From positions 1 through 64,000 of IMG/VR virus record IMGVR_UViG_3300032288_004617: DNA of 64,000 bases, one strand, 5' to 3'. The position numbers and the translations under genes are program-made. Shown here in pieces: positions 1-64,000 of this stretch. The notes under the pieces are model-generated. The model was not told the origin of the DNA. It saw nothing but the letters and a program-made list of their open reading frames with translations, and searched no databases. The DNA comes from a virus. Each line of letters begins with the position of its first letter. The stretch's first letter is position 1.

Positions 1-1272
1 AGTTCTATTGCAAATGAAGTAAAGGAAAAAGTTTTAGTATTGCAACCTTCAATAGAGTTGTTAAAACAAAATCTTAATAAGCTTCATCTACTTGGTGGAA
101 CTGCAGATGTTTACTCTGCATCCCTAAGAAAAAAGACTATTGGTGACATAACATATGCAACATTAGGTTCGATAAAGAACTTAGGTAAAGAGTTTAAGGA
201 ATTAGGTATATCTATTGTATTAGTAGATGAATGTGATAATTCTTACTCCCCTGAACCAGACTCTATTTTTACAAAGTTTATTAAAGAACTCTCTCCAAGA
301 GCCGTTATTGGATTCACTGCTACACCATTAAGACTAAAAACAAATTCTGAAGGTAGTAGATTAAACCTTTTAACTAGGATGAGGCCAAACTATTTCAAAC
401 ATTTCATTCACATAATGCAAATCCAGGATATGATAGCAAGGGGCTATTGGACACCTATTAGATATATGCCATTTGAGTTTGACGAGAATAAGCTAGTTGT
501 AAATAAAATGGGATCAGAGTTTACCGAAGAGTCTATTATAAACTATAATAAGGTAAAGGGAATAAATAATAAAATATATTTACAAGTAAAAGAACTCCTA
601 GCATCAGGCGTATCAAATATATTAGTGTTTTGTGATTCTATTTTAACAGCAAAAAGACTAGCTGAATATGTGCCAAACTCTGCTGCAATATATGGGGATT
701 TACCAACTAAAGTTAGAACTAAAATTCTAGAAGATTTTGCAGAAGGTAAAATTGCAACATTATTCAACTATCAAGTGTTGGCTGTAGGTTACGATAATCC
801 TAAACTAGAGGCTCTTATTATGGGACGATCTACATTAAGTTTTAGTCAATACTACCAAATAATTGGACGAGGTGTTAGAATTTACCCAGGAAAAAAAGAT
901 TTTCTATTTGCTGACTACGGAGGAAATGTTCAAAGATTTGGTCCGGTGGAAAATATAAGATTTGAAGATGTGGACAACTATGGGTGGGGAATGTTTTCAG
1001 GAGAAAGGCTTTTAACTAACTGCCATCTAACAGGAGCTCCTATTTACAAGAAAGAATTAGAAGCTATAAAAGTAGAAGTGAAATATCCAACATCAGATTA
1101 TACAATTACAATTGGAAAGTATAAAGGTAGAAAGTTAAATCAAGTTGAAAGAAGTTATTTAGAATTCATGATATACGGTTCTAATTTTGATTTTAAAGTA
1201 CCTGTAATGAAAGAATTCAAACTTGTTGTTGAAAAGTACTTAGAAGAAACAAAGATGGCTACAATAGGATAA
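1..1272 (+). CDS. SF2 DExD-box helicase (RadD/UvsW-like), 5'-truncated by window; C-terminal DUF3820-like small domain
   Basis: Frame open from base 1 (SSIANEVKEKVLVLQPS). Motif II LVDECD, motif III GFTATP, VLAVGYDNP, motif VI QIIGRGVR. C-terminal ITIGKYKGRKLNQVERSYLEFM. Confidence 0.9.
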   Translation, partial: SSIANEVKEKVLVLQPSIELLKQNLNKLHLLGGTADVYSASLRKKTIGDITYATLGSIKNLGKEFKELGISIVLVDECDNSYSPEPDSIFTKFIKELSPRAVIGFTATPLRLKTNSEGSRLNLLTRMRPNYFKHFIHIMQIQDMIARGYWTPIRYMPFEFDENKLVVNKMGSEFTEESIINYNKVKGINNKIYLQVKELLASGVSNILVFCDSILTAKRLAEYVPNSAAIYGDLPTKVRTKILEDFAEGKIATLFNYQVLAVGYDNPKLEALIMGRSTLSFSQYYQIIGRGVRIYPGKKDFLFADYGGNVQRFGPVENIRFEDVDNYGWGMFSGERLLTNCHLTGAPIYKKELEAIKVEVKYPTSDYTITIGKYKGRKLNQVERSYLEFMIYGSNFDFKVPVMKEFKLVVEKYLEETKMATIG

Positions 1273-1304
1273 AAAGAAAGGGAAGTGTTTAGCTTCCCTT
1301 TTTT
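1271..1304. terminator. Bidirectional intrinsic terminator between converging helicase and late operon
   Basis: AAAGGGAAG-loop-CTTCCCTTT stem with an A-rich tract on the left and a T-tract on the right, between two convergent stop codons. Confidence 0.85.
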
Positions 1305-1308
1305 ATTT

Positions 1309-4300
1309 CTACTCCTTTTTTGAATCAGGAGATAAGTTATATAATGTTGATTGATTAAAGAATCTATAAGAGTCTAATTGTGACTGTATATCTGTTAATT
1401 GTGTACCTCTTTTTAAGATGGTGTTCTTTCTAAACTTCTTACCAATCTCTGCAAAATCTCCTGTTGCTAAGTTACCTATTATTTGTACCGGCTCCATTGC
1501 TTCCAATGTTCTAATTGGAACTACAGGGTTTTTAACTACGTCAACTAATGTACCTGAAATACCGAACACTTGTTGAGAACTGTATTCAGAAACTGTCCTA
1601 ACATATGTGTATTGCATAAAGTCTTCAAAATAGCTGTCATCGTCATCATCTGCTCCTAGAATAGCTTCTCCTAATAAAAGTAATCCAATCCAAAGAGTTG
1701 ATTCAAATACTGATCTTCTTAAGTTATTCCTTTCAAACTGTTCTAAGTCTGCTTTGATTTCTTTAATAGATCTCCCTCCTTTTAAAGATTTAATAGCATC
1801 CCCCATAAATCTGGCCAATGTAGTGAAATGTCCTTCTTCAACTCTTCCCATAGAAACATTATATCCCCTTTTCTTAAATCTTTTAGTAAGTAAGATTGGA
1901 AGCCATCCTCTGTGCATCATTAATGTATTCGTTAATACATCTCGTTGTGCTGCAACTTGATCATATTCATTGATTACACCATCTGCCATCTGTGCTAAAG
2001 ATATTGCTCTTTGGGAAATTATAACATTTAGATTATCGAATTCCTCTTCAGGATTTTCAAACTTTGATTTAAACTTATCGTTAAAACTAATTCCCTTTTT
2101 ATCTACCTTTATATTCTCATATAAACTATCCTCAGCATATTTTGCCCATTCAGACTCTACAACAACTCTGGAAATTGATTTATCACTATTTCTTCTTAAA
2201 TTTAAGAATTGATCCCAGTTAACAAATTTTCCATCAACAAATCTGTAATCATTTAATACTGCTAAAAGTGATCTTGGACCAACAGGTATGTTAGCTAGTT
2301 TAGAAGTTTTGTATGCAGAATTTAACCCCATTCGGACCGCTCTTGAGTATGCAGAATCTTTTACTTTAGAATCAAAATCTTGTAAGCCATAAAACTCTAC
2401 TAAGTGATTAAGCACTGATGTTTTATTCATCTTTCCTGACTCTGTTAAATAGTCCGGCATTAAAGATATCAATTGTGACAATGCTTTATTAGCTGAACTT
2501 TTGTGGTAATAGTCTCCAGAAACTCTATCTGATATATTATTTAAAACTCCAGTGGTAGCAGACACTGCATCAACAAATGGATTAAATGCTAAGTTTGAGA
2601 ATCTTACGAAAGATTGAATTTTATTCACAGCTCTTGTTACATCTAACTCTCTTCCTCCAACAGTGATATGCATACTTCTAGTTTGTCTAACACCGTATAA
2701 GTGGTGACCAATATATTCTTTTGCATATTTTAAGTATTCAGAAGTTTGCCCTTTAATTTCAATTTTTCTTTTTGCTAAAACTCCACCTTTTGTTTGGAAA
2801 GTTTGATTAGCAATTGCAAATTCTAAAGCCTTGAAATCACTCTCTGCTTTTTGTCTTTCCTTATACAGAATTGCTTGTTTTAAATTAAGCATTGCTGCAT
2901 GAATTGTGTTCTCTGTTGCAGAATCAGGAGCTTCTAGTTTTGTTTGGAAGTATTTTGGTAGAACTTTTACACCTAAATCAGTTAGATTCTGTCCTTCAAT
3001 TTGTTCACCATAATCCTTATCATCAACTCTATTTTTTACAATCTCCCTGAAGAAATCTTTTACATCTAACTTTTGTAAATCTTCTATTACAGTTTTTGAC
3101 AATTGAGGTCTTTGGAATGGATTTAATGATCTCTCTTCTCCATACATTTCTGAAACAGATTTATTAACACCTACCATCATTTTAAGAAATTCAAATTCCT
3201 CTTTATTTTTAGTAGCTTCTAATTCCTCAAGATTCATAGTTGGATTAGCCATCCATTTCTTCATGTTAATTCCGTACTTATCAAAGAATTCTTTGTCTGC
3301 ATACTTATTAACCTTTGGTTGAACAAACTGACCTTCAGTCATATATTGATCATTCTTGAAATCATCTTTTCCAACATCCTTTAACCAAGTGTAATCAGGA
3401 CTAATCTCAACAAATTTAGCTGCAGGATACCTTGATTCCAATGAAGCTTTATCTGTTAACAACTGAGAAGCTGGTATTGTCCCATCTTCCAATGCATTCA
3501 TAAATTCAGAATAACCAATTGGTTCAAACCTTTGGTAATAAGAAGCAACATTTTCTTTAGCATATTCATACACTAAAAGTTCTTTAATCTCTTCTCTTAC
3601 TTTTAAGTCTCCATTTCTAAAGTCTTCCAACATTTGATCTGAAATCTTACCTTCATCAATTGCTTTTTGAATTCTAGACTCGTAATAATCTGTAGTGAAT
3701 TTTGTACCACCATTTAATAGATTATTTATTGCTCTAGAGAAAGTTGTTACTTTTCCTTGTCTTGAATTAGGAACATGTTGTAAAGCAAATTGTAATCTTC
3801 TATTTGTACCAAACTCTGTTAAATCTTTTTCATAAGCATCATTTGTAACTTTAATAGAAGTTCTCTCATCTTCTGAAGCTTCAAATGGGATATCTAAATA
3901 TGACTTATTTAAATCAATTTCATTCTCTATCTCTAACAATCTTGACTTTGTTAAAGGCTCAATATTTTGAGCATTTATCTCTAGAGAATTTTTATTATTT
4001 CTGTGTTGTTTTAATATTCCTGATTTAGAGGCTTGTAATTCTTTTATTCTATCAAGAACGTTTTGATTCTGCTCTCTTAATATATCGTCTTCAATTTCAT
4101 CTACAAACTCTTGTGCAGTTTGTTCGTAAGTTTTTCCATCCTTACCTTGATTATAAAAGTCCTCATTTAAGCTGATAGATGAATTCGACTGTAGCCACTC
4201 AAAAGAATTACCTCCTGCATTCTCAATATCAGATAACTCCTTTAAGAAAGAGTCAACTGCATCTGTAGTTCTTGTTGCATCCTTCAAATCAAATTTGTAA

Positions 4301-7062
4301 GACATAGATAGATTATTCATATCATAAGCTACTCTTGATTCATCTGAAAGCATATCTGCTGTAATACCATCTTCTAATACAACAAATGTAGAATTATCGT
4401 CAGCAGGAACTGCATCTTTAAACGGTAATGAATCAAATTGTGCTTGAGTCATTTCTGATCTCTTCATAATCTTTAGTCCAGGTTTAATTGAACCATTTTG
4501 ATCGAAAGCACTTCTATGTAATTTATATCTTAAATTTATTGCGTTCTCCTCAAACTTATCTGAATCAGACATTTTAGTTCTATCAATAAATCCATCCTTT
4601 GATCTAGCATTAGCAACCACCTTACTTCTATCTCTAGAAATAATAGCCATTACCTCTTGAGTATATTCAGATACATTTGCATCTTTATATTTTTTATCTC
4701 TCTCTTCGTAATATTCTTTTGTTCTAACTTGTTCAGTCATCCCATCTCTTGCTGCTTTAAAATCATTAAGGTAATCTTTTTTACCTTGTTCTGATTGAAT
4801 AAGCTGTGCAGGTTTAACTCCATTCTTTAAGGCTCTTCTAATTGCCTCCTCTTCCCTTCCAGAATGTTTTTTAACCAATTCAATCTGAATATTTAAATAA
4901 TCTTCATCATATAATGACTGATTGATTGGAGATAAGTAATAATAAGAACTTTTATTGTTATGTTTCTTTATGATTGTTTTCTGATATCTTTGTAAATTCT
5001 TATCAGAAATTTCTTGCAATAATTTATCCCCTTCTTTCTTTAATTGGATAGTTGTATTAATACCCATTTGTACTGCCTTTTGGTGCATTAATTGTACAAA
5101 TAAGTTTTTGTTTTGAGAAGCTAATCCAAACCACTTTGCCAACATACCAATATCAGCCAGATCAGAGTCCATTCTAGACTTTAAAGCATCTTTATCTTCC
5201 TCTGTTAAAGCTGAATTAGCTAATGCCTCATCTACCAATTCATTCACTTTTTTAGAGTAATCCTGGTCAACTAAAGGTCTTAACTTTGAGTGTTGTAAAA
5301 TTGTATCATCAATACCTCTTAAGATTTGTTCTTTGATATTTTGAGAAGTCTCTGATTCTATAGGTAAGTCCTCTAGTAATTTTCTAAGATTCTCTAATGA
5401 TGGTATTGAATTCTCTGTAATAGAATTAAAAATATTGCTATCTTGTTGTGTAATAGTTGTACCATTCTTATTTGCTGTTTTAATCCCATTAGAGACCTTA
5501 TTCAACAAAGTTGATGTAATACCTTTGATTGCACTTATTGATGTTAATACATCATTCTCTTTCATGTCATCAACTATTTTTTCTAAAGCTGATGAATCAG
5601 GAGAAGCTTGTTTTAAAACTGTTCCGTATAATGCATTGATAGCTGTTCTAGCCTTTTTCAACTCTGAAACAAGTTTCTTAGACTCTTTATCTGTTAAATC
5701 GTAAAAGAAGTTCTCACTTTTAAAATCTTTATTGAATACATCTTTACCGTTTAAAACTGCATCTGCTAAAGTTTCATTTAAACTATCGATTGTTTGTTTC
5801 TCGTAAGATCCGTAATTACCTCTCAAAAAGTTAGTGAAGTTTTCCCATAAAGTTTTCAATCTATCTAAGATTGTTTTATGCTCTTCTGTTTTACCGTCTT
5901 TACTAAATTTCTCAGAAATACTTTTCGCTAAGATTTTACCTAAAACTTCTTTTCTTACTTTCTCTTCTAATTCTAATCCTTCAGAAAATTTAGAATACTT
6001 TTCTCTATATGCTTCTGAAAATTCTGTATACTCCGGAGTCAAATGAACTAATGCTAAAGCAGAGGCAATTGAGTTCTGTTCAGAATAAGATTCTATTGCG
6101 ATGTGTGCAACCTCTTCTATAAGTTCTTTAGTGATATCTTTTCCTTCTGCTATAGCCACTACTTTATTTGCCATATCCGCAATTGCCGAAATATCAGGAT
6201 CTGTGCCATAAACAGTGTTGAATCTATTTCTATACTCTTCCAATGTTGATAAAGAAAATCCCATTGAATTTAAGAAGTTATAAAGAGAATCTTTTAACGC
6301 ATCCTTTTCTTTTTCGGAAATGGTTTCTTTTTCAGGGTTCAACTCTCTATTCACTCTGTCTAAAATAGATGCAGCTGAAATCAATTCTATTTTATTTTCA
6401 AACTGACTTCCTTTTTTCAACACTTCTGAAAAATGTAACAGTCCTTCCCCATCCTTAGATAAAGTGACAACATGATCTTCGTCAAATCTTAAATCTATTA
6501 AGCCATCATAATTAGGATAGATATTTCCTTTTGCTAACTCAACTCTTGCATCAAATGCTACACCTCTTGCAGAAGCTTTTCTTGACTCCTCATATTGTCC
6601 TTTTCCTTGATAAAAAGTCTCTCCACTTGGTGTCAATACTCTTTTCGTTGATAGTAATCCTGTTTGAACTTGAGATGTAAGGAATTTTGTTTTTATAGAG
6701 CTATCTGTATTAAATGTAGCAATAGGCATAAACTCATCTGTCGCAGGATTCTTAAACCCGATTGATGTGCTACCTAATTCATCTGATAAAATAAGATCCT
6801 CTAAATCTTCATACTCAACACCTTTTGATGATTTATAAAATAATTTAGGCTCTTTTGTATCATATACATTTTTAGAGGCATCTCTAAACATCTCCTCTAC
6901 ATTATCTGAATAAGCATTTGCAAATATGTCATAAGAGTTATTAGTACTACCTAAAAAGATATTACTATGTATTGCATCAAATAGTTTTGACTTCTCTCCT
7001 GTTGGAGTTGAAACAGAAACTATATTACCATTATCATTATACGTTATTAAACAATTACTCAT
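1309..7062 (-). CDS. Giant internal/ejected virion protein C (about 1917 aa) with zincin-like segment and C-terminal hydrophobic helix
   Basis: Long ORF. Start reassigned to MSNC at 7062 because it overlaps the upstream stop (ATGAGTAA). EEVAH...EVLG motif; TLWIGLLLLGEAILGADDDDD near the C-terminus. Last of the large genes downstream of the muzzle gene, as in crAss-like phages. Confidence 0.7.
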   Translation of the reverse strand: MSNCLITYNDNGNIVSVSTPTGEKSKLFDAIHSNIFLGSTNNSYDIFANAYSDNVEEMFRDASKNVYDTKEPKLFYKSSKGVEYEDLEDLILSDELGSTSIGFKNPATDEFMPIATFNTDSSIKTKFLTSQVQTGLLSTKRVLTPSGETFYQGKGQYEESRKASARGVAFDARVELAKGNIYPNYDGLIDLRFDEDHVVTLSKDGEGLLHFSEVLKKGSQFENKIELISAASILDRVNRELNPEKETISEKEKDALKDSLYNFLNSMGFSLSTLEEYRNRFNTVYGTDPDISAIADMANKVVAIAEGKDITKELIEEVAHIAIESYSEQNSIASALALVHLTPEYTEFSEAYREKYSKFSEGLELEEKVRKEVLGKILAKSISEKFSKDGKTEEHKTILDRLKTLWENFTNFLRGNYGSYEKQTIDSLNETLADAVLNGKDVFNKDFKSENFFYDLTDKESKKLVSELKKARTAINALYGTVLKQASPDSSALEKIVDDMKENDVLTSISAIKGITSTLLNKVSNGIKTANKNGTTITQQDSNIFNSITENSIPSLENLRKLLEDLPIESETSQNIKEQILRGIDDTILQHSKLRPLVDQDYSKKVNELVDEALANSALTEEDKDALKSRMDSDLADIGMLAKWFGLASQNKNLFVQLMHQKAVQMGINTTIQLKKEGDKLLQEISDKNLQRYQKTIIKKHNNKSSYYYLSPINQSLYDEDYLNIQIELVKKHSGREEEAIRRALKNGVKPAQLIQSEQGKKDYLNDFKAARDGMTEQVRTKEYYEERDKKYKDANVSEYTQEVMAIISRDRSKVVANARSKDGFIDRTKMSDSDKFEENAINLRYKLHRSAFDQNGSIKPGLKIMKRSEMTQAQFDSLPFKDAVPADDNSTFVVLEDGITADMLSDESRVAYDMNNLSMSYKFDLKDATRTTDAVDSFLKELSDIENAGGNSFEWLQSNSSISLNEDFYNQGKDGKTYEQTAQEFVDEIEDDILREQNQNVLDRIKELQASKSGILKQHRNNKNSLEINAQNIEPLTKSRLLEIENEIDLNKSYLDIPFEASEDERTSIKVTNDAYEKDLTEFGTNRRLQFALQHVPNSRQGKVTTFSRAINNLLNGGTKFTTDYYESRIQKAIDEGKISDQMLEDFRNGDLKVREEIKELLVYEYAKENVASYYQRFEPIGYSEFMNALEDGTIPASQLLTDKASLESRYPAAKFVEISPDYTWLKDVGKDDFKNDQYMTEGQFVQPKVNKYADKEFFDKYGINMKKWMANPTMNLEELEATKNKEEFEFLKMMVGVNKSVSEMYGEERSLNPFQRPQLSKTVIEDLQKLDVKDFFREIVKNRVDDKDYGEQIEGQNLTDLGVKVLPKYFQTKLEAPDSATENTIHAAMLNLKQAILYKERQKAESDFKALEFAIANQTFQTKGGVLAKRKIEIKGQTSEYLKYAKEYIGHHLYGVRQTRSMHITVGGRELDVTRAVNKIQSFVRFSNLAFNPFVDAVSATTGVLNNISDRVSGDYYHKSSANKALSQLISLMPDYLTESGKMNKTSVLNHLVEFYGLQDFDSKVKDSAYSRAVRMGLNSAYKTSKLANIPVGPRSLLAVLNDYRFVDGKFVNWDQFLNLRRNSDKSISRVVVESEWAKYAEDSLYENIKVDKKGISFNDKFKSKFENPEEEFDNLNVIISQRAISLAQMADGVINEYDQVAAQRDVLTNTLMMHRGWLPILLTKRFKKRGYNVSMGRVEEGHFTTLARFMGDAIKSLKGGRSIKEIKADLEQFERNNLRRSVFESTLWIGLLLLGEAILGADDDDDSYFEDFMQYTYVRTVSEYSSQQVFGISGTLVDVVKNPVVPIRTLEAMEPVQIIGNLATGDFAEIGKKFRKNTILKRGTQLTDIQSQLDSYRFFNQSTLYNLSPDSKKE

Positions 7063-7456
7063 CTTTATCATTATATATTTCAAAATCTTTAAACATCTGT
7101 TCAAAAGATTTTCGGTTTTTTATTATTACTTTTTGGTCTTTTTTTGTTTGAGTTATATCAAAGCTCGTAATACTAGCAGCATCCACTCTCTCTATCCAGT
7201 AGATATTACCCTCATGAGAGACTTTTTCGTGATGCAGTATTCTGTACAAAACCTTATACAATCCTGCTTCTATAATATCCCCATCATCCATTCTCTCTTT
7301 TAACCCAATAAAAGCCTTCCCTCTTATCTTGAAGATTGGTAGAGTTATCTTATTAATAACCATCTTAACTGAAGAAAGGGCCTCTAAGTTATTAAATGAC
7401 TTATCTACCCCTCCTCGTCTACTGGCCTTAAATACTATTTTATTTCCTTCTGACAT
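7055..7456 (-). CDS. Hypothetical protein (133 aa)
   Basis: ORF with its own upstream promoter and a stop overlapping the next ATG. Confidence 0.7.
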   Translation of the reverse strand: MSEGNKIVFKASRRGGVDKSFNNLEALSSVKMVINKITLPIFKIRGKAFIGLKERMDDGDIIEAGLYKVLYRILHHEKVSHEGNIYWIERVDAASITSFDITQTKKDQKVIIKNRKSFEQMFKDFEIYNDKDE

Positions 7457-7460
7457 GTTG

Positions 7461-7491
7461 CAAAAATAATAATAAAAAAGTTAATACCAAA
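7461..7491 (-). promoter_or_regulatory. Bacteroidota-type promoter (-33/-7), probably leaderless transcript
   Basis: Minus strand TTTG-N19-TATTTTTG, then CAAC-ATG. Confidence 0.7.
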
Positions 7492-7512
7492 AAATAAAAA
7501 AGATTTTCAATA

Positions 7513-9711
7513 CTATTTACAAGAATTAATTTTATCTTCTATGTTATCTTTATTTGAATAATTCTTAATGATGTTTAGATCTGAATAAATACTACCTTCA
7601 ATATTTAACCTTAAGTTATTTAAGTTGTCTTCAGTTGCCTCTACTGATATGCTACCCATTTCACCAAATAAAAGTTCTTTTTGGGAAGCTAATCCTGATT
7701 TTATGATAGCATCTTCTACTTCAGATGAATTAAAAATAGCAGTGGCAGGTAAAGTATTATATATATCTCCATTATGTTCAACCTTAACAAAAGCAGAAGC
7801 ATCTGATCTATCCATAACTCTTCTGTAAAGATTTTCTCCTAACCTAACGTAATTTTCAAAAGTCTTTTTTGTAATTACAATATTGTTATCCAATACATAT
7901 CTAGAAGTATAAGGTCTTAAATATTTTGGATTATTTACAATGATTTGATCTTCAGGAGTAATTTCAAAACTATCATCTAAAAGATGATCCATTTCATTAT
8001 CTCTTCTCAATGATATATAGTCCTTTAATTGATCCTCCATTTTAATGCCTTCAATAGAATCAACCCTTCCAACTAAGTTTATATCTGTATCAGAAATAGT
8101 GAATTTTGACAACACCTTTCTATAAACAGCAGAGTTTTTTAATTTTTCCTTTAAAGTGTAATTGTAAAAATCACTAACAAATTTTGATTTTAAGTATTCA
8201 AAGGAAGTTTTAATTCTACTAAGATTTTTCACTTTACTTTTAGCAAGTGGCTTATGTCCCCAAACAAGTTGACTCAAAGCAATCTCTTCTTGATATTTTT
8301 CTGAATAAATACCTGTATCTCTTGACATTACATATCTAGATAACTCTTTTAAGACCTCAATCTTATTTACAGGATCCTTAACATCTAATGTAGTTGGGAT
8401 AACCATATCCCCATCATACACCTTTTGGTATAAATACTCATAAAGACTGTCTCTTTGTCCTTCTTTAACTTTATGGTATAAATTATCTCCTATTTTTAAT
8501 AAAGAAAACCTATCGTACATAGTAGCTGGATCTAAAGGAGCTTCAACTCTAACTATACTTAAGTTCTTAAAGTTTGATCCTAATCTCAATACCTGCCCTT
8601 GTTTTTTAGTTGGTATTAGAATATCTTTTTGCTTAGAGAAATCTTCTATAGTTTGTTTATTAATATTAGCTAACATCCTTTCTGTAGCCCCTAACAAGTC
8701 TAATATATCAGCCTTTCTTCCAGGTTGGTTTGATAAACCTATTACATCAATATTAATATCAGCCAATTCACTTTCTATCTCCGATAAAACTTTAGTAACT
8801 AGTTTTGGATTATTTTTCCAAACCTCGTCAGAAATACCTTGAATAAAGTCAATATCAGCTTTTATAGCAACTGTGTCTAATCCATCTAACACCGTATTCT
8901 TTACAGTGGTATACGTAGAAAGATTATTTTTAGATATTACATTTCCCTCAATTGTAAATATAGGAACTCTCTTAAATTCATTTAATTGTGAATTCAATTT
9001 ACTTCTGAAACTCTTATTTGAATTATATTTATCAACAAAATCACTATAAGGTAGAGAGTTAACAGCCTCTTCTATAGATCTGTCATTTGAAAAGTCTTCT
9101 ACATTTTCTATAAGTTCTTCAATGATGTCAGATTCTGATACTCTTTCACTACTTCCTAATATTGTCTTAAAGCTAGAATTTATATGAGCTGCAGTCTTAC
9201 TTTCCGTAGGCTCTATTATAATATCTCCTTCAGATAATTCCCCTTCAATTCTTTCTAGTAGCTCTCTAATAGATTCTATATTTAAAGTCTCCAAGTCCTC
9301 ACTTGTATATAATCCAGATCGTATAGCTTCTTTTTCGTTAAGACCTAATATACCTTCCGATTTAAATATTCTAGTAAGCTTTGAATTAAGCTTTGATAGA
9401 CTAGAGATTGAGTGTGAATCCATTAAGTCTGTTAAAGACTTTTTATCTGCTCTTGATAATCTTTTACCTAAAGATGCATGAGTATCTAAAAACTTAAGAA
9501 CATCGTCTAGAGATGCCTCATCTTTATCATTCCTTGCATATTCATTTAAGAAATCATTTTCGTAAGCAGTCTTCCAAATATTAACTGCCTCTGACTCATT
9601 TCCCTCAGTCAAGATGAGAGCATCATTATATAATTGAGATGGAGTACCATCAGCATTAACTACTGAGATACTTCCATCAACTCTTGTTCTTAATCTACAA
9701 CTTAAACTCAT
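7513..9711 (-). CDS. Large internal virion protein B (732 aa)
   Basis: ORF between two giant genes. N-terminus resembles that of protein C. Cys only at residues 5 and 731. Confidence 0.65.
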   Translation of the reverse strand: MSLSCRLRTRVDGSISVVNADGTPSQLYNDALILTEGNESEAVNIWKTAYENDFLNEYARNDKDEASLDDVLKFLDTHASLGKRLSRADKKSLTDLMDSHSISSLSKLNSKLTRIFKSEGILGLNEKEAIRSGLYTSEDLETLNIESIRELLERIEGELSEGDIIIEPTESKTAAHINSSFKTILGSSERVSESDIIEELIENVEDFSNDRSIEEAVNSLPYSDFVDKYNSNKSFRSKLNSQLNEFKRVPIFTIEGNVISKNNLSTYTTVKNTVLDGLDTVAIKADIDFIQGISDEVWKNNPKLVTKVLSEIESELADINIDVIGLSNQPGRKADILDLLGATERMLANINKQTIEDFSKQKDILIPTKKQGQVLRLGSNFKNLSIVRVEAPLDPATMYDRFSLLKIGDNLYHKVKEGQRDSLYEYLYQKVYDGDMVIPTTLDVKDPVNKIEVLKELSRYVMSRDTGIYSEKYQEEIALSQLVWGHKPLAKSKVKNLSRIKTSFEYLKSKFVSDFYNYTLKEKLKNSAVYRKVLSKFTISDTDINLVGRVDSIEGIKMEDQLKDYISLRRDNEMDHLLDDSFEITPEDQIIVNNPKYLRPYTSRYVLDNNIVITKKTFENYVRLGENLYRRVMDRSDASAFVKVEHNGDIYNTLPATAIFNSSEVEDAIIKSGLASQKELLFGEMGSISVEATEDNLNNLRLNIEGSIYSDLNIIKNYSNKDNIEDKINSCK

Positions 9712-9723
9712 TGTTTATTTATT

Positions 9724-19012: not shown

Positions 19013-20492
19013 CTTTTTTCATTTTGTGCATTTTGCCTCCACATTTCATAGAGATAACCTCTTTCTTCATGTTTTTAAGTAAAGGTTTTACATCTTTCCT
19101 TTTTACAGTTTTACTTTTGACTGAACCATTGCCGTTTTCAAAATCTAGATTATAAGAAGGTTTCCCTTTAGAATAACCTGTAGTATCCATGGTTAAAATA
19201 GAGGCTCTATTACCTGATTTTGGATATTTAATTTGATAAACAGTTCCACTATTAGTTGCTACATAGGCACCTTTTGCCTGTTCACTACCTTTTTTTAAGT
19301 TATAGACTTGCTCTTTTGCGTACTTATTTGCTGGAACTTTTTTAATAGTTTTACCACCATCACCAAACTTTTTAACTGTCCCTACTTTTTTGACACCCTG
19401 TGCTTTTTTAATCTCGGAAGCTTTATTTATTCGTGTTTTAAGTTTAGCAAGCATTTCTGGATCCATGTCTTGAAGCTGTCCCTTTCTTACTCTAAAATTG
19501 ATAAGGTCTTGAGCAGTTTTAGCTCTTTCTAAAAATTGCTCTTGTCCTGCTTTTTTCATAGCTTGTCCTTGCATTTTCATAGCTAGACCTTTGTCTCTTC
19601 TTGCTATTCCCTCTTTTTTAAGTTGTGCAGCTGTCTTACCACCATCACCAAACTTTTTAATTGTACCTCCTTTTTTCTTCATAGGTATCTCACCTTCCAT
19701 CATACGCATCTTTTTAGATTCACCTTTTTCGTGTTTCATCATTGCTGACTTAGATGCATACTTCTCTCCTGTTTTTTTCTCAGATAAAAGTTTCCCTTTA
19801 AGTTTACCTATTTTCCCTCCTTTTTTCATATATTGTTTTATTTGTTTTTTTCTATAATCTTGGTTTTGTTTTTTAATCTTTTCTGCATATCCATCACTCA
19901 TCGCACTACTCTTAAGACCTTCAACAGTTTTCATTGCATCTTTTCTGCCTACTTCGTATCTAGTCACTTTAGTTGTAGTTTGTGCAGGTGTAACTCCTAA
20001 ATTTACTTTCTTAACAACAACAGGAAAACTCTTTTTCCCTGCAGCATATCCTACAGTGTCAATTGCATGTGAGAAGCTATCTCCCTCTAACCCCTTAGCA
20101 GTTTTTACAACAAGTCCTGATTTATCTGCTTTATATGTTTGTCCTGTACCTTTGTTTTCAGCTCTTGTAACCTTACCTTTGTTGTTAGTTGTCAGATAAA
20201 CGTCAGAAGAAGGTGACATTTTAGAGTTATTCAAATTAGATACATACCCTCCTTTATTTGGACTTTTTGAAACTGGTGCTGTAGTCTTTTTTTGTGCAGT
20301 CGTTGGTGTCTTTTCAACCTGTGCTACAGTTTTCTTTGGTACAGTTGCTTTACCTTTTGAAACAGGTGCTACAGTTTTCTTTGGTGCAAATACTTTACCT
20401 TTTGAAACCGGTGCTGCAGTTTTCTTTTGTGCAACCATTGGTGTCTTTGAAACAGGTTTTTTTGGTGTTGTTTTTGGGTATGGAGTTGCCAT
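18996..20492 (-). CDS. Lys-rich histone H1/Hc2-like internal protein (498 aa)
   Basis: K/P/A/V/T repeats (PKKTVAPVSKGK) and multiple MKKGG/FGDGG motifs. Confidence 0.65.
   Translation of the reverse strand: MATPYPKTTPKKPVSKTPMVAQKKTAAPVSKGKVFAPKKTVAPVSKGKATVPKKTVAQVEKTPTTAQKKTTAPVSKSPNKGGYVSNLNNSKMSPSSDVYLTTNNKGKVTRAENKGTGQTYKADKSGLVVKTAKGLEGDSFSHAIDTVGYAAGKKSFPVVVKKVNLGVTPAQTTTKVTRYEVGRKDAMKTVEGLKSSAMSDGYAEKIKKQNQDYRKKQIKQYMKKGGKIGKLKGKLLSEKKTGEKYASKSAMMKHEKGESKKMRMMEGEIPMKKKGGTIKKFGDGGKTAAQLKKEGIARRDKGLAMKMQGQAMKKAGQEQFLERAKTAQDLINFRVRKGQLQDMDPEMLAKLKTRINKASEIKKAQGVKKVGTVKKFGDGGKTIKKVPANKYAKEQVYNLKKGSEQAKGAYVATNSGTVYQIKYPKSGNRASILTMDTTGYSKGKPSYNLDFENGNGSVKSKTVKRKDVKPLLKNMKKEVISMKCGGKMHKMKKGGKKC
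20266..20445 (-). repeat. Degenerate 45-bp (15-aa) coding tandem repeat, about 4 copies
   Basis: GTGCT(A/G)(C/T)AGT...TTT(G/T)GT cores start at 20276, 20321, 20366 and 20411 on the plus strand. Confidence 0.8.
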
Positions 20493-20525
20493 ATAATTAT
20501 GATTTAGTTATTTATATTTTTATTA

Positions 20526-21755
20526 TTACTTCTTCTTTTTTGAAGTTTTAGCTAGACTTCCTATTGCCTCACTTGCAGCATATGCTTGAACTGCCTTTTT
20601 AACTATCTTCTTAGCTTTTGGAACTATTAGTTTTTTAGCACTTGTCCCTGCTAGCTTTTTAGTACCTTCACCAAGTAATTTTTGAGTTCCAGAATTTAAC
20701 AATTTAGGAGAAGATTTAGCTATTGCTTTTGGTGCTGCTTTAGTTAGTAATTTTTTAGAGCCTTCTGTAATTAGCTTTTTAGTAGCTGCTTTTGCAAGCA
20801 TCTTAGTTCCTAGAGCTTTAACACCTCCACCTGGAGTCGCAGCCATTAAAAGTGTCTCCGTTAGTTCTCCTCTTAATTTAGGCATAATCTTAGTCATTTT
20901 TTGACTAATAGCATTTTTATATGCATCTCGTTCAACTTTTGAAAGATTATCTCGGCTCGATCTTCCTCCGGCCCAATTTTCATAAGTTGTCATTTTTTCA
21001 ATATTTTTCCACTCATCTTCAGATAATTTTGCTCCACTGGCTCCTTTTTTAAGCAAATTATCTCCGGCTTTTTTCATAGTGACTTGAAAAGCTTTATATT
21101 TTTCTTCAGCTGTTTGTGGTTTTGCTTTTGCTGTTTGTGCCTTTTCCACCTTCTTTTTTAACGATTGCTTCAACTCTGTGCCTTTTTTCTTCATCTCTAG
21201 GCCTTTTTTCTTCATCTCTAGACCTCTAGAATACTTACCAAGTCCTAAAGCCTCAAGTCCAGCTTTTGTGCCTACCTTACTTTTAACTAATTGGTCTATA
21301 GTGGATCCTGCAGCTATCTTAGCCTTTACATTTTTAATATATGCATTCTTCTGAGCTTCACTTGAGAAACCTCCTGGTAAAGTTTTAGCTTTAACTTTTG
21401 CAACACTTACAGGTGCAACTTCCGCTTTTGAAGTTGGCATCTTAATCTCACTCAACTTTTTGCTATCAGGAACTAATTCTGTCTGAAGCTTCATCTCTAT
21501 ATTATCAGGAGATTTTGGTGCTATAGGTTTATTATTTTGTGATACATTTTCAAATGAATCATTTGTTTTTATACCTACTTGTTTTCCACCTTCTTCGAAC
21601 TTTCTAAGGGATCTTCCTTTAGTCTTTTTTGAAATAGGTTTAACTGCTATCTTTTTAGCAGAAGGTTTAGCCATAACTTTCTTAGTTGAGGCTTTTTTAG
21701 TCATAACTTTCTTAGCCATGACCTTTTTAGTTGTAATTTTTTTAGTTGTAGCCAT
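20526..21755 (-). CDS. Lys/Ala-rich histone-like internal protein (about 409 aa)
   Basis: Likely start MATTKK. KKxxx pentapeptide repeats (KKITT KKVMA KKVMT KKAST KKVMA); C-terminal KKLxxxxx repeats. Confidence 0.65.
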   Translation of the reverse strand: MATTKKITTKKVMAKKVMTKKASTKKVMAKPSAKKIAVKPISKKTKGRSLRKFEEGGKQVGIKTNDSFENVSQNNKPIAPKSPDNIEMKLQTELVPDSKKLSEIKMPTSKAEVAPVSVAKVKAKTLPGGFSSEAQKNAYIKNVKAKIAAGSTIDQLVKSKVGTKAGLEALGLGKYSRGLEMKKKGLEMKKKGTELKQSLKKKVEKAQTAKAKPQTAEEKYKAFQVTMKKAGDNLLKKGASGAKLSEDEWKNIEKMTTYENWAGGRSSRDNLSKVERDAYKNAISQKMTKIMPKLRGELTETLLMAATPGGGVKALGTKMLAKAATKKLITEGSKKLLTKAAPKAIAKSSPKLLNSGTQKLLGEGTKKLAGTSAKKLIVPKAKKIVKKAVQAYAASEAIGSLAKTSKKKK

Positions 21756-21800
21756 TTTTCTATTTCTTTTTTCCACTTTATTACTTTAATTAATTTATTA

Positions 21801-24023
21801 TTATGCTTCAGCATCAACTGATTGTTCTGTTGTATTTGTAGGACCAAGCCCTATTCTATTTAGATTATCATTATTTTTTATCTGGAAATCATAATACGGA
21901 TCATAATTAACACCCATACCATAGTAATCTAAAGAATAATCAGGAGTAAGATTTGATATCAAATTAAGTTGCTGAGTATTTGAGAAATTATTCATAGCTA
22001 CATTATGATTGTATCTTAAATACTCTCTTAAATCAGCCTCTGTATTTGCTTTAGCCATTAAACTTCTTCCTTCAAAATTTAAAAGGTTTGATCCTTGAGC
22101 TATATTCTCTCTATCAGATTGTCCAATATTAAATTGTTCTGCTGCAGCTTGATTTTGAGCATTTGTTATATTTGCATTATAACTAGCTTCATTTTCATAA
22201 CTTTGTGTTGTTGATAATAATGATGCCAATGCTGCAGCTCTTTGTGCAGGTGGTAAAGAGTCAACTTGACTTGCTAAAAAGTTTCTATTTTCAGCTGCTG
22301 ACTGAAGTTGACGATCAATACCAATCTTAATAGGATCAATTCTTTGAAACCTATTACTAACTAACATTTCAGGTTGTTGACCTGATGGAGGCAATACGCT
22401 TTGATCTGGAGTATAAAAAGCTCTTGCTCCTTTTTGTCTCGTACTCAAATCTACTTCATCCTTAATAGGTCCTTCTTCAGCAGGTGCTTTCGCTTCACCT
22501 TCATCAGGTGTATATACATTAATATTGTAATCAGACTCCTCACTTTTTATCTCTTTCAATCTTTTTACTCTATTTTGAGATTCAGGTGAAAGTTCTGCTA
22601 ATATTTCTGGTGTTATTTGATTCGCAGTGTATACCCCTTTTGACTTAAGAAGTTTACTTTCTTCCGGTGTAACTAAGTCTAGTTTTAAACTATATCTTCC
22701 AGAAGTAAAGTTACCCATCTTCTTATCATATAATCTAATTCTTTCTTCCGGTGTTTTTGCCTTAGTTGGATCTTCTACGAAAGTTTCATTCTTTAAATAA
22801 TCTTCTGCCTTCGCTACTGTTTCTTCACTGAAGTTATCTGGGTTTTTAATAATATCATTAGCAGATGCACGCATTCTTTTATCAGCTCTTTTCTGAAACT
22901 CTAATACAGCTGCTTGTTCTTTGTTTAAAGGTAGATTATCTTTAAATTTAACCTCTCCTTTTTTTAATGCCTCTTGATCTATATACTTTCCAAAAACTTT
23001 TTCGTCTGAAATAATATCAGGGAAATTCTCATATAAATTAACTAAAATTGTTTGAGGATCTTTCTCAGTACCATAGTTTGTCTGATTAGATTTTTGGTAA
23101 ACTCTTTCTTCATTTTTAAACTCATTGTCTACATAAGTCCCTCTTAATCTAGTTTTATCTTTAGCAGATGTAGTTGTTCCAGGATATTTCTGGTAATACT
23201 TCTTTAAAACATCATTATACTCAGTTTCAGAAATAGATCCTTCTATAGATGCTTTTCTTAAATCAGCATATATCTTATCTGCATCCTCTCCTGCTTCTAT
23301 CCTCGTAATAAATTCTCCACCTTTATCAAAAAGTGGAAGATCGTTCATTGCTCTTCTACCTTCCTCTTCAGAAAGATTATATTTCTTTAGTAAGTTTTGA
23401 AAAGCTTGTTCTTGGACTCCTCCAAATTTAAACTCTCCTTCTTGATTTTCTTGTTTCTTTTTTGACTCTTGAATATCAAATACCTTATCAAAGAATTTTT
23501 TTCTTTTGTCTTCTAATGGTTTCTTTTTAGACTCAATATCGTAAATCTTTTTAGATAAGTATTCATTATTAATTTGACTTGTGCCTTTATCAACAGCTTT
23601 CTTTTCTATCTCTTTCTTTAAAACAGAGAATACATCTTCTTGTTCATCATTTAACTTAGTCAGCCCAATCTTTTTTGAATACTTATCCAATGCAGATGCA
23701 TATGTATCTTTTGTTGAAAAGTTTAAATCAAACTCTCCACTTAATCTCTTTGCTTCAGATTTAGTTAAATGTATAGAATCTGAAACTACCTCTGTGTCTG
23801 TAGGTAGATTCACTTTTATACCTCCATTCTCATGTTTAGGGCCTTCTGCTTTCTTTACTTTTCCATTAGGATATTTCAAAAACTCATCCCCTTCAATCTC
23901 AGCATTAGGTTTCCTTGGATCATCTTTTCGTAATCCTGCTTCAACATCCCCTGTTAAAAGTTTCTCAATATTTTTATCAGAATCTTTTACTTCAATCTTG
24001 CTTATATCAAATCCTTTTGCCAT
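21801..24023 (-). CDS. Internal cargo protein (740 aa)
   Basis: NAEIEGDE...GPKHENGGI...V.SD N-terminal module recalled from crAss-like cargo proteins; Q/N/A-rich helical C-terminus; downstream of the muzzle gene. Confidence 0.6.
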   Translation of the reverse strand: MAKGFDISKIEVKDSDKNIEKLLTGDVEAGLRKDDPRKPNAEIEGDEFLKYPNGKVKKAEGPKHENGGIKVNLPTDTEVVSDSIHLTKSEAKRLSGEFDLNFSTKDTYASALDKYSKKIGLTKLNDEQEDVFSVLKKEIEKKAVDKGTSQINNEYLSKKIYDIESKKKPLEDKRKKFFDKVFDIQESKKKQENQEGEFKFGGVQEQAFQNLLKKYNLSEEEGRRAMNDLPLFDKGGEFITRIEAGEDADKIYADLRKASIEGSISETEYNDVLKKYYQKYPGTTTSAKDKTRLRGTYVDNEFKNEERVYQKSNQTNYGTEKDPQTILVNLYENFPDIISDEKVFGKYIDQEALKKGEVKFKDNLPLNKEQAAVLEFQKRADKRMRASANDIIKNPDNFSEETVAKAEDYLKNETFVEDPTKAKTPEERIRLYDKKMGNFTSGRYSLKLDLVTPEESKLLKSKGVYTANQITPEILAELSPESQNRVKRLKEIKSEESDYNINVYTPDEGEAKAPAEEGPIKDEVDLSTRQKGARAFYTPDQSVLPPSGQQPEMLVSNRFQRIDPIKIGIDRQLQSAAENRNFLASQVDSLPPAQRAAALASLLSTTQSYENEASYNANITNAQNQAAAEQFNIGQSDRENIAQGSNLLNFEGRSLMAKANTEADLREYLRYNHNVAMNNFSNTQQLNLISNLTPDYSLDYYGMGVNYDPYYDFQIKNNDNLNRIGLGPTNTTEQSVDAEA

Positions 24024-25102
24024 TATAAAAATATTTGTCCGTTTTCAATCTTTGAAATTTTACCCTTGTAAGTTTTTCCTCCATATTTAAAATTTATAGA
24101 ATCTCCTACTTGGTGTTTGAAAGATCCTCCACTCTTCATCTTTGGTAAGTCTTCTTCTTCCCCAGATTCTCCCTCTTCAGATTCTCCTAACAACTGTTGT
24201 GCTATTTGCATAACCTCTTGGTAAGTTTGTTGATCTACCCCTTGTTGTTTTAAGTATGCATCAATAGCTTCAATACTTCCTAACTTATCAACAAGCTGTT
24301 GAGCTATTTGCTCCATACGAGGTCCCTCTGCATTTTGAGACTCTTGTCCTTGTTGTTCTGGAGTTTCTTGTTGCTCCTCTGCTCCCATTTGATTTTGGTC
24401 TTCTCCCATCATTTGGTTGAACATTCCACCACCATCTTCGAATTTAAAGAGACCTCCATACTTAAATGTACCTAATTCACTATTAGTCATATTCGCATTT
24501 GCAGTTTGTGAAGCATTTACATAACGTCTCTCTTGTTTCTTTTTGTTATACCAATCTTGTGCATAATTGTCCATTTTCTGGTTAGCGTATCCTGACATTC
24601 CTTCTCTAGCTAAACCTAAGCCTAAAGATAATGAATTGCCTATGATATCAAGATTCTTTCCTTTTGCTCCTTGTGGTGCTCCTAATGCCCTTCCTAAATT
24701 GTAAACTCTAGAATTTAAGTCACTACCTGTAGGACTTAAGTATGGCATATTATTTATGTCAAATGTTTTATTATTTATGTCAAATGACTTATTACCAGAT
24801 TCCTTTAATTTATCTAAACCTTCAATCTCTTGGTTATTACTTACAGCATTCATAGTACTTGTATGAAACTCTTTGTCTATAACCCCTGCAGTTTTTGCAT
24901 CGTCTAGAGCTTTCATTTTATCATACTCAGTTGCCTTTGGATCAGTTAATACTTGATACAGTGAGTCTGTATCGACTCCCATTCCTAAATCTTCTGTGCT
25001 ACCTTTAACCCTGTACTTATCAGGATCTTCCATTACTTTTTTATATCTAGCATCTGCCCGATCATTCCTGTAGTCCTGAAACCAATTTGATAAATTATTC
25101 AT
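24023..25102 (-). CDS. Putative internal virion protein (359 aa)
   Basis: Q/E-rich linkers punctuated by FKYGG/FEDGG/MKSGG; short beta-rich C-terminal domain; stop overlaps the next ATG. Confidence 0.6.
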   Translation of the reverse strand: MNNLSNWFQDYRNDRADARYKKVMEDPDKYRVKGSTEDLGMGVDTDSLYQVLTDPKATEYDKMKALDDAKTAGVIDKEFHTSTMNAVSNNQEIEGLDKLKESGNKSFDINNKTFDINNMPYLSPTGSDLNSRVYNLGRALGAPQGAKGKNLDIIGNSLSLGLGLAREGMSGYANQKMDNYAQDWYNKKKQERRYVNASQTANANMTNSELGTFKYGGLFKFEDGGGMFNQMMGEDQNQMGAEEQQETPEQQGQESQNAEGPRMEQIAQQLVDKLGSIEAIDAYLKQQGVDQQTYQEVMQIAQQLLGESEEGESGEEEDLPKMKSGGSFKHQVGDSINFKYGGKTYKGKISKIENGQIFL

Positions 25103-25107
25103 AATGA

Positions 25108-25143
25108 TAAAATTATGTATTTTTATTTTAGTTTAAAAAATTA
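25108..25143 (-). promoter_or_regulatory. Degenerate promoter, same spacing as the others
   Basis: TAATTTTT-N20-TAATTTTA-TCATT-ATG. Confidence 0.4.
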
Positions 25144-25160
25144 TAGAAATTATTGAAACT

Positions 25161-26015
25161 TTAAGAAGCAGGCCCTATTGAAAAAAGACTCTCTGCTTGT
25201 TGTGCTTCAAATGGTAACTCTTGTTTATACATATCCATATTAACTTTACCAGCTTCTGTTGCTTTAGTATTTGGATCATCTGTATTATATGTTATTTTAC
25301 TTAAAGCTTGAATAAATCCATTCTTACTTTCTTCTTTAGCTAACTCCTGTCTTGCTGTAGAATTCTTCTCTTTTTCAATCTTAGCTGTCTCTATTTCAAG
25401 TTGTTTTCTAAATTCCTCTGTTGTCAAAGGTGTTCCATTTTCAGAAACATTTAAGACTTCAAAGCGAGATGCTGATTGTGGCATACTTCCTCTCTCTAAA
25501 TACCCTGTTGAATTATCACCACTGCCACTGGTATTATCTATTTTAACATCTATATTAGAGGGATTGTATATTTCAGTTGCGTATTTACCTCCATCAAAAC
25601 TTTTAAAAAACCCTTGTCTTTGAACACCTCTAACATTTTCATTAGCAGGGCTTTCCCATTCAGTTGTAAAATAGTATGAGGCTTGTTCAGGTGATTCAAA
25701 GTTTCTACTTAAATAAGCTTTAGAATTAGACTCACTTAAAGCATAGTCTATTTGTCCTTTCCAATTAGACATGTCTCCATTTAAATAATTAACTAGACCT
25801 TTTCTTCTTGGACCTGTGTGTTGGAATAGCCCAATACCTCCACCTCCGTTCTTGCCTCCTTCTGTAATTGAAGCATTGAAATTACTTTCGTATTTTATAT
25901 TCGCAAGCATACCTAATGCATGATTCTTAGATACCCCCTTTGATTGGAGGTAACTTAGAATCTCGTTAGGATCTACTGATCTATTAGCTACATCTTTTGC
26001 TCTTTCTGCTGCCAT
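25161..26015 (-). CDS. Virion-associated peptidoglycan hydrolase (phage tail lysozyme, Phage_lysozyme2-like)
   Basis: ALGMLANIKYESNFN...GIGLFQHTGPRR...GQIDYAL...FTTEWESPA. Confidence 0.85.
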   Translation of the reverse strand: MAAERAKDVANRSVDPNEILSYLQSKGVSKNHALGMLANIKYESNFNASITEGGKNGGGGIGLFQHTGPRRKGLVNYLNGDMSNWKGQIDYALSESNSKAYLSRNFESPEQASYYFTTEWESPANENVRGVQRQGFFKSFDGGKYATEIYNPSNIDVKIDNTSGSGDNSTGYLERGSMPQSASRFEVLNVSENGTPLTTEEFRKQLEIETAKIEKEKNSTARQELAKEESKNGFIQALSKITYNTDDPNTKATEAGKVNMDMYKQELPFEAQQAESLFSIGPAS

Positions 26016-26025
26016 TTTTTAAAGT

Positions 26026-29000
26026 TTATTGTTCGTAATACTCTCTTGTGTCACCCATAAATCTAAATAACATTTTAAATCTACTTTCAACATCATTTGT
26101 TAGCCTAATTAAAAAATGGTCACCTCTTAATCTATCTTTATAGTTGTTTCTATAATCAAGAAGTCTTGAATCTAGTACCTTGTCAATTTGAGCACAGTCA
26201 TTAATCCAAATAGGTAACCCACTTCTTTCATTTCTTATTAAGTTGTAAAGATAGTTAAAAGAATATTTACCTGCAATTTCAGATTGTAAAATATCTATAG
26301 AATTTGTATTAAATTTTGGATAAGATATTTGTTGACTCAAATTGTTATTAATTTGTGTATTCAATTTCAACTGCCCTGAATTTTGAAAACTATTGTATAC
26401 AATTGCTTTATTGAATCCAGATCCATAAATATCAGTGAAATCCCATTTATTGTAATACTTTCTAACATCTAACCAATACTCAATATCTGTCAACACAGAA
26501 TTTGTATATCTAGTTGTAAGTGGAAACTCAACTGTAAACGGATATAGTTTTCCGTAGAACACTTGGTAACTTGAAAGGAATGGTAAATGTGTCCATAACC
26601 CTATCTCTGAAGATGTTGTAGAGTAATTAATACCTGTTTGAAAGTAATTATTATATGCTATATAGTAATTAGGTTTAAATGAATAATAAGATATCCAAGT
26701 CTTCAATAAAGGAGAGTAACCTACTGTCCAAGAACACTCTTTAAAATAAGTAGGGTTCCCTAAAGCTATTTCTTGTATTGCATAAGTTGTCTCTATTTTT
26801 TGACACACTCCACAAATATCACCTGGAGATACGTCTACAAATGTATCCGGACAAGTAACTTCCTGAACTGATTCGTAAAATATTGTCTCAGTTTCTGTAG
26901 AATAAATCACATTTAAATCTGCATCACTAGTAGCTGCTATTAGTTCTGCTTTAGAATTATCAAATATTGCTGAACCGAACATGTAATCACCTCCAAAATT
27001 CCAACCTTCTACTTTTATATCGTGACATCCAGCAGTTAGTTCAATAGGATAGATGTGTCCTCTTACAAAAGCAATTGTATCACCTGAATTGTTTGGAGTG
27101 TGTTGCGGTTGCATAGCTGTCCAATCAGATTCCAATGCAACAACACCATCAATAGAAAATCTGAATTTATTATCTGCAACTACAAATATGTAGTATGTCT
27201 TTGTTGTAGGTATACTAACTATACTTGTAGCCCCATACCATACATTTGAAGGCATTTGATTTACTCCATAAAAAATAAATGCTAAATTACCCGTTAGAGT
27301 AGTTACACCAAATGTTGTAGGGTTTGATGTTGCAAATCTAAAAATAAGCTTTGGACCAACTTGTGTCACACTATAACCTAATCCAGCTAATGTTATACCG
27401 TGTGTTGTTATAAAATCTGTAGCCGTTTGAGTAAGACTTGTGTTGAATGTTGCTAAGTATCCAACCCCATTCAGCTCTATATTACATGTACCTGATGTAT
27501 TTGTTAATATAATGCTTGTCTCTTTCATAGAAACAGTTTTACCCAATCTATTTACATAGTTGCTATAAATTACACCATTTCCTGTCCAAAAGGGGTTTAA
27601 TAGGTATTCGTATGTATAACCTGTTGGATACATTCCATCTACCAATGCAGAACCATCTGGATTATATGCATCATACAGTGCAGGATATCTCCAACCATAA
27701 GCTGTACTTTTAGAATTCACTACAGTTATAGGAGTCCCTTGAGGTACCTTAGATGTAGTAGTTATTTTTGTACACACTCCATCTACAAGAGTATATCCAG
27801 TAGGACAAGGTACATCTACATAAAAACCAACTTCCTCATCATATTCTAAAGTATCGTTTATAATTGAATAATCTTTTTTAGTCAGGAATAGTCTTTTTTG
27901 TCTTTCGTCCCACCCCATGGCAATACCTAATCCTTTGAAGTTGTTATCTATGTCTATATTTGGGAAACTGTTTAAAATTTTAAATGGTAAGTTCTCTTTA
28001 AACCATTTCTCTAAACCTGATGTAATCTCATCTAAAGACTTTCCACCTGGTGCTAAGTTGAAAACTTTACCTCTCTTAGCATCTACCCAAAAATGTCCGA
28101 AGTCACAACTAATTTTTGCATTATGTTGAGTTCCTGCATATCCTAAATCAGTCTTATTGAAGTCAACCGCTCTTCCTGCAAATATACCTCCTTGTCCAAG
28201 ATTCTTAGTTTCAGGAGTAAGTCTGTCTCGGATTTGGTCAATTGATCCAAATATACTAACACCATTTGTAAATCTTGCTAAAATTTGCTCAGACTCTATA
28301 CCATCCATCTCAATAAGTTTACCAAAACTTTTTGGAAATTGATATGTATTTAATGGTTTATATATTAACCAAGGATCAATTAAATCATTATCTGAAGAAT
28401 CCGGTTCAGAGTATATAACACCATTTGGTTGGATACTTAAAGCATCATATTGTAATCTATTATACGTTGTTGGTAAAACTCTATGGGCTACCTCACTTGC
28501 TGTAGAAGAGTATACTGTATTGTAAAAATATGTGTTAGGTTCTTTAATACTTAAATTCTTCTCTTGTGTCCAATCTATTACATCATTCACATTAGGATAG
28601 AAGTTTTCATGGTATTCTCTTTTTGCGTATCTATAATTCATATTATATTCAGATTCAACTAAGAAATATGGTATACCGTATGAATATAAGAAAAACTTTG
28701 ATGGAGGTTTAATATAGAAACCTGTATTTCCTGACAATTGATGTAGGTTATAAGTACTTCCATTAGAAGGCCATATAAATGAAGCTGTATAATTATCAGA
28801 GTCATTTATCATAAAATCTAGGAAAAATCTACCACTAGATACTGTATTTAGATGTGGATTTATATTAAAATTACTAGAGTATTCAAATGGAGTCAAAGGT
28901 GCTAATCCAAAAGCATCTGTTTTAAAGAATGGAAACTTTCTTTTAACAGCAAATCTACTAATAAAAATATCTCCTCCTAAAACTGTATTACATTCAGAAT

Positions 29001-32000
29001 TATCATTTATGTCACCACAAAACCCTGTACTAAGCCAACTTATAGAGTTAATACTTCCATATTGAGATGGGTTGTATTGCTTCATTGTCACATAAGGTGA
29101 AGAAGCGTTAGTAGTATATTGAGCAGCTTTTCCTATGAGGGTATCTGTTAATCTTCTACTTGAATTATCTAAACTATAATTTGTATTATCATAGTTAACA
29201 ATTGTTCCTGGATAATTTATTCTATAGCTATCTCCAAATGAGATTAGAACAGAATCTTCCCTTCCTACATTATTAATCTTATATATATTGCCATTGTACT
29301 CATTTGAGACATTCCAATATCCCTCTTTTAAATACTGAACAACTTCCGCAGATCTTAATAATGAATCACCCTGATTATTAGGCATAAATGTACTATAATG
29401 ACCAACAACTGTCTGATAATACGCAAAATTATTAGGCTTACCCATATTAGTAAATGTCTGAAGCCATTGAAGTCTATATTGTCCTGTTTTTTTAATGGCC
29501 ATAATTACATATGCTGCAATTGCTAGACCAGCGATAATAACCGCAGCAGGAGAAGATACCCCACCTGCAGCGGCAGTAACTGTCCAGCTTGAAGACTGTA
29601 TCACAACCTCTAAAGCAGATTCAAGAATAGCTAAAGATGTGGCTAAAGATTTTGCCTGATCCCCTAATAAAATATATGTTGGGTGATCTAAAACTTCATC
29701 AAAATACATTCTACCCTTACCCACTAGATACCCATCAATAGCTATCTCTCTTGTTAAAGTTGGCTTATTAAAGTGTATATTTGGAGAGTGAAAAGTAAAA
29801 ATACTATTACTAGTACTTCCAAATGGATGCCCCTGATATTGCCCATTAAGAAGATCGTTACCTAAGGCATTCAAAGGGTAATTACTGTACATCTCACCCT
29901 GGAAGGATGATCTATATACATCAAAACATATACCTTTTGCTATAACAGATTTCTCAACCCTTCTATCTCCTATAAAAATTTCATACCCTGTTATTGCAAG
30001 TCTCTCAGATAATGTTAATAAATCATTATTGACAGCTATGTCTAGAAAAGTTCTGATAACATCAGCTGTAAGATTGAAACCAATAGGGTATATAACACTG
30101 TCACCAAAATTCGAAGGTGTTTGGTTTTGTGTAGACATGAATGGAGATATCTTATTATCAGGATATTTGAAATGTCTTATAGGCTTATCCATAAAGTTCG
30201 CTTCAGTAGATAAGATATACTCAGTTCCAATAGATCCTAATACAAAGTAGTCCTCGAACTTAGTCACATAGTCTGCAGGTAACGCACTTAAATCTGTACT
30301 TTTTATAATTAAATTAGAAGAATCATATAATTCTGAATTACATGGGTACTTTTCAGTAGACTCCCAATAAGAGAATTCCCCCTTTTGGTATGGAACAGGA
30401 TCGCAATCTCCTAGCTTAGGTATAGTGTATGTACACACAGAGCTATATGTTTGTTTTTTTCCAAATGTAAGATTTATAAAAGAGTTTATTTGCGAATACT
30501 CTACAGCCCTTTGGTACATATTAAAATTACCACAAGGTGGTGCTAGAGTATACTTTAATACACCTCTCATTTTTAATGCTGTATCTATTGCTATATATGC
30601 ATAATCTGTTGTAAAATCTGTTTTATTCAACTCTAATCTAGTTACATTAGTGTCGAAATCTGAAACTAATAAAGAGTAAGATGTGATATCTGAAGTTGCT
30701 CCACAACTATCATAAACACTTATTCTAATAGTATTTCCTGTGTTAGAATCTGAACTGTCACATTTAACTCTTGATAAATCTACTAATATTTTATCCTCTC
30801 CATTAAATTCGGCCTTAAACCAAAGTACACTTTTATTTAAGAAGTTTCCAAACTCAGCACTGTAATAAGTTGATGCTATAGTTGTAATTAACGCTGCACT
30901 TGTAGTAGCTCCAAAATCTTGGAAATAGAATGGTATGTCTATTTGAGGACTTTGTAATGTCGATAGTGCAGTTGCTGCTCCACATGTTGTGTTTGGTAAT
31001 GGATTTGATTTAACAAATACCAAACTCGACATAGGCATATAATCATTCTCAAATGTTGTATTTCTTTGAATGTTTCCACTTGAATCTGGCTTCCAATAGT
31101 TCCAAACACTTGGTGATTGTACTTCAGTGTACATATCATCTTCCCATTGGACAAGTGTAGAAGTCTCTTCATCAACGCTAATAGCAAACATATTCTCTTC
31201 AACTAAGGTAAGCTCTTCACTACAGTTTGTCCCAAATTCAGGTGTACAAGATCCTATATATGTCGAAGGATTATTTAAAATGTATTTTATGTCATCAAAT
31301 TGTGGATCTGTTGACACTTTAATAGCTTCTATATTTGTATTGATGTAGCTAACTAAACTTAACTCTGAATTAATTGTTATATCTCCACTAGGTATTGAAG
31401 TGAGTGTAGAAGCTTCTCCTGCTACTGAAACAACACAAGATAATTCATTAACTCTAGTTATAGTTGTAGTCTCTCCTGATCCTGCAGGAATTGTACATAA
31501 ATCCGGATCTACAGTTGCAGTATTGTTATACTGCCAATATTTGTCACGTTCTGTTCCATTACAATTAGAAGTATATGCATTTATAGATTGGTAATTCTTA
31601 TCTCCAGTACTCATAAGCTCTATCTCAATAGGCTTTGGAGGTCTTGAAATTAAAGGGAAATTTGCTGTAGTATATCCTCCATTAAAAAAGAATCTTATAG
31701 AGTATGGATATACTTCATCTCTCATAGCTGATTTATAATTGGAAACATTTTCTCCTTCCATATACAAATCCTCTTTTGCTTGAAGTGTCCCCCATTTAGC
31801 TAAAGATCCCATTAAGTTGACTACAGGTTGAAGATTTACTTCTCTATGCTCTTTTAATCCATATTGAAATAGTGTACCATTACTATCTGACATACCTTTT
31901 GATGTAATATAAAAAGGTTTTTGGGAAATTAGGTCATCAAAAGATACTTGTTTTTTCCCATTCAACGATGTGATTATAACCTTTAGATTATCTATTGGAT

Positions 32001-32982
32001 ATGTATTATATTCATAATAGGAAACTGATGCATCTAATCCTGACTTACTTACAACTGCTATTTTATAATAGTCATAGTTACTATCTAAATTAGAGACAGA
32101 TAAACTAATAGCCTTATCTGTTAAATAGTCTAAGTTAGTTTGGTCTAAAATATTGTTATTTCTATCAAATATCGCAATAGGATTAGTCATTGAATAATAG
32201 TTTGAGATATTATTCCCTAATTTATCACAATAAGCTAAAAGGACTTCTATCATACCTGCTCTAAGTTTTCCACCTGATCTGATAGATTCTACTTTTAAAC
32301 AAGGTTTTTCAAATAGTTTAAATATCCTCATTTTGTCTACATTCAGACAAGTGTCTGTAACAACATTAGTACATTCGTCAATATCTGTAAAATAATACGA
32401 AATGTTATCTAATTGTATATATCTTGGAGGATTTAAATTATCTGTAAAATAAATTACCTTACCTGACTTCTCATCTTTTATATGAATATTATTTTCAAAA
32501 ATTGGATAGTCTATGCTAAAGTTAAGGCTACCTGTAGACAGTCCTGTTAACGTACAAAAGTCTGAAATAATTGTCGTATATGTACATATAGCTACTGGTC
32601 TTATTTGTTTCTCTAAAGGATTCTCTAAGATTACAGATATATTACAATTACAAGAATTTTCAACTTGTTGTAAATCTGTATATGTATAAAAACTACTTAT
32701 ATAGCCAATCTCGGAATCTCCTGTTGTAGGATTTGTTAAAAAGAAATATGTCCTATCTCCATTAATATCATACTTATGGCCAATAACTTTATATCCAGAT
32801 TTAAAACCTGTACATTTTATATTAGAAGATTCATTCTGAAGAACAACAGGTCCATTTCCATGTTCATCTTGAAAATTAACATTTAATGCAAATGAGTATT
32901 CAGTCTCTTTTAATTCTGCTTCATGAGAATCTCGGTTCATCCCCTCTTTAGGAGATGATAGTTTTTTGTTACTTGCTGCCAT
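26026..32982 (-). CDS. Tail stabilisation / muzzle protein (P22 gp10-like, crAss-like), 2318 aa with accessory insertions
   Basis: GMNRD...YSFALN N-terminus, IYFTDNLNPPR, MRDEVYPY, GGDIFISRF, FWVDAKRGKVF, WISYYSFKPNYY; follows the ring-protein gene. Confidence 0.85.
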   Translation of the reverse strand: MAASNKKLSSPKEGMNRDSHEAELKETEYSFALNVNFQDEHGNGPVVLQNESSNIKCTGFKSGYKVIGHKYDINGDRTYFFLTNPTTGDSEIGYISSFYTYTDLQQVENSCNCNISVILENPLEKQIRPVAICTYTTIISDFCTLTGLSTGSLNFSIDYPIFENNIHIKDEKSGKVIYFTDNLNPPRYIQLDNISYYFTDIDECTNVVTDTCLNVDKMRIFKLFEKPCLKVESIRSGGKLRAGMIEVLLAYCDKLGNNISNYYSMTNPIAIFDRNNNILDQTNLDYLTDKAISLSVSNLDSNYDYYKIAVVSKSGLDASVSYYEYNTYPIDNLKVIITSLNGKKQVSFDDLISQKPFYITSKGMSDSNGTLFQYGLKEHREVNLQPVVNLMGSLAKWGTLQAKEDLYMEGENVSNYKSAMRDEVYPYSIRFFFNGGYTTANFPLISRPPKPIEIELMSTGDKNYQSINAYTSNCNGTERDKYWQYNNTATVDPDLCTIPAGSGETTTITRVNELSCVVSVAGEASTLTSIPSGDITINSELSLVSYINTNIEAIKVSTDPQFDDIKYILNNPSTYIGSCTPEFGTNCSEELTLVEENMFAISVDEETSTLVQWEDDMYTEVQSPSVWNYWKPDSSGNIQRNTTFENDYMPMSSLVFVKSNPLPNTTCGAATALSTLQSPQIDIPFYFQDFGATTSAALITTIASTYYSAEFGNFLNKSVLWFKAEFNGEDKILVDLSRVKCDSSDSNTGNTIRISVYDSCGATSDITSYSLLVSDFDTNVTRLELNKTDFTTDYAYIAIDTALKMRGVLKYTLAPPCGNFNMYQRAVEYSQINSFINLTFGKKQTYSSVCTYTIPKLGDCDPVPYQKGEFSYWESTEKYPCNSELYDSSNLIIKSTDLSALPADYVTKFEDYFVLGSIGTEYILSTEANFMDKPIRHFKYPDNKISPFMSTQNQTPSNFGDSVIYPIGFNLTADVIRTFLDIAVNNDLLTLSERLAITGYEIFIGDRRVEKSVIAKGICFDVYRSSFQGEMYSNYPLNALGNDLLNGQYQGHPFGSTSNSIFTFHSPNIHFNKPTLTREIAIDGYLVGKGRMYFDEVLDHPTYILLGDQAKSLATSLAILESALEVVIQSSSWTVTAAAGGVSSPAAVIIAGLAIAAYVIMAIKKTGQYRLQWLQTFTNMGKPNNFAYYQTVVGHYSTFMPNNQGDSLLRSAEVVQYLKEGYWNVSNEYNGNIYKINNVGREDSVLISFGDSYRINYPGTIVNYDNTNYSLDNSSRRLTDTLIGKAAQYTTNASSPYVTMKQYNPSQYGSINSISWLSTGFCGDINDNSECNTVLGGDIFISRFAVKRKFPFFKTDAFGLAPLTPFEYSSNFNINPHLNTVSSGRFFLDFMINDSDNYTASFIWPSNGSTYNLHQLSGNTGFYIKPPSKFFLYSYGIPYFLVESEYNMNYRYAKREYHENFYPNVNDVIDWTQEKNLSIKEPNTYFYNTVYSSTASEVAHRVLPTTYNRLQYDALSIQPNGVIYSEPDSSDNDLIDPWLIYKPLNTYQFPKSFGKLIEMDGIESEQILARFTNGVSIFGSIDQIRDRLTPETKNLGQGGIFAGRAVDFNKTDLGYAGTQHNAKISCDFGHFWVDAKRGKVFNLAPGGKSLDEITSGLEKWFKENLPFKILNSFPNIDIDNNFKGLGIAMGWDERQKRLFLTKKDYSIINDTLEYDEEVGFYVDVPCPTGYTLVDGVCTKITTTSKVPQGTPITVVNSKSTAYGWRYPALYDAYNPDGSALVDGMYPTGYTYEYLLNPFWTGNGVIYSNYVNRLGKTVSMKETSIILTNTSGTCNIELNGVGYLATFNTSLTQTATDFITTHGITLAGLGYSVTQVGPKLIFRFATSNPTTFGVTTLTGNLAFIFYGVNQMPSNVWYGATSIVSIPTTKTYYIFVVADNKFRFSIDGVVALESDWTAMQPQHTPNNSGDTIAFVRGHIYPIELTAGCHDIKVEGWNFGGDYMFGSAIFDNSKAELIAATSDADLNVIYSTETETIFYESVQEVTCPDTFVDVSPGDICGVCQKIETTYAIQEIALGNPTYFKECSWTVGYSPLLKTWISYYSFKPNYYIAYNNYFQTGINYSTTSSEIGLWTHLPFLSSYQVFYGKLYPFTVEFPLTTRYTNSVLTDIEYWLDVRKYYNKWDFTDIYGSGFNKAIVYNSFQNSGQLKLNTQINNNLSQQISYPKFNTNSIDILQSEIAGKYSFNYLYNLIRNERSGLPIWINDCAQIDKVLDSRLLDYRNNYKDRLRGDHFLIRLTNDVESRFKMLFRFMGDTREYYEQ

Positions 32983-33842
32983 TAGAAATTTGTTTCGTAT
33001 TGTCTAGATTCTAATTGATTTAATCTTTTTATGTCTTGGAAAACAGAAGGTTTTAATCTTGTCATCTTTAACTCTGTTGATGCATTCTTTAAAGATATTG
33101 TCTCTTCTTGCTTATAGATTTGGTATAAGTTTTGTATACCTAAAGAATCATTATTCCCCATTAGTCTTTCTGTTAATCTTCTTTTTAAGAAATACTCTAG
33201 GTATGTCTCTAAATGTCCATTAGGTGTTTCAGGTATCTCTATGTTACCATCTTCGTCAGAAGGTAAACCATAGTAAATCATGTAGATATATCCACTGTTG
33301 AAATTTGCTTGTAATCTGAAATTATTTATAACAATCTCGTTTGGATTATCTGTTATTATTTTATTTCTACATGATGCGTGGCAATTACTTTTTTCAAATG
33401 ATCTACCTAAAGTAAGTAACCTTGGACTTTGATAAGTGAATGTAACTGCATTTCCATTATAATAAAGATTCTCCTTAATAACATTTTCAGAAATAGTTTC
33501 ACAACCTGCACTACACTCTGACCACTCTTTATTCTTAATAGTTCTTTCTTTATATATCACTGAGTTGATAAGTGAATCTTGCTCTACACCATCGTGATTA
33601 ATCATCTCACCAGGCTCACATAGATATGCAGCATACAAACTAAAAAAAGAATCAGGAAGTTTAGCAAAACCATTCTCCACTGTAACAATTGTCTCTTGTC
33701 TATAAGTTATATCATTTCCAAATCTCTTCAGTCCTAATGTTATATCTCTATATAAAGATGTATCATCAATAAGTCCTGCATCTGCATACTTACTGAAGTC
33801 ACTTTTTATTTGAGCAATTAAAGCTTCTACGTTACTAAACAT
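32982..33842 (-). CDS. Tail tubular/ring protein (P22 gp4-like)
   Basis: V.NGFAKLPDSF, NFNSGYIYMIYYGLPSDEDGNIEIP; immediately upstream of the muzzle gene. Confidence 0.75.
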   Translation of the reverse strand: MFSNVEALIAQIKSDFSKYADAGLIDDTSLYRDITLGLKRFGNDITYRQETIVTVENGFAKLPDSFFSLYAAYLCEPGEMINHDGVEQDSLINSVIYKERTIKNKEWSECSAGCETISENVIKENLYYNGNAVTFTYQSPRLLTLGRSFEKSNCHASCRNKIITDNPNEIVINNFRLQANFNSGYIYMIYYGLPSDEDGNIEIPETPNGHLETYLEYFLKRRLTERLMGNNDSLGIQNLYQIYKQEETISLKNASTELKMTRLKPSVFQDIKRLNQLESRQYETNF

Positions 33843-34328
33843 CTATATTAATTTTAATTTTTGTACTGTGTATATGTAGTTTTTGTATTTCTTTCCTGCG
33901 TAAACATTTTCCTTTACACTTTGAGCTATCGAATGCACGTAGCTGTTATCCATGCTCCAACAATATGGTGGAAGATGTCGCTCCTTTACAGGATAAAACA
34001 TTGGTTCAATATACCTTGCATCCTTCTTTTGATTGTAATACATTTCAGAAGTCCCATCAGGATATACATAACTAGCAATCCTTTTCTTTGGAGATCTAAA
34101 TACAAAAAAATATCCAAGATTCTTAATAGCTACACCACCCCTATTGTTAACAACGTCAAATGCAATTGTTTTAAATATTTCTATAACTACTTTGATGTAA
34201 AGGTTTCTATTTGTTATTCTATGAATCTTAGGTATCTTCTGCTTAAACTTATTATAATGAGGCCACATTCCAATAGCTGAAATGTGTTTCATTTTTAAAT
34301 ATTGTATATTAGCAAAACCCCAAGCCAT
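33843..34328 (-). CDS. IHF/HU-like DNA-binding protein
   Basis: IFKTIAFDVV...GVAIKNLGYFFV HU-like core; basic; conserved crAss-like position between ring genes; TAATG coupling. Confidence 0.6.
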   Translation of the reverse strand: MAWGFANIQYLKMKHISAIGMWPHYNKFKQKIPKIHRITNRNLYIKVVIEIFKTIAFDVVNNRGGVAIKNLGYFFVFRSPKKRIASYVYPDGTSEMYYNQKKDARYIEPMFYPVKERHLPPYCWSMDNSYVHSIAQSVKENVYAGKKYKNYIYTVQKLKLI

Positions 34329-35029
34329 TATTGAACTGTTTTACTTTTTTGATTTATGTCTAAATTAGGATTTGAATCTTCAACAGAAGTTCTATATATT
34401 GAACCAAGTTCTGTTAAGGTATCTCCAACCACTCTATCTAAAAATCTATCAGGGCATACAAATTCATAATCCCAAACAGACTTACAATTAGAAGTATTAG
34501 ATCCGTTGCAACTAGATACGTCTTCAGTAGCCTTCTTATCTAAGGTGATCATCCTTAACTCTAACAATTGAGTAGTTGAATTAGGTAATACAATATACCC
34601 ATCTGAAATTGTATAATATCTTGTTGTATCTCTTGTATACTTTCTCTTCTTTAACTCTGCAAATCTTTGTGGAGAAATATAATCATATTCTTCCTCTCCT
34701 TCAATATTCATAACGGATATAATTCCAGATCCATTCTTTCCAAAAATACCATCCGGTATCTTCTTTACAGACCTCATTATATTTCTACAAATATTAAACT
34801 CAAAAATGCAACAAGTTTTATAGTCCACAGACTCTAACTCAAAACAAGATATTGTAGAAATTATACCATCTTCTCTGTATAGAGTCATTTCATCAAGCTT
34901 TTGGCTCATATAAAATTTTGCCTTTGTCTTACCTATATTTAAAACAAATCTGTCGCTTATATGTCCATCTTTTGTCAAGGCTTTAAGGTTATTACTTACC
35001 CTTGAAACAAATTCACTGTTAGTTATCAT
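34328..35029 (-). CDS. Tail ring protein
   Basis: Helical N-terminus, RSVKKIP, YYTISDGYIVL, DYEFVCP pattern of crAss-like ring proteins; synteny. Confidence 0.65.
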   Translation of the reverse strand: MITNSEFVSRVSNNLKALTKDGHISDRFVLNIGKTKAKFYMSQKLDEMTLYREDGIISTISCFELESVDYKTCCIFEFNICRNIMRSVKKIPDGIFGKNGSGIISVMNIEGEEEYDYISPQRFAELKKRKYTRDTTRYYTISDGYIVLPNSTTQLLELRMITLDKKATEDVSSCNGSNTSNCKSVWDYEFVCPDRFLDRVVGDTLTELGSIYRTSVEDSNPNLDINQKSKTVQ

Positions 35030-35336
35030 TTGAATAAAATCTTATATATGTATCTCTCACGCTTTTTAAAACTGCACACTGTTCAAACATTTGAACTTCT
35101 ATCAACTCTGAAATTACTCTGTTTATTGTTTCAACTAATTCAGTTGGTTCAAATATGATTTCATTTTCTACATTTTTTGACAGTACTTTCATAATCAACA
35201 TATTTGGATATTCTTTTAAATAATTATATCTTTTACTAAGTTGTAAGTAATACTCAATGTCTTGATCGTCCAATGTATACAAATGGACTTTAAATCTATC
35301 CTCCTCAAGTTCACAAGATCTGCTTATGTTAATCAT
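35019..35336 (-). CDS. Hypothetical protein (105 aa) with UvrB/C-type coiled-coil-like tail
   Basis: Start moved to ATG 35336 because the track's TTG lies inside the -7 box. LIEVQMFEQCAVLKSVRD. Confidence 0.55.
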   Translation of the reverse strand: MINISRSCELEEDRFKVHLYTLDDQDIEYYLQLSKRYNYLKEYPNMLIMKVLSKNVENEIIFEPTELVETINRVISELIEVQMFEQCAVLKSVRDTYIRFYSNDN

Positions 35337-35348
35337 TTCAGTTTTTAC

Positions 35349-35384
35349 CAAAATTACTTATTCTTTTTTAGTAGGTCAAATTTA
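35349..35384 (-). promoter_or_regulatory. Bacteroidota-type promoter
   Basis: TAAATTTG-N20-TAATTTTG. Confidence 0.7.
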
Positions 35385-35398
35385 TAACTTTTTTGACA

Positions 35399-35423
35399 AT
35401 AAAAAACCCCTCACTAGGAGGGG
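35399..35423 (-). terminator. Intrinsic terminator
   Basis: CCCCTC-N5-GAGGGG followed by TTTTTT on the minus strand. Confidence 0.75.
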
Positions 35424-35458
35424 ATTAGAATGTAAGAAAAACCACTAAAACTTACAGA

Positions 35459-36022
35459 CTAAGATATTTTAGTAATCTTACATACAGCATTTCTTGGATA
35501 TGTTGTAACCTTACTAGGAGTTGCAGATGCTTCTATTTTTATAGTGAATCCAGCAATAAGGTTAATTCTTGATGCAAACAGTTTAAAAGGTATTGATACA
35601 TTTGTCATTCCATTTGTAGAAATCTCTCTATTCACTGCAGCATTGTATGGAGAATTATTTACAAGTAACCTTAAATTTAATTTTCCTGTACTCGTACTAA
35701 ACATCTCTCCTACATATTCTATCTCATATTCACCATCTCCACCCAAAGGGACTGTATAAGTTGTTCCAGCCATAGTGTTATACACAGGAAAATTACCAGG
35801 GGTATTTGCACCTAATGCTTGTTCTGAATAGTATACTGTTTTTGATGTTATATTAGGTACAAGATTTCCTTCTAAATATTCCTCTATATTTAAGAAAACT
35901 GACTCTACTGAATCTCCTGTAACACTACCTATTAAAGGTAAATCTACTCCGGTGTAAACACATGGTTTATTAGTGGGAGTCGTTTGGGAGCATGGACACT
36001 CTATTGGAATATTTGTACACAT
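35459..36022 (-). CDS. Short fibre/decoration protein with Cys-rich N-terminal module and C1q/BclA-like beta C-terminus
   Basis: CVYTGVDL..GD.V..V module; YTVPLGGDGEYEIEY...INLIAGFTIKI. Confidence 0.5.
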   Translation of the reverse strand: MCTNIPIECPCSQTTPTNKPCVYTGVDLPLIGSVTGDSVESVFLNIEEYLEGNLVPNITSKTVYYSEQALGANTPGNFPVYNTMAGTTYTVPLGGDGEYEIEYVGEMFSTSTGKLNLRLLVNNSPYNAAVNREISTNGMTNVSIPFKLFASRINLIAGFTIKIEASATPSKVTTYPRNAVCKITKIS

Positions 36023-36075
36023 TATAAAATATTTTAAACTTTTTTATTATTCTTGTAAGTACTATATACTAAAAA

Positions 36076-37320
36076 TTAATTATAAACTCTGATTTCTAAA
36101 CTCGCATTATCTAAAGTGCTATCCCTTCCTATTGTTGAAGGATCATAGGTTCTTATAGCAACAACATCACCACTATTTCTTTTTGTATAACCAATTACTT
36201 GAGGATCTGTCAAACTTAATGTTAATTGAGAAAATGTTTTTGAAGCAGTAAAAGCACCTGTTAATGTTCCGCTATAAGTACCAGCTGAAGTTCTTGTCCA
36301 AACTATTGCACCAATTGTATTCTCTAAAACAGTCGCAGTAGGTGCAGCCGTTCCACTCTGAGAAATTAAAGCTGAATACACTTTGTAAGGTCTAAAATCT
36401 ACAGAAGGACCTGTAGCTCCTGTTGCCCCATTAGGAGTAAAGTCTACAACCAAAATATCACCTGATAAAAAACTACCTTCATTTTGAATTACAGTTACAT
36501 CTATGTGAGCTACTAAACCTACAGTAGAATAACCTGTAATTTTACCCATCCAAAAGTTAGTTTCGTCAGAGTTAGCATTATAAATTTTTAGTAATCCATA
36601 GTAATTAGTGCCACCAATGTTGTTTGAGAAAGCAGCTAAAAAATCTACCATATCAATGTTGACATTATTATTAAAGTTAATATAAACTTTAGTAGCAAAA
36701 CCTGGAACACTATTATCAAAATTGAGGTTTGTTGGTAACGGAGTAGCACTCGTTCCTGCCTGAAATATCCATTTACTAGACCATCCACCTGGAACACCGT
36801 CTATACCATTTGTTCCATTTGTTCCATTTACACCTGGGGCACCTGCAGGACCTATTAAAGATATTCCAGATCCCCAAACACCAGAAACTTTTGGTCCATA
36901 TAAAATATGAGTTACATTATCAATGTAGTAATCCCCATTAGAACCATTGTATATTTCAGGAGCCACATTTCCACTAAGAATAGTGTTTCCATTTAATCCA
37001 TTAGCTCCAGTTGCTCCTGTACAAACGTACTGAGTTGTCATTATTAAATTCGTATCTCCATTAACAAGATCAATCCTCACTCCACCATAAGCACAGTTTG
37101 GACCTGGAGCTTCTTGTTGTAGATTGAAATAGTTAGCAGAGCTTACTTCACAATACTTAGCGTTTATTTTAGTAAGTACATCTGATAAAAGATTTCCACT
37201 AATAACATCTATACAAGATAAACTCTCTCCAGAATATCTCACACATCCAGCATCTACTTCAAAGGCACATCCACATGTTGACTCTGCACATGCTGTTGTT
37301 GTATTTGTACAATTACACAT
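36076..37320 (-). CDS. Fibre protein with collagen-like G-X-Y segments
   Basis: GATGANGLNG, GPAGAPGVNGTNGTNGIDGVPG; Cys-rich N-terminus; C-terminal YKVYSALISQSGTAAP...WTRTSAGTY domain. Confidence 0.75.
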   Translation of the reverse strand: MCNCTNTTTACAESTCGCAFEVDAGCVRYSGESLSCIDVISGNLLSDVLTKINAKYCEVSSANYFNLQQEAPGPNCAYGGVRIDLVNGDTNLIMTTQYVCTGATGANGLNGNTILSGNVAPEIYNGSNGDYYIDNVTHILYGPKVSGVWGSGISLIGPAGAPGVNGTNGTNGIDGVPGGWSSKWIFQAGTSATPLPTNLNFDNSVPGFATKVYINFNNNVNIDMVDFLAAFSNNIGGTNYYGLLKIYNANSDETNFWMGKITGYSTVGLVAHIDVTVIQNEGSFLSGDILVVDFTPNGATGATGPSVDFRPYKVYSALISQSGTAAPTATVLENTIGAIVWTRTSAGTYSGTLTGAFTASKTFSQLTLSLTDPQVIGYTKRNSGDVVAIRTYDPSTIGRDSTLDNASLEIRVYN

Positions 37321-37343
37321 ATTAGTTTTTTAAATATTATTTA

Positions 37344-37670
37344 TTATAATTTTATTCTAAGAAATCCGTTTGTATCTTTATAAGGCTTGCCTGTCAAAAG
37401 TCCTGCAGTAGCTGCAGCCGTTTCATCAGCATACACCGGAAGAGTTGTCAAATCAATAGTCTTTGAAAACTGTTGATTGATAACTTGCATCTTTAACATT
37501 ATTTTACTAATAACAGATGTAAGAGTTTCTCCAATAGCTATTCCAAAAAAAGTGTATGCGTTTTTAGTCACAACACATTCAGTACTGATTAATGAACTGC
37601 ATTCAACAGATGTATCGTCAACTGCAGGTTTTGTTATTTCTTTACAGTTTGTTGATTTTGTAATTCCCAT
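37344..37670 (-). CDS. Small Cys-containing structural protein (108 aa)
   Basis: Shares the CV...G...GE.LT.V module; LPVYADETAAATAGL tail. Confidence 0.55.
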   Translation of the reverse strand: MGITKSTNCKEITKPAVDDTSVECSSLISTECVVTKNAYTFFGIAIGETLTSVISKIMLKMQVINQQFSKTIDLTTLPVYADETAAATAGLLTGKPYKDTNGFLRIKL

Positions 37671-37674
37671 TATA

Positions 37675-38142
37675 TTAAGGTTGAAGATTATCTAACATTA
37701 TTTGTAATAACTCTTGTAAGTTAGCCGGCTGATTTCCACAAGCATCTACTAATACACCGTAGTCTAAATTTAAACAAGCGATGTTATCAGAGAATATTTT
37801 TGGACAGTCTGTACAATCAGGTGATCCAGAACAGTCATCACATTTCATTCCAATGAATGCCATAACCTCTTCTAACTTCTGCTCTAAGCCTATAATAGCT
37901 GCACTAACTGTTAAAGGATTAGCACCATTATTGAAATCTATACATTGACTAGTTAAAGCTGTTAAATCAGTATTTGCTTTTAACTCATCAAGTCCATCAT
38001 TAATATCTTCTATAACATCTTGAACTGAAAGACAGTTATCAGGATCTAATCCTGTATCATCTCTTAAAATCCCTTCATAGTCTACACAAATAGATGACGA
38101 TCTCTTACCACATCTATTTGATATTTTATCTCTACAACTCAT
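37675..38142 (-). CDS. Cys-rich structural/adaptor protein (155 aa)
   Basis: Many Cys; CVDYEG module; CDDCSGSPDCTDC. Confidence 0.55.
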   Translation of the reverse strand: MSCRDKISNRCGKRSSSICVDYEGILRDDTGLDPDNCLSVQDVIEDINDGLDELKANTDLTALTSQCIDFNNGANPLTVSAAIIGLEQKLEEVMAFIGMKCDDCSGSPDCTDCPKIFSDNIACLNLDYGVLVDACGNQPANLQELLQIMLDNLQP

Positions 38143-38392
38143 CTAATTTCAATATTGCGTTTTTAATAACTTGTTCTCTTATAAGTTTAATCTCTTCTTG
38201 ATCTAAATAACAAATATTATTGCAAACAAATCTTTCCAATCTTAACATCTCTCTCATCCTATCTAAACTAATCCCACATCCATAGTCAAATTTGATTTTC
38301 ATCATTTGCTCCATAGATGTAGACTTGATGTACTTTGAAAGTACCTCATTTGTTGGTCTATTATTTGAATTGGTTACGTTTTGACTGCTCAC
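38132..38392 (-). CDS. Hypothetical protein (86 aa)
   Basis: Overlaps both neighbours in the operon; helical. Confidence 0.5.
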   Translation of the reverse strand: MSSQNVTNSNNRPTNEVLSKYIKSTSMEQMMKIKFDYGCGISLDRMREMLRLERFVCNNICYLDQEEIKLIREQVIKNAILKLDEL

Positions 38393-38612
38393 TATCTAGG
38401 TAGTTTGTTATTAACATTATCTGTTCTTGTGTCGGGCATACGTCTTTAATATTGCTTATCAAAGAGTCTATCTCGTCAATTAATTCTTTATACTCAATCT
38501 TCTTTTCAGGAATCTTCACTGTATTGTAAAGAGTCACCGTTCTATTTCTAAGTAACCTTAGTGTATTAGAATTACCTCCACAAAGACCTCCTGTATTATT
38601 GCAAGAACACAT
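38361..38612 (-). CDS. Hypothetical Cys-containing protein (83 aa)
   Basis: MCSC start, 1 nt after the upstream stop. Confidence 0.55.
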   Translation of the reverse strand: MCSCNNTGGLCGGNSNTLRLLRNRTVTLYNTVKIPEKKIEYKELIDEIDSLISNIKDVCPTQEQIMLITNYLDSEQSKRNQFK

Positions 38613-38613
38613 A

Positions 38614-39138
38614 CTAATGACACGTTTTACAATTTTTCAACTTGTCTACTTTTTTTAAGACCTGTTGGAATATCATTGATGCTTCACTTTCTAGATTCTC
38701 TCTTACATGAGCTTCAGCTCCTCGTAATAAATATTCAATCTCTGTTAACTTATCTAAGATTAACTTTCTACTAGGATTTGTAAAACTGTCGATGTATATT
38801 CTGTCTAATTCAGACTGTACTTGATCCGTTTTTAAAAACCTAACTTCCTTATTAAAAGTACTAGGTGATCCTATAACTTTAATAATATAAATACCATCCG
38901 GAAGTGTCAATAGCTCTGAAGAGCTGCAATCAACACAACCAAGACTAAAAGAATTAGAGTTAAAAATATTTAACTTATTCTTATCAAAAAACTTTGTGAA
39001 AGGTTCAGAATATCCTGGAAGTGTAATTTCAATAATAGAAGGTCTATTCTCCAATAACTCCCAAAAAGAGAAATCAAATATCTTTAAATAATATAAATCA
39101 CTTTTTATATCAAAATCTATATTTACGGCTTGACTCAT
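38614..39138 (-). CDS. Putative tail hub / fibre adaptor protein
   Basis: IEITLPGY, LPDGIYIIK followed by a helical C-terminus, as recalled for crAss-like hub proteins; heads the Cys-rich operon. Confidence 0.5.
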   Translation of the reverse strand: MSQAVNIDFDIKSDLYYLKIFDFSFWELLENRPSIIEITLPGYSEPFTKFFDKNKLNIFNSNSFSLGCVDCSSSELLTLPDGIYIIKVIGSPSTFNKEVRFLKTDQVQSELDRIYIDSFTNPSRKLILDKLTEIEYLLRGAEAHVRENLESEASMIFQQVLKKVDKLKNCKTCH

Positions 39139-39142
39139 TATA

Positions 39143-39178
39143 CAAATTTAGTTGTTAAGTTTTGGTTAAACAAAAGTA
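39143..39178 (-). promoter_or_regulatory. Bacteroidota-type promoter, probably leaderless transcript
   Basis: TACTTTTG-N20-TAAATTTG-TATA-ATG. Confidence 0.75.
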
Positions 39179-39198
39179 TTGAAAATTTTGATATTTAG

Positions 39199-39786
39199 TT
39201 AGAATTCATTTAGTAAACAATAACTTACTGATCGTTGGTCTTTTAATTGAGCTACCCACTTTAAATGTTCTTGCTTATCATTTAACACTTGACATCCCAT
39301 ACTCCATTCTCCAATAAAAACTTTTTTTGATGTAGTTTTTGGATCATAGCTATTAGAGTGGAAATTTATTCCGTACAATCCATCTGTAGGGTTTCCGATT
39401 TCCTCAGATTTTCCATCTTTATCTCCATCTCTATAAACAGAAATAGGACCAACTTGAACTAATGCCGGCATTTTCCCATTGTGCAAACCATACCTCCAAA
39501 CACCATAGTACCACTTATCAGCTTTCACTACAGCAGAACCTAATTTGTTATACTTAATGAATCCTCCTTTTAAGCCTGGAGTACCAGGATTAGTTGTTCC
39601 TGTTGTAACACTTAAGAATTTTTGATCCTTATCAAATAAATAAAACTTATCATCATAGACATTTTCAGCATCTTCTTTACTTCTTATTCCTATAATAAAG
39701 TCTTCTTTTGGAAAACCCTTAAATCCTTGAACAGCTTTTGCTCTTTCTAAAATTTCTTTGTCTGTGTAATTTCTTACGTTGTTCAT
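39199..39786 (-). CDS. Putative endolysin, L,D-transpeptidase (YkuD)-like Cys enzyme
   Basis: GINFH...WSMGCQV His/Cys motif; ATGA overlap with the spanin-like gene. Confidence 0.65.
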   Translation of the reverse strand: MNNVRNYTDKEILERAKAVQGFKGFPKEDFIIGIRSKEDAENVYDDKFYLFDKDQKFLSVTTGTTNPGTPGLKGGFIKYNKLGSAVVKADKWYYGVWRYGLHNGKMPALVQVGPISVYRDGDKDGKSEEIGNPTDGLYGINFHSNSYDPKTTSKKVFIGEWSMGCQVLNDKQEHLKWVAQLKDQRSVSYCLLNEF

Positions 39787-40337
39787 ACTAATAGTTTTTT
39801 TATAAATGTTATTAATTTTCCTATATGACTAACTAATATTCCAAGTATTAATCCTATTAAAAAATAGTTAATTTTTCTATTTGATTTTTTAGTAGTCCTT
39901 GAGTCTGCTCTCAACTCAACTCTTTTTGTTTTATTTTTTTGTTTTATTTCAGCAACTTTTACTTTAGTACCTTCCTTAACAATTTTTGTAATTGTTTTGT
40001 ATTTCAATCTTATCTCTTGTCTTGTTTGAGGTGGAGTTATATATGTATTATCAACCGGAAACTCAATCTTTATTGACTTTAAATACCAATACAAATTTGT
40101 CTTCGGCCCTTCATGTTTGACACTAATATATACAAAATTATTCTCAACCATAGTATCACCATAAAAATATACATTACCTGTATCAGAAATAGTTTTAACT
40201 ATTGTATCTCTATGTGTACTTACAATTGTTGGATCTAATTTTATAGCCCTTTTTAAATGTCTATTTGCTCTCTCCGTTGTTGAACAAGATATTGTTGATA
40301 GTAAAATTAAACAGATTGCTATTATTTGGTTTTTCAC
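39783..40337 (-). CDS. Lipoprotein with C-terminal TM helix, putative unimolecular spanin
   Basis: MKNQIIAICLILLSTISC lipoprotein signal; C-terminal YFLIGLILGILVSHIG. Confidence 0.65.
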   Translation of the reverse strand: MKNQIIAICLILLSTISCSTTERANRHLKRAIKLDPTIVSTHRDTIVKTISDTGNVYFYGDTMVENNFVYISVKHEGPKTNLYWYLKSIKIEFPVDNTYITPPQTRQEIRLKYKTITKIVKEGTKVKVAEIKQKNKTKRVELRADSRTTKKSNRKINYFLIGLILGILVSHIGKLITFIKKLLV

Positions 40338-40347
40338 TTTTATCAGT

Positions 40348-40584
40348 TTATTTCATTGTTATTCTATTTCCAATTGCATCAGAAATCTTAGTGCTAACTG
40401 CTGTGCCCATAAATACTAAAAATACTTCAAAGTTAAATCCTTTTAAAATAAAATGTATTGTAGCAGCAATAGTTGCAAATAGATAAGATGTGAACATTGT
40501 CAATGAAGTTCTACTCCATCTCATTCTTCCATCTTCAGCTTTTTTCTTTAATGTGTCGTTAACTATATCTCTTACTATACTCAT
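40348..40584 (-). CDS. Small two-TM membrane protein (holin/antiholin-like)
   Basis: Two hydrophobic helices after GRMRWSRTSL; inside the lysis cassette. Confidence 0.6.
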   Translation of the reverse strand: MSIVRDIVNDTLKKKAEDGRMRWSRTSLTMFTSYLFATIAATIHFILKGFNFEVFLVFMGTAVSTKISDAIGNRITMK

Positions 40585-40586
40585 AT

Positions 40587-41510
40587 CTATTTCAAGGTAT
40601 TCAAGTAAAATGCTCTCATTAAATCTTTATTAATCTTTGTAGAAGTTTCACCATCTTTTAACATGTTTTCCATGTTCTTATCTGAAGCATCATCTATCTT
40701 ACCACTTGACATAGATATTATAGATTTACATCTAATATATGTCCCTAACCTTCTTCCTAAAAGGTTTGGTAATAATGCATATAAATTTGTTAACGTATAA
40801 TCTGTTAATTGAGATCCTTCTGCAAGTAATATATCCACAGTTGGTTCAGCCCAAGAAATCATCCCACCGTCTAATGTCTTATTACTTATTACAGACTTCT
40901 TTTCCCCTGTTGAGAAAGAAATTATATTAATCTTCTCATAACCTTCTTTTAAGCATTCAAGTAAGGCCATCATAGATGCATTGTTTACATACATCCCTCC
41001 ATCAATATACTTATCTCCTCTTATCTCAATAGGCTTGAAAAAAGACTGTGCAGAAGCACTACTTCTTATAACCTCAAATAATGTGTAATTATCCTCATCG
41101 TTCTGCTTTGCCTTTGATGACTTAAATAACTTACCTTCCTTTTTAGATATATTATAAGCTGGTATTAATATTTCAGTTTTGCAATCCTTTAAAGTAAGAT
41201 TTTTAGTATAATCTAATATAACCTTATTAAAATATTTATCGTCATATTTTGGCCTTAGGTATCCAAATCTAAGTATATTTTTGTCAAATATATTCTCCCC
41301 ATGTATAGTGTACAAATCTAGAATATCCTCTGTAGAATATCCTACAGAAAGTAGCACTGCTATTATGGCTCCCGTTGAAGTTCCTGTTATTAAGTCGAAA
41401 TGATCTTTAATAGGTTTTTTTATAATCTTCTCAAATTCGACAAGTTGTACTAAAGCTGTAAGACCTCTAATACCCCCTCCATCTATTTCTAATACATTAG
41501 CTATTTTCAT
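40587..41510 (-). CDS. Patatin-like phospholipase
   Basis: DGGGIRG oxyanion motif, GTSTG nucleophile elbow, catalytic DGG. Confidence 0.93.
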   Translation of the reverse strand: MKIANVLEIDGGGIRGLTALVQLVEFEKIIKKPIKDHFDLITGTSTGAIIAVLLSVGYSTEDILDLYTIHGENIFDKNILRFGYLRPKYDDKYFNKVILDYTKNLTLKDCKTEILIPAYNISKKEGKLFKSSKAKQNDEDNYTLFEVIRSSASAQSFFKPIEIRGDKYIDGGMYVNNASMMALLECLKEGYEKINIISFSTGEKKSVISNKTLDGGMISWAEPTVDILLAEGSQLTDYTLTNLYALLPNLLGRRLGTYIRCKSIISMSSGKIDDASDKNMENMLKDGETSTKINKDLMRAFYLNTLK

Positions 41511-42063
41511 CTGGTGTCATTTTTTTTATTAAAGCTTGTAGCCCAAATTTATTTTTTAATAGCTTTACTAGAGGTTGTGGTAATATCCCTATCTCCCCAC
41601 AGTTTTCCAAAAGTGAAGTTAAATACACACCATAAAAACCTGCCATCGTAATTGAAGGTAAGAAGAAGAATAAAGTACTTCCTTTTGAAATCCACCAACT
41701 AATTGATAATATAAAAGATGTTGCTACAAAATATATTGGCATTCTCCAAAATCTATAAGAATTAAATACTCCGACTTTCATAGACTTAAAAACTCCTGTT
41801 ATCCAATCTGCACCCATCAACGCCCATAAAGTATACACTGCACTTGATGTGTCCCACATATATCCTGTTATAAAAGATGTTAGAGCTCCTACAAAAGCAA
41901 TTAAAGAATTAGTAGACCAGTGTTTAAACCTAAACAAAGATGCTAAGAAATCAGACATCGATTCAAACCCTAAAAAAGATCTATTATTAGAACTCGGTCC
42001 ATTTCCTGCATAACTTGTTAAACTATACAATTGAGACTTTATGGAGATTATTAAATTTTTCAA
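41497..42063 (-). CDS. Holin (Phage_holin_4_1-like); start uncertain
   Basis: Several TM helices; DWITGVFKS...SLLENCGEIGILP. The track's start at 42120 lies in the promoter, so TTG 42063 or a later ATG is more likely. Confidence 0.75.
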   Translation of the reverse strand: MKNLIISIKSQLYSLTSYAGNGPSSNNRSFLGFESMSDFLASLFRFKHWSTNSLIAFVGALTSFITGYMWDTSSAVYTLWALMGADWITGVFKSMKVGVFNSYRFWRMPIYFVATSFILSISWWISKGSTLFFFLPSITMAGFYGVYLTSLLENCGEIGILPQPLVKLLKNKFGLQALIKKMTPDENS

Positions 42064-42090
42064 AATAAGATTTCTGTAATTAATAAAACA

Positions 42091-42121
42091 CGAAATTAAT
42101 AATCTAACTTTAATTATCAAA
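42091..42121 (-). promoter_or_regulatory. Promoter for lysis cassette (variant)
   Basis: TTTG-N19-TAATTTCG. Confidence 0.55.
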
Positions 42122-42149
42122 AATGATAGACTTTTTTAGGACTAAAAAT

Positions 42150-42398
42150 CTACAGAAAATAGTTTACTGCTATCTCAGGATAATAAGTTTGCAAAAATTC
42201 AAACATTCCCGATTTATGTAGTATAATTTCATTTGCCAAAGTTTCCTCAATAGTGCTAATAATACTACACTCATCACCAAATAAAATTAAATCTTTTAAA
42301 GCGATATTAGTAGGTGCTAACTCATAATATAGAGTCCCATCACCATTATCTGTAAATCTTCTTGTTTCAATTAAAAATTGTTCCATATTAAAATTCAT
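42150..42398 (-). CDS. Small acidic protein, possible fibre chaperone
   Basis: Overlaps the end of the 1737-aa fibre gene. Confidence 0.5.
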   Translation of the reverse strand: MNFNMEQFLIETRRFTDNGDGTLYYELAPTNIALKDLILFGDECSIISTIEETLANEIILHKSGMFEFLQTYYPEIAVNYFL

Positions 42399-45300
42399 AT
42401 GCTACTAAATGAGACCATTGGTTTATTGTTGCTAATGCTGTTACACCATTTGTTCTAAGACACTGTACCCCTAATAAAGTGTCAATACCTGGTAGATCTG
42501 TTGTCAGCGTTCCTTGTGCTGTAGCACCTGTAGTACGATTAGTTATTCTATACTTTACTGTGGATGTGCCTGGTTCGTTATACATATCAAATATGTAAAA
42601 TGCTGTTAAAGCAGCTCCTGCTGTTCTATTAGCAGGGAAGTTAACTCCTAGATCAATTTTAGAAGCTGTACCTACACCATCATTATAAAACACTTGTAAA
42701 TTAGTATCTGCTGCATCTGAACCAACTCCTATAAAGTTAATTAATGATGAATTGTCTACAGTATTTGACAGAGTACCTAATGTTGTAATAGGTAAGAAAC
42801 CGTGAAACTGTTTAGCTCCTGCAACATATGCTGCATCTTGAATACACCAACCTACAGAGAAAAAGAAACCTTGACCTACTGAATGTCTTAATGAAGCCGT
42901 TCTAATACCTGCTTTTGCCCCTACCGTAGATGTAGTAGGAACTTGTAGTCTTATTGTTCTATTTATAGTAGATCCTGTTGATATTGATATAGCTGCAGCA
43001 GTTCCAGAAACAGTAGCGGCAGAAACGTTACCCATAACAGTCATAGTAGCAGAACCATTATTTGCATGGTATCCTGAAGGATAATTACTAGGTGGCAATG
43101 CTGGAATAAATAATGGGGCAGCACTATTAAAATTAACCCAGTCTGTAGAACTCAGATAGCCATTTTGAGTAGCACTCGCAACTTGTTGAGATATATTTAC
43201 TCCACTGCCTATTACTGATCCTGTACCCCCTGTTACAGATATACCATCTGTTCCTACATCTGTAAAGTCACCTATAGTAAGAGCATCTTGTTTACCGTTC
43301 CAAGTACTTTTTTCAGTATCTGTAACAAAACGATAAGATGCTGATTGTGTAATATTTGCTGGATCAGATGTGTCTAAATTAGCAACGTTTGATAAACCTA
43401 CATCACTTTTAGTCAATTGTTTATTCTTCCATAAAGAAGTAGCAAAATCATAATAGATAATGTCATTGTTTGCTAATGTTCCAGTGTCAATTTTAACGTT
43501 GTGTATTTCATTTAACTCAAAACCATTCTGTACCTTAACAAATATTTCCCCATTAGTTGCACTTTTTCTAGTTATAATACCTATAAATACCAAATGATCT
43601 GGAGCTACAGGTTTATTAATTAAACCAAAAATTAAATCTCCATTAACCCCCAACCATACAGGATCACCTTCATTACCACTATTAGTATTTAAACCAGCAA
43701 GCAATCCTTCTGTAACTACAATACCTTGGTCATTTAATATACCAGTTGCTGTAACTAATCCCATTGTTTTAGAGGAAGTTGCTTCAGAAGTATTACTTGC
43801 TTTTGAAACAATCATGTTAGTCCCATTAGCACTTGTTACATAAACTGCTTGGCCTTTTGTAATAGCTTCACCATATTTAACAATATGAGAAACAGTAGAT
43901 GCAGATGTTGGTAATGTAGCTAAAGTTCCATCACCTCTGATATATTCAGCTGTTGTACCAGCACCAACCACTGCAATATCCCCACTAGATGTAATTGGAC
44001 TATTTGAAACAGTGAATGCACTTGGCATTGTTAAGCCTACAGAAGTTACTCCACCTGTTGGCAATGCACTTATATTACCATTTAGTTTTCCTATTGCACC
44101 AAGAATACTATCTGATGCAGATAAAGTTCCTGCTGCTGAAACATATCCTGTTAGAGGAGCGGAAATTGCTCTTGCATCTGTAAAATAAAGATTTGTCCCT
44201 TCAGTTAAATTTGTCGTACTTACAGATCTAGTAAGTTGTCCAGTGGTAGTTGCTCCGATAACACCAGACGCTGCCCCTGTTAAATTATTAACAGTAACTT
44301 CTCCTGATGATGCTATACCTATTCTTGTAAGATTATTAGTACGTATATTTAAACTAAACGCATCTGTCAGTCCTATAATTGTATCTGCTCCATATGCATT
44401 ACCACCTTTTTTAAACCAGTCAGCTGGAGAAATACTATTTAAAGTAGTTATATTACTTATCGCATGAGTGTTCATATTAAGTGTAGCAGCCATAGGTTTG
44501 CTACCATCTAACATTAAAAACTGAGTGTGCCCTGCATCTCCTGTTGTTAAATTAGATAAAGATAAGTGATCTGAACTTGCAGAAGTTCCACCAGATCTAA
44601 AACCAACTACAGGTCTTTGGTCAATTATTTCTGTTATATTAGTTGCACCAAATGTGACAATAATACCTGCAATTAATGTAACTGCATCTTTAATAAATGT
44701 TGGAGGTATAGGTATTACACCTGTTTCTGCAGCACTCAAAGATGCGAAAGTTGTTTGTCCATAAACAACATAGTATTTTTCATGACCAGTTCCTCCTACA
44801 ACATATACAGAATGTTTTGCATATTGACCTGCTGTTAAAGCTGTAAGTGTACCTGCATTATCCCATGATAAAGGTATTGTTTGAGTTGCGGTTTGTATTA
44901 CACCATTTAATGTTGGTACAAATGTTATATTAGTTCCTCCTACCGGACTAAATACATTTGATGCATAATAATAAATACCACTATTGACATTTAAATGAAA
45001 AGGTGTTACATTTTCTGTCACCTGAGAACCTGATGCATATATAGGCCCCATCGCACTTCTAAACAGATTATCAAATCTATTTGATGTATGCTCAGCATGT
45101 GCAGGGACTTCATCTAACAGTTCAATACCTGTTCCATTTGTAACAACTCTACCTAATAATATATTATTGATTGTATCAGGTTGAGATCCATTACTTGTTA
45201 ATGCACCTGTAGTGTCAAAGTAAATATATCTATCTTGGTTTGCTGAAAGTGTTATTGATGTACTACTCCAATCTTTTCTTAATACAACATCTGTAACAGG

Positions 45301-47601
45301 TAGTTCATAATAACCATATCCTGAACTAATATTAACAGTAAAGCCACCACCATTAGTAAGATCACCACCTTCCATAAGGCCCATAGTCCCACCTTCTAAT
45401 AGTAATGTTGATATATCAGAATGTTCACCTGTTGGATAAGTTACAGCTAGTTTTCCGGTTATCTCAAACTGTGCATCATTACTATCTAAGTATGCCCATG
45501 CAAAGTTAGGAGAAACATTATTAACTTTGGTGTGATCAGCTGATCCATTAAATGTACCTGAAGCTGTTGGATGTTCAATGAATAAATCCCATGTTGTAGA
45601 ATTATCTACATCCAATGATGTTATTATGGCATTTGATGCAACACCAGAATTTTCCATATACAACCCCATGTCAAAATAGTCAACATATGTTGCAAGAAGA
45701 GTTAGCAAAGCACCATTCACAAGATGAAAAGCTTTCCCTGTTCCGTCTGATGTATGTCCTGAGCCTACTACTTTAACTTCCGAATTTGTACCTGATACAA
45801 ATGTACCTGCAAGTATACCTGATGTAGGTATATTATAATAATTTTCTAAGTTAGCAAAAGCATAAAATCCATTTGTCGAAATGACTTTTACACCATAATC
45901 ATATACACCATTAAAGTCTATATACTCACCATAGAAATATGTATCTTGAGTAATAGATTGAACAAATATACCTACACTACAGTCTTCAAAAGATATTTTA
46001 TGTGCTTGAGAGAAATCTCCTGTATCATCTATTGATAGACCTGCATACCCTGCTCCAGCATTTTGTAAGGTAAGAAAAGATACTTCATTATTTGCACCAA
46101 GTAATATAATATCATGATTATTTGCATCCGGTTGTATTTGTGTTGTTTTAATACTTGATCCAATAATACTTACATATGGATGAGATGCAAGATCAATTAC
46201 AGGCTCTGTAAAAACACCTGGCCCTACTTGTACAATATATCTATTTGTTATACTTGAACCTGTTATAAAATTTACAGCTGCAGCAATAGATGTAAAATTA
46301 CCACCCTTCTTAGCAACTGTAATTATTCTTGGATCTTTATTTACTTCATATATAGGGGCTGCAATAGGAACTTCTGTTTTTAAGAATGTATCAGTTCCTT
46401 CGAATTTACCTGTAGTACTAGGGTGCTCTACAATAATATCTTTTGTATTATTCTCAAAATTAAGAGCCGTTCCATATATACTAGGAGCAGATCCTACATT
46501 AGGAGCATAAATACCTGTAGACCACCTTTGAAAATTAACTGCTGTTAATCTTAATGATGCACCATTCTCAACCCAAAATCCTGTACCACCTGCAGCTCCT
46601 GTCGCTTTAGTTAATAAGCATCCATTAACAATAAATGCACAACCAGGTTGATCTGCTTTAGCAAATATTAAACCTGTCGTTGTAGTTATACCTCCATTAG
46701 TAGATGTAACATTTCTTAATTGCATTCTACCAATACCAGATCCATCATTTGTTACATGGAATCCTAATGTAAATGGATAACCACCATATTTAACATTAGA
46801 ACATTGTAGTATACAATTTCCCCCACTAGTACCTATCGTTTTAGCATGAGTGTAATTGGCCCCAAATCTTACATTTTCAGCATATGCTATTGCATTAGTT
46901 TGTGGGACAGTTGGAGAAGAGTATACAACAGCAGAAACACCTGTGCCAGTAGAACCCTGAACTTGCAAATCAATTATCATAGATTGATCAGCCATTATGA
47001 ATACACTATTACTGCTATTATTAGCTTCTACGATAGTATTCATACTACTGTCTCCTTTAACAGTAACCCAAGATTTCATAGTGATAACAGGTTCTAAATA
47101 TAAACCTGCATTAACTCTAACTACAAAAGGATTACTAGATGAAGCTGTAGTAATACTAGCAACAGCTGCAGCTATAGACGTAAAATCTGCGACACCTGAC
47201 ACTGTATCTACAGTAACAATATTAGTACTCTTTTTTAAGAGAGTTGCCCAACGATCATAGTTGTTTAAAGTTTCAGATGTAATGTATTTTTCATTATCTG
47301 TCCCTGTATTTACTTCTAGTTGTGTAGCTTTACTAGCTGACTCACTATATATCCATTTAGTTAAATCTGAATAGTATGCACCAGCTGGATAATATGTTCC
47401 ACCTATACTACCATACCAAAATTTATTACCTTGTGCATTATCTACAATAAATACATCATACAGTCCTACTGTTGTAGGATCTGGTAATGCAGAGTAGTTT
47501 GCTACATGAGTTATAACAACTGTAGTAGGCCCTGGACCTCCTCCGGTGTTTGCTTCGTAGTAATCAAGTGTTCCTGTAAAAGGATTAAATTTCCAAGACA
47601 T
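42388..47601 (-). CDS. Long tail fibre/spike with two tandem pectin-lyase-like beta-helix domains
   Basis: Duplicated cap motif FTSIAAAV..IT..S......V.V..G...E; G/T/S/N-rich; fibre motifs TTNLTEGTNLYFT, ELNEIHNV, KSDVGLSNV, GYLSSTDW. Confidence 0.8.
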   Translation of the reverse strand: MSWKFNPFTGTLDYYEANTGGGPGPTTVVITHVANYSALPDPTTVGLYDVFIVDNAQGNKFWYGSIGGTYYPAGAYYSDLTKWIYSESASKATQLEVNTGTDNEKYITSETLNNYDRWATLLKKSTNIVTVDTVSGVADFTSIAAAVASITTASSSNPFVVRVNAGLYLEPVITMKSWVTVKGDSSMNTIVEANNSSNSVFIMADQSMIIDLQVQGSTGTGVSAVVYSSPTVPQTNAIAYAENVRFGANYTHAKTIGTSGGNCILQCSNVKYGGYPFTLGFHVTNDGSGIGRMQLRNVTSTNGGITTTTGLIFAKADQPGCAFIVNGCLLTKATGAAGGTGFWVENGASLRLTAVNFQRWSTGIYAPNVGSAPSIYGTALNFENNTKDIIVEHPSTTGKFEGTDTFLKTEVPIAAPIYEVNKDPRIITVAKKGGNFTSIAAAVNFITGSSITNRYIVQVGPGVFTEPVIDLASHPYVSIIGSSIKTTQIQPDANNHDIILLGANNEVSFLTLQNAGAGYAGLSIDDTGDFSQAHKISFEDCSVGIFVQSITQDTYFYGEYIDFNGVYDYGVKVISTNGFYAFANLENYYNIPTSGILAGTFVSGTNSEVKVVGSGHTSDGTGKAFHLVNGALLTLLATYVDYFDMGLYMENSGVASNAIITSLDVDNSTTWDLFIEHPTASGTFNGSADHTKVNNVSPNFAWAYLDSNDAQFEITGKLAVTYPTGEHSDISTLLLEGGTMGLMEGGDLTNGGGFTVNISSGYGYYELPVTDVVLRKDWSSTSITLSANQDRYIYFDTTGALTSNGSQPDTINNILLGRVVTNGTGIELLDEVPAHAEHTSNRFDNLFRSAMGPIYASGSQVTENVTPFHLNVNSGIYYYASNVFSPVGGTNITFVPTLNGVIQTATQTIPLSWDNAGTLTALTAGQYAKHSVYVVGGTGHEKYYVVYGQTTFASLSAAETGVIPIPPTFIKDAVTLIAGIIVTFGATNITEIIDQRPVVGFRSGGTSASSDHLSLSNLTTGDAGHTQFLMLDGSKPMAATLNMNTHAISNITTLNSISPADWFKKGGNAYGADTIIGLTDAFSLNIRTNNLTRIGIASSGEVTVNNLTGAASGVIGATTTGQLTRSVSTTNLTEGTNLYFTDARAISAPLTGYVSAAGTLSASDSILGAIGKLNGNISALPTGGVTSVGLTMPSAFTVSNSPITSSGDIAVVGAGTTAEYIRGDGTLATLPTSASTVSHIVKYGEAITKGQAVYVTSANGTNMIVSKASNTSEATSSKTMGLVTATGILNDQGIVVTEGLLAGLNTNSGNEGDPVWLGVNGDLIFGLINKPVAPDHLVFIGIITRKSATNGEIFVKVQNGFELNEIHNVKIDTGTLANNDIIYYDFATSLWKNKQLTKSDVGLSNVANLDTSDPANITQSASYRFVTDTEKSTWNGKQDALTIGDFTDVGTDGISVTGGTGSVIGSGVNISQQVASATQNGYLSSTDWVNFNSAAPLFIPALPPSNYPSGYHANNGSATMTVMGNVSAATVSGTAAAISISTGSTINRTIRLQVPTTSTVGAKAGIRTASLRHSVGQGFFFSVGWCIQDAAYVAGAKQFHGFLPITTLGTLSNTVDNSSLINFIGVGSDAADTNLQVFYNDGVGTASKIDLGVNFPANRTAGAALTAFYIFDMYNEPGTSTVKYRITNRTTGATAQGTLTTDLPGIDTLLGVQCLRTNGVTALATINQWSHLVAYEF

Positions 47602-47638
47602 ATTTAGTTTTTTATAAAATGAATTAAATCATTTATGT

Positions 47639-48301
47639 TTAGTTATAATTTATTTTTTTAAATTTCCCATTTAATGCTTCGAAAGTTGTCTGCATATCTT
47701 TTGGTAATAAATCTATTCCCATTGCAAACATTTCATAACAAGCTAAAATCTTTTCAAAGTTAGATCTATGATGCGTGCATGCAAATATACTATCTATTCT
47801 ATGTTGGAAACTAACAACTACATCATAACGGAATTTTTCAAACAACTCTATAATATAAGATGCATCTTCAGGACTTATTCCACGATTTAACCAATGATTT
47901 TTAGTTGCATTAATATAATCTACGTGCATGGCATTCATTTCTCTCAATACTAATAATTTTAACTCATCAAAAGATATTTTTTCAAAATCTTTATCTAAAA
48001 ACTTTGTAAAATAAATAGTACATATATCACATTTGAAATTGGTGAAATCTATACACATCCTTGTCTTAACTGCATCATAATCTCCATGAGTGTAAAATTT
48101 CATGAAGAATACTTCTTTTTTGACTCTTTCTATAGTAGAAAATATATTGTGACATTTTAAATCCTTAATGTCTTCTTTAGATTCTCTTTTAAAGATTAAT
48201 TTAGATATATCTTTATGAAAATAGTAAACTAAAATTCCAAAAATAATAACTGTAAAAAGTAAGTAAGGTGGTAAATTGATGTGTCCAAGAAAGTCAAACA
48301 T
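47639..48301 (-). CDS. Membrane-anchored hypothetical protein (220 aa)
   Basis: N-terminal TM helix (YLLFTVIIFGILVYYF) followed by a helical domain. Confidence 0.6.
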   Translation of the reverse strand: MFDFLGHINLPPYLLFTVIIFGILVYYFHKDISKLIFKRESKEDIKDLKCHNIFSTIERVKKEVFFMKFYTHGDYDAVKTRMCIDFTNFKCDICTIYFTKFLDKDFEKISFDELKLLVLREMNAMHVDYINATKNHWLNRGISPEDASYIIELFEKFRYDVVVSFQHRIDSIFACTHHRSNFEKILACYEMFAMGIDLLPKDMQTTFEALNGKFKKINYN

Positions 48302-48360
48302 TTTAATTATTAAAATAAAGTTGTTGTAATAGGTTTTTTATTTTTTATAATGTATATATT

Positions 48361-48705
48361 TTATACCGGCACTTTAGCATCAATTAATTCTTGTACCTTT
48401 ACTTCAATAGCTAACCTCATGTTGTGTAGAGTTGTCATTAAGTCAGGATGTTCAACTTTAATACTAGCTAAAGTAATAGGAGCATGATCATCACCTGGGT
48501 TCTGGCACAATATACGTGATTCGCACATATGCTGATCTTCTGTCAACTGTACTACTACTTTCTCAAAAGTAATACCGTATGTAGCTTCAAATTCTTCCTT
48601 AATAGGTAAGATGATATCTAATACGTCTACTTGATAATGCTCTTCGTTGAACATTGAAAACACTTCATTCTTAACGAAGTCTACTGTTATGTTTTGTAAT
48701 TCCAT
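48361..48705 (-). CDS. Hypothetical acidic protein (114 aa)
   Basis: ORF directly after a spike gene. Confidence 0.6.
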   Translation of the reverse strand: MELQNITVDFVKNEVFSMFNEEHYQVDVLDIILPIKEEFEATYGITFEKVVVQLTEDQHMCESRILCQNPGDDHAPITLASIKVEHPDLMTTLHNMRLAIEVKVQELIDAKVPV

Positions 48706-48719
48706 AATTCTTAATTTAC

Positions 48720-50330
48720 TTATCTTACATTTGTATCTACTATTCTATTTGCTCCTGTCCCTACTTGCCAAGTTATTGTTCCTGTATCTGCTGTATTTGA
48801 AACAACATTACCGTATATTTTACCAGTCATTGATCCTGTTGCTTTAATTGCAGCACTATCTGAAGAACCACAATAAAAAGAAGCTGATGAATGAAGTATC
48901 AATGTACCACCTGTCCAATCTATGCAAGGGTAAGTTCCACTTGTATTAGCTGTGTTTAAGTTCTTGATAGGTCCTAGTATTCTAAGCGTTCCTGCTGTTA
49001 ATGATATTGTACCATTATAACCAGCTCCACCATTATTTGCACCAGTATAGTAACTGTATAAACTAACATCTGCTGTTCCTGATACAGTAAGTTTATTATA
49101 TATATGCCCAAAATCTTGGATTATAGCAACACCTCCTGAAATAGTAGCACCTGAAAAATCACCTCTACCTGAGTATCTAATAACTCCATTAAATCTACCA
49201 CCTGATTGCACTAGTGCTCCTGTAACTTCTCCGTGAAATTCACCAGCTCTTAAATCTAAATAAATACAAGTACCTGTAAATTTAAGTACATCAGCGTACA
49301 TTGTAACTTTAGACCATATAATACTAGAATTTACAATAGCACCTGATGCAAGTTCTAGTGTCATTATTTTAGTACCTGTAGCTGATATTTCCATCATACC
49401 ACTAGGAGCATTGATGTTGAAATAAGACAAGTTAGCATAACTATCTCCATCTAAAAAGAATGAAGATCCACTTCCTCCTGGAATGTAAGAAACACCGTTA
49501 AAAGATATTCTTGAATTATAACTTGTATAATCCGCAAGAATTGCTGTAGATGTAGATGATTTAACATTAATAGTATTTATTCTTCCTATTGTTTCTGGAG
49601 CTCCTATATAAATAGCATATGTAGAAGTAGATTGACAATTTCGAAAATCTATATCCATCAACAATCCTGCCCCACTAGTATAGAAAGCTGAACCGTTTGT
49701 GGATATTACATTATTAATTTTAACACTGTTAGTATTTAAAGCAGTATATGTTCCTGCTGTACAGTTTGTTCTTATTGTGTGAGTTGTGCTAGAAGAAGCA
49801 TATATTGCTTCAAAAGTAGTGTCTACATTCATTCTTGATCCTTCAATAATATAGACATTAGTTGCAACGTTAGAAGTAGAAAATTTACCATATCCGTATA
49901 CATTTGTACTAGAAGTAAATGCATTATTTCTAAACATTGGTCCTGTTGTAGATTTACTTAAAATAGCACCTGGATGAAAATACCAATTGATACCATCTTT
50001 TAATAAACCATTAGCTGCTGTAGTTGTTGTAGTGTAAGTTCCTGGATAAACAACAATCATATCTCCAGGCGTAGAAGCAGCAAAAGCTAAATCTACAGTA
50101 GCGTAATAAACTGGTAAACCATTATCATGAGGTACAACAGCTATAAGACCTCCTGCTGTACCAAAAGCATCAACAATAGCACCTGAAGAATCTTTCTTTC
50201 TAACAAGATAGTTCATATCTATTTGCTCAAAGTAACAGTTATTAGGTAAACCTGCGTGATCTGCAGAACTTCCTACTTGTCTAGTAACAGGAAAAGGACC
50301 ACCTGTTTTATTTATAATTTCTATAGCCAT
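48720..50330 (-). CDS. Beta-helix spike/fibre protein (536 aa)
   Basis: YATVDLAFAASTPGDMIVVYPGTY cap motif; paralogous to 50341..52482. Confidence 0.7.
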   Translation of the reverse strand: MAIEIINKTGGPFPVTRQVGSSADHAGLPNNCYFEQIDMNYLVRKKDSSGAIVDAFGTAGGLIAVVPHDNGLPVYYATVDLAFAASTPGDMIVVYPGTYTTTTTAANGLLKDGINWYFHPGAILSKSTTGPMFRNNAFTSSTNVYGYGKFSTSNVATNVYIIEGSRMNVDTTFEAIYASSSTTHTIRTNCTAGTYTALNTNSVKINNVISTNGSAFYTSGAGLLMDIDFRNCQSTSTYAIYIGAPETIGRINTINVKSSTSTAILADYTSYNSRISFNGVSYIPGGSGSSFFLDGDSYANLSYFNINAPSGMMEISATGTKIMTLELASGAIVNSSIIWSKVTMYADVLKFTGTCIYLDLRAGEFHGEVTGALVQSGGRFNGVIRYSGRGDFSGATISGGVAIIQDFGHIYNKLTVSGTADVSLYSYYTGANNGGAGYNGTISLTAGTLRILGPIKNLNTANTSGTYPCIDWTGGTLILHSSASFYCGSSDSAAIKATGSMTGKIYGNVVSNTADTGTITWQVGTGANRIVDTNVR

Positions 50331-50340
50331 AATTCTTGTT

Positions 50341-52482
50341 TTATTCTACGTCAGCATCTTCTATAATAGTACCACCTGTAATGTTTGTCAACGCATAACT
50401 ATTCTCTCTTATAATACTACCTGTTAGATTTATTAATGAATTATTAGTAAATGGAGTACCTGCGATATCTGACTCTATATAAAAGTAAAGATCTGTACCT
50501 GGGGTGTCTTGGGAAGCAGTGAGATCTAACGTTCCTGAAGCATTTATTAATGCCGCCATTCTTTGTGCAAGTAATTGACGAGTGTTATATGTTGCTACAT
50601 CACTTTCAGTAAAAGTTTCACCTAAACCTGTACCATCGTTTAGGTCAACTGATGTTGAAACAACACTATCAACAATATATTTTCTTTTAGCTTTTTTAGC
50701 AGAAGTTAAACCTGTAATTCTATTAGTATTTAAACCACCTGTAAGTACTTTAATATCTCTGTTTGCACCACCAACAATAATAGGTGGAACTTCTACGTTT
50801 GATGTAAGTAATACTGCACCGTTACATACTAAAGTACCACCGTTGTAAGTAACACAAGTACCTGTAGCTTGAGCTGTAAGAAGATTTTTAATTCTTCCGT
50901 TGATTACTAACTTACCTGAGTTTAATGTAAATGCATCTCTATTTCCTAAATAGTCAGTACCTCCATATTCAAATTCACCATTTACTACTACAGTTCCACC
51001 TGCAATAATTCTTGCTCCAAGAGTGAATACATTAGAACCATTGCCCCAAAGTATTGTTTTACCCCCTGTAGCATTTAAGGCGAATGAGTAACCGTGGTAT
51101 GGTAATTCTATATTTGCAAAACCTCCTGTAATAGTATGATTAGCATTTGTTCCACTATCTGCTTTATAGGAAACTGTTCCCCCATTTATAGTAGCATAGC
51201 CAACAGTACCCCCTTTGAAATTACCACCTGTATTATACAAATAAGCACAAGTACCATTATGATTAAAGTTTCCACCACTAGTCATTGCTATACCGTTAGC
51301 ATAGCCAGTAACAGTAATATCTACTGCACCTCCATTAGTTCCATAACCATAAACAGAACCAACAGCTCTACCTACGTTAAATGTGCCATTTATAATTTGA
51401 TACATAGCACCTACAGCATCGGCAGTAGTAGACTGTAATAAGCTAGCATTTACTGTAATATATGTGCTACCACTATTGAATCTTATAGCTGATCCTGCAG
51501 TACATCTGAATGTATGTGTATTTACTAATACATTACTTTGGTAAGCAATATATAATAAGTGACTTCCTGATGCAATAGCGTGTCTTACATTATATACGGC
51601 AAATGCATTATTATATATTGAGAAAGTAGCTGCTACAACTGTCTGTTGTACAAAATCTGCTTCAAAAGTAAAATCTAGGGATATACTTGTGCTATCATCA
51701 CCTGCCCAATGAACACCTTGAGTACCACCTGTTTTGTAGAAAGTACCTTTACCATAAACATTACAAGTACTAGCTAATCCCGACAAACTAAACATCCATC
51801 CGTTAGTTACCTTTGTTATAACAGCACCCGGATAAAAGAACCAATTTACACCTGATTTAGCAATACCATTAGTAGCAGTAGTTGTTACAGTATATGATCC
51901 TGGGAATACAAATATAGTGTCTCCGAATACAGCAGCATCTCTTGCTAATTCTAATGTTGTATAGTAAGTGAATATTCCAGTTGTTTGGTTTGGAATACCT
52001 ACCTTTCCTCCTAACGTAATTGTTGCCCAAGTATTATCTCCTCTTAGAAAAGTTGTATTATCCCTTGTCCCTGATAACCCTAGACGGTTCACATTTACTA
52101 CACCTGTTGCTAGATTAGCAGCATTTATTCCTGTAATATTTAAGCCATTACCTGTAAATGTAGTTGCTCTTAATGGGCCTAAATGCTGAATAGCTGCTGT
52201 CTTATTTCCTCCTGCATCTACTGTTGTTCCTAATAAATAAAAAGGTGTAGATGGAACAGTTACAGGTGCATATGTAATATAAGAAGTGCCACTGTAAATC
52301 CAAGTACTTGCATCAACTGAAGATACATATAGTACATCTGCTGTTGCAGGTGTATTAGGATCAAAAATTACTCCAGGTGATGTTGGTGTCAATTGATCAA
52401 AATTTACAACCTCAGATGGTGTTACTACCGGTAATTGATAATAATCATGCTTACCTGTTATAGGATTAATTTTATAAGCCAT
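50341..52482 (-). CDS. Beta-helix spike/fibre protein (713 aa)
   Basis: TTFLRGDNTW fibre motif; YTTLELARDAAVFGDTIFVFPGSY cap motif. Confidence 0.7.
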   Translation of the reverse strand: MAYKINPITGKHDYYQLPVVTPSEVVNFDQLTPTSPGVIFDPNTPATADVLYVSSVDASTWIYSGTSYITYAPVTVPSTPFYLLGTTVDAGGNKTAAIQHLGPLRATTFTGNGLNITGINAANLATGVVNVNRLGLSGTRDNTTFLRGDNTWATITLGGKVGIPNQTTGIFTYYTTLELARDAAVFGDTIFVFPGSYTVTTTATNGIAKSGVNWFFYPGAVITKVTNGWMFSLSGLASTCNVYGKGTFYKTGGTQGVHWAGDDSTSISLDFTFEADFVQQTVVAATFSIYNNAFAVYNVRHAIASGSHLLYIAYQSNVLVNTHTFRCTAGSAIRFNSGSTYITVNASLLQSTTADAVGAMYQIINGTFNVGRAVGSVYGYGTNGGAVDITVTGYANGIAMTSGGNFNHNGTCAYLYNTGGNFKGGTVGYATINGGTVSYKADSGTNANHTITGGFANIELPYHGYSFALNATGGKTILWGNGSNVFTLGARIIAGGTVVVNGEFEYGGTDYLGNRDAFTLNSGKLVINGRIKNLLTAQATGTCVTYNGGTLVCNGAVLLTSNVEVPPIIVGGANRDIKVLTGGLNTNRITGLTSAKKAKRKYIVDSVVSTSVDLNDGTGLGETFTESDVATYNTRQLLAQRMAALINASGTLDLTASQDTPGTDLYFYIESDIAGTPFTNNSLINLTGSIIRENSYALTNITGGTIIEDADVE

Positions 52483-52488
52483 GGTCTA

Positions 52489-52779
52489 TTATGAATAAGC
52501 TATATTAGTCACATTTGAACCATTTATTGCAGAGTTGATATAAGTAAATATCTCTGTAATAGTTTCAACACCATTTGGTGTAGTACCTGAATGAAGTATG
52601 CTGATAACATTATCTGTACCAACTGGATCATAGGTTAAGGCTCTATTATAATTCGAAGAAGCTTGAATTCTTGCCATTTTTGAAGACTCTTCTAAAAGTA
52701 ACTCTTTAACTAAACATAATTGTTTATTTAATGATTGCATTGTATGAAATGCATTAGGATCTAATTTTGTATATTTCAT
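52489..52779 (-). CDS. Small structural/adaptor protein (96 aa)
   Basis: First ORF after a promoter; beta-rich C-terminus. Confidence 0.55.
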   Translation of the reverse strand: MKYTKLDPNAFHTMQSLNKQLCLVKELLLEESSKMARIQASSNYNRALTYDPVGTDNVISILHSGTTPNGVETITEIFTYINSAINGSNVTNIAYS

Positions 52780-52812
52780 AAAAATTGTTTTAGTTCTGAG
52801 GTTTTAGAGTTT

Positions 52813-52848
52813 CAAATTTACTCTAAAATTGAGTAGTCAACAAAATCA
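52813..52848 (-). promoter_or_regulatory. Bacteroidota-type promoter
   Basis: TGATTTTG-N20-TAAATTTG. Confidence 0.7.
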
Positions 52849-52864
52849 TAGACTTTCTTAAAAC

Positions 52865-52894
52865 AAAAAAAAAGAGAGGCGGTTACCTCCCTTT
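52865..52894 (-). terminator. Intrinsic terminator (near-copy of 56545..56571)
   Basis: AAAGGGAGG-TAACCG-CCTCTCTTTTTTTTT on the minus strand. Confidence 0.8.
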
Positions 52895-52918
52895 ATTTTC
52901 ATATTTTAAATTTACTAC

Positions 52919-53251
52919 TTATTGAATATGTTTTTCTATAAGTGATTGGAAATTGTTATAGATTGTTTTCTCAGCAGTTGTTAGTGCATCATATCCACCT
53001 TCAACTAGCCAGTCGTTTACTCTGATTGTAGCTACAGATAATGCTTCAGAATTTACTGATCCATCAATATAATCAGTCATGTAAGCAGAAGCAATTCCAT
53101 CGACAAACTTATTGTAAATAGTCAAATCTTTTTTTACAAGATCTGTTACTTCAAGAAAGCTTGTATTGTCATTTAAAAAATCACATTCAACAGATGTATC
53201 GAAGTCTCCTGCTAAAGATTTTACTTTGTATGTTAATTTAATTATATTCAT
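52919..53251 (-). CDS. Hypothetical protein (110 aa)
   Basis: ORF 4 nt after the upstream stop, before a terminator. Confidence 0.6.
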   Translation of the reverse strand: MNIIKLTYKVKSLAGDFDTSVECDFLNDNTSFLEVTDLVKKDLTIYNKFVDGIASAYMTDYIDGSVNSEALSVATIRVNDWLVEGGYDALTTAEKTIYNNFQSLIEKHIQ

Positions 53252-53255
53252 TTTT

Positions 53256-54821
53256 TTAAAAATTTGGTAATACTAATCCTGATACTTGTGTATAATCTTG
53301 GGGTGTGAACAATGTTGTTCCTAGTGCTCCACCAATCAATACGTTTCCTTTTACATTGTTACATCCAAAAGAACCAACACTTGTGTCGTTTAAAAATCTA
53401 TCTCCTGCTCCTGATGAGTAAGCCACACAGTTGTAAAAATATCCTTTTGTTGTAACAGCATCTAAAGCAATAACGTTTGAGTTAACTGTATTGTAGTTCT
53501 TAAACAATACGTTTTTAGCATACACTTCACAACTGTTTACAGCATAAACACAAGGTCCTGCAAGAGAATCGTTTAATACTTTTGTTACCTCTCCTTCAAG
53601 TTTTATTTTGTTACCATGTCCTAATAATAATACAGGTATATATTTTGAAAATATGTTTCCTTTTATATCGTAACTCATATAGTCATTACCTGAAGCACTA
53701 ACACCGTATACACCAAAACCTTCATTTGCATATAGATTACCATATACTCTTATAATACCACCTGGATTTTGCAATGTAGAAATGCATGCTGCTTGGTATA
53801 TAGTACCTGGACCATAAACAAATGTGTTTGAATTATTTATCAAATCACCGTAGATTTCAAGTGTCCCGGAACTTGCTTGTGATAATACACATACTTTTAA
53901 TCTGCTGTCATAAGTTGTTGTTCTATTATCTGAAATTATTTTTGGGCACTTGACAATAGCTGTACCTACAAAGGCACTCGATGGTGAGTTAGCCGAAAGA
54001 TTTATTAACTTACCTGGACCAGCCATGTGTTTAGAAACCTCTAATGTAACAAACGTACTTCCTCTAAATGTTACAAGATATCCATTCTTACAGTTTGATT
54101 CTAACTTGTTACATCTTATATGTAATTGAGCATTTGTATAACCAACTAAAATCTTTGACTCTATAACACCTAAAAAACTTGTTGCATCTTGTATAGATTC
54201 ATCAAATTCTAGATATATGTTAGTAGTATATTGTTGTATCAATGCTCTTGCATTGCTATAAAAACAAGCGTGTCCATATATTTTACATACTCCTGTATTC
54301 ACGTCATCAAAAAAACCACCGTTAGTGAATACAACACCTTCTTCACAATTTACATACACATAAGGTTTTAATAACATGTTGTCAACATAGACACCTTTTC
54401 TAAGGACAACTAACGCAGGTGCACTTATTGTAGGAGAAAGAGCAAGAGCTGCTGTTGATGCAGCATCATAAGTACGGTAAGGTTTATCAAATCTATTCAC
54501 TTCTCCTGTTGAATCATTTCCGTTTAATGGATCTGGATCAACAAAGAATACATTTGCATAGTTAACTGAAGCACTTAAAGTGATATCAATGTTTTGCAAC
54601 AAAGATACTCCATTAATTGAGGCTAGATTTAAATTACCTGTTTGTCCATTTATAGCTGTGACACCTGAAGGTGCTGGAGCAGGAACTTTAGCTAATATAT
54701 CATCTACTGTAGTAAATGCTGCAGGTCTTGATTTTGTTGTTGTATATAACGGTATACGCTCTTCGCCAGACAAATTTTTATCTTTTTTAAGAGTGTTTAC
54801 TGAAAGTCCGTTTATTGGCAT
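53256..54821 (-). CDS. Beta-helix fibre/spike protein, paralog 2 (521 aa)
   Basis: FVD...GNDSTGEVNRFDKPY cap motif, VVLRKGVY; aligns end to end with 54901..56454. Confidence 0.75.
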   Translation of the reverse strand: MPINGLSVNTLKKDKNLSGEERIPLYTTTKSRPAAFTTVDDILAKVPAPAPSGVTAINGQTGNLNLASINGVSLLQNIDITLSASVNYANVFFVDPDPLNGNDSTGEVNRFDKPYRTYDAASTAALALSPTISAPALVVLRKGVYVDNMLLKPYVYVNCEEGVVFTNGGFFDDVNTGVCKIYGHACFYSNARALIQQYTTNIYLEFDESIQDATSFLGVIESKILVGYTNAQLHIRCNKLESNCKNGYLVTFRGSTFVTLEVSKHMAGPGKLINLSANSPSSAFVGTAIVKCPKIISDNRTTTYDSRLKVCVLSQASSGTLEIYGDLINNSNTFVYGPGTIYQAACISTLQNPGGIIRVYGNLYANEGFGVYGVSASGNDYMSYDIKGNIFSKYIPVLLLGHGNKIKLEGEVTKVLNDSLAGPCVYAVNSCEVYAKNVLFKNYNTVNSNVIALDAVTTKGYFYNCVAYSSGAGDRFLNDTSVGSFGCNNVKGNVLIGGALGTTLFTPQDYTQVSGLVLPNF

Positions 54822-54839
54822 AATCTATATATTATATTG

Positions 54840-54870
54840 TAAAATTAATTAAGTTTAATCTCTCTTCAAA
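54840..54870 (-). promoter_or_regulatory. Promoter variant
   Basis: TTTG-N19-TAATTTTA. Confidence 0.5.
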
Positions 54871-54900
54871 AAATATTGTAATTTATAAAACAAGTTAATT

Positions 54901-56454
54901 TTAGAAGTTTGGAACTGTAACACCTGTCACTTGAGTATAACCTTGCGGTGAAAATACCGGAGTTGCTACGGCAGCTCCTAAAGGAATGTTACCTTTTGTA
55001 TTTACACATCCAAAAGATCCTACACTTGTATCTCTCAAAAACTTATCACCAGATCCTGTGCTATAAGCTGTACAATTATAAAAGTACGCTTTTGCTGCAA
55101 CATTATCTAAGGCTACAATACCTGAATTTACAGTGTTATAATTTTTTAAGTGTGTGTTTTTAGCATATACTTCACAACTATTTACTGCATATATACAAGA
55201 GCCTGCAATAGAATCATTTAATACTTTTGTAACTTCTCCTTCTAGTTTAACTACATTTCCTGCACCTAACAAACAAATAGGAATAGACTTAGAACTTATA
55301 TTACCTTTTATATCATACTTTGTATAATCATTTCCTGAAGCATACACTGTATAAATACCGAAAGTATCACCTGCATATAAGTTACCATACACTCTTGTCA
55401 CAGCACCTAATGCTGATTGTATTGAGTGTAGACATGCTTGTTGTCCTGTAGATCCAGGTGCATATGAAAAGTTATCTGATAAATTATATAAATCTCCGTA
55501 TATCTCTAACACTGCTGTCGAAGTCGAAGCTTGTTGGGTTACGCAACTTTTATTTTGAATATTTCCTGCATTATAGGGTGTTCTATTTGTGGCAACTATC
55601 TTAGGGCAGTATATTTTTATAGTATTTGACATACCTATTGTACTGAATGTTTTCCTCGGACCTTGTATATAATTTCTAACATTTAGTGTAGCTTCAACAC
55701 CATATCTAAGAGTAACTATTGTGTTATTTGAACCATTAGTATCTATGCTATTACAAACCACATGTAATTTACAAGTCCCACTTACATAACTTGATAATAT
55801 AGCCCAACCTATCAATGTAGATTGCATATCTACTTTATCAAATTCAAAGTATATATCACTTCCATAATTTTGAGTCAATGGTCTAGAGTTTGTATAAAAA
55901 CAAGCATTTCCATATATCTTACAAACACCTGTACTTGCATCATCAAAAAAACCACCAAATGTAAATACAACACCTTCTTCGCATTTTATATATACATATG
56001 GTCTAAGAAGCATATAATCTATATATGTCCCTTTACGTAATACTATTAATGCCGGAGATGTTTGTGTAGGTGCTAATGCTATTGCAGCTAAACCTGCTGC
56101 ATAATACGAAAAGTAAGGTTTATCAAATCTATTCACTTCTCCTGTCGAGTCATTTCCGTTTACAGGATCTACAAAAAATGTATTTGCGTAGTTCAATGCT
56201 GAACTTACAGGAATATCAATATTTTGGAGTAAGGATGTGCCATTAACTGTTGCTAGTTGTAAACTGTTTGTTTGATTATCTAATGAGTCAACTATTGCTC
56301 CTGTTGTTGGAGAAGATACTTTAGCTAATATGTCATCAACCGTTGTAAACTTTGATGGTTTGGATTTTGTTGTTGTATAAACAGGTATACGTTCAGATCC
56401 ACTCAAGCTTTTAGCCTTCTTTAAAGTATTTACTAAAATTCCATTTATTGGCAT
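54901..56454 (-). CDS. Beta-helix fibre/spike protein, paralog 1 (517 aa)
   Basis: Same motifs as its neighbour; both start MPING and end PNF. Confidence 0.75.
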   Translation of the reverse strand: MPINGILVNTLKKAKSLSGSERIPVYTTTKSKPSKFTTVDDILAKVSSPTTGAIVDSLDNQTNSLQLATVNGTSLLQNIDIPVSSALNYANTFFVDPVNGNDSTGEVNRFDKPYFSYYAAGLAAIALAPTQTSPALIVLRKGTYIDYMLLRPYVYIKCEEGVVFTFGGFFDDASTGVCKIYGNACFYTNSRPLTQNYGSDIYFEFDKVDMQSTLIGWAILSSYVSGTCKLHVVCNSIDTNGSNNTIVTLRYGVEATLNVRNYIQGPRKTFSTIGMSNTIKIYCPKIVATNRTPYNAGNIQNKSCVTQQASTSTAVLEIYGDLYNLSDNFSYAPGSTGQQACLHSIQSALGAVTRVYGNLYAGDTFGIYTVYASGNDYTKYDIKGNISSKSIPICLLGAGNVVKLEGEVTKVLNDSIAGSCIYAVNSCEVYAKNTHLKNYNTVNSGIVALDNVAAKAYFYNCTAYSTGSGDKFLRDTSVGSFGCVNTKGNIPLGAAVATPVFSPQGYTQVTGVTVPNF

Positions 56455-56492
56455 AATGTCTTTTTTATTATGATTTGAGGTTTTAGGAAAAA

Positions 56493-56528
56493 CAAATTTA
56501 ATGTAAAATTAAGTATAGCACAAAATTA
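56493..56528 (-). promoter_or_regulatory. Bacteroidota-type promoter flanked by an 11-bp inverted repeat
   Basis: TAATTTTG-N20-TAAATTTG; GTTTTAGGAAA (56480-56490) / TTTCCTAAAAC (56534-56544). Confidence 0.75.
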
Positions 56529-56544
56529 TAAACTTTCCTAAAAC

Positions 56545-56571
56545 AAAAAAAGAGAGGCGGTTACCTCTCTT
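56545..56571 (-). terminator. Intrinsic terminator
   Basis: AAGAGAGG-TAACCG-CCTCTCTTTTTTT on the minus strand. Confidence 0.85.
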
Positions 56572-56593
56572 CCTTTTTTATTATGTTTACCTA

Positions 56594-58840
56594 TTAGATA
56601 GGGAAAGCTTGTACTGGAGAAACTCCTGCATTAGCTGCCAAGTTATTTAATAAGTCTTCAATTGCATTATGTCTACCAATCTCTACAAAGAAGTTGTAAT
56701 CGATATCATCATTAATTCTTCCTGCGAATCCTTGTGTATGATTAAAGTTACTAACTTTCAATGTATACTGAATATATTGAGCAGTACTGTTTGGTAAGTT
56801 TGTAGTCTCACCTCTCAATAATTTACCTAAGTAAGATCTTGGAGATTCTCCTCTGAAGTAAGCATTAGCTTCTTGCTCTTTCTTACGTAAGTTACCTGCT
56901 AAATGTGTTCTGTGTTGTTGACGAGATAAGTATTTACCTTGGTATCCACCTTCTGGAATACTTCCGATACCCTCACGAATTTCTTCAGGGAATCCTGCAG
57001 CAACTTGAATTTTTGTAGATGTTTCTAAGAAACCAACTTCTTCGTACAATGCCTCTTCAGCATCTAAAACGAAAACTCTTGATTTAAATCTAATACCACA
57101 TTTACAGTTTCCACTTGGAGAAACAGCTGCTTCACTTGCAGATACAGTCCAGTCGATATTTTCATAAGACTCAGGAGCTGAAGTGATATAAGCATCTTTG
57201 TAGATAACATCACACTCTTCACCAACTAAGTTAGAAATAACTGAAGTTGTATATTTAGTTTGACAACCTGCTGTGTAAGTAACTGCAGCAGCTAATGTAC
57301 CATCTAAATCACTTACATCATTTGCAATTGAGATAGTTGGCAAAGCAACACCAATGTTTTCAAAAGTTAAAACACCTAAAGCAGCTGTAACTTTAACACC
57401 TTCGTTAGCTAAAATAGTAGCTCCATGTGCAGTAACAAAGTTAGCAGCAGTTTGAGTTAAACTAGTAGCAAAAGTTGCTGTGTAATCAGTACCACCAATG
57501 TTAATGTCTGCTGTTCCAGAAGTACCAGTTAAAGTTAACAATCTGTATTGAGCTAAAGCAACAGTTAAGTTAGTGTAAGCACCTTGTAACTCTACTAATC
57601 TATCATTTCCACATTCTCCATCAGCTAACCATAAGTCATACGCTTCAGAAACTGCATTAACTGTGTCTCCTAAAGTCCAAGCTGTAGTTGTAGCAGCAGC
57701 ATTAGAATCACATAAGTCAGCAATTTTACCTACTAAATCTACTGTGAATGTATTGCTTGGAACTGCACCACCTAATAAAGTTGCAATTTGTGCATCAGTA
57801 ATTTTAGCTGTAAATACTGCTGTATAGAATCCTACACCTGCATCATTTCCAGATTTAATAACTGTACCTGCTGAGTAGTTTGCCATTGCTGTAATTAAAG
57901 CAGTTTTGTCAACACCATCATCTTCAATAGTGAATGCGTAAACATAACCACCTGTTACTGCAGTGTATCCAGCAGGACAAGTATCACATCCTTTAATGAA
58001 AGATGCTACTGTTGAACTGAAATCAGCAGGTGCACTTGCAGCTAATAATTGGTAAGTAGAAATAGATCCACTACGTAAAATTCTTTTTACAGGAACATTG
58101 TATTGTGCTGCAACGATAGCTTTAGCAACATCATCACCTGTATCACATAACTCTAATGTATAGAAGTTAAAAGGAATCAAGTTAGCTGCAATATCATTTG
58201 TACACTCAAAAACAGGTGTTACATCAATAAAGTCTGCAACAGTTTTTCCTCCTGTTAATTGTTTTCTACGTAATCTCTCAACTGCTTCTAATACGATTGC
58301 TTTACAATCAACTGCATCACAGTTATCACAAGTATCACAAGTGTTGAAAGGATCACATGAAGGAATCTCAATATTAATTCCGATGAACTCTTCAGCGTTT
58401 TTTCCACCTCTGTACTCAATTGCTCCACCTGTAAGTTTAAGAGCTAATCTGAAATAAGAATCTCCTGTTTTCCATTTGAACTCAGATCCTGGAGTACCAT
58501 CATATCCAATAACAACCTCATCAACGATGTGCTCAGTAATTTTTGGAGCAGATACTGCTAATCCACGAATTGAATCTAAAGAGAAAGGAACTGTAGATTT
58601 GTCTTTGTCAGAATAAGAACGACCTGGAGTTTTTCCATCGATACCTAATCTAATTGTAAAATCTTTTTTATCTTTTGCTTTTCCTGCGAAAGATGAAATA
58701 ACTTTCAATCCATCAGCTGTAGCTTTAGTTTGATCAACTGCTGCTAATTGTCCTTTTGCAAGGTGCAAAGATCCACCAGTTGTCTTAACTGCTCCATTGA
58801 TTAAGAAGAAGTCTCTGTTAAACGGTTTGTTTAATCCCAT
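56594..58840 (-). CDS. Abundant structural protein, probable auxiliary capsid protein with inserted domains (748 aa)
   Basis: Third gene after MCP, matching crAss-like order; A/T/G-rich with Cys clusters; codon usage resembles MCP (CGT, TTC, AAC); followed by a terminator. Confidence 0.55.
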   Translation of the reverse strand: MGLNKPFNRDFFLINGAVKTTGGSLHLAKGQLAAVDQTKATADGLKVISSFAGKAKDKKDFTIRLGIDGKTPGRSYSDKDKSTVPFSLDSIRGLAVSAPKITEHIVDEVVIGYDGTPGSEFKWKTGDSYFRLALKLTGGAIEYRGGKNAEEFIGINIEIPSCDPFNTCDTCDNCDAVDCKAIVLEAVERLRRKQLTGGKTVADFIDVTPVFECTNDIAANLIPFNFYTLELCDTGDDVAKAIVAAQYNVPVKRILRSGSISTYQLLAASAPADFSSTVASFIKGCDTCPAGYTAVTGGYVYAFTIEDDGVDKTALITAMANYSAGTVIKSGNDAGVGFYTAVFTAKITDAQIATLLGGAVPSNTFTVDLVGKIADLCDSNAAATTTAWTLGDTVNAVSEAYDLWLADGECGNDRLVELQGAYTNLTVALAQYRLLTLTGTSGTADINIGGTDYTATFATSLTQTAANFVTAHGATILANEGVKVTAALGVLTFENIGVALPTISIANDVSDLDGTLAAAVTYTAGCQTKYTTSVISNLVGEECDVIYKDAYITSAPESYENIDWTVSASEAAVSPSGNCKCGIRFKSRVFVLDAEEALYEEVGFLETSTKIQVAAGFPEEIREGIGSIPEGGYQGKYLSRQQHRTHLAGNLRKKEQEANAYFRGESPRSYLGKLLRGETTNLPNSTAQYIQYTLKVSNFNHTQGFAGRINDDIDYNFFVEIGRHNAIEDLLNNLAANAGVSPVQAFPI

Positions 58841-58868
58841 TGTTAAAAATTTATTAATTTATTTATGA

Positions 58869-59540
58869 TTATATTTCGGAGAAAAGTGCATTACTTTGTA
58901 TTTCATACCCTGCTACATCTCCATTTGTTGCTGAAAATTGTTTTGCCATTGCAATAATGACTTTGTTCATGACTTTATCATCGAATTCAGGATCTATGTC
59001 TACTGAAGCTGTATTGTCAAGTTTTATATACCCTTCTATATCTAATTTCTTTGGGTATCTGTAGTAGCTAATATTTACCTTATCAATTTCAAAATCTGTT
59101 TTATAAACGGCTACTTTATTTTCTGTTGTAAGATAAAAGGTCTCTCTGTACTCAAAAGATGGCGAATTGCTGGAATCTCCTAATAGCTCTTCTATATTCT
59201 CACTCTTTACTTCAAAAGGCTTCTTTAATTTTTGAGACTTACAATTTCCTTTTGTTGCGTAAATATGCAAGTTTGCTAAGTCAAAGTAATCTTTAGGTAA
59301 ATGAAAGGTAGTATAGTTTGTTTTCTGATCAGCTTTTGCTAAATCTTTTTCTAATATTAGAAGAGGAGAGATGTAACGAATTACATCTTCACTCCTTTTC
59401 TCTAATATCCAAGATACATATCTTGTTAATGTTGTATTAAGAAGCGTAATAAATCTAGGCAAGTCAACATTGACATTATTATTAGTCATGTTTCTATTCA
59501 CTGTATCTAGAAATGATACGTATACTTCTTTAATCTTCAT
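58869..59540 (-). CDS. Tail ring protein (crAss-like capsid-module gene)
   Basis: FHLPKDYF, PSFEYRET, ISYYRYPK, DPEFDD; synteny. Confidence 0.7.
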   Translation of the reverse strand: MKIKEVYVSFLDTVNRNMTNNNVNVDLPRFITLLNTTLTRYVSWILEKRSEDVIRYISPLLILEKDLAKADQKTNYTTFHLPKDYFDLANLHIYATKGNCKSQKLKKPFEVKSENIEELLGDSSNSPSFEYRETFYLTTENKVAVYKTDFEIDKVNISYYRYPKKLDIEGYIKLDNTASVDIDPEFDDKVMNKVIIAMAKQFSATNGDVAGYEIQSNALFSEI

Positions 59541-60495
59541 CGTCTGCTAATAATATATCTCTTTTTACAGATGCTAATGAACTATTCTTAGCAATGTTTT
59601 CTGCTGAATTTTTTAAATCTGGTCCTATTTCTTTATCTTCATAAAAGTAAAGACCACTAATTTTTGTTACTTTACCACCTTTTTTGTAAGCATCTCTAAT
59701 AGCCTGATAAATTGTGATTTTTTCTAACCCAACTTTTGTCTCAGACTCTTCAACTAATTTATTAAAGGCAGTTGTTTTATCGTCATTCTCTCCAGTTAAA
59801 TAGTCGTTAAACATTCCTATTAAAACTGAATCCTCAATAGAGGATGAGAAATTCATTCCTGTGTAATGTAGAATTGCTACAAGTCTTGGTTTATCTGTTT
59901 TCAATAATGCTGTAAAAGCACCAATTGCAGCAAACTTAGCTAATGCTCTCTCATCTTTAATTTTGATATCTTTACTAATATCAATAACTACATAAGAAGA
60001 ATCATTGTATCTTGTATTTCCTTCTTGTCCTTTTGGTGTAACTTGTTTTGTTAATAATCCAAAATAAAGCTCCATTCTATCAATAGGATCAAGTGTATTG
60101 TATGTTTTCTTAGAATAAACTTTAAAATTAGTTTTATCAAAGAATGCATTATTATTTAACTCAAAAGCCAGATCATCGCCTATTGCATGTCTGTAAGGTA
60201 ATAATAGATTTTTCTTTAGACCTGTAACTAGAGTTTTAATCTCTGTTGCATCTGTGTCTCTATAGCATGGAGAGTATTCATAGAAACCTGTATCCCAAGT
60301 CCCTGTTCTTCCACCATCTCTACTTACAAAGCTTACTTGAAATGATTCAGATACTCCTCTTGAAGGAAGTTTTGTGACTCCTGCTTTGATGTACCCCGTT
60401 GGTGCATCCATATCCTTTTTGTCTTTGATGACGTAAGTTGAGTTTTCTTTAACTTCAAATCCGTCAATGACAAATAATGTTTTTCTTGTTGACAT
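59530..60495 (-). CDS. Conserved crAss-like protein downstream of MCP (about 321 aa)
   Basis: Start moved to MSTRK (ATG 60495) because the track's TTG is in the -7 box; synteny. Confidence 0.6.
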   Translation of the reverse strand: MSTRKTLFVIDGFEVKENSTYVIKDKKDMDAPTGYIKAGVTKLPSRGVSESFQVSFVSRDGGRTGTWDTGFYEYSPCYRDTDATEIKTLVTGLKKNLLLPYRHAIGDDLAFELNNNAFFDKTNFKVYSKKTYNTLDPIDRMELYFGLLTKQVTPKGQEGNTRYNDSSYVVIDISKDIKIKDERALAKFAAIGAFTALLKTDKPRLVAILHYTGMNFSSSIEDSVLIGMFNDYLTGENDDKTTAFNKLVEESETKVGLEKITIYQAIRDAYKKGGKVTKISGLYFYEDKEIGPDLKNSAENIAKNSSLASVKRDILLADDED

Positions 60496-60513
60496 TCTTG
60501 GTTTATTTTTGTT

Positions 60514-60549
60514 CAAATTTACTTACAAGAAGCATCCTTTACAAAAATA
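60514..60549 (-). promoter_or_regulatory. Bacteroidota-type promoter
   Basis: TATTTTTG-N20-TAAATTTG. Confidence 0.75.
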
Positions 60550-60560
60550 TAAGATTTTCT

Positions 60561-60600
60561 AAAACTATTTGGGGAGATATTTCACTCCCCTTTTAGTTTT
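60561..60600 (-). terminator. Stem-loop after MCP (terminator or mRNA stabiliser)
   Basis: AAAACTA-AAA-GGGGAG-N8-CTCCCC-AAA-TAGTTTT extended hairpin without a clean U-tract. Confidence 0.55.
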
Positions 60601-60618
60601 ATGGTTAGGTTTGATATC

Positions 60619-62313
60619 TTAACCTCTTCCTTTTTCTTGTAACTCAATAGTTACGTATCTTGTAGTATCTAATACTAAAGCAGAAGATTGAGAAGTTGCC
60701 CAGAATGTTCTACCCATTTGTTTGATAGAAGAAGCAACGTTTTCAAATTGATCTTTATTAGCTGTACGTCCTTGCTCGTATCCGTATGTTACGTGAGGTT
60801 GCCCTTCAGGTTTAACATAGTAGATATTAGCTTGTTGTGAACCACCTTCAACCAATTTAGCGTTTTTCACTTTGCTAGTTACATTAGAGTATTCTGGACT
60901 AGTAACATCCCAAATAACTAATGAGTTAGATGTGTGTGCAAAACCTTCTGAATAGAATCCTGAAGAGAATCTGTCTGTGCTTGGCATATAATCTAAAGAG
61001 TCATCGTGCTCAACTGTAACTTTTCCAACTCCTGGGAATTGTACTTCTGTAATTGCTACTGCAGCTAAAGATAAGTTATTCAATGATCCTGAGAATACTT
61101 TTGATGGTAATTGTCCATCAGTACCGATTAAACCTGCTGGTAAACCATTCAATTGGCTAATAGCGTGTTCACGGAATAATTGTAACATATTTTGGTAAGC
61201 TAACCAACCTGCTTTAAATTTAACAGAACGTTGTCCTACTGGAATATCAGAATTTTGGTAGATGTAAGAAACTGCTTCATAAATATGATCTAAAGTGATA
61301 CCACCTTGTCTTGCATATTTAATCAATTTACCTCTACGGATTTGATGCCATACACCCTCATTTACACGCTTAACTCCATTAGCAGTATTAACTGTTGCAG
61401 CTTTAGCGAATAAAAGCTCGTTTGCTTCCATTTGAGATAATTCCATCAATGCTAAGTATTCTAATGTAGAACCAATCATCATTGGATTTAAAGTACCATT
61501 AGGATTTTTCTTAGCTACGAACATACCGTTTTTACCACCCATTGCTTCTAACTGAGCATTGATTTTATCAGATACACCGTTAGCAAATCCTGTAAGACCT
61601 GGAGACTTCATTCTAGCAGCTTTACCTGTAACGAAAGTCTCAATTCCTCTTGGATCAGATAATAAGAACTCATTAGTAATTGTTCCTGTAGGATCTTTAA
61701 CTAAAGATAAAGTTGAGAATGCAGTGTCGAATTCAGCAATTTTGTTAGTCAACTTAATCCACTCTCTACCAGCTCTTAAATACTCTTTAGGGAAATATTT
61801 AGATTTGTCATTAGTTTGCATTGTAACATAGTGCTTGAAGTTTTCTCCAACTTGCTCTACATCATGTTCTGCAGAAACCATAACTTGTTCTCCATAAACA
61901 GGATCGTAAGTTAAAATATCTCCTTTAGTAAACTCTTGGTTTAATACTAAAACAAAAATACCATTGTCAATACCTGGGAAGTCATACTCAGCTGAAGTAT
62001 CTTCTGCAGTATAACATTTAACCTCTGAACGGTCAACTGGTAAATCATAAGTGATTGATTGTCCTTCAGCAACCTCTAATACTGCAGCTTGAGAGAATAA
62101 ATCTTTCAAGAATGGCATAGATTTTTTGTGAGATGTTGCAAATAAGTTAATCAAACCTAAATGTTTTTTGTGTGAATTATTATCATCCATTAAGTATGTA
62201 GAAACCTTTGCAGAGTCCATCCAACCTAAAGTCTTTAATTCTTTCACGTTTGTAAATCCAACAACGTAATCACCGTTGATAGACTCATGTAAATCGAATC
62301 TGTTTTGAGACAT
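60619..62313 (-). CDS. Major capsid protein (crAss-like, HK97 fold)
   Basis: HLGLINLF, PGIDNGIFVLVL, YFPKEYL, NEGVWHQIRRG patterns recalled from crAss-like MCPs; highly-expressed-type codon usage; portal-scaffold-MCP order. Confidence 0.85.
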   Translation of the reverse strand: MSQNRFDLHESINGDYVVGFTNVKELKTLGWMDSAKVSTYLMDDNNSHKKHLGLINLFATSHKKSMPFLKDLFSQAAVLEVAEGQSITYDLPVDRSEVKCYTAEDTSAEYDFPGIDNGIFVLVLNQEFTKGDILTYDPVYGEQVMVSAEHDVEQVGENFKHYVTMQTNDKSKYFPKEYLRAGREWIKLTNKIAEFDTAFSTLSLVKDPTGTITNEFLLSDPRGIETFVTGKAARMKSPGLTGFANGVSDKINAQLEAMGGKNGMFVAKKNPNGTLNPMMIGSTLEYLALMELSQMEANELLFAKAATVNTANGVKRVNEGVWHQIRRGKLIKYARQGGITLDHIYEAVSYIYQNSDIPVGQRSVKFKAGWLAYQNMLQLFREHAISQLNGLPAGLIGTDGQLPSKVFSGSLNNLSLAAVAITEVQFPGVGKVTVEHDDSLDYMPSTDRFSSGFYSEGFAHTSNSLVIWDVTSPEYSNVTSKVKNAKLVEGGSQQANIYYVKPEGQPHVTYGYEQGRTANKDQFENVASSIKQMGRTFWATSQSSALVLDTTRYVTIELQEKGRG

Positions 62314-62339
62314 ATTTATTTATATTAATTTATTAGTTA

Positions 62340-63506
62340 CTATTTTAAATCTTCAAGCCTTACAGCTTTATTTGTATTAACCGGTGCAGAAAGGCTAGAT
62401 GCAGAATCAGTTCTTCTGATAATCTTTAGCTTTCTTGCTCCTTCTAATTGTTTTTCAACCACTGCTTTCTTTGTTACTTGTTTGATAAACTCTTCTTTAT
62501 CAGTCATAAACAACATCAGCTCGGCAGCTTTTTCAGGGTTCAATCTCATCTCATTGTAGACGATATCCATCTCGTACTTACCTTCCTTATTAGCTTTAGT
62601 TGCAAAATCTACTAACTTTGTTTTAGCTTTATCATTTAACTCAAAAACATTCCCAAGAGTAGTTTTAATATCAGTTTTATACTTTTTAAATAACTCTTCT
62701 CGTTCTTTTTTATCCTGTTCTGATTTCAAAACTTCTGCTTTAACCTTTGCATCAATAGCTGTTCTCAACGATGCATCAGCTTCTTCAGCCATCTCTGCTA
62801 AAATTCCTTCAGACTCATAAGACTTTATCAATCTATTTATATCAGCTTCAGTCTGTCCTGCAGCTTGATTTCTTAAAAAGATAACTGTCTTTTGATCCTC
62901 TACACTTTCCAGATCTAATCCTTCTAAAGGATCAGAGAATTTCTGTTTAATGTCAAGTAAATCTTTTAAAGATCCTCCGTTATTCTCAACTTCAATTAAA
63001 TTCTTAGTAAATTCAGAAACACCATCTAATGAAATTTTATTCTTAGTAGCTGATTCTTGAATCTCATCAATCTTTGATTGAAATATTGACTTAAAAGTTT
63101 CTTCATCAAATTCAATATCATCAATTGAAACCTCCTGCTCTACTCCGTCAACCTCTTGTATGATTGATCCGATCTCATCACCCCATAAACTTTTTAAAGT
63201 GTTACGGTAGATTTTAGAGCTTTCAGGTTCAATTTCTGTATTTTCAACTTTTGTTTCAAAGTCTAAAATTGAATCATTTTCAGATTTTTCTTCATTTAAA
63301 GTTGGTTTCTCTTCAGTTGTAGAACTAATGTTCTCTGATTTGTCAACATCTCCAAAATCAAAACCTGGTAATAATGGCTCTTCATTTTTTAAACTGTCTG
63401 AAATAACCTTTGTTACTTCTTCAGCAGACTCTGTTTTTGTAATTGGTGCATTGTTCTCAAGTAAATCTTGTAAAGATACTACACCTGCACTTCCTTCATT
63501 TTGCAT
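62340..63506 (-). CDS. Acidic coiled-coil protein, putative scaffolding protein
   Basis: Very E/D-rich with a basic C-terminal helix; between portal and MCP. Confidence 0.6.
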   Translation of the reverse strand: MQNEGSAGVVSLQDLLENNAPITKTESAEEVTKVISDSLKNEEPLLPGFDFGDVDKSENISSTTEEKPTLNEEKSENDSILDFETKVENTEIEPESSKIYRNTLKSLWGDEIGSIIQEVDGVEQEVSIDDIEFDEETFKSIFQSKIDEIQESATKNKISLDGVSEFTKNLIEVENNGGSLKDLLDIKQKFSDPLEGLDLESVEDQKTVIFLRNQAAGQTEADINRLIKSYESEGILAEMAEEADASLRTAIDAKVKAEVLKSEQDKKEREELFKKYKTDIKTTLGNVFELNDKAKTKLVDFATKANKEGKYEMDIVYNEMRLNPEKAAELMLFMTDKEEFIKQVTKKAVVEKQLEGARKLKIIRRTDSASSLSAPVNTNKAVRLEDLK

Positions 63507-63507
63507 A

Positions 63508-63539
63508 CAAATTTATTTTTTGGTTTTTATTTTAACAAA
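63508..63539 (-). promoter_or_regulatory. Bacteroidota-type promoter
   Basis: TTTG-N20-TAAATTTG, only 1 nt before the ATG. Confidence 0.6.
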
Positions 63540-63593
63540 TTGATATTCAATTCATACAACTATTTTCATAATTATAAGAAAATATACAATATT

Positions 63594-64000
63594 CTAATTT
63601 TTATTAATTGCTGCTATATACTCACCACTTTGGCGAGTTTTAGATTTCTCTTCTAATGCTCTAGCTTTTAATTCTAAGTCCTTAAGTTTCAATTCTCTAG
63701 CATCATTCATTTGCTGTTCTCTTAACTTAAAATTATTAGCATCACTTTCCATTCTATGATTTAATTCTAGATTTTTTATAGATTGATTAGCTTGTTCACT
63801 GATATATTCCATACTATTTGGATCTGTTTTCATATCAGCAGCTCTACCCATTGCTTGTATCTTTTCTTGCTCTAATCTAGATTCTCTATCTTTTTGTTTA
63901 GACATTTCTTGTCTCTCCCACTCTTTTTGATTATTTTGATCAATCATTTGTTGCTGTTGTGCAGCTTGTTGTGATTGTGAATCTTGTGCTTGTTGTTGTT
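63594..64000 (-). CDS. C-terminus of probable portal protein (runs off window)
   Basis: Frame open to the window edge (QQQAQDSQSQQAAQQQQMIDQ...); Q-rich coiled coil ending IAAINKN; position upstream of scaffold and MCP. Confidence 0.6.
   Translation of the reverse strand, partial: QQQAQDSQSQQAAQQQQMIDQNNQKEWERQEMSKQKDRESRLEQEKIQAMGRAADMKTDPNSMEYISEQANQSIKNLELNHRMESDANNFKLREQQMNDARELKLKDLELKARALEEKSKTRQSGEYIAAINKN

Follow-up and report, generated by a model that had tools for sequence, protein, structure and literature searches.

No viruses are more abundant in the human gut than the crAss-like phages. The problem addressed here is how these phages, and relatives of theirs from the sea, store over half a megadalton of cargo protein and deliver it. 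In crAss001, the homologues of these cargo proteins are virion proteins by proteomics, as reported, and the atlas of the particle could not see them (PMC10172136). We analysed a viral locus with three genes, A, B and C, whose products carry cysteines only at their termini, and compared it with the closest described systems.

In cyanopodophage A4 (Anabaena phage A-4L), cryo-EM has revealed that the C-terminal helix of gp27 is inserted in gp26 and that a disulfide joins Cys1715 to Cys5 (PMC12002296, PNAS 2025). According to the A-4L record, each of these residues is the sole cysteine of its protein, the two proteins being 1,717 and 1,114 aa long and encoded in tandem. In the available text of PMC12002296 the bond has a local role, stabilising a pentameric ring, and no general rule, cysteine depletion or fusion behaviour is stated. 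The A-B and B-C pairs resemble gp27/gp26 in that the genes follow one another, the upstream protein has a cysteine near its C-terminus, the downstream protein has one at about residue 5, and both are otherwise cysteine-free. This terminal-cysteine arrangement is found in the window proteins and in their relatives. A4 has one junction, whereas here the chain would have three members.

A trio with the same gene order and terminal-cysteine pattern occurs in crAss-like phages (phi14:2 gp67, gp66 and gp65; crAss001 gp47, gp49 and gp50). Its middle protein, the phi14:2 virion RNA polymerase gp66 (PDB 6VR4) among them, is a two-barrel RNA polymerase with a DFDxD catalytic loop, in contrast to the 732-aa B protein, which is devoid of the motif. 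The word 'cysteine' does not occur in the available text of the phi14:2 preprint (bioRxiv 10.1101/2020.03.07.982082), that of PMC10172136 holds nothing on cysteines in the cargo, and our literature searches on Crassvirales and ejection-protein disulfides found no description of terminal cysteines in crAss-type cargo.

Two further systems are alike by description. The N4 virion RNA polymerase is a single ejection protein of ~3,500 residues, a 'beads-on-a-string' molecule of loosely connected parts that is thought to pass the tail unfolded (PMC13434306). It is one peptide chain, whereas A, B and C come from separate genes and would have to be linked post-translationally; the relation of three crassvirus proteins to the NTD, core and CTD of the N4 protein is posed as a question in the available text of that 2026 paper. 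Polyvalent proteins of phages and conjugative elements (Iyer et al. 2017, PMC5512222) are similar to the long relatives of B, and their activities are delivered together and separated later. In the polyvalent model a zincin-like peptidase cuts one polypeptide, whereas here reduction would break links between polypeptides. The available text of PMC5512222 does not contain the word 'cysteine'.

Three cysteine-depleted genes in one window

The window is the whole stretch of DNA that was analysed, 64,000 nt corresponding to positions 1-64,000 of IMG/VR record IMGVR_UViG_3300032288_004617; A, B and C all lie on its minus strand. Gene A (9724..15585) encodes 1953 aa, would be first in the chain, has no N-terminal cysteine and is a homologue of phi14:2 gp67 and phi4:1 gp038 (PHROG 32390). 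Its tail (9727..9861) is a Lys/Ser-rich linker ending in ...TSALYAC, in which the last residue, Cys1953, is the sole cysteine of the protein (codon TGT at 9727-9729, followed by TAA). Gene B (7513..9711; 732 aa), the middle member, has Cys5 and Cys731. Cys5 (codon 9697-9699) lies in a head module of residues 1-62 (9526..9711), modelled as two strands and three helices, and Cys731 (codon 7519-7521) in a tail of residues 679-732 (7516..7677) ending in ...INSCK. The B model has a pLDDT of 84.1, and residues 679-716 fall below 50, so the tail is mostly of low confidence and probably flexible. Gene C (1309..7062; 1917 aa from the ATG at 7062) would be last in the chain. It has no C-terminal cysteine, is a homologue of phi14:2 gp65 and phi4:1 gp035 (PHROG 37651), and begins with a head module of residues 1-61 (6880..7062) that is homologous to that of B and contains Cys4 (7051-7053), the sole cysteine of C.

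Together the three translated ORFs hold four cysteines in 4,602 residues, each no more than five residues from a terminus. In the remaining 36 ORFs of the window there are 167 in 15,710 residues (1.06%), a rate at which about 49 would be expected in A, B and C. The original prediction had reported four cysteines in about 4600 residues at these termini, with none at the N-terminus of A or the C-terminus of C; the count and the residue positions bear it out.

The cysteine content of C depends on its start codon. A longer reading from a TTG at 7104 would bring one extra cysteine. The ATG is judged to be the right start because the N-terminal extension is cysteine-free in a 79%-identical relative (locus L003), because the ATG at 7062 shares nucleotides with the stop codon of the small ORF upstream (ATGAGTAA), and because M-x(1-3)-C opens all 48 head-bearing C homologues. 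That small ORF (7055..7456, minus strand), lying between B and C, was absent from the original prediction. It encodes 133 aa without cysteine, is conserved in L003 and had no Pfam or PHROG match.

Two basic ORFs nearby, of 498 and 96 aa, also end in cysteine. They were left out of the system because the terminal cysteine is missing from the L003 homologue.

Conservation of the terminal cysteines and of the head module

The homology of the outer two proteins to their crAss-like counterparts was clear. The A family aligned with phi14:2 gp67 by hhalign at a probability of 97.8% (E 1.2e-12; A 59-481 vs 54-402, 343 columns), and the C family aligned with phi14:2 gp65 at 98.1% (E 7.4e-14; C 1296-1860 vs 776-1363, 526 columns). 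The first protein of the trio is thus homologous to gp67 and the last to gp65. A tblastn search with C also matched crAss genes annotated as 'RNA-polymerase subunit'. No meaningful match to A, B or C was found among PDB sequences with phmmer.

The placement of the cysteines that the original prediction had singled out is conserved in orthologues. A cysteine in the last four residues was present in 55/55 A homologues and was the sole cysteine in 54 of them, the whole family having 56 cysteines in 104,210 residues. In C, 48/49 homologues have a cysteine at residue 3-5, which is the sole cysteine in 42/49; the one exception is P0114, which has no cysteine with its start taken as given. The B-family census covered the best 150 of 459 matches: 143 had the N-terminal cysteine, 133 the C-terminal one (last four residues) and 127 both, with only 20 internal cysteines in 192,489 residues. 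In seven of these 150 proteins, one to five copies of a ~60-aa repeat (61-297 residues) follow the cysteine, which there is not terminal. Very few alignment columns are invariant in any of the families, and the terminal cysteines belong to them. Only M1, C4 and S25 are invariant in 31 C N-terminal regions; an alignment of 36 B proteins has four invariant columns, of which C5 is one, and C731 is invariant there too.

We also grouped 80 IMG/VR loci into 32 lineages by clustering at 90% identity of C. Wherever a terminus was readable it carried the cysteine (C head 31/31, B head 24/24, B tail 30/30, A tail 20/20), and all four cysteines were present in 20/20 lineages with all four termini readable. 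Searches with B alone or with alignment A1 gave no relatives in viral contigs, nor did A1 in genome contigs; against metagenome contigs, A1 returned one locus, L003.

Among named phages, gp038, gp037 and gp035 of phi4:1 follow the rule. In phi14:2, the last residue of gp67 is its sole cysteine, the RNA polymerase gp66 has exactly Cys3 and Cys2179, and Cys3 is the sole cysteine of gp65. The Crassvirales cr128_1, PhiCrAssBcn1 and DAC15 fit as well. One to four internal cysteines are tolerated in the gut csAssE-Sib clade and in crAss RNA polymerases, and in crAss001-type polymerases the tail cysteine stands 7-8 residues from the end.

These numbers bear on the simplest objection, that the pattern is a chance or compositional artefact of cysteine-poor proteins, to which the low cysteine content of the entire block 1309-26015 of the window lends some weight. 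Among 244 other ORFs of the same loci, a cysteine occurs in residues 2-8 in 16 and in the last four residues in 12. Against this baseline, the finding of all four cysteines in 20/20 lineages already refutes chance, and the positions stay unchanged in families at 20-45% identity. We regard an artefact as wholly improbable.

The original prediction had also noted a resemblance between the N-termini of B and C. This resemblance is real: 146 B heads aligned with 47 C heads by hhalign at a probability of 98.4% (E 4.5e-15; columns 3-60 vs 2-61) with the cysteines aligned, and the models of the two heads have the same two strands and three helices. The head profile was not detected in crAss001-type RNA polymerases, phi14:2 gp65, FpV4 gp33, phi4:1 gp037 or A4 gp26, so the element common to all is the position of the cysteine and not always the module. 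Likewise, we found no sequence or fold likeness of the heads, B or C to the A4 proteins. Profiles A5 and A2 (the B alignment) gave no match at E up to 10 against PDB sequences, no 9K2V or 9K3A chain was among the Foldseek matches listed for the model of the C N-terminus, and the head HMM had no hit in A4L_26. For that C model, Foldseek returned no match at E <= 0.001.

B itself occupies the slot that crAss-like phages fill with the RNA polymerase. Its alignment with phi14:2 gp66 was weak and confined to the first ~50 residues of B (hhalign probability 3.9%, E 0.011). None of the long ORFs of the window has the D[FYW]DxD motif, which was present in just one of 67 long B-family proteins. The B model matched 6vr4 weakly (Foldseek E 0.024; VIA Z 5.0), its other matches were generic helical bundles, and neither program gave a clear known fold. 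Family members range from ~250 to 3,072 aa within the best 150 of 459 matches, full-length forms being ~700 aa or more, and five of eight long members scanned carry LPD23, ART-PolyVal, Kinase-PolyVal, GNAT or LRR_5 domains. No Pfam domain was found in the B of the window, which therefore does not share the polyvalent hallmark of several effector or LPD domains in one polypeptide. Because its longer relatives have such polyvalent domains, B is, judged by domain content, the core alone of a family to which polyvalent proteins also belong. Variable payloads appear to sit in the middle of the chain: crAss-like phages have an RNA polymerase there, and relatives of B have kinase, ART or GNAT domains.

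Natural fusions of A and B

In five loci representing three lineages, A and B form one ORF (2,208-2,402 codons in the four that are full-length; that of L038 runs off the edge of the locus). In these ORFs, the A profile ends at about 550-558 of about 600 and the B profile begins at 68-86, which means that the fusions have lost both the A linker with its cysteine and the entire B head. The fused proteins have exactly one cysteine, which is C-terminal, and in these loci C retains its head cysteine. Similar fusions were observed elsewhere. FpV4 gp32 is a fused protein of 4,287 aa with its sole cysteine at 4286, followed by gp33 with Cys3, and cr55_1 has a 4,551-aa fusion with Cys4026 and Cys4548, followed by a protein with Cys5. 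Against the pattern of joint loss, cr52_1 retains a head-like cysteine (2308) inside an A-RNA polymerase fusion.

The fusions help to decide what the termini do. N-terminal capsid-targeting peptides are known in other phages, and the terminal cysteines could correspondingly be independent anchors bound to the portal, the capsid interior, the DNA end or a lipid; alternatively, head and tail could be packaging or processing signals left from a polyprotein. Independent anchors, however, would not vanish in pairs at a fusion. Cleavage signals should persist where proteins are fused and should not be needed where they are split, and the opposite was observed. Moreover, A has no head, yet homologues of A are annotated as virion proteins. 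We consider anchors or signals an improbable explanation of the termini.

A different pairing, head with head and tail with tail, would give the same cysteine counts. It is only the fusion data and the A4 structure that speak against it, and on these grounds it is disfavoured relative to the pairing of each tail with the following head.

A putative disulfide-linked chain of cargo proteins

We propose that A, B and C belong to the virion cargo as ejection proteins and are chained end to end by disulfides between cysteine couplers, a reading to which we assign a probability of about 0.68. As drawn from the sequence patterns and comparisons above, an end-to-end tether of A, B and C is well supported, and a disulfide is probably the bond. 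The original prediction, in which a shared N-terminal docking module captures the cysteine-ended tail of the preceding protein, stands in part: the pairing of tail cysteine with head in the order A-B-C is supported by conservation, head homology, the fusions and the A4 cryo-EM structure. Its term 'ejection proteins' holds as a deduction, because the phi4:1 and phi14:2 homologues (phi4:1 gp035, gp037 and gp038; phi14:2 g065-g067) are annotated as virion proteins found by MS/MS.

The trio would be the phi4:1-like counterpart of crAss-like gp67/gp66/gp65. Each boundary between consecutive proteins would hold one coupler, consisting of a flexible tail on the upstream partner, with a cysteine 0-3 residues from the C-terminus, and a head module of ~60 residues at the N-terminus of the downstream partner, with a cysteine at residue 3-7. 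In the extracellular particle, which would be oxidised, the tail cysteine and the head cysteine of the next protein could form an intermolecular disulfide in this lineage. That crAss001 virions hold structural disulfides, according to the available text of PMC10172136, suggests that particles of the wider group are oxidised. The product would be a single A-B-C chain without branches, about 4,600 residues long and linear because the links sit at the extreme ends. Such a chain could be packed at 1:1:1 and could leave the capsid as a single thread. Selection against other cysteines would avoid internal cross-links that block passage, and reduction in the host cytoplasm would part the proteins.

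Since the host cytoplasm is reducing, disulfide formation would have to wait for the capsid interior or for lysis, and some non-covalent docking must then precede it. Assembly in a reducing cytoplasm also suits a reading in which the head binds the tail by docking alone and the cysteines serve redox sensing or transient reactivity; the head is moreover a folded domain with conserved positions other than cysteine (e.g. S25, L27 and F28). Against that reading, no position is better conserved than the cysteine, and the tail sequence around it is free to vary. That nearly all other cysteines have been purged fits avoidance of wrong disulfides, and a covalent bond was seen in A4 (PMC12002296). Docking without a bond is, in our estimate, a poor candidate. 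A complex prediction for residues 1800-1953 of A, the tail, and residues 1-130 of B, the head, each with its family alignment, gave ipSAE values of 0.04 and 0.03 (mark 0.32), which counts neither way. Charge complementarity was rejected as a docking argument: the net charge is about +1 for heads and about -1.1 for B tails, and with A tails at about 0 it is too weak.

The original prediction allowed a metal bridge instead of a disulfide. The terminal cysteine and other ligands would then bind Zn or Fe between two proteins, in the manner of a zinc clasp or zinc hook. Cysteine is the commonest intermolecular metal ligand, and an acidic residue often stands two positions before the cysteine in B tails (D at -2 in 75/137). 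However, each terminus has a single cysteine, and the alignments contain no conserved histidine or second cysteine near heads or tails. Lineages with a single junction manage with two cysteines, which excludes a four-cysteine site common to all termini, and the A4 map was read by its authors as a disulfide (PMC12002296). A metal bridge thus seems unlikely, and the disulfide is the preferred chemistry. We also rejected intein or trans-splicing chemistry and native chemical ligation, by inference from the variable distances of the cysteines from the termini (3-7 and 0-8) and from the lack of an adjoining intein-like domain. Prenylation, suggested by a CaaX-like ending in cr128_1, was likewise set aside by inference, as a eukaryotic modification.

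The present analysis shows the pattern itself and its conservation, that the heads are homologous, and that tail and head disappear together at fusions. That such a cysteine pair forms a disulfide in a virion had already been established by others for another podophage, A4 (PMC12002296).

Extended beyond this lineage, the same reading is more tentative, and we put it forward as a speculation that may well fail. Head and tail cysteine couplers might be a general modular device of podophages, a reducible 'protein train' that is ejected as a single thread. It might be used by Crassvirales, phi4:1-like, FpV4-like and, by convergence, A4-like phages. Its parts would be a starter with a tail only, extenders with both elements, and a terminator with a head only, so that any number of proteins could be joined. 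Falling apart by reduction in the host, the train would be a redox-gated alternative to the proteolysis of polyvalent proteins and a functional equivalent of the single giant polymerase chain of N4.

If the proposed chain is real, it would explain the fixed stoichiometry of the cargo and the order of its ejection. It would also account for the near-absence of cysteine in these huge proteins and for the frequent fusion and fission of genes in this module, and the single structural observation in A4 would become a rule.

Cysteine positions and identity of A, B and C

Genes A (9724-15585, 1953 aa), B (7513-9711, 732 aa) and C (1309-7062, 1917 aa from the ATG at 7062) lie on the minus strand, co-directional with a small ORF between B and C (7055-7456, 133 aa) that has no cysteine and whose stop overlaps the ATG of C. 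We verified each cysteine codon individually, and the positions given in the original prediction were correct: the only cysteine of A is residue 1953, its C-terminal end, B has Cys5 and the penultimate Cys731, and the only one of C is Cys4. At the rate of the other 36 ORFs of the window (167 cysteines in 15,710 residues, 1.06%), about 49 were expected in the three proteins together and four were found. The ATG at 7062 was taken as the start of C because every C homologue with a cysteine in its N-terminal module opens M-x(1-3)-C; the extension from an upstream TTG has no cysteine in L003, a 79%-identical relative from metagenome contigs. The small ORF, left unmentioned in the original prediction, is conserved in L003 and gave no family match. 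The same slot is occupied in Cellulophaga phage phi4:1 by a small gene (gp036) that looks unrelated, and many IMG/VR loci show a gap of 400-800 nt there.

The block 1309-26015 (minus strand, ten ORFs) is nearly free of cysteine (0, 0, 0, 0, 2, 1, 1, 2, 0 and 1). The ORF at its upstream edge, 25161-26015 (minus), encodes 284 aa and contains a phage tail lysozyme domain (PF18013, E 8.5e-21). Beyond the block, ORFs of the window reach 1-7% cysteine, and several at 35459-38142 have it concentrated within the first 40 residues. Two very basic minus-strand ORFs, 18996-20492 (498 aa) and 18722-19012 (96 aa), also end in cysteine (...KKGGKKC and ...KKWNC); the homologous end in L003 is ...RLARKK, without cysteine, and both ORFs are probably outside the conserved coupler.

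Pfam gave no match for A, B or C, and PHROGs places C in a family of virion structural proteins. The nearest named phages, Cellulophaga phages phi4:1 and phi17:2 (~22% identity), have the same gene order (gp038-gp037-gp036-gp035), and the annotation of their three large proteins records MS/MS detection in virions. In profile comparisons, the A family matched gp67 of phi14:2 (probability 97.8%) and the C family gp65 (98.1%). Judged from these matches, A-B-C is the counterpart of the crAss-like three-protein cargo module. The sole strongly hydrophobic 19-residue windows of A, B and C fall in A residues 172-194 (15004-15072, minus; VAGGLAFVGGALLPDIAIGIATG), a glycine-rich segment inside the N-terminal domain common to gp67 that may insert into membranes. 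In C, residues ~1791-1811 (about 1630-1690, minus) comprise a hydrophobic stretch and, after it, a conserved series of five Asp (..LGEAILGADDDDDSY..), which aligns with a D/E-rich stretch of gp65 and in which D1806, D1808 and D1809 show little or no variation across the family. A conserved EEVAH..E motif occupies C residues 316-324.

Conservation of the terminal cysteines

The original prediction called for counting cysteines in orthologues, and the terminal ones were conserved in all three families. All 55 A matches (26-100% identity over the last 554 residues) have a cysteine 0-3 residues from the end, which is the sole one in 54 (56 cysteines in 104,210 residues). Among 49 C matches, 48 have a cysteine at residue 3-5, alone in 42 and with one extra in 6; the homologue P0114 lacks any, perhaps through a mis-called start. 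For B, a profile searched against 1.84 billion representatives yielded 459 relatives. In the best 150 of these, a cysteine was found in residues 3-7 of 143, in the last four of 133 and in both places in 127, the exceptions being mostly fragments, with 20 internal cysteines in 192,489 residues. Invariant alignment columns were C5, D322, I544 and C731 in 36 B proteins (21-81% identity) and M1, C4 and S25 in 31 C N-termini; C1953 was invariant in 47 A proteins, and the sequence around the tail cysteine varies freely.

We also read the termini within single genomes, using local HMMs for the A tail, B core and C at 80 IMG/VR loci obtained from the C-family alignment (32 lineages at 90% identity of C). 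Every readable terminus carried its cysteine: C head 31/31, B head 24/24, B tail 30/30 and A tail 20/20 lineages (in 19 of these at most 3 residues from the end, in one at 5). The complete set of four was present in 20/20 lineages whose four termini fall inside the locus. Of 244 other ORFs at these loci, uncurated and from both strands, 16 carried a cysteine between residues 2 and 8, and 12 one among the final four. A few internal cysteines are tolerated in some clades. The pattern is more than chance, by a wide margin.

The rule extends to named phages. In phi4:1 the cysteines are at 1957 of 1957, at 4 and 516 of 517, and at 3; in phi14:2, gp67 has Cys1797 of 1797, the virion RNA polymerase gp66 exactly Cys3 and Cys2179 of 2180, and gp65 Cys3. 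It also holds in csAssE-Sib and in cr128_1, PhiCrAssBcn1 and DAC15, where the A-like gene is on the opposite strand. The noted resemblance of the B and C N-termini proved to be homology of their ~60-residue heads (hhalign 98.4%, E 4.5e-15), with like folds in both models. A head profile matched the N-termini of phi4:1 gp035 and several crAss C-like proteins and had no match in crAss001-type polymerases or gp26 of cyanopodophage A4. The last ~50 residues of B, mostly of low confidence in the model, are a predicted flexible tether.

The middle protein and natural fusions

B lacks the D[FYW]DxD polymerase motif. Its confident model (pLDDT 84.1) matched no known fold clearly, and its alignment with gp66 is weak and limited to the first ~50 residues (hhalign probability 3.9%, E 0.011). 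In the best 150 of the 459 relatives, the B core (700 residues) mostly forms the N-terminal part of the protein, whose length reaches 3,072 residues. Five of eight long members scanned (P0130, P0141, P0162, P0211 and P0217) carry LPD23, ART-PolyVal, Kinase-PolyVal, GNAT or LRR_5 (BspA-type LRR) domains C-terminal to the core. Given these domains, we read B as the bare core of a family including 'polyvalent proteins' as described in the accessible text of PMC5512222, and the middle slot of the chain seems, from the domain content, to carry variable payloads. In 7 of the best 150 proteins (P0127, P0199, P0200, P0201, P0209, P0211 and P0212), the 61-297 residues between the tail cysteine (motif ..eG.PC) and the end include 1-5 copies of a repeat of ~60 aa (GGKW..V.E.KG.SH..GGVD...GL.I); Pfam gave no match for the repeat in the three proteins scanned.

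In five loci of three lineages (L028; L038, L039 and L041; L042), A and B form one ORF of 2,208-2,402 codons (the L038 locus ends within its ORF, leaving 1,629 codons). Of about 600 positions in the A-tail profile, the match stops at about 550-558, and the B profile starts at 68-86, a few residues past the end of the A profile; these fusions therefore lack exactly the A linker with its cysteine and the ~60-residue B head. The fused protein has one cysteine in total, C-terminal, and C retains its head cysteine. More distant phages follow suit. Flavobacterium phage FpV4 gp32 is a 4,287-residue fusion with the polymerase motif whose sole cysteine is penultimate, and gp33 opens MAC. In cr55_1, a 4,551-residue fusion has Cys4026 and Cys4548 and the next protein Cys5. 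A partial exception is cr52_1 gp34, an A-polymerase fusion of 4,464 residues that, unlike the rest, retains a head-like segment carrying Cys2308 at the presumed junction and has other cysteines; cr52_1 is a recoded crassvirus, and the gp34 gene has in-frame stops under table 11. The accessible text of the phi14:2 preprint (bioRxiv 10.1101/2020.03.07.982082) reports such fusions and supposes that they are cleaved. Joint loss of tail and head at the fused junction matches the expectation for a coupler and is the opposite of that for a cleavage signal. Pairing of head with head and tail with tail is excluded only indirectly.

A proposed tether between cargo proteins

A covalent end-to-end A-B-C tether is the best reading of these sequences. 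The interpretation originally offered, that a shared head captures the cysteine-ended tail of the preceding gene product, is partly supported: pairing of the terminal cysteines has strong support from family conservation, the 20/20 lineages, the fusions and the A4 precedent. The link would most simply be a disulfide arising within the oxidised particle. In the cryo-EM structure of A4, according to the accessible text of PMC12002296, the C-terminal helix of gp27 is inserted in gp26 with a Cys1715-Cys5 disulfide; in record A-4L these are the sole cysteines of two consecutive proteins (1,717 and 1,114 residues). A4 is a direct precedent for an end-to-end disulfide. Structural disulfides are also described for crAss001 particles in the accessible part of PMC10172136.

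Links placed at the ends would keep the chain unbranched, which could allow 1:1:1 packing and passage through the tail as a single thread. Absence of other cysteines would preclude internal cross-links, and reduction in the cytoplasm would set the parts free. Since the cytoplasm is reducing, docking would have to come before oxidation. For polyvalent proteins, peptidase processing has been proposed (PMC5512222, accessible text), and the chain would be its redox counterpart. It would likewise be the split-gene equivalent of the beads-on-a-string polymerase of N4; a 2026 paper (PMC13434306), in its accessible text, leaves open the relation of that polymerase to the crassvirus trio.

Our literature search found no paper stating the terminal-cysteine rule for crAss-type or phi4:1-type cargo, and the word 'cysteine' is absent from the accessible text of the phi14:2 preprint and from that of the paper on polyvalent proteins. 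The kind of bond is already known from A4; the window adds a lineage outside Crassvirales with a non-polymerase middle member, a B family (459 representatives) in which payloads vary, and fusions in which the tail and head modules are physically deleted.
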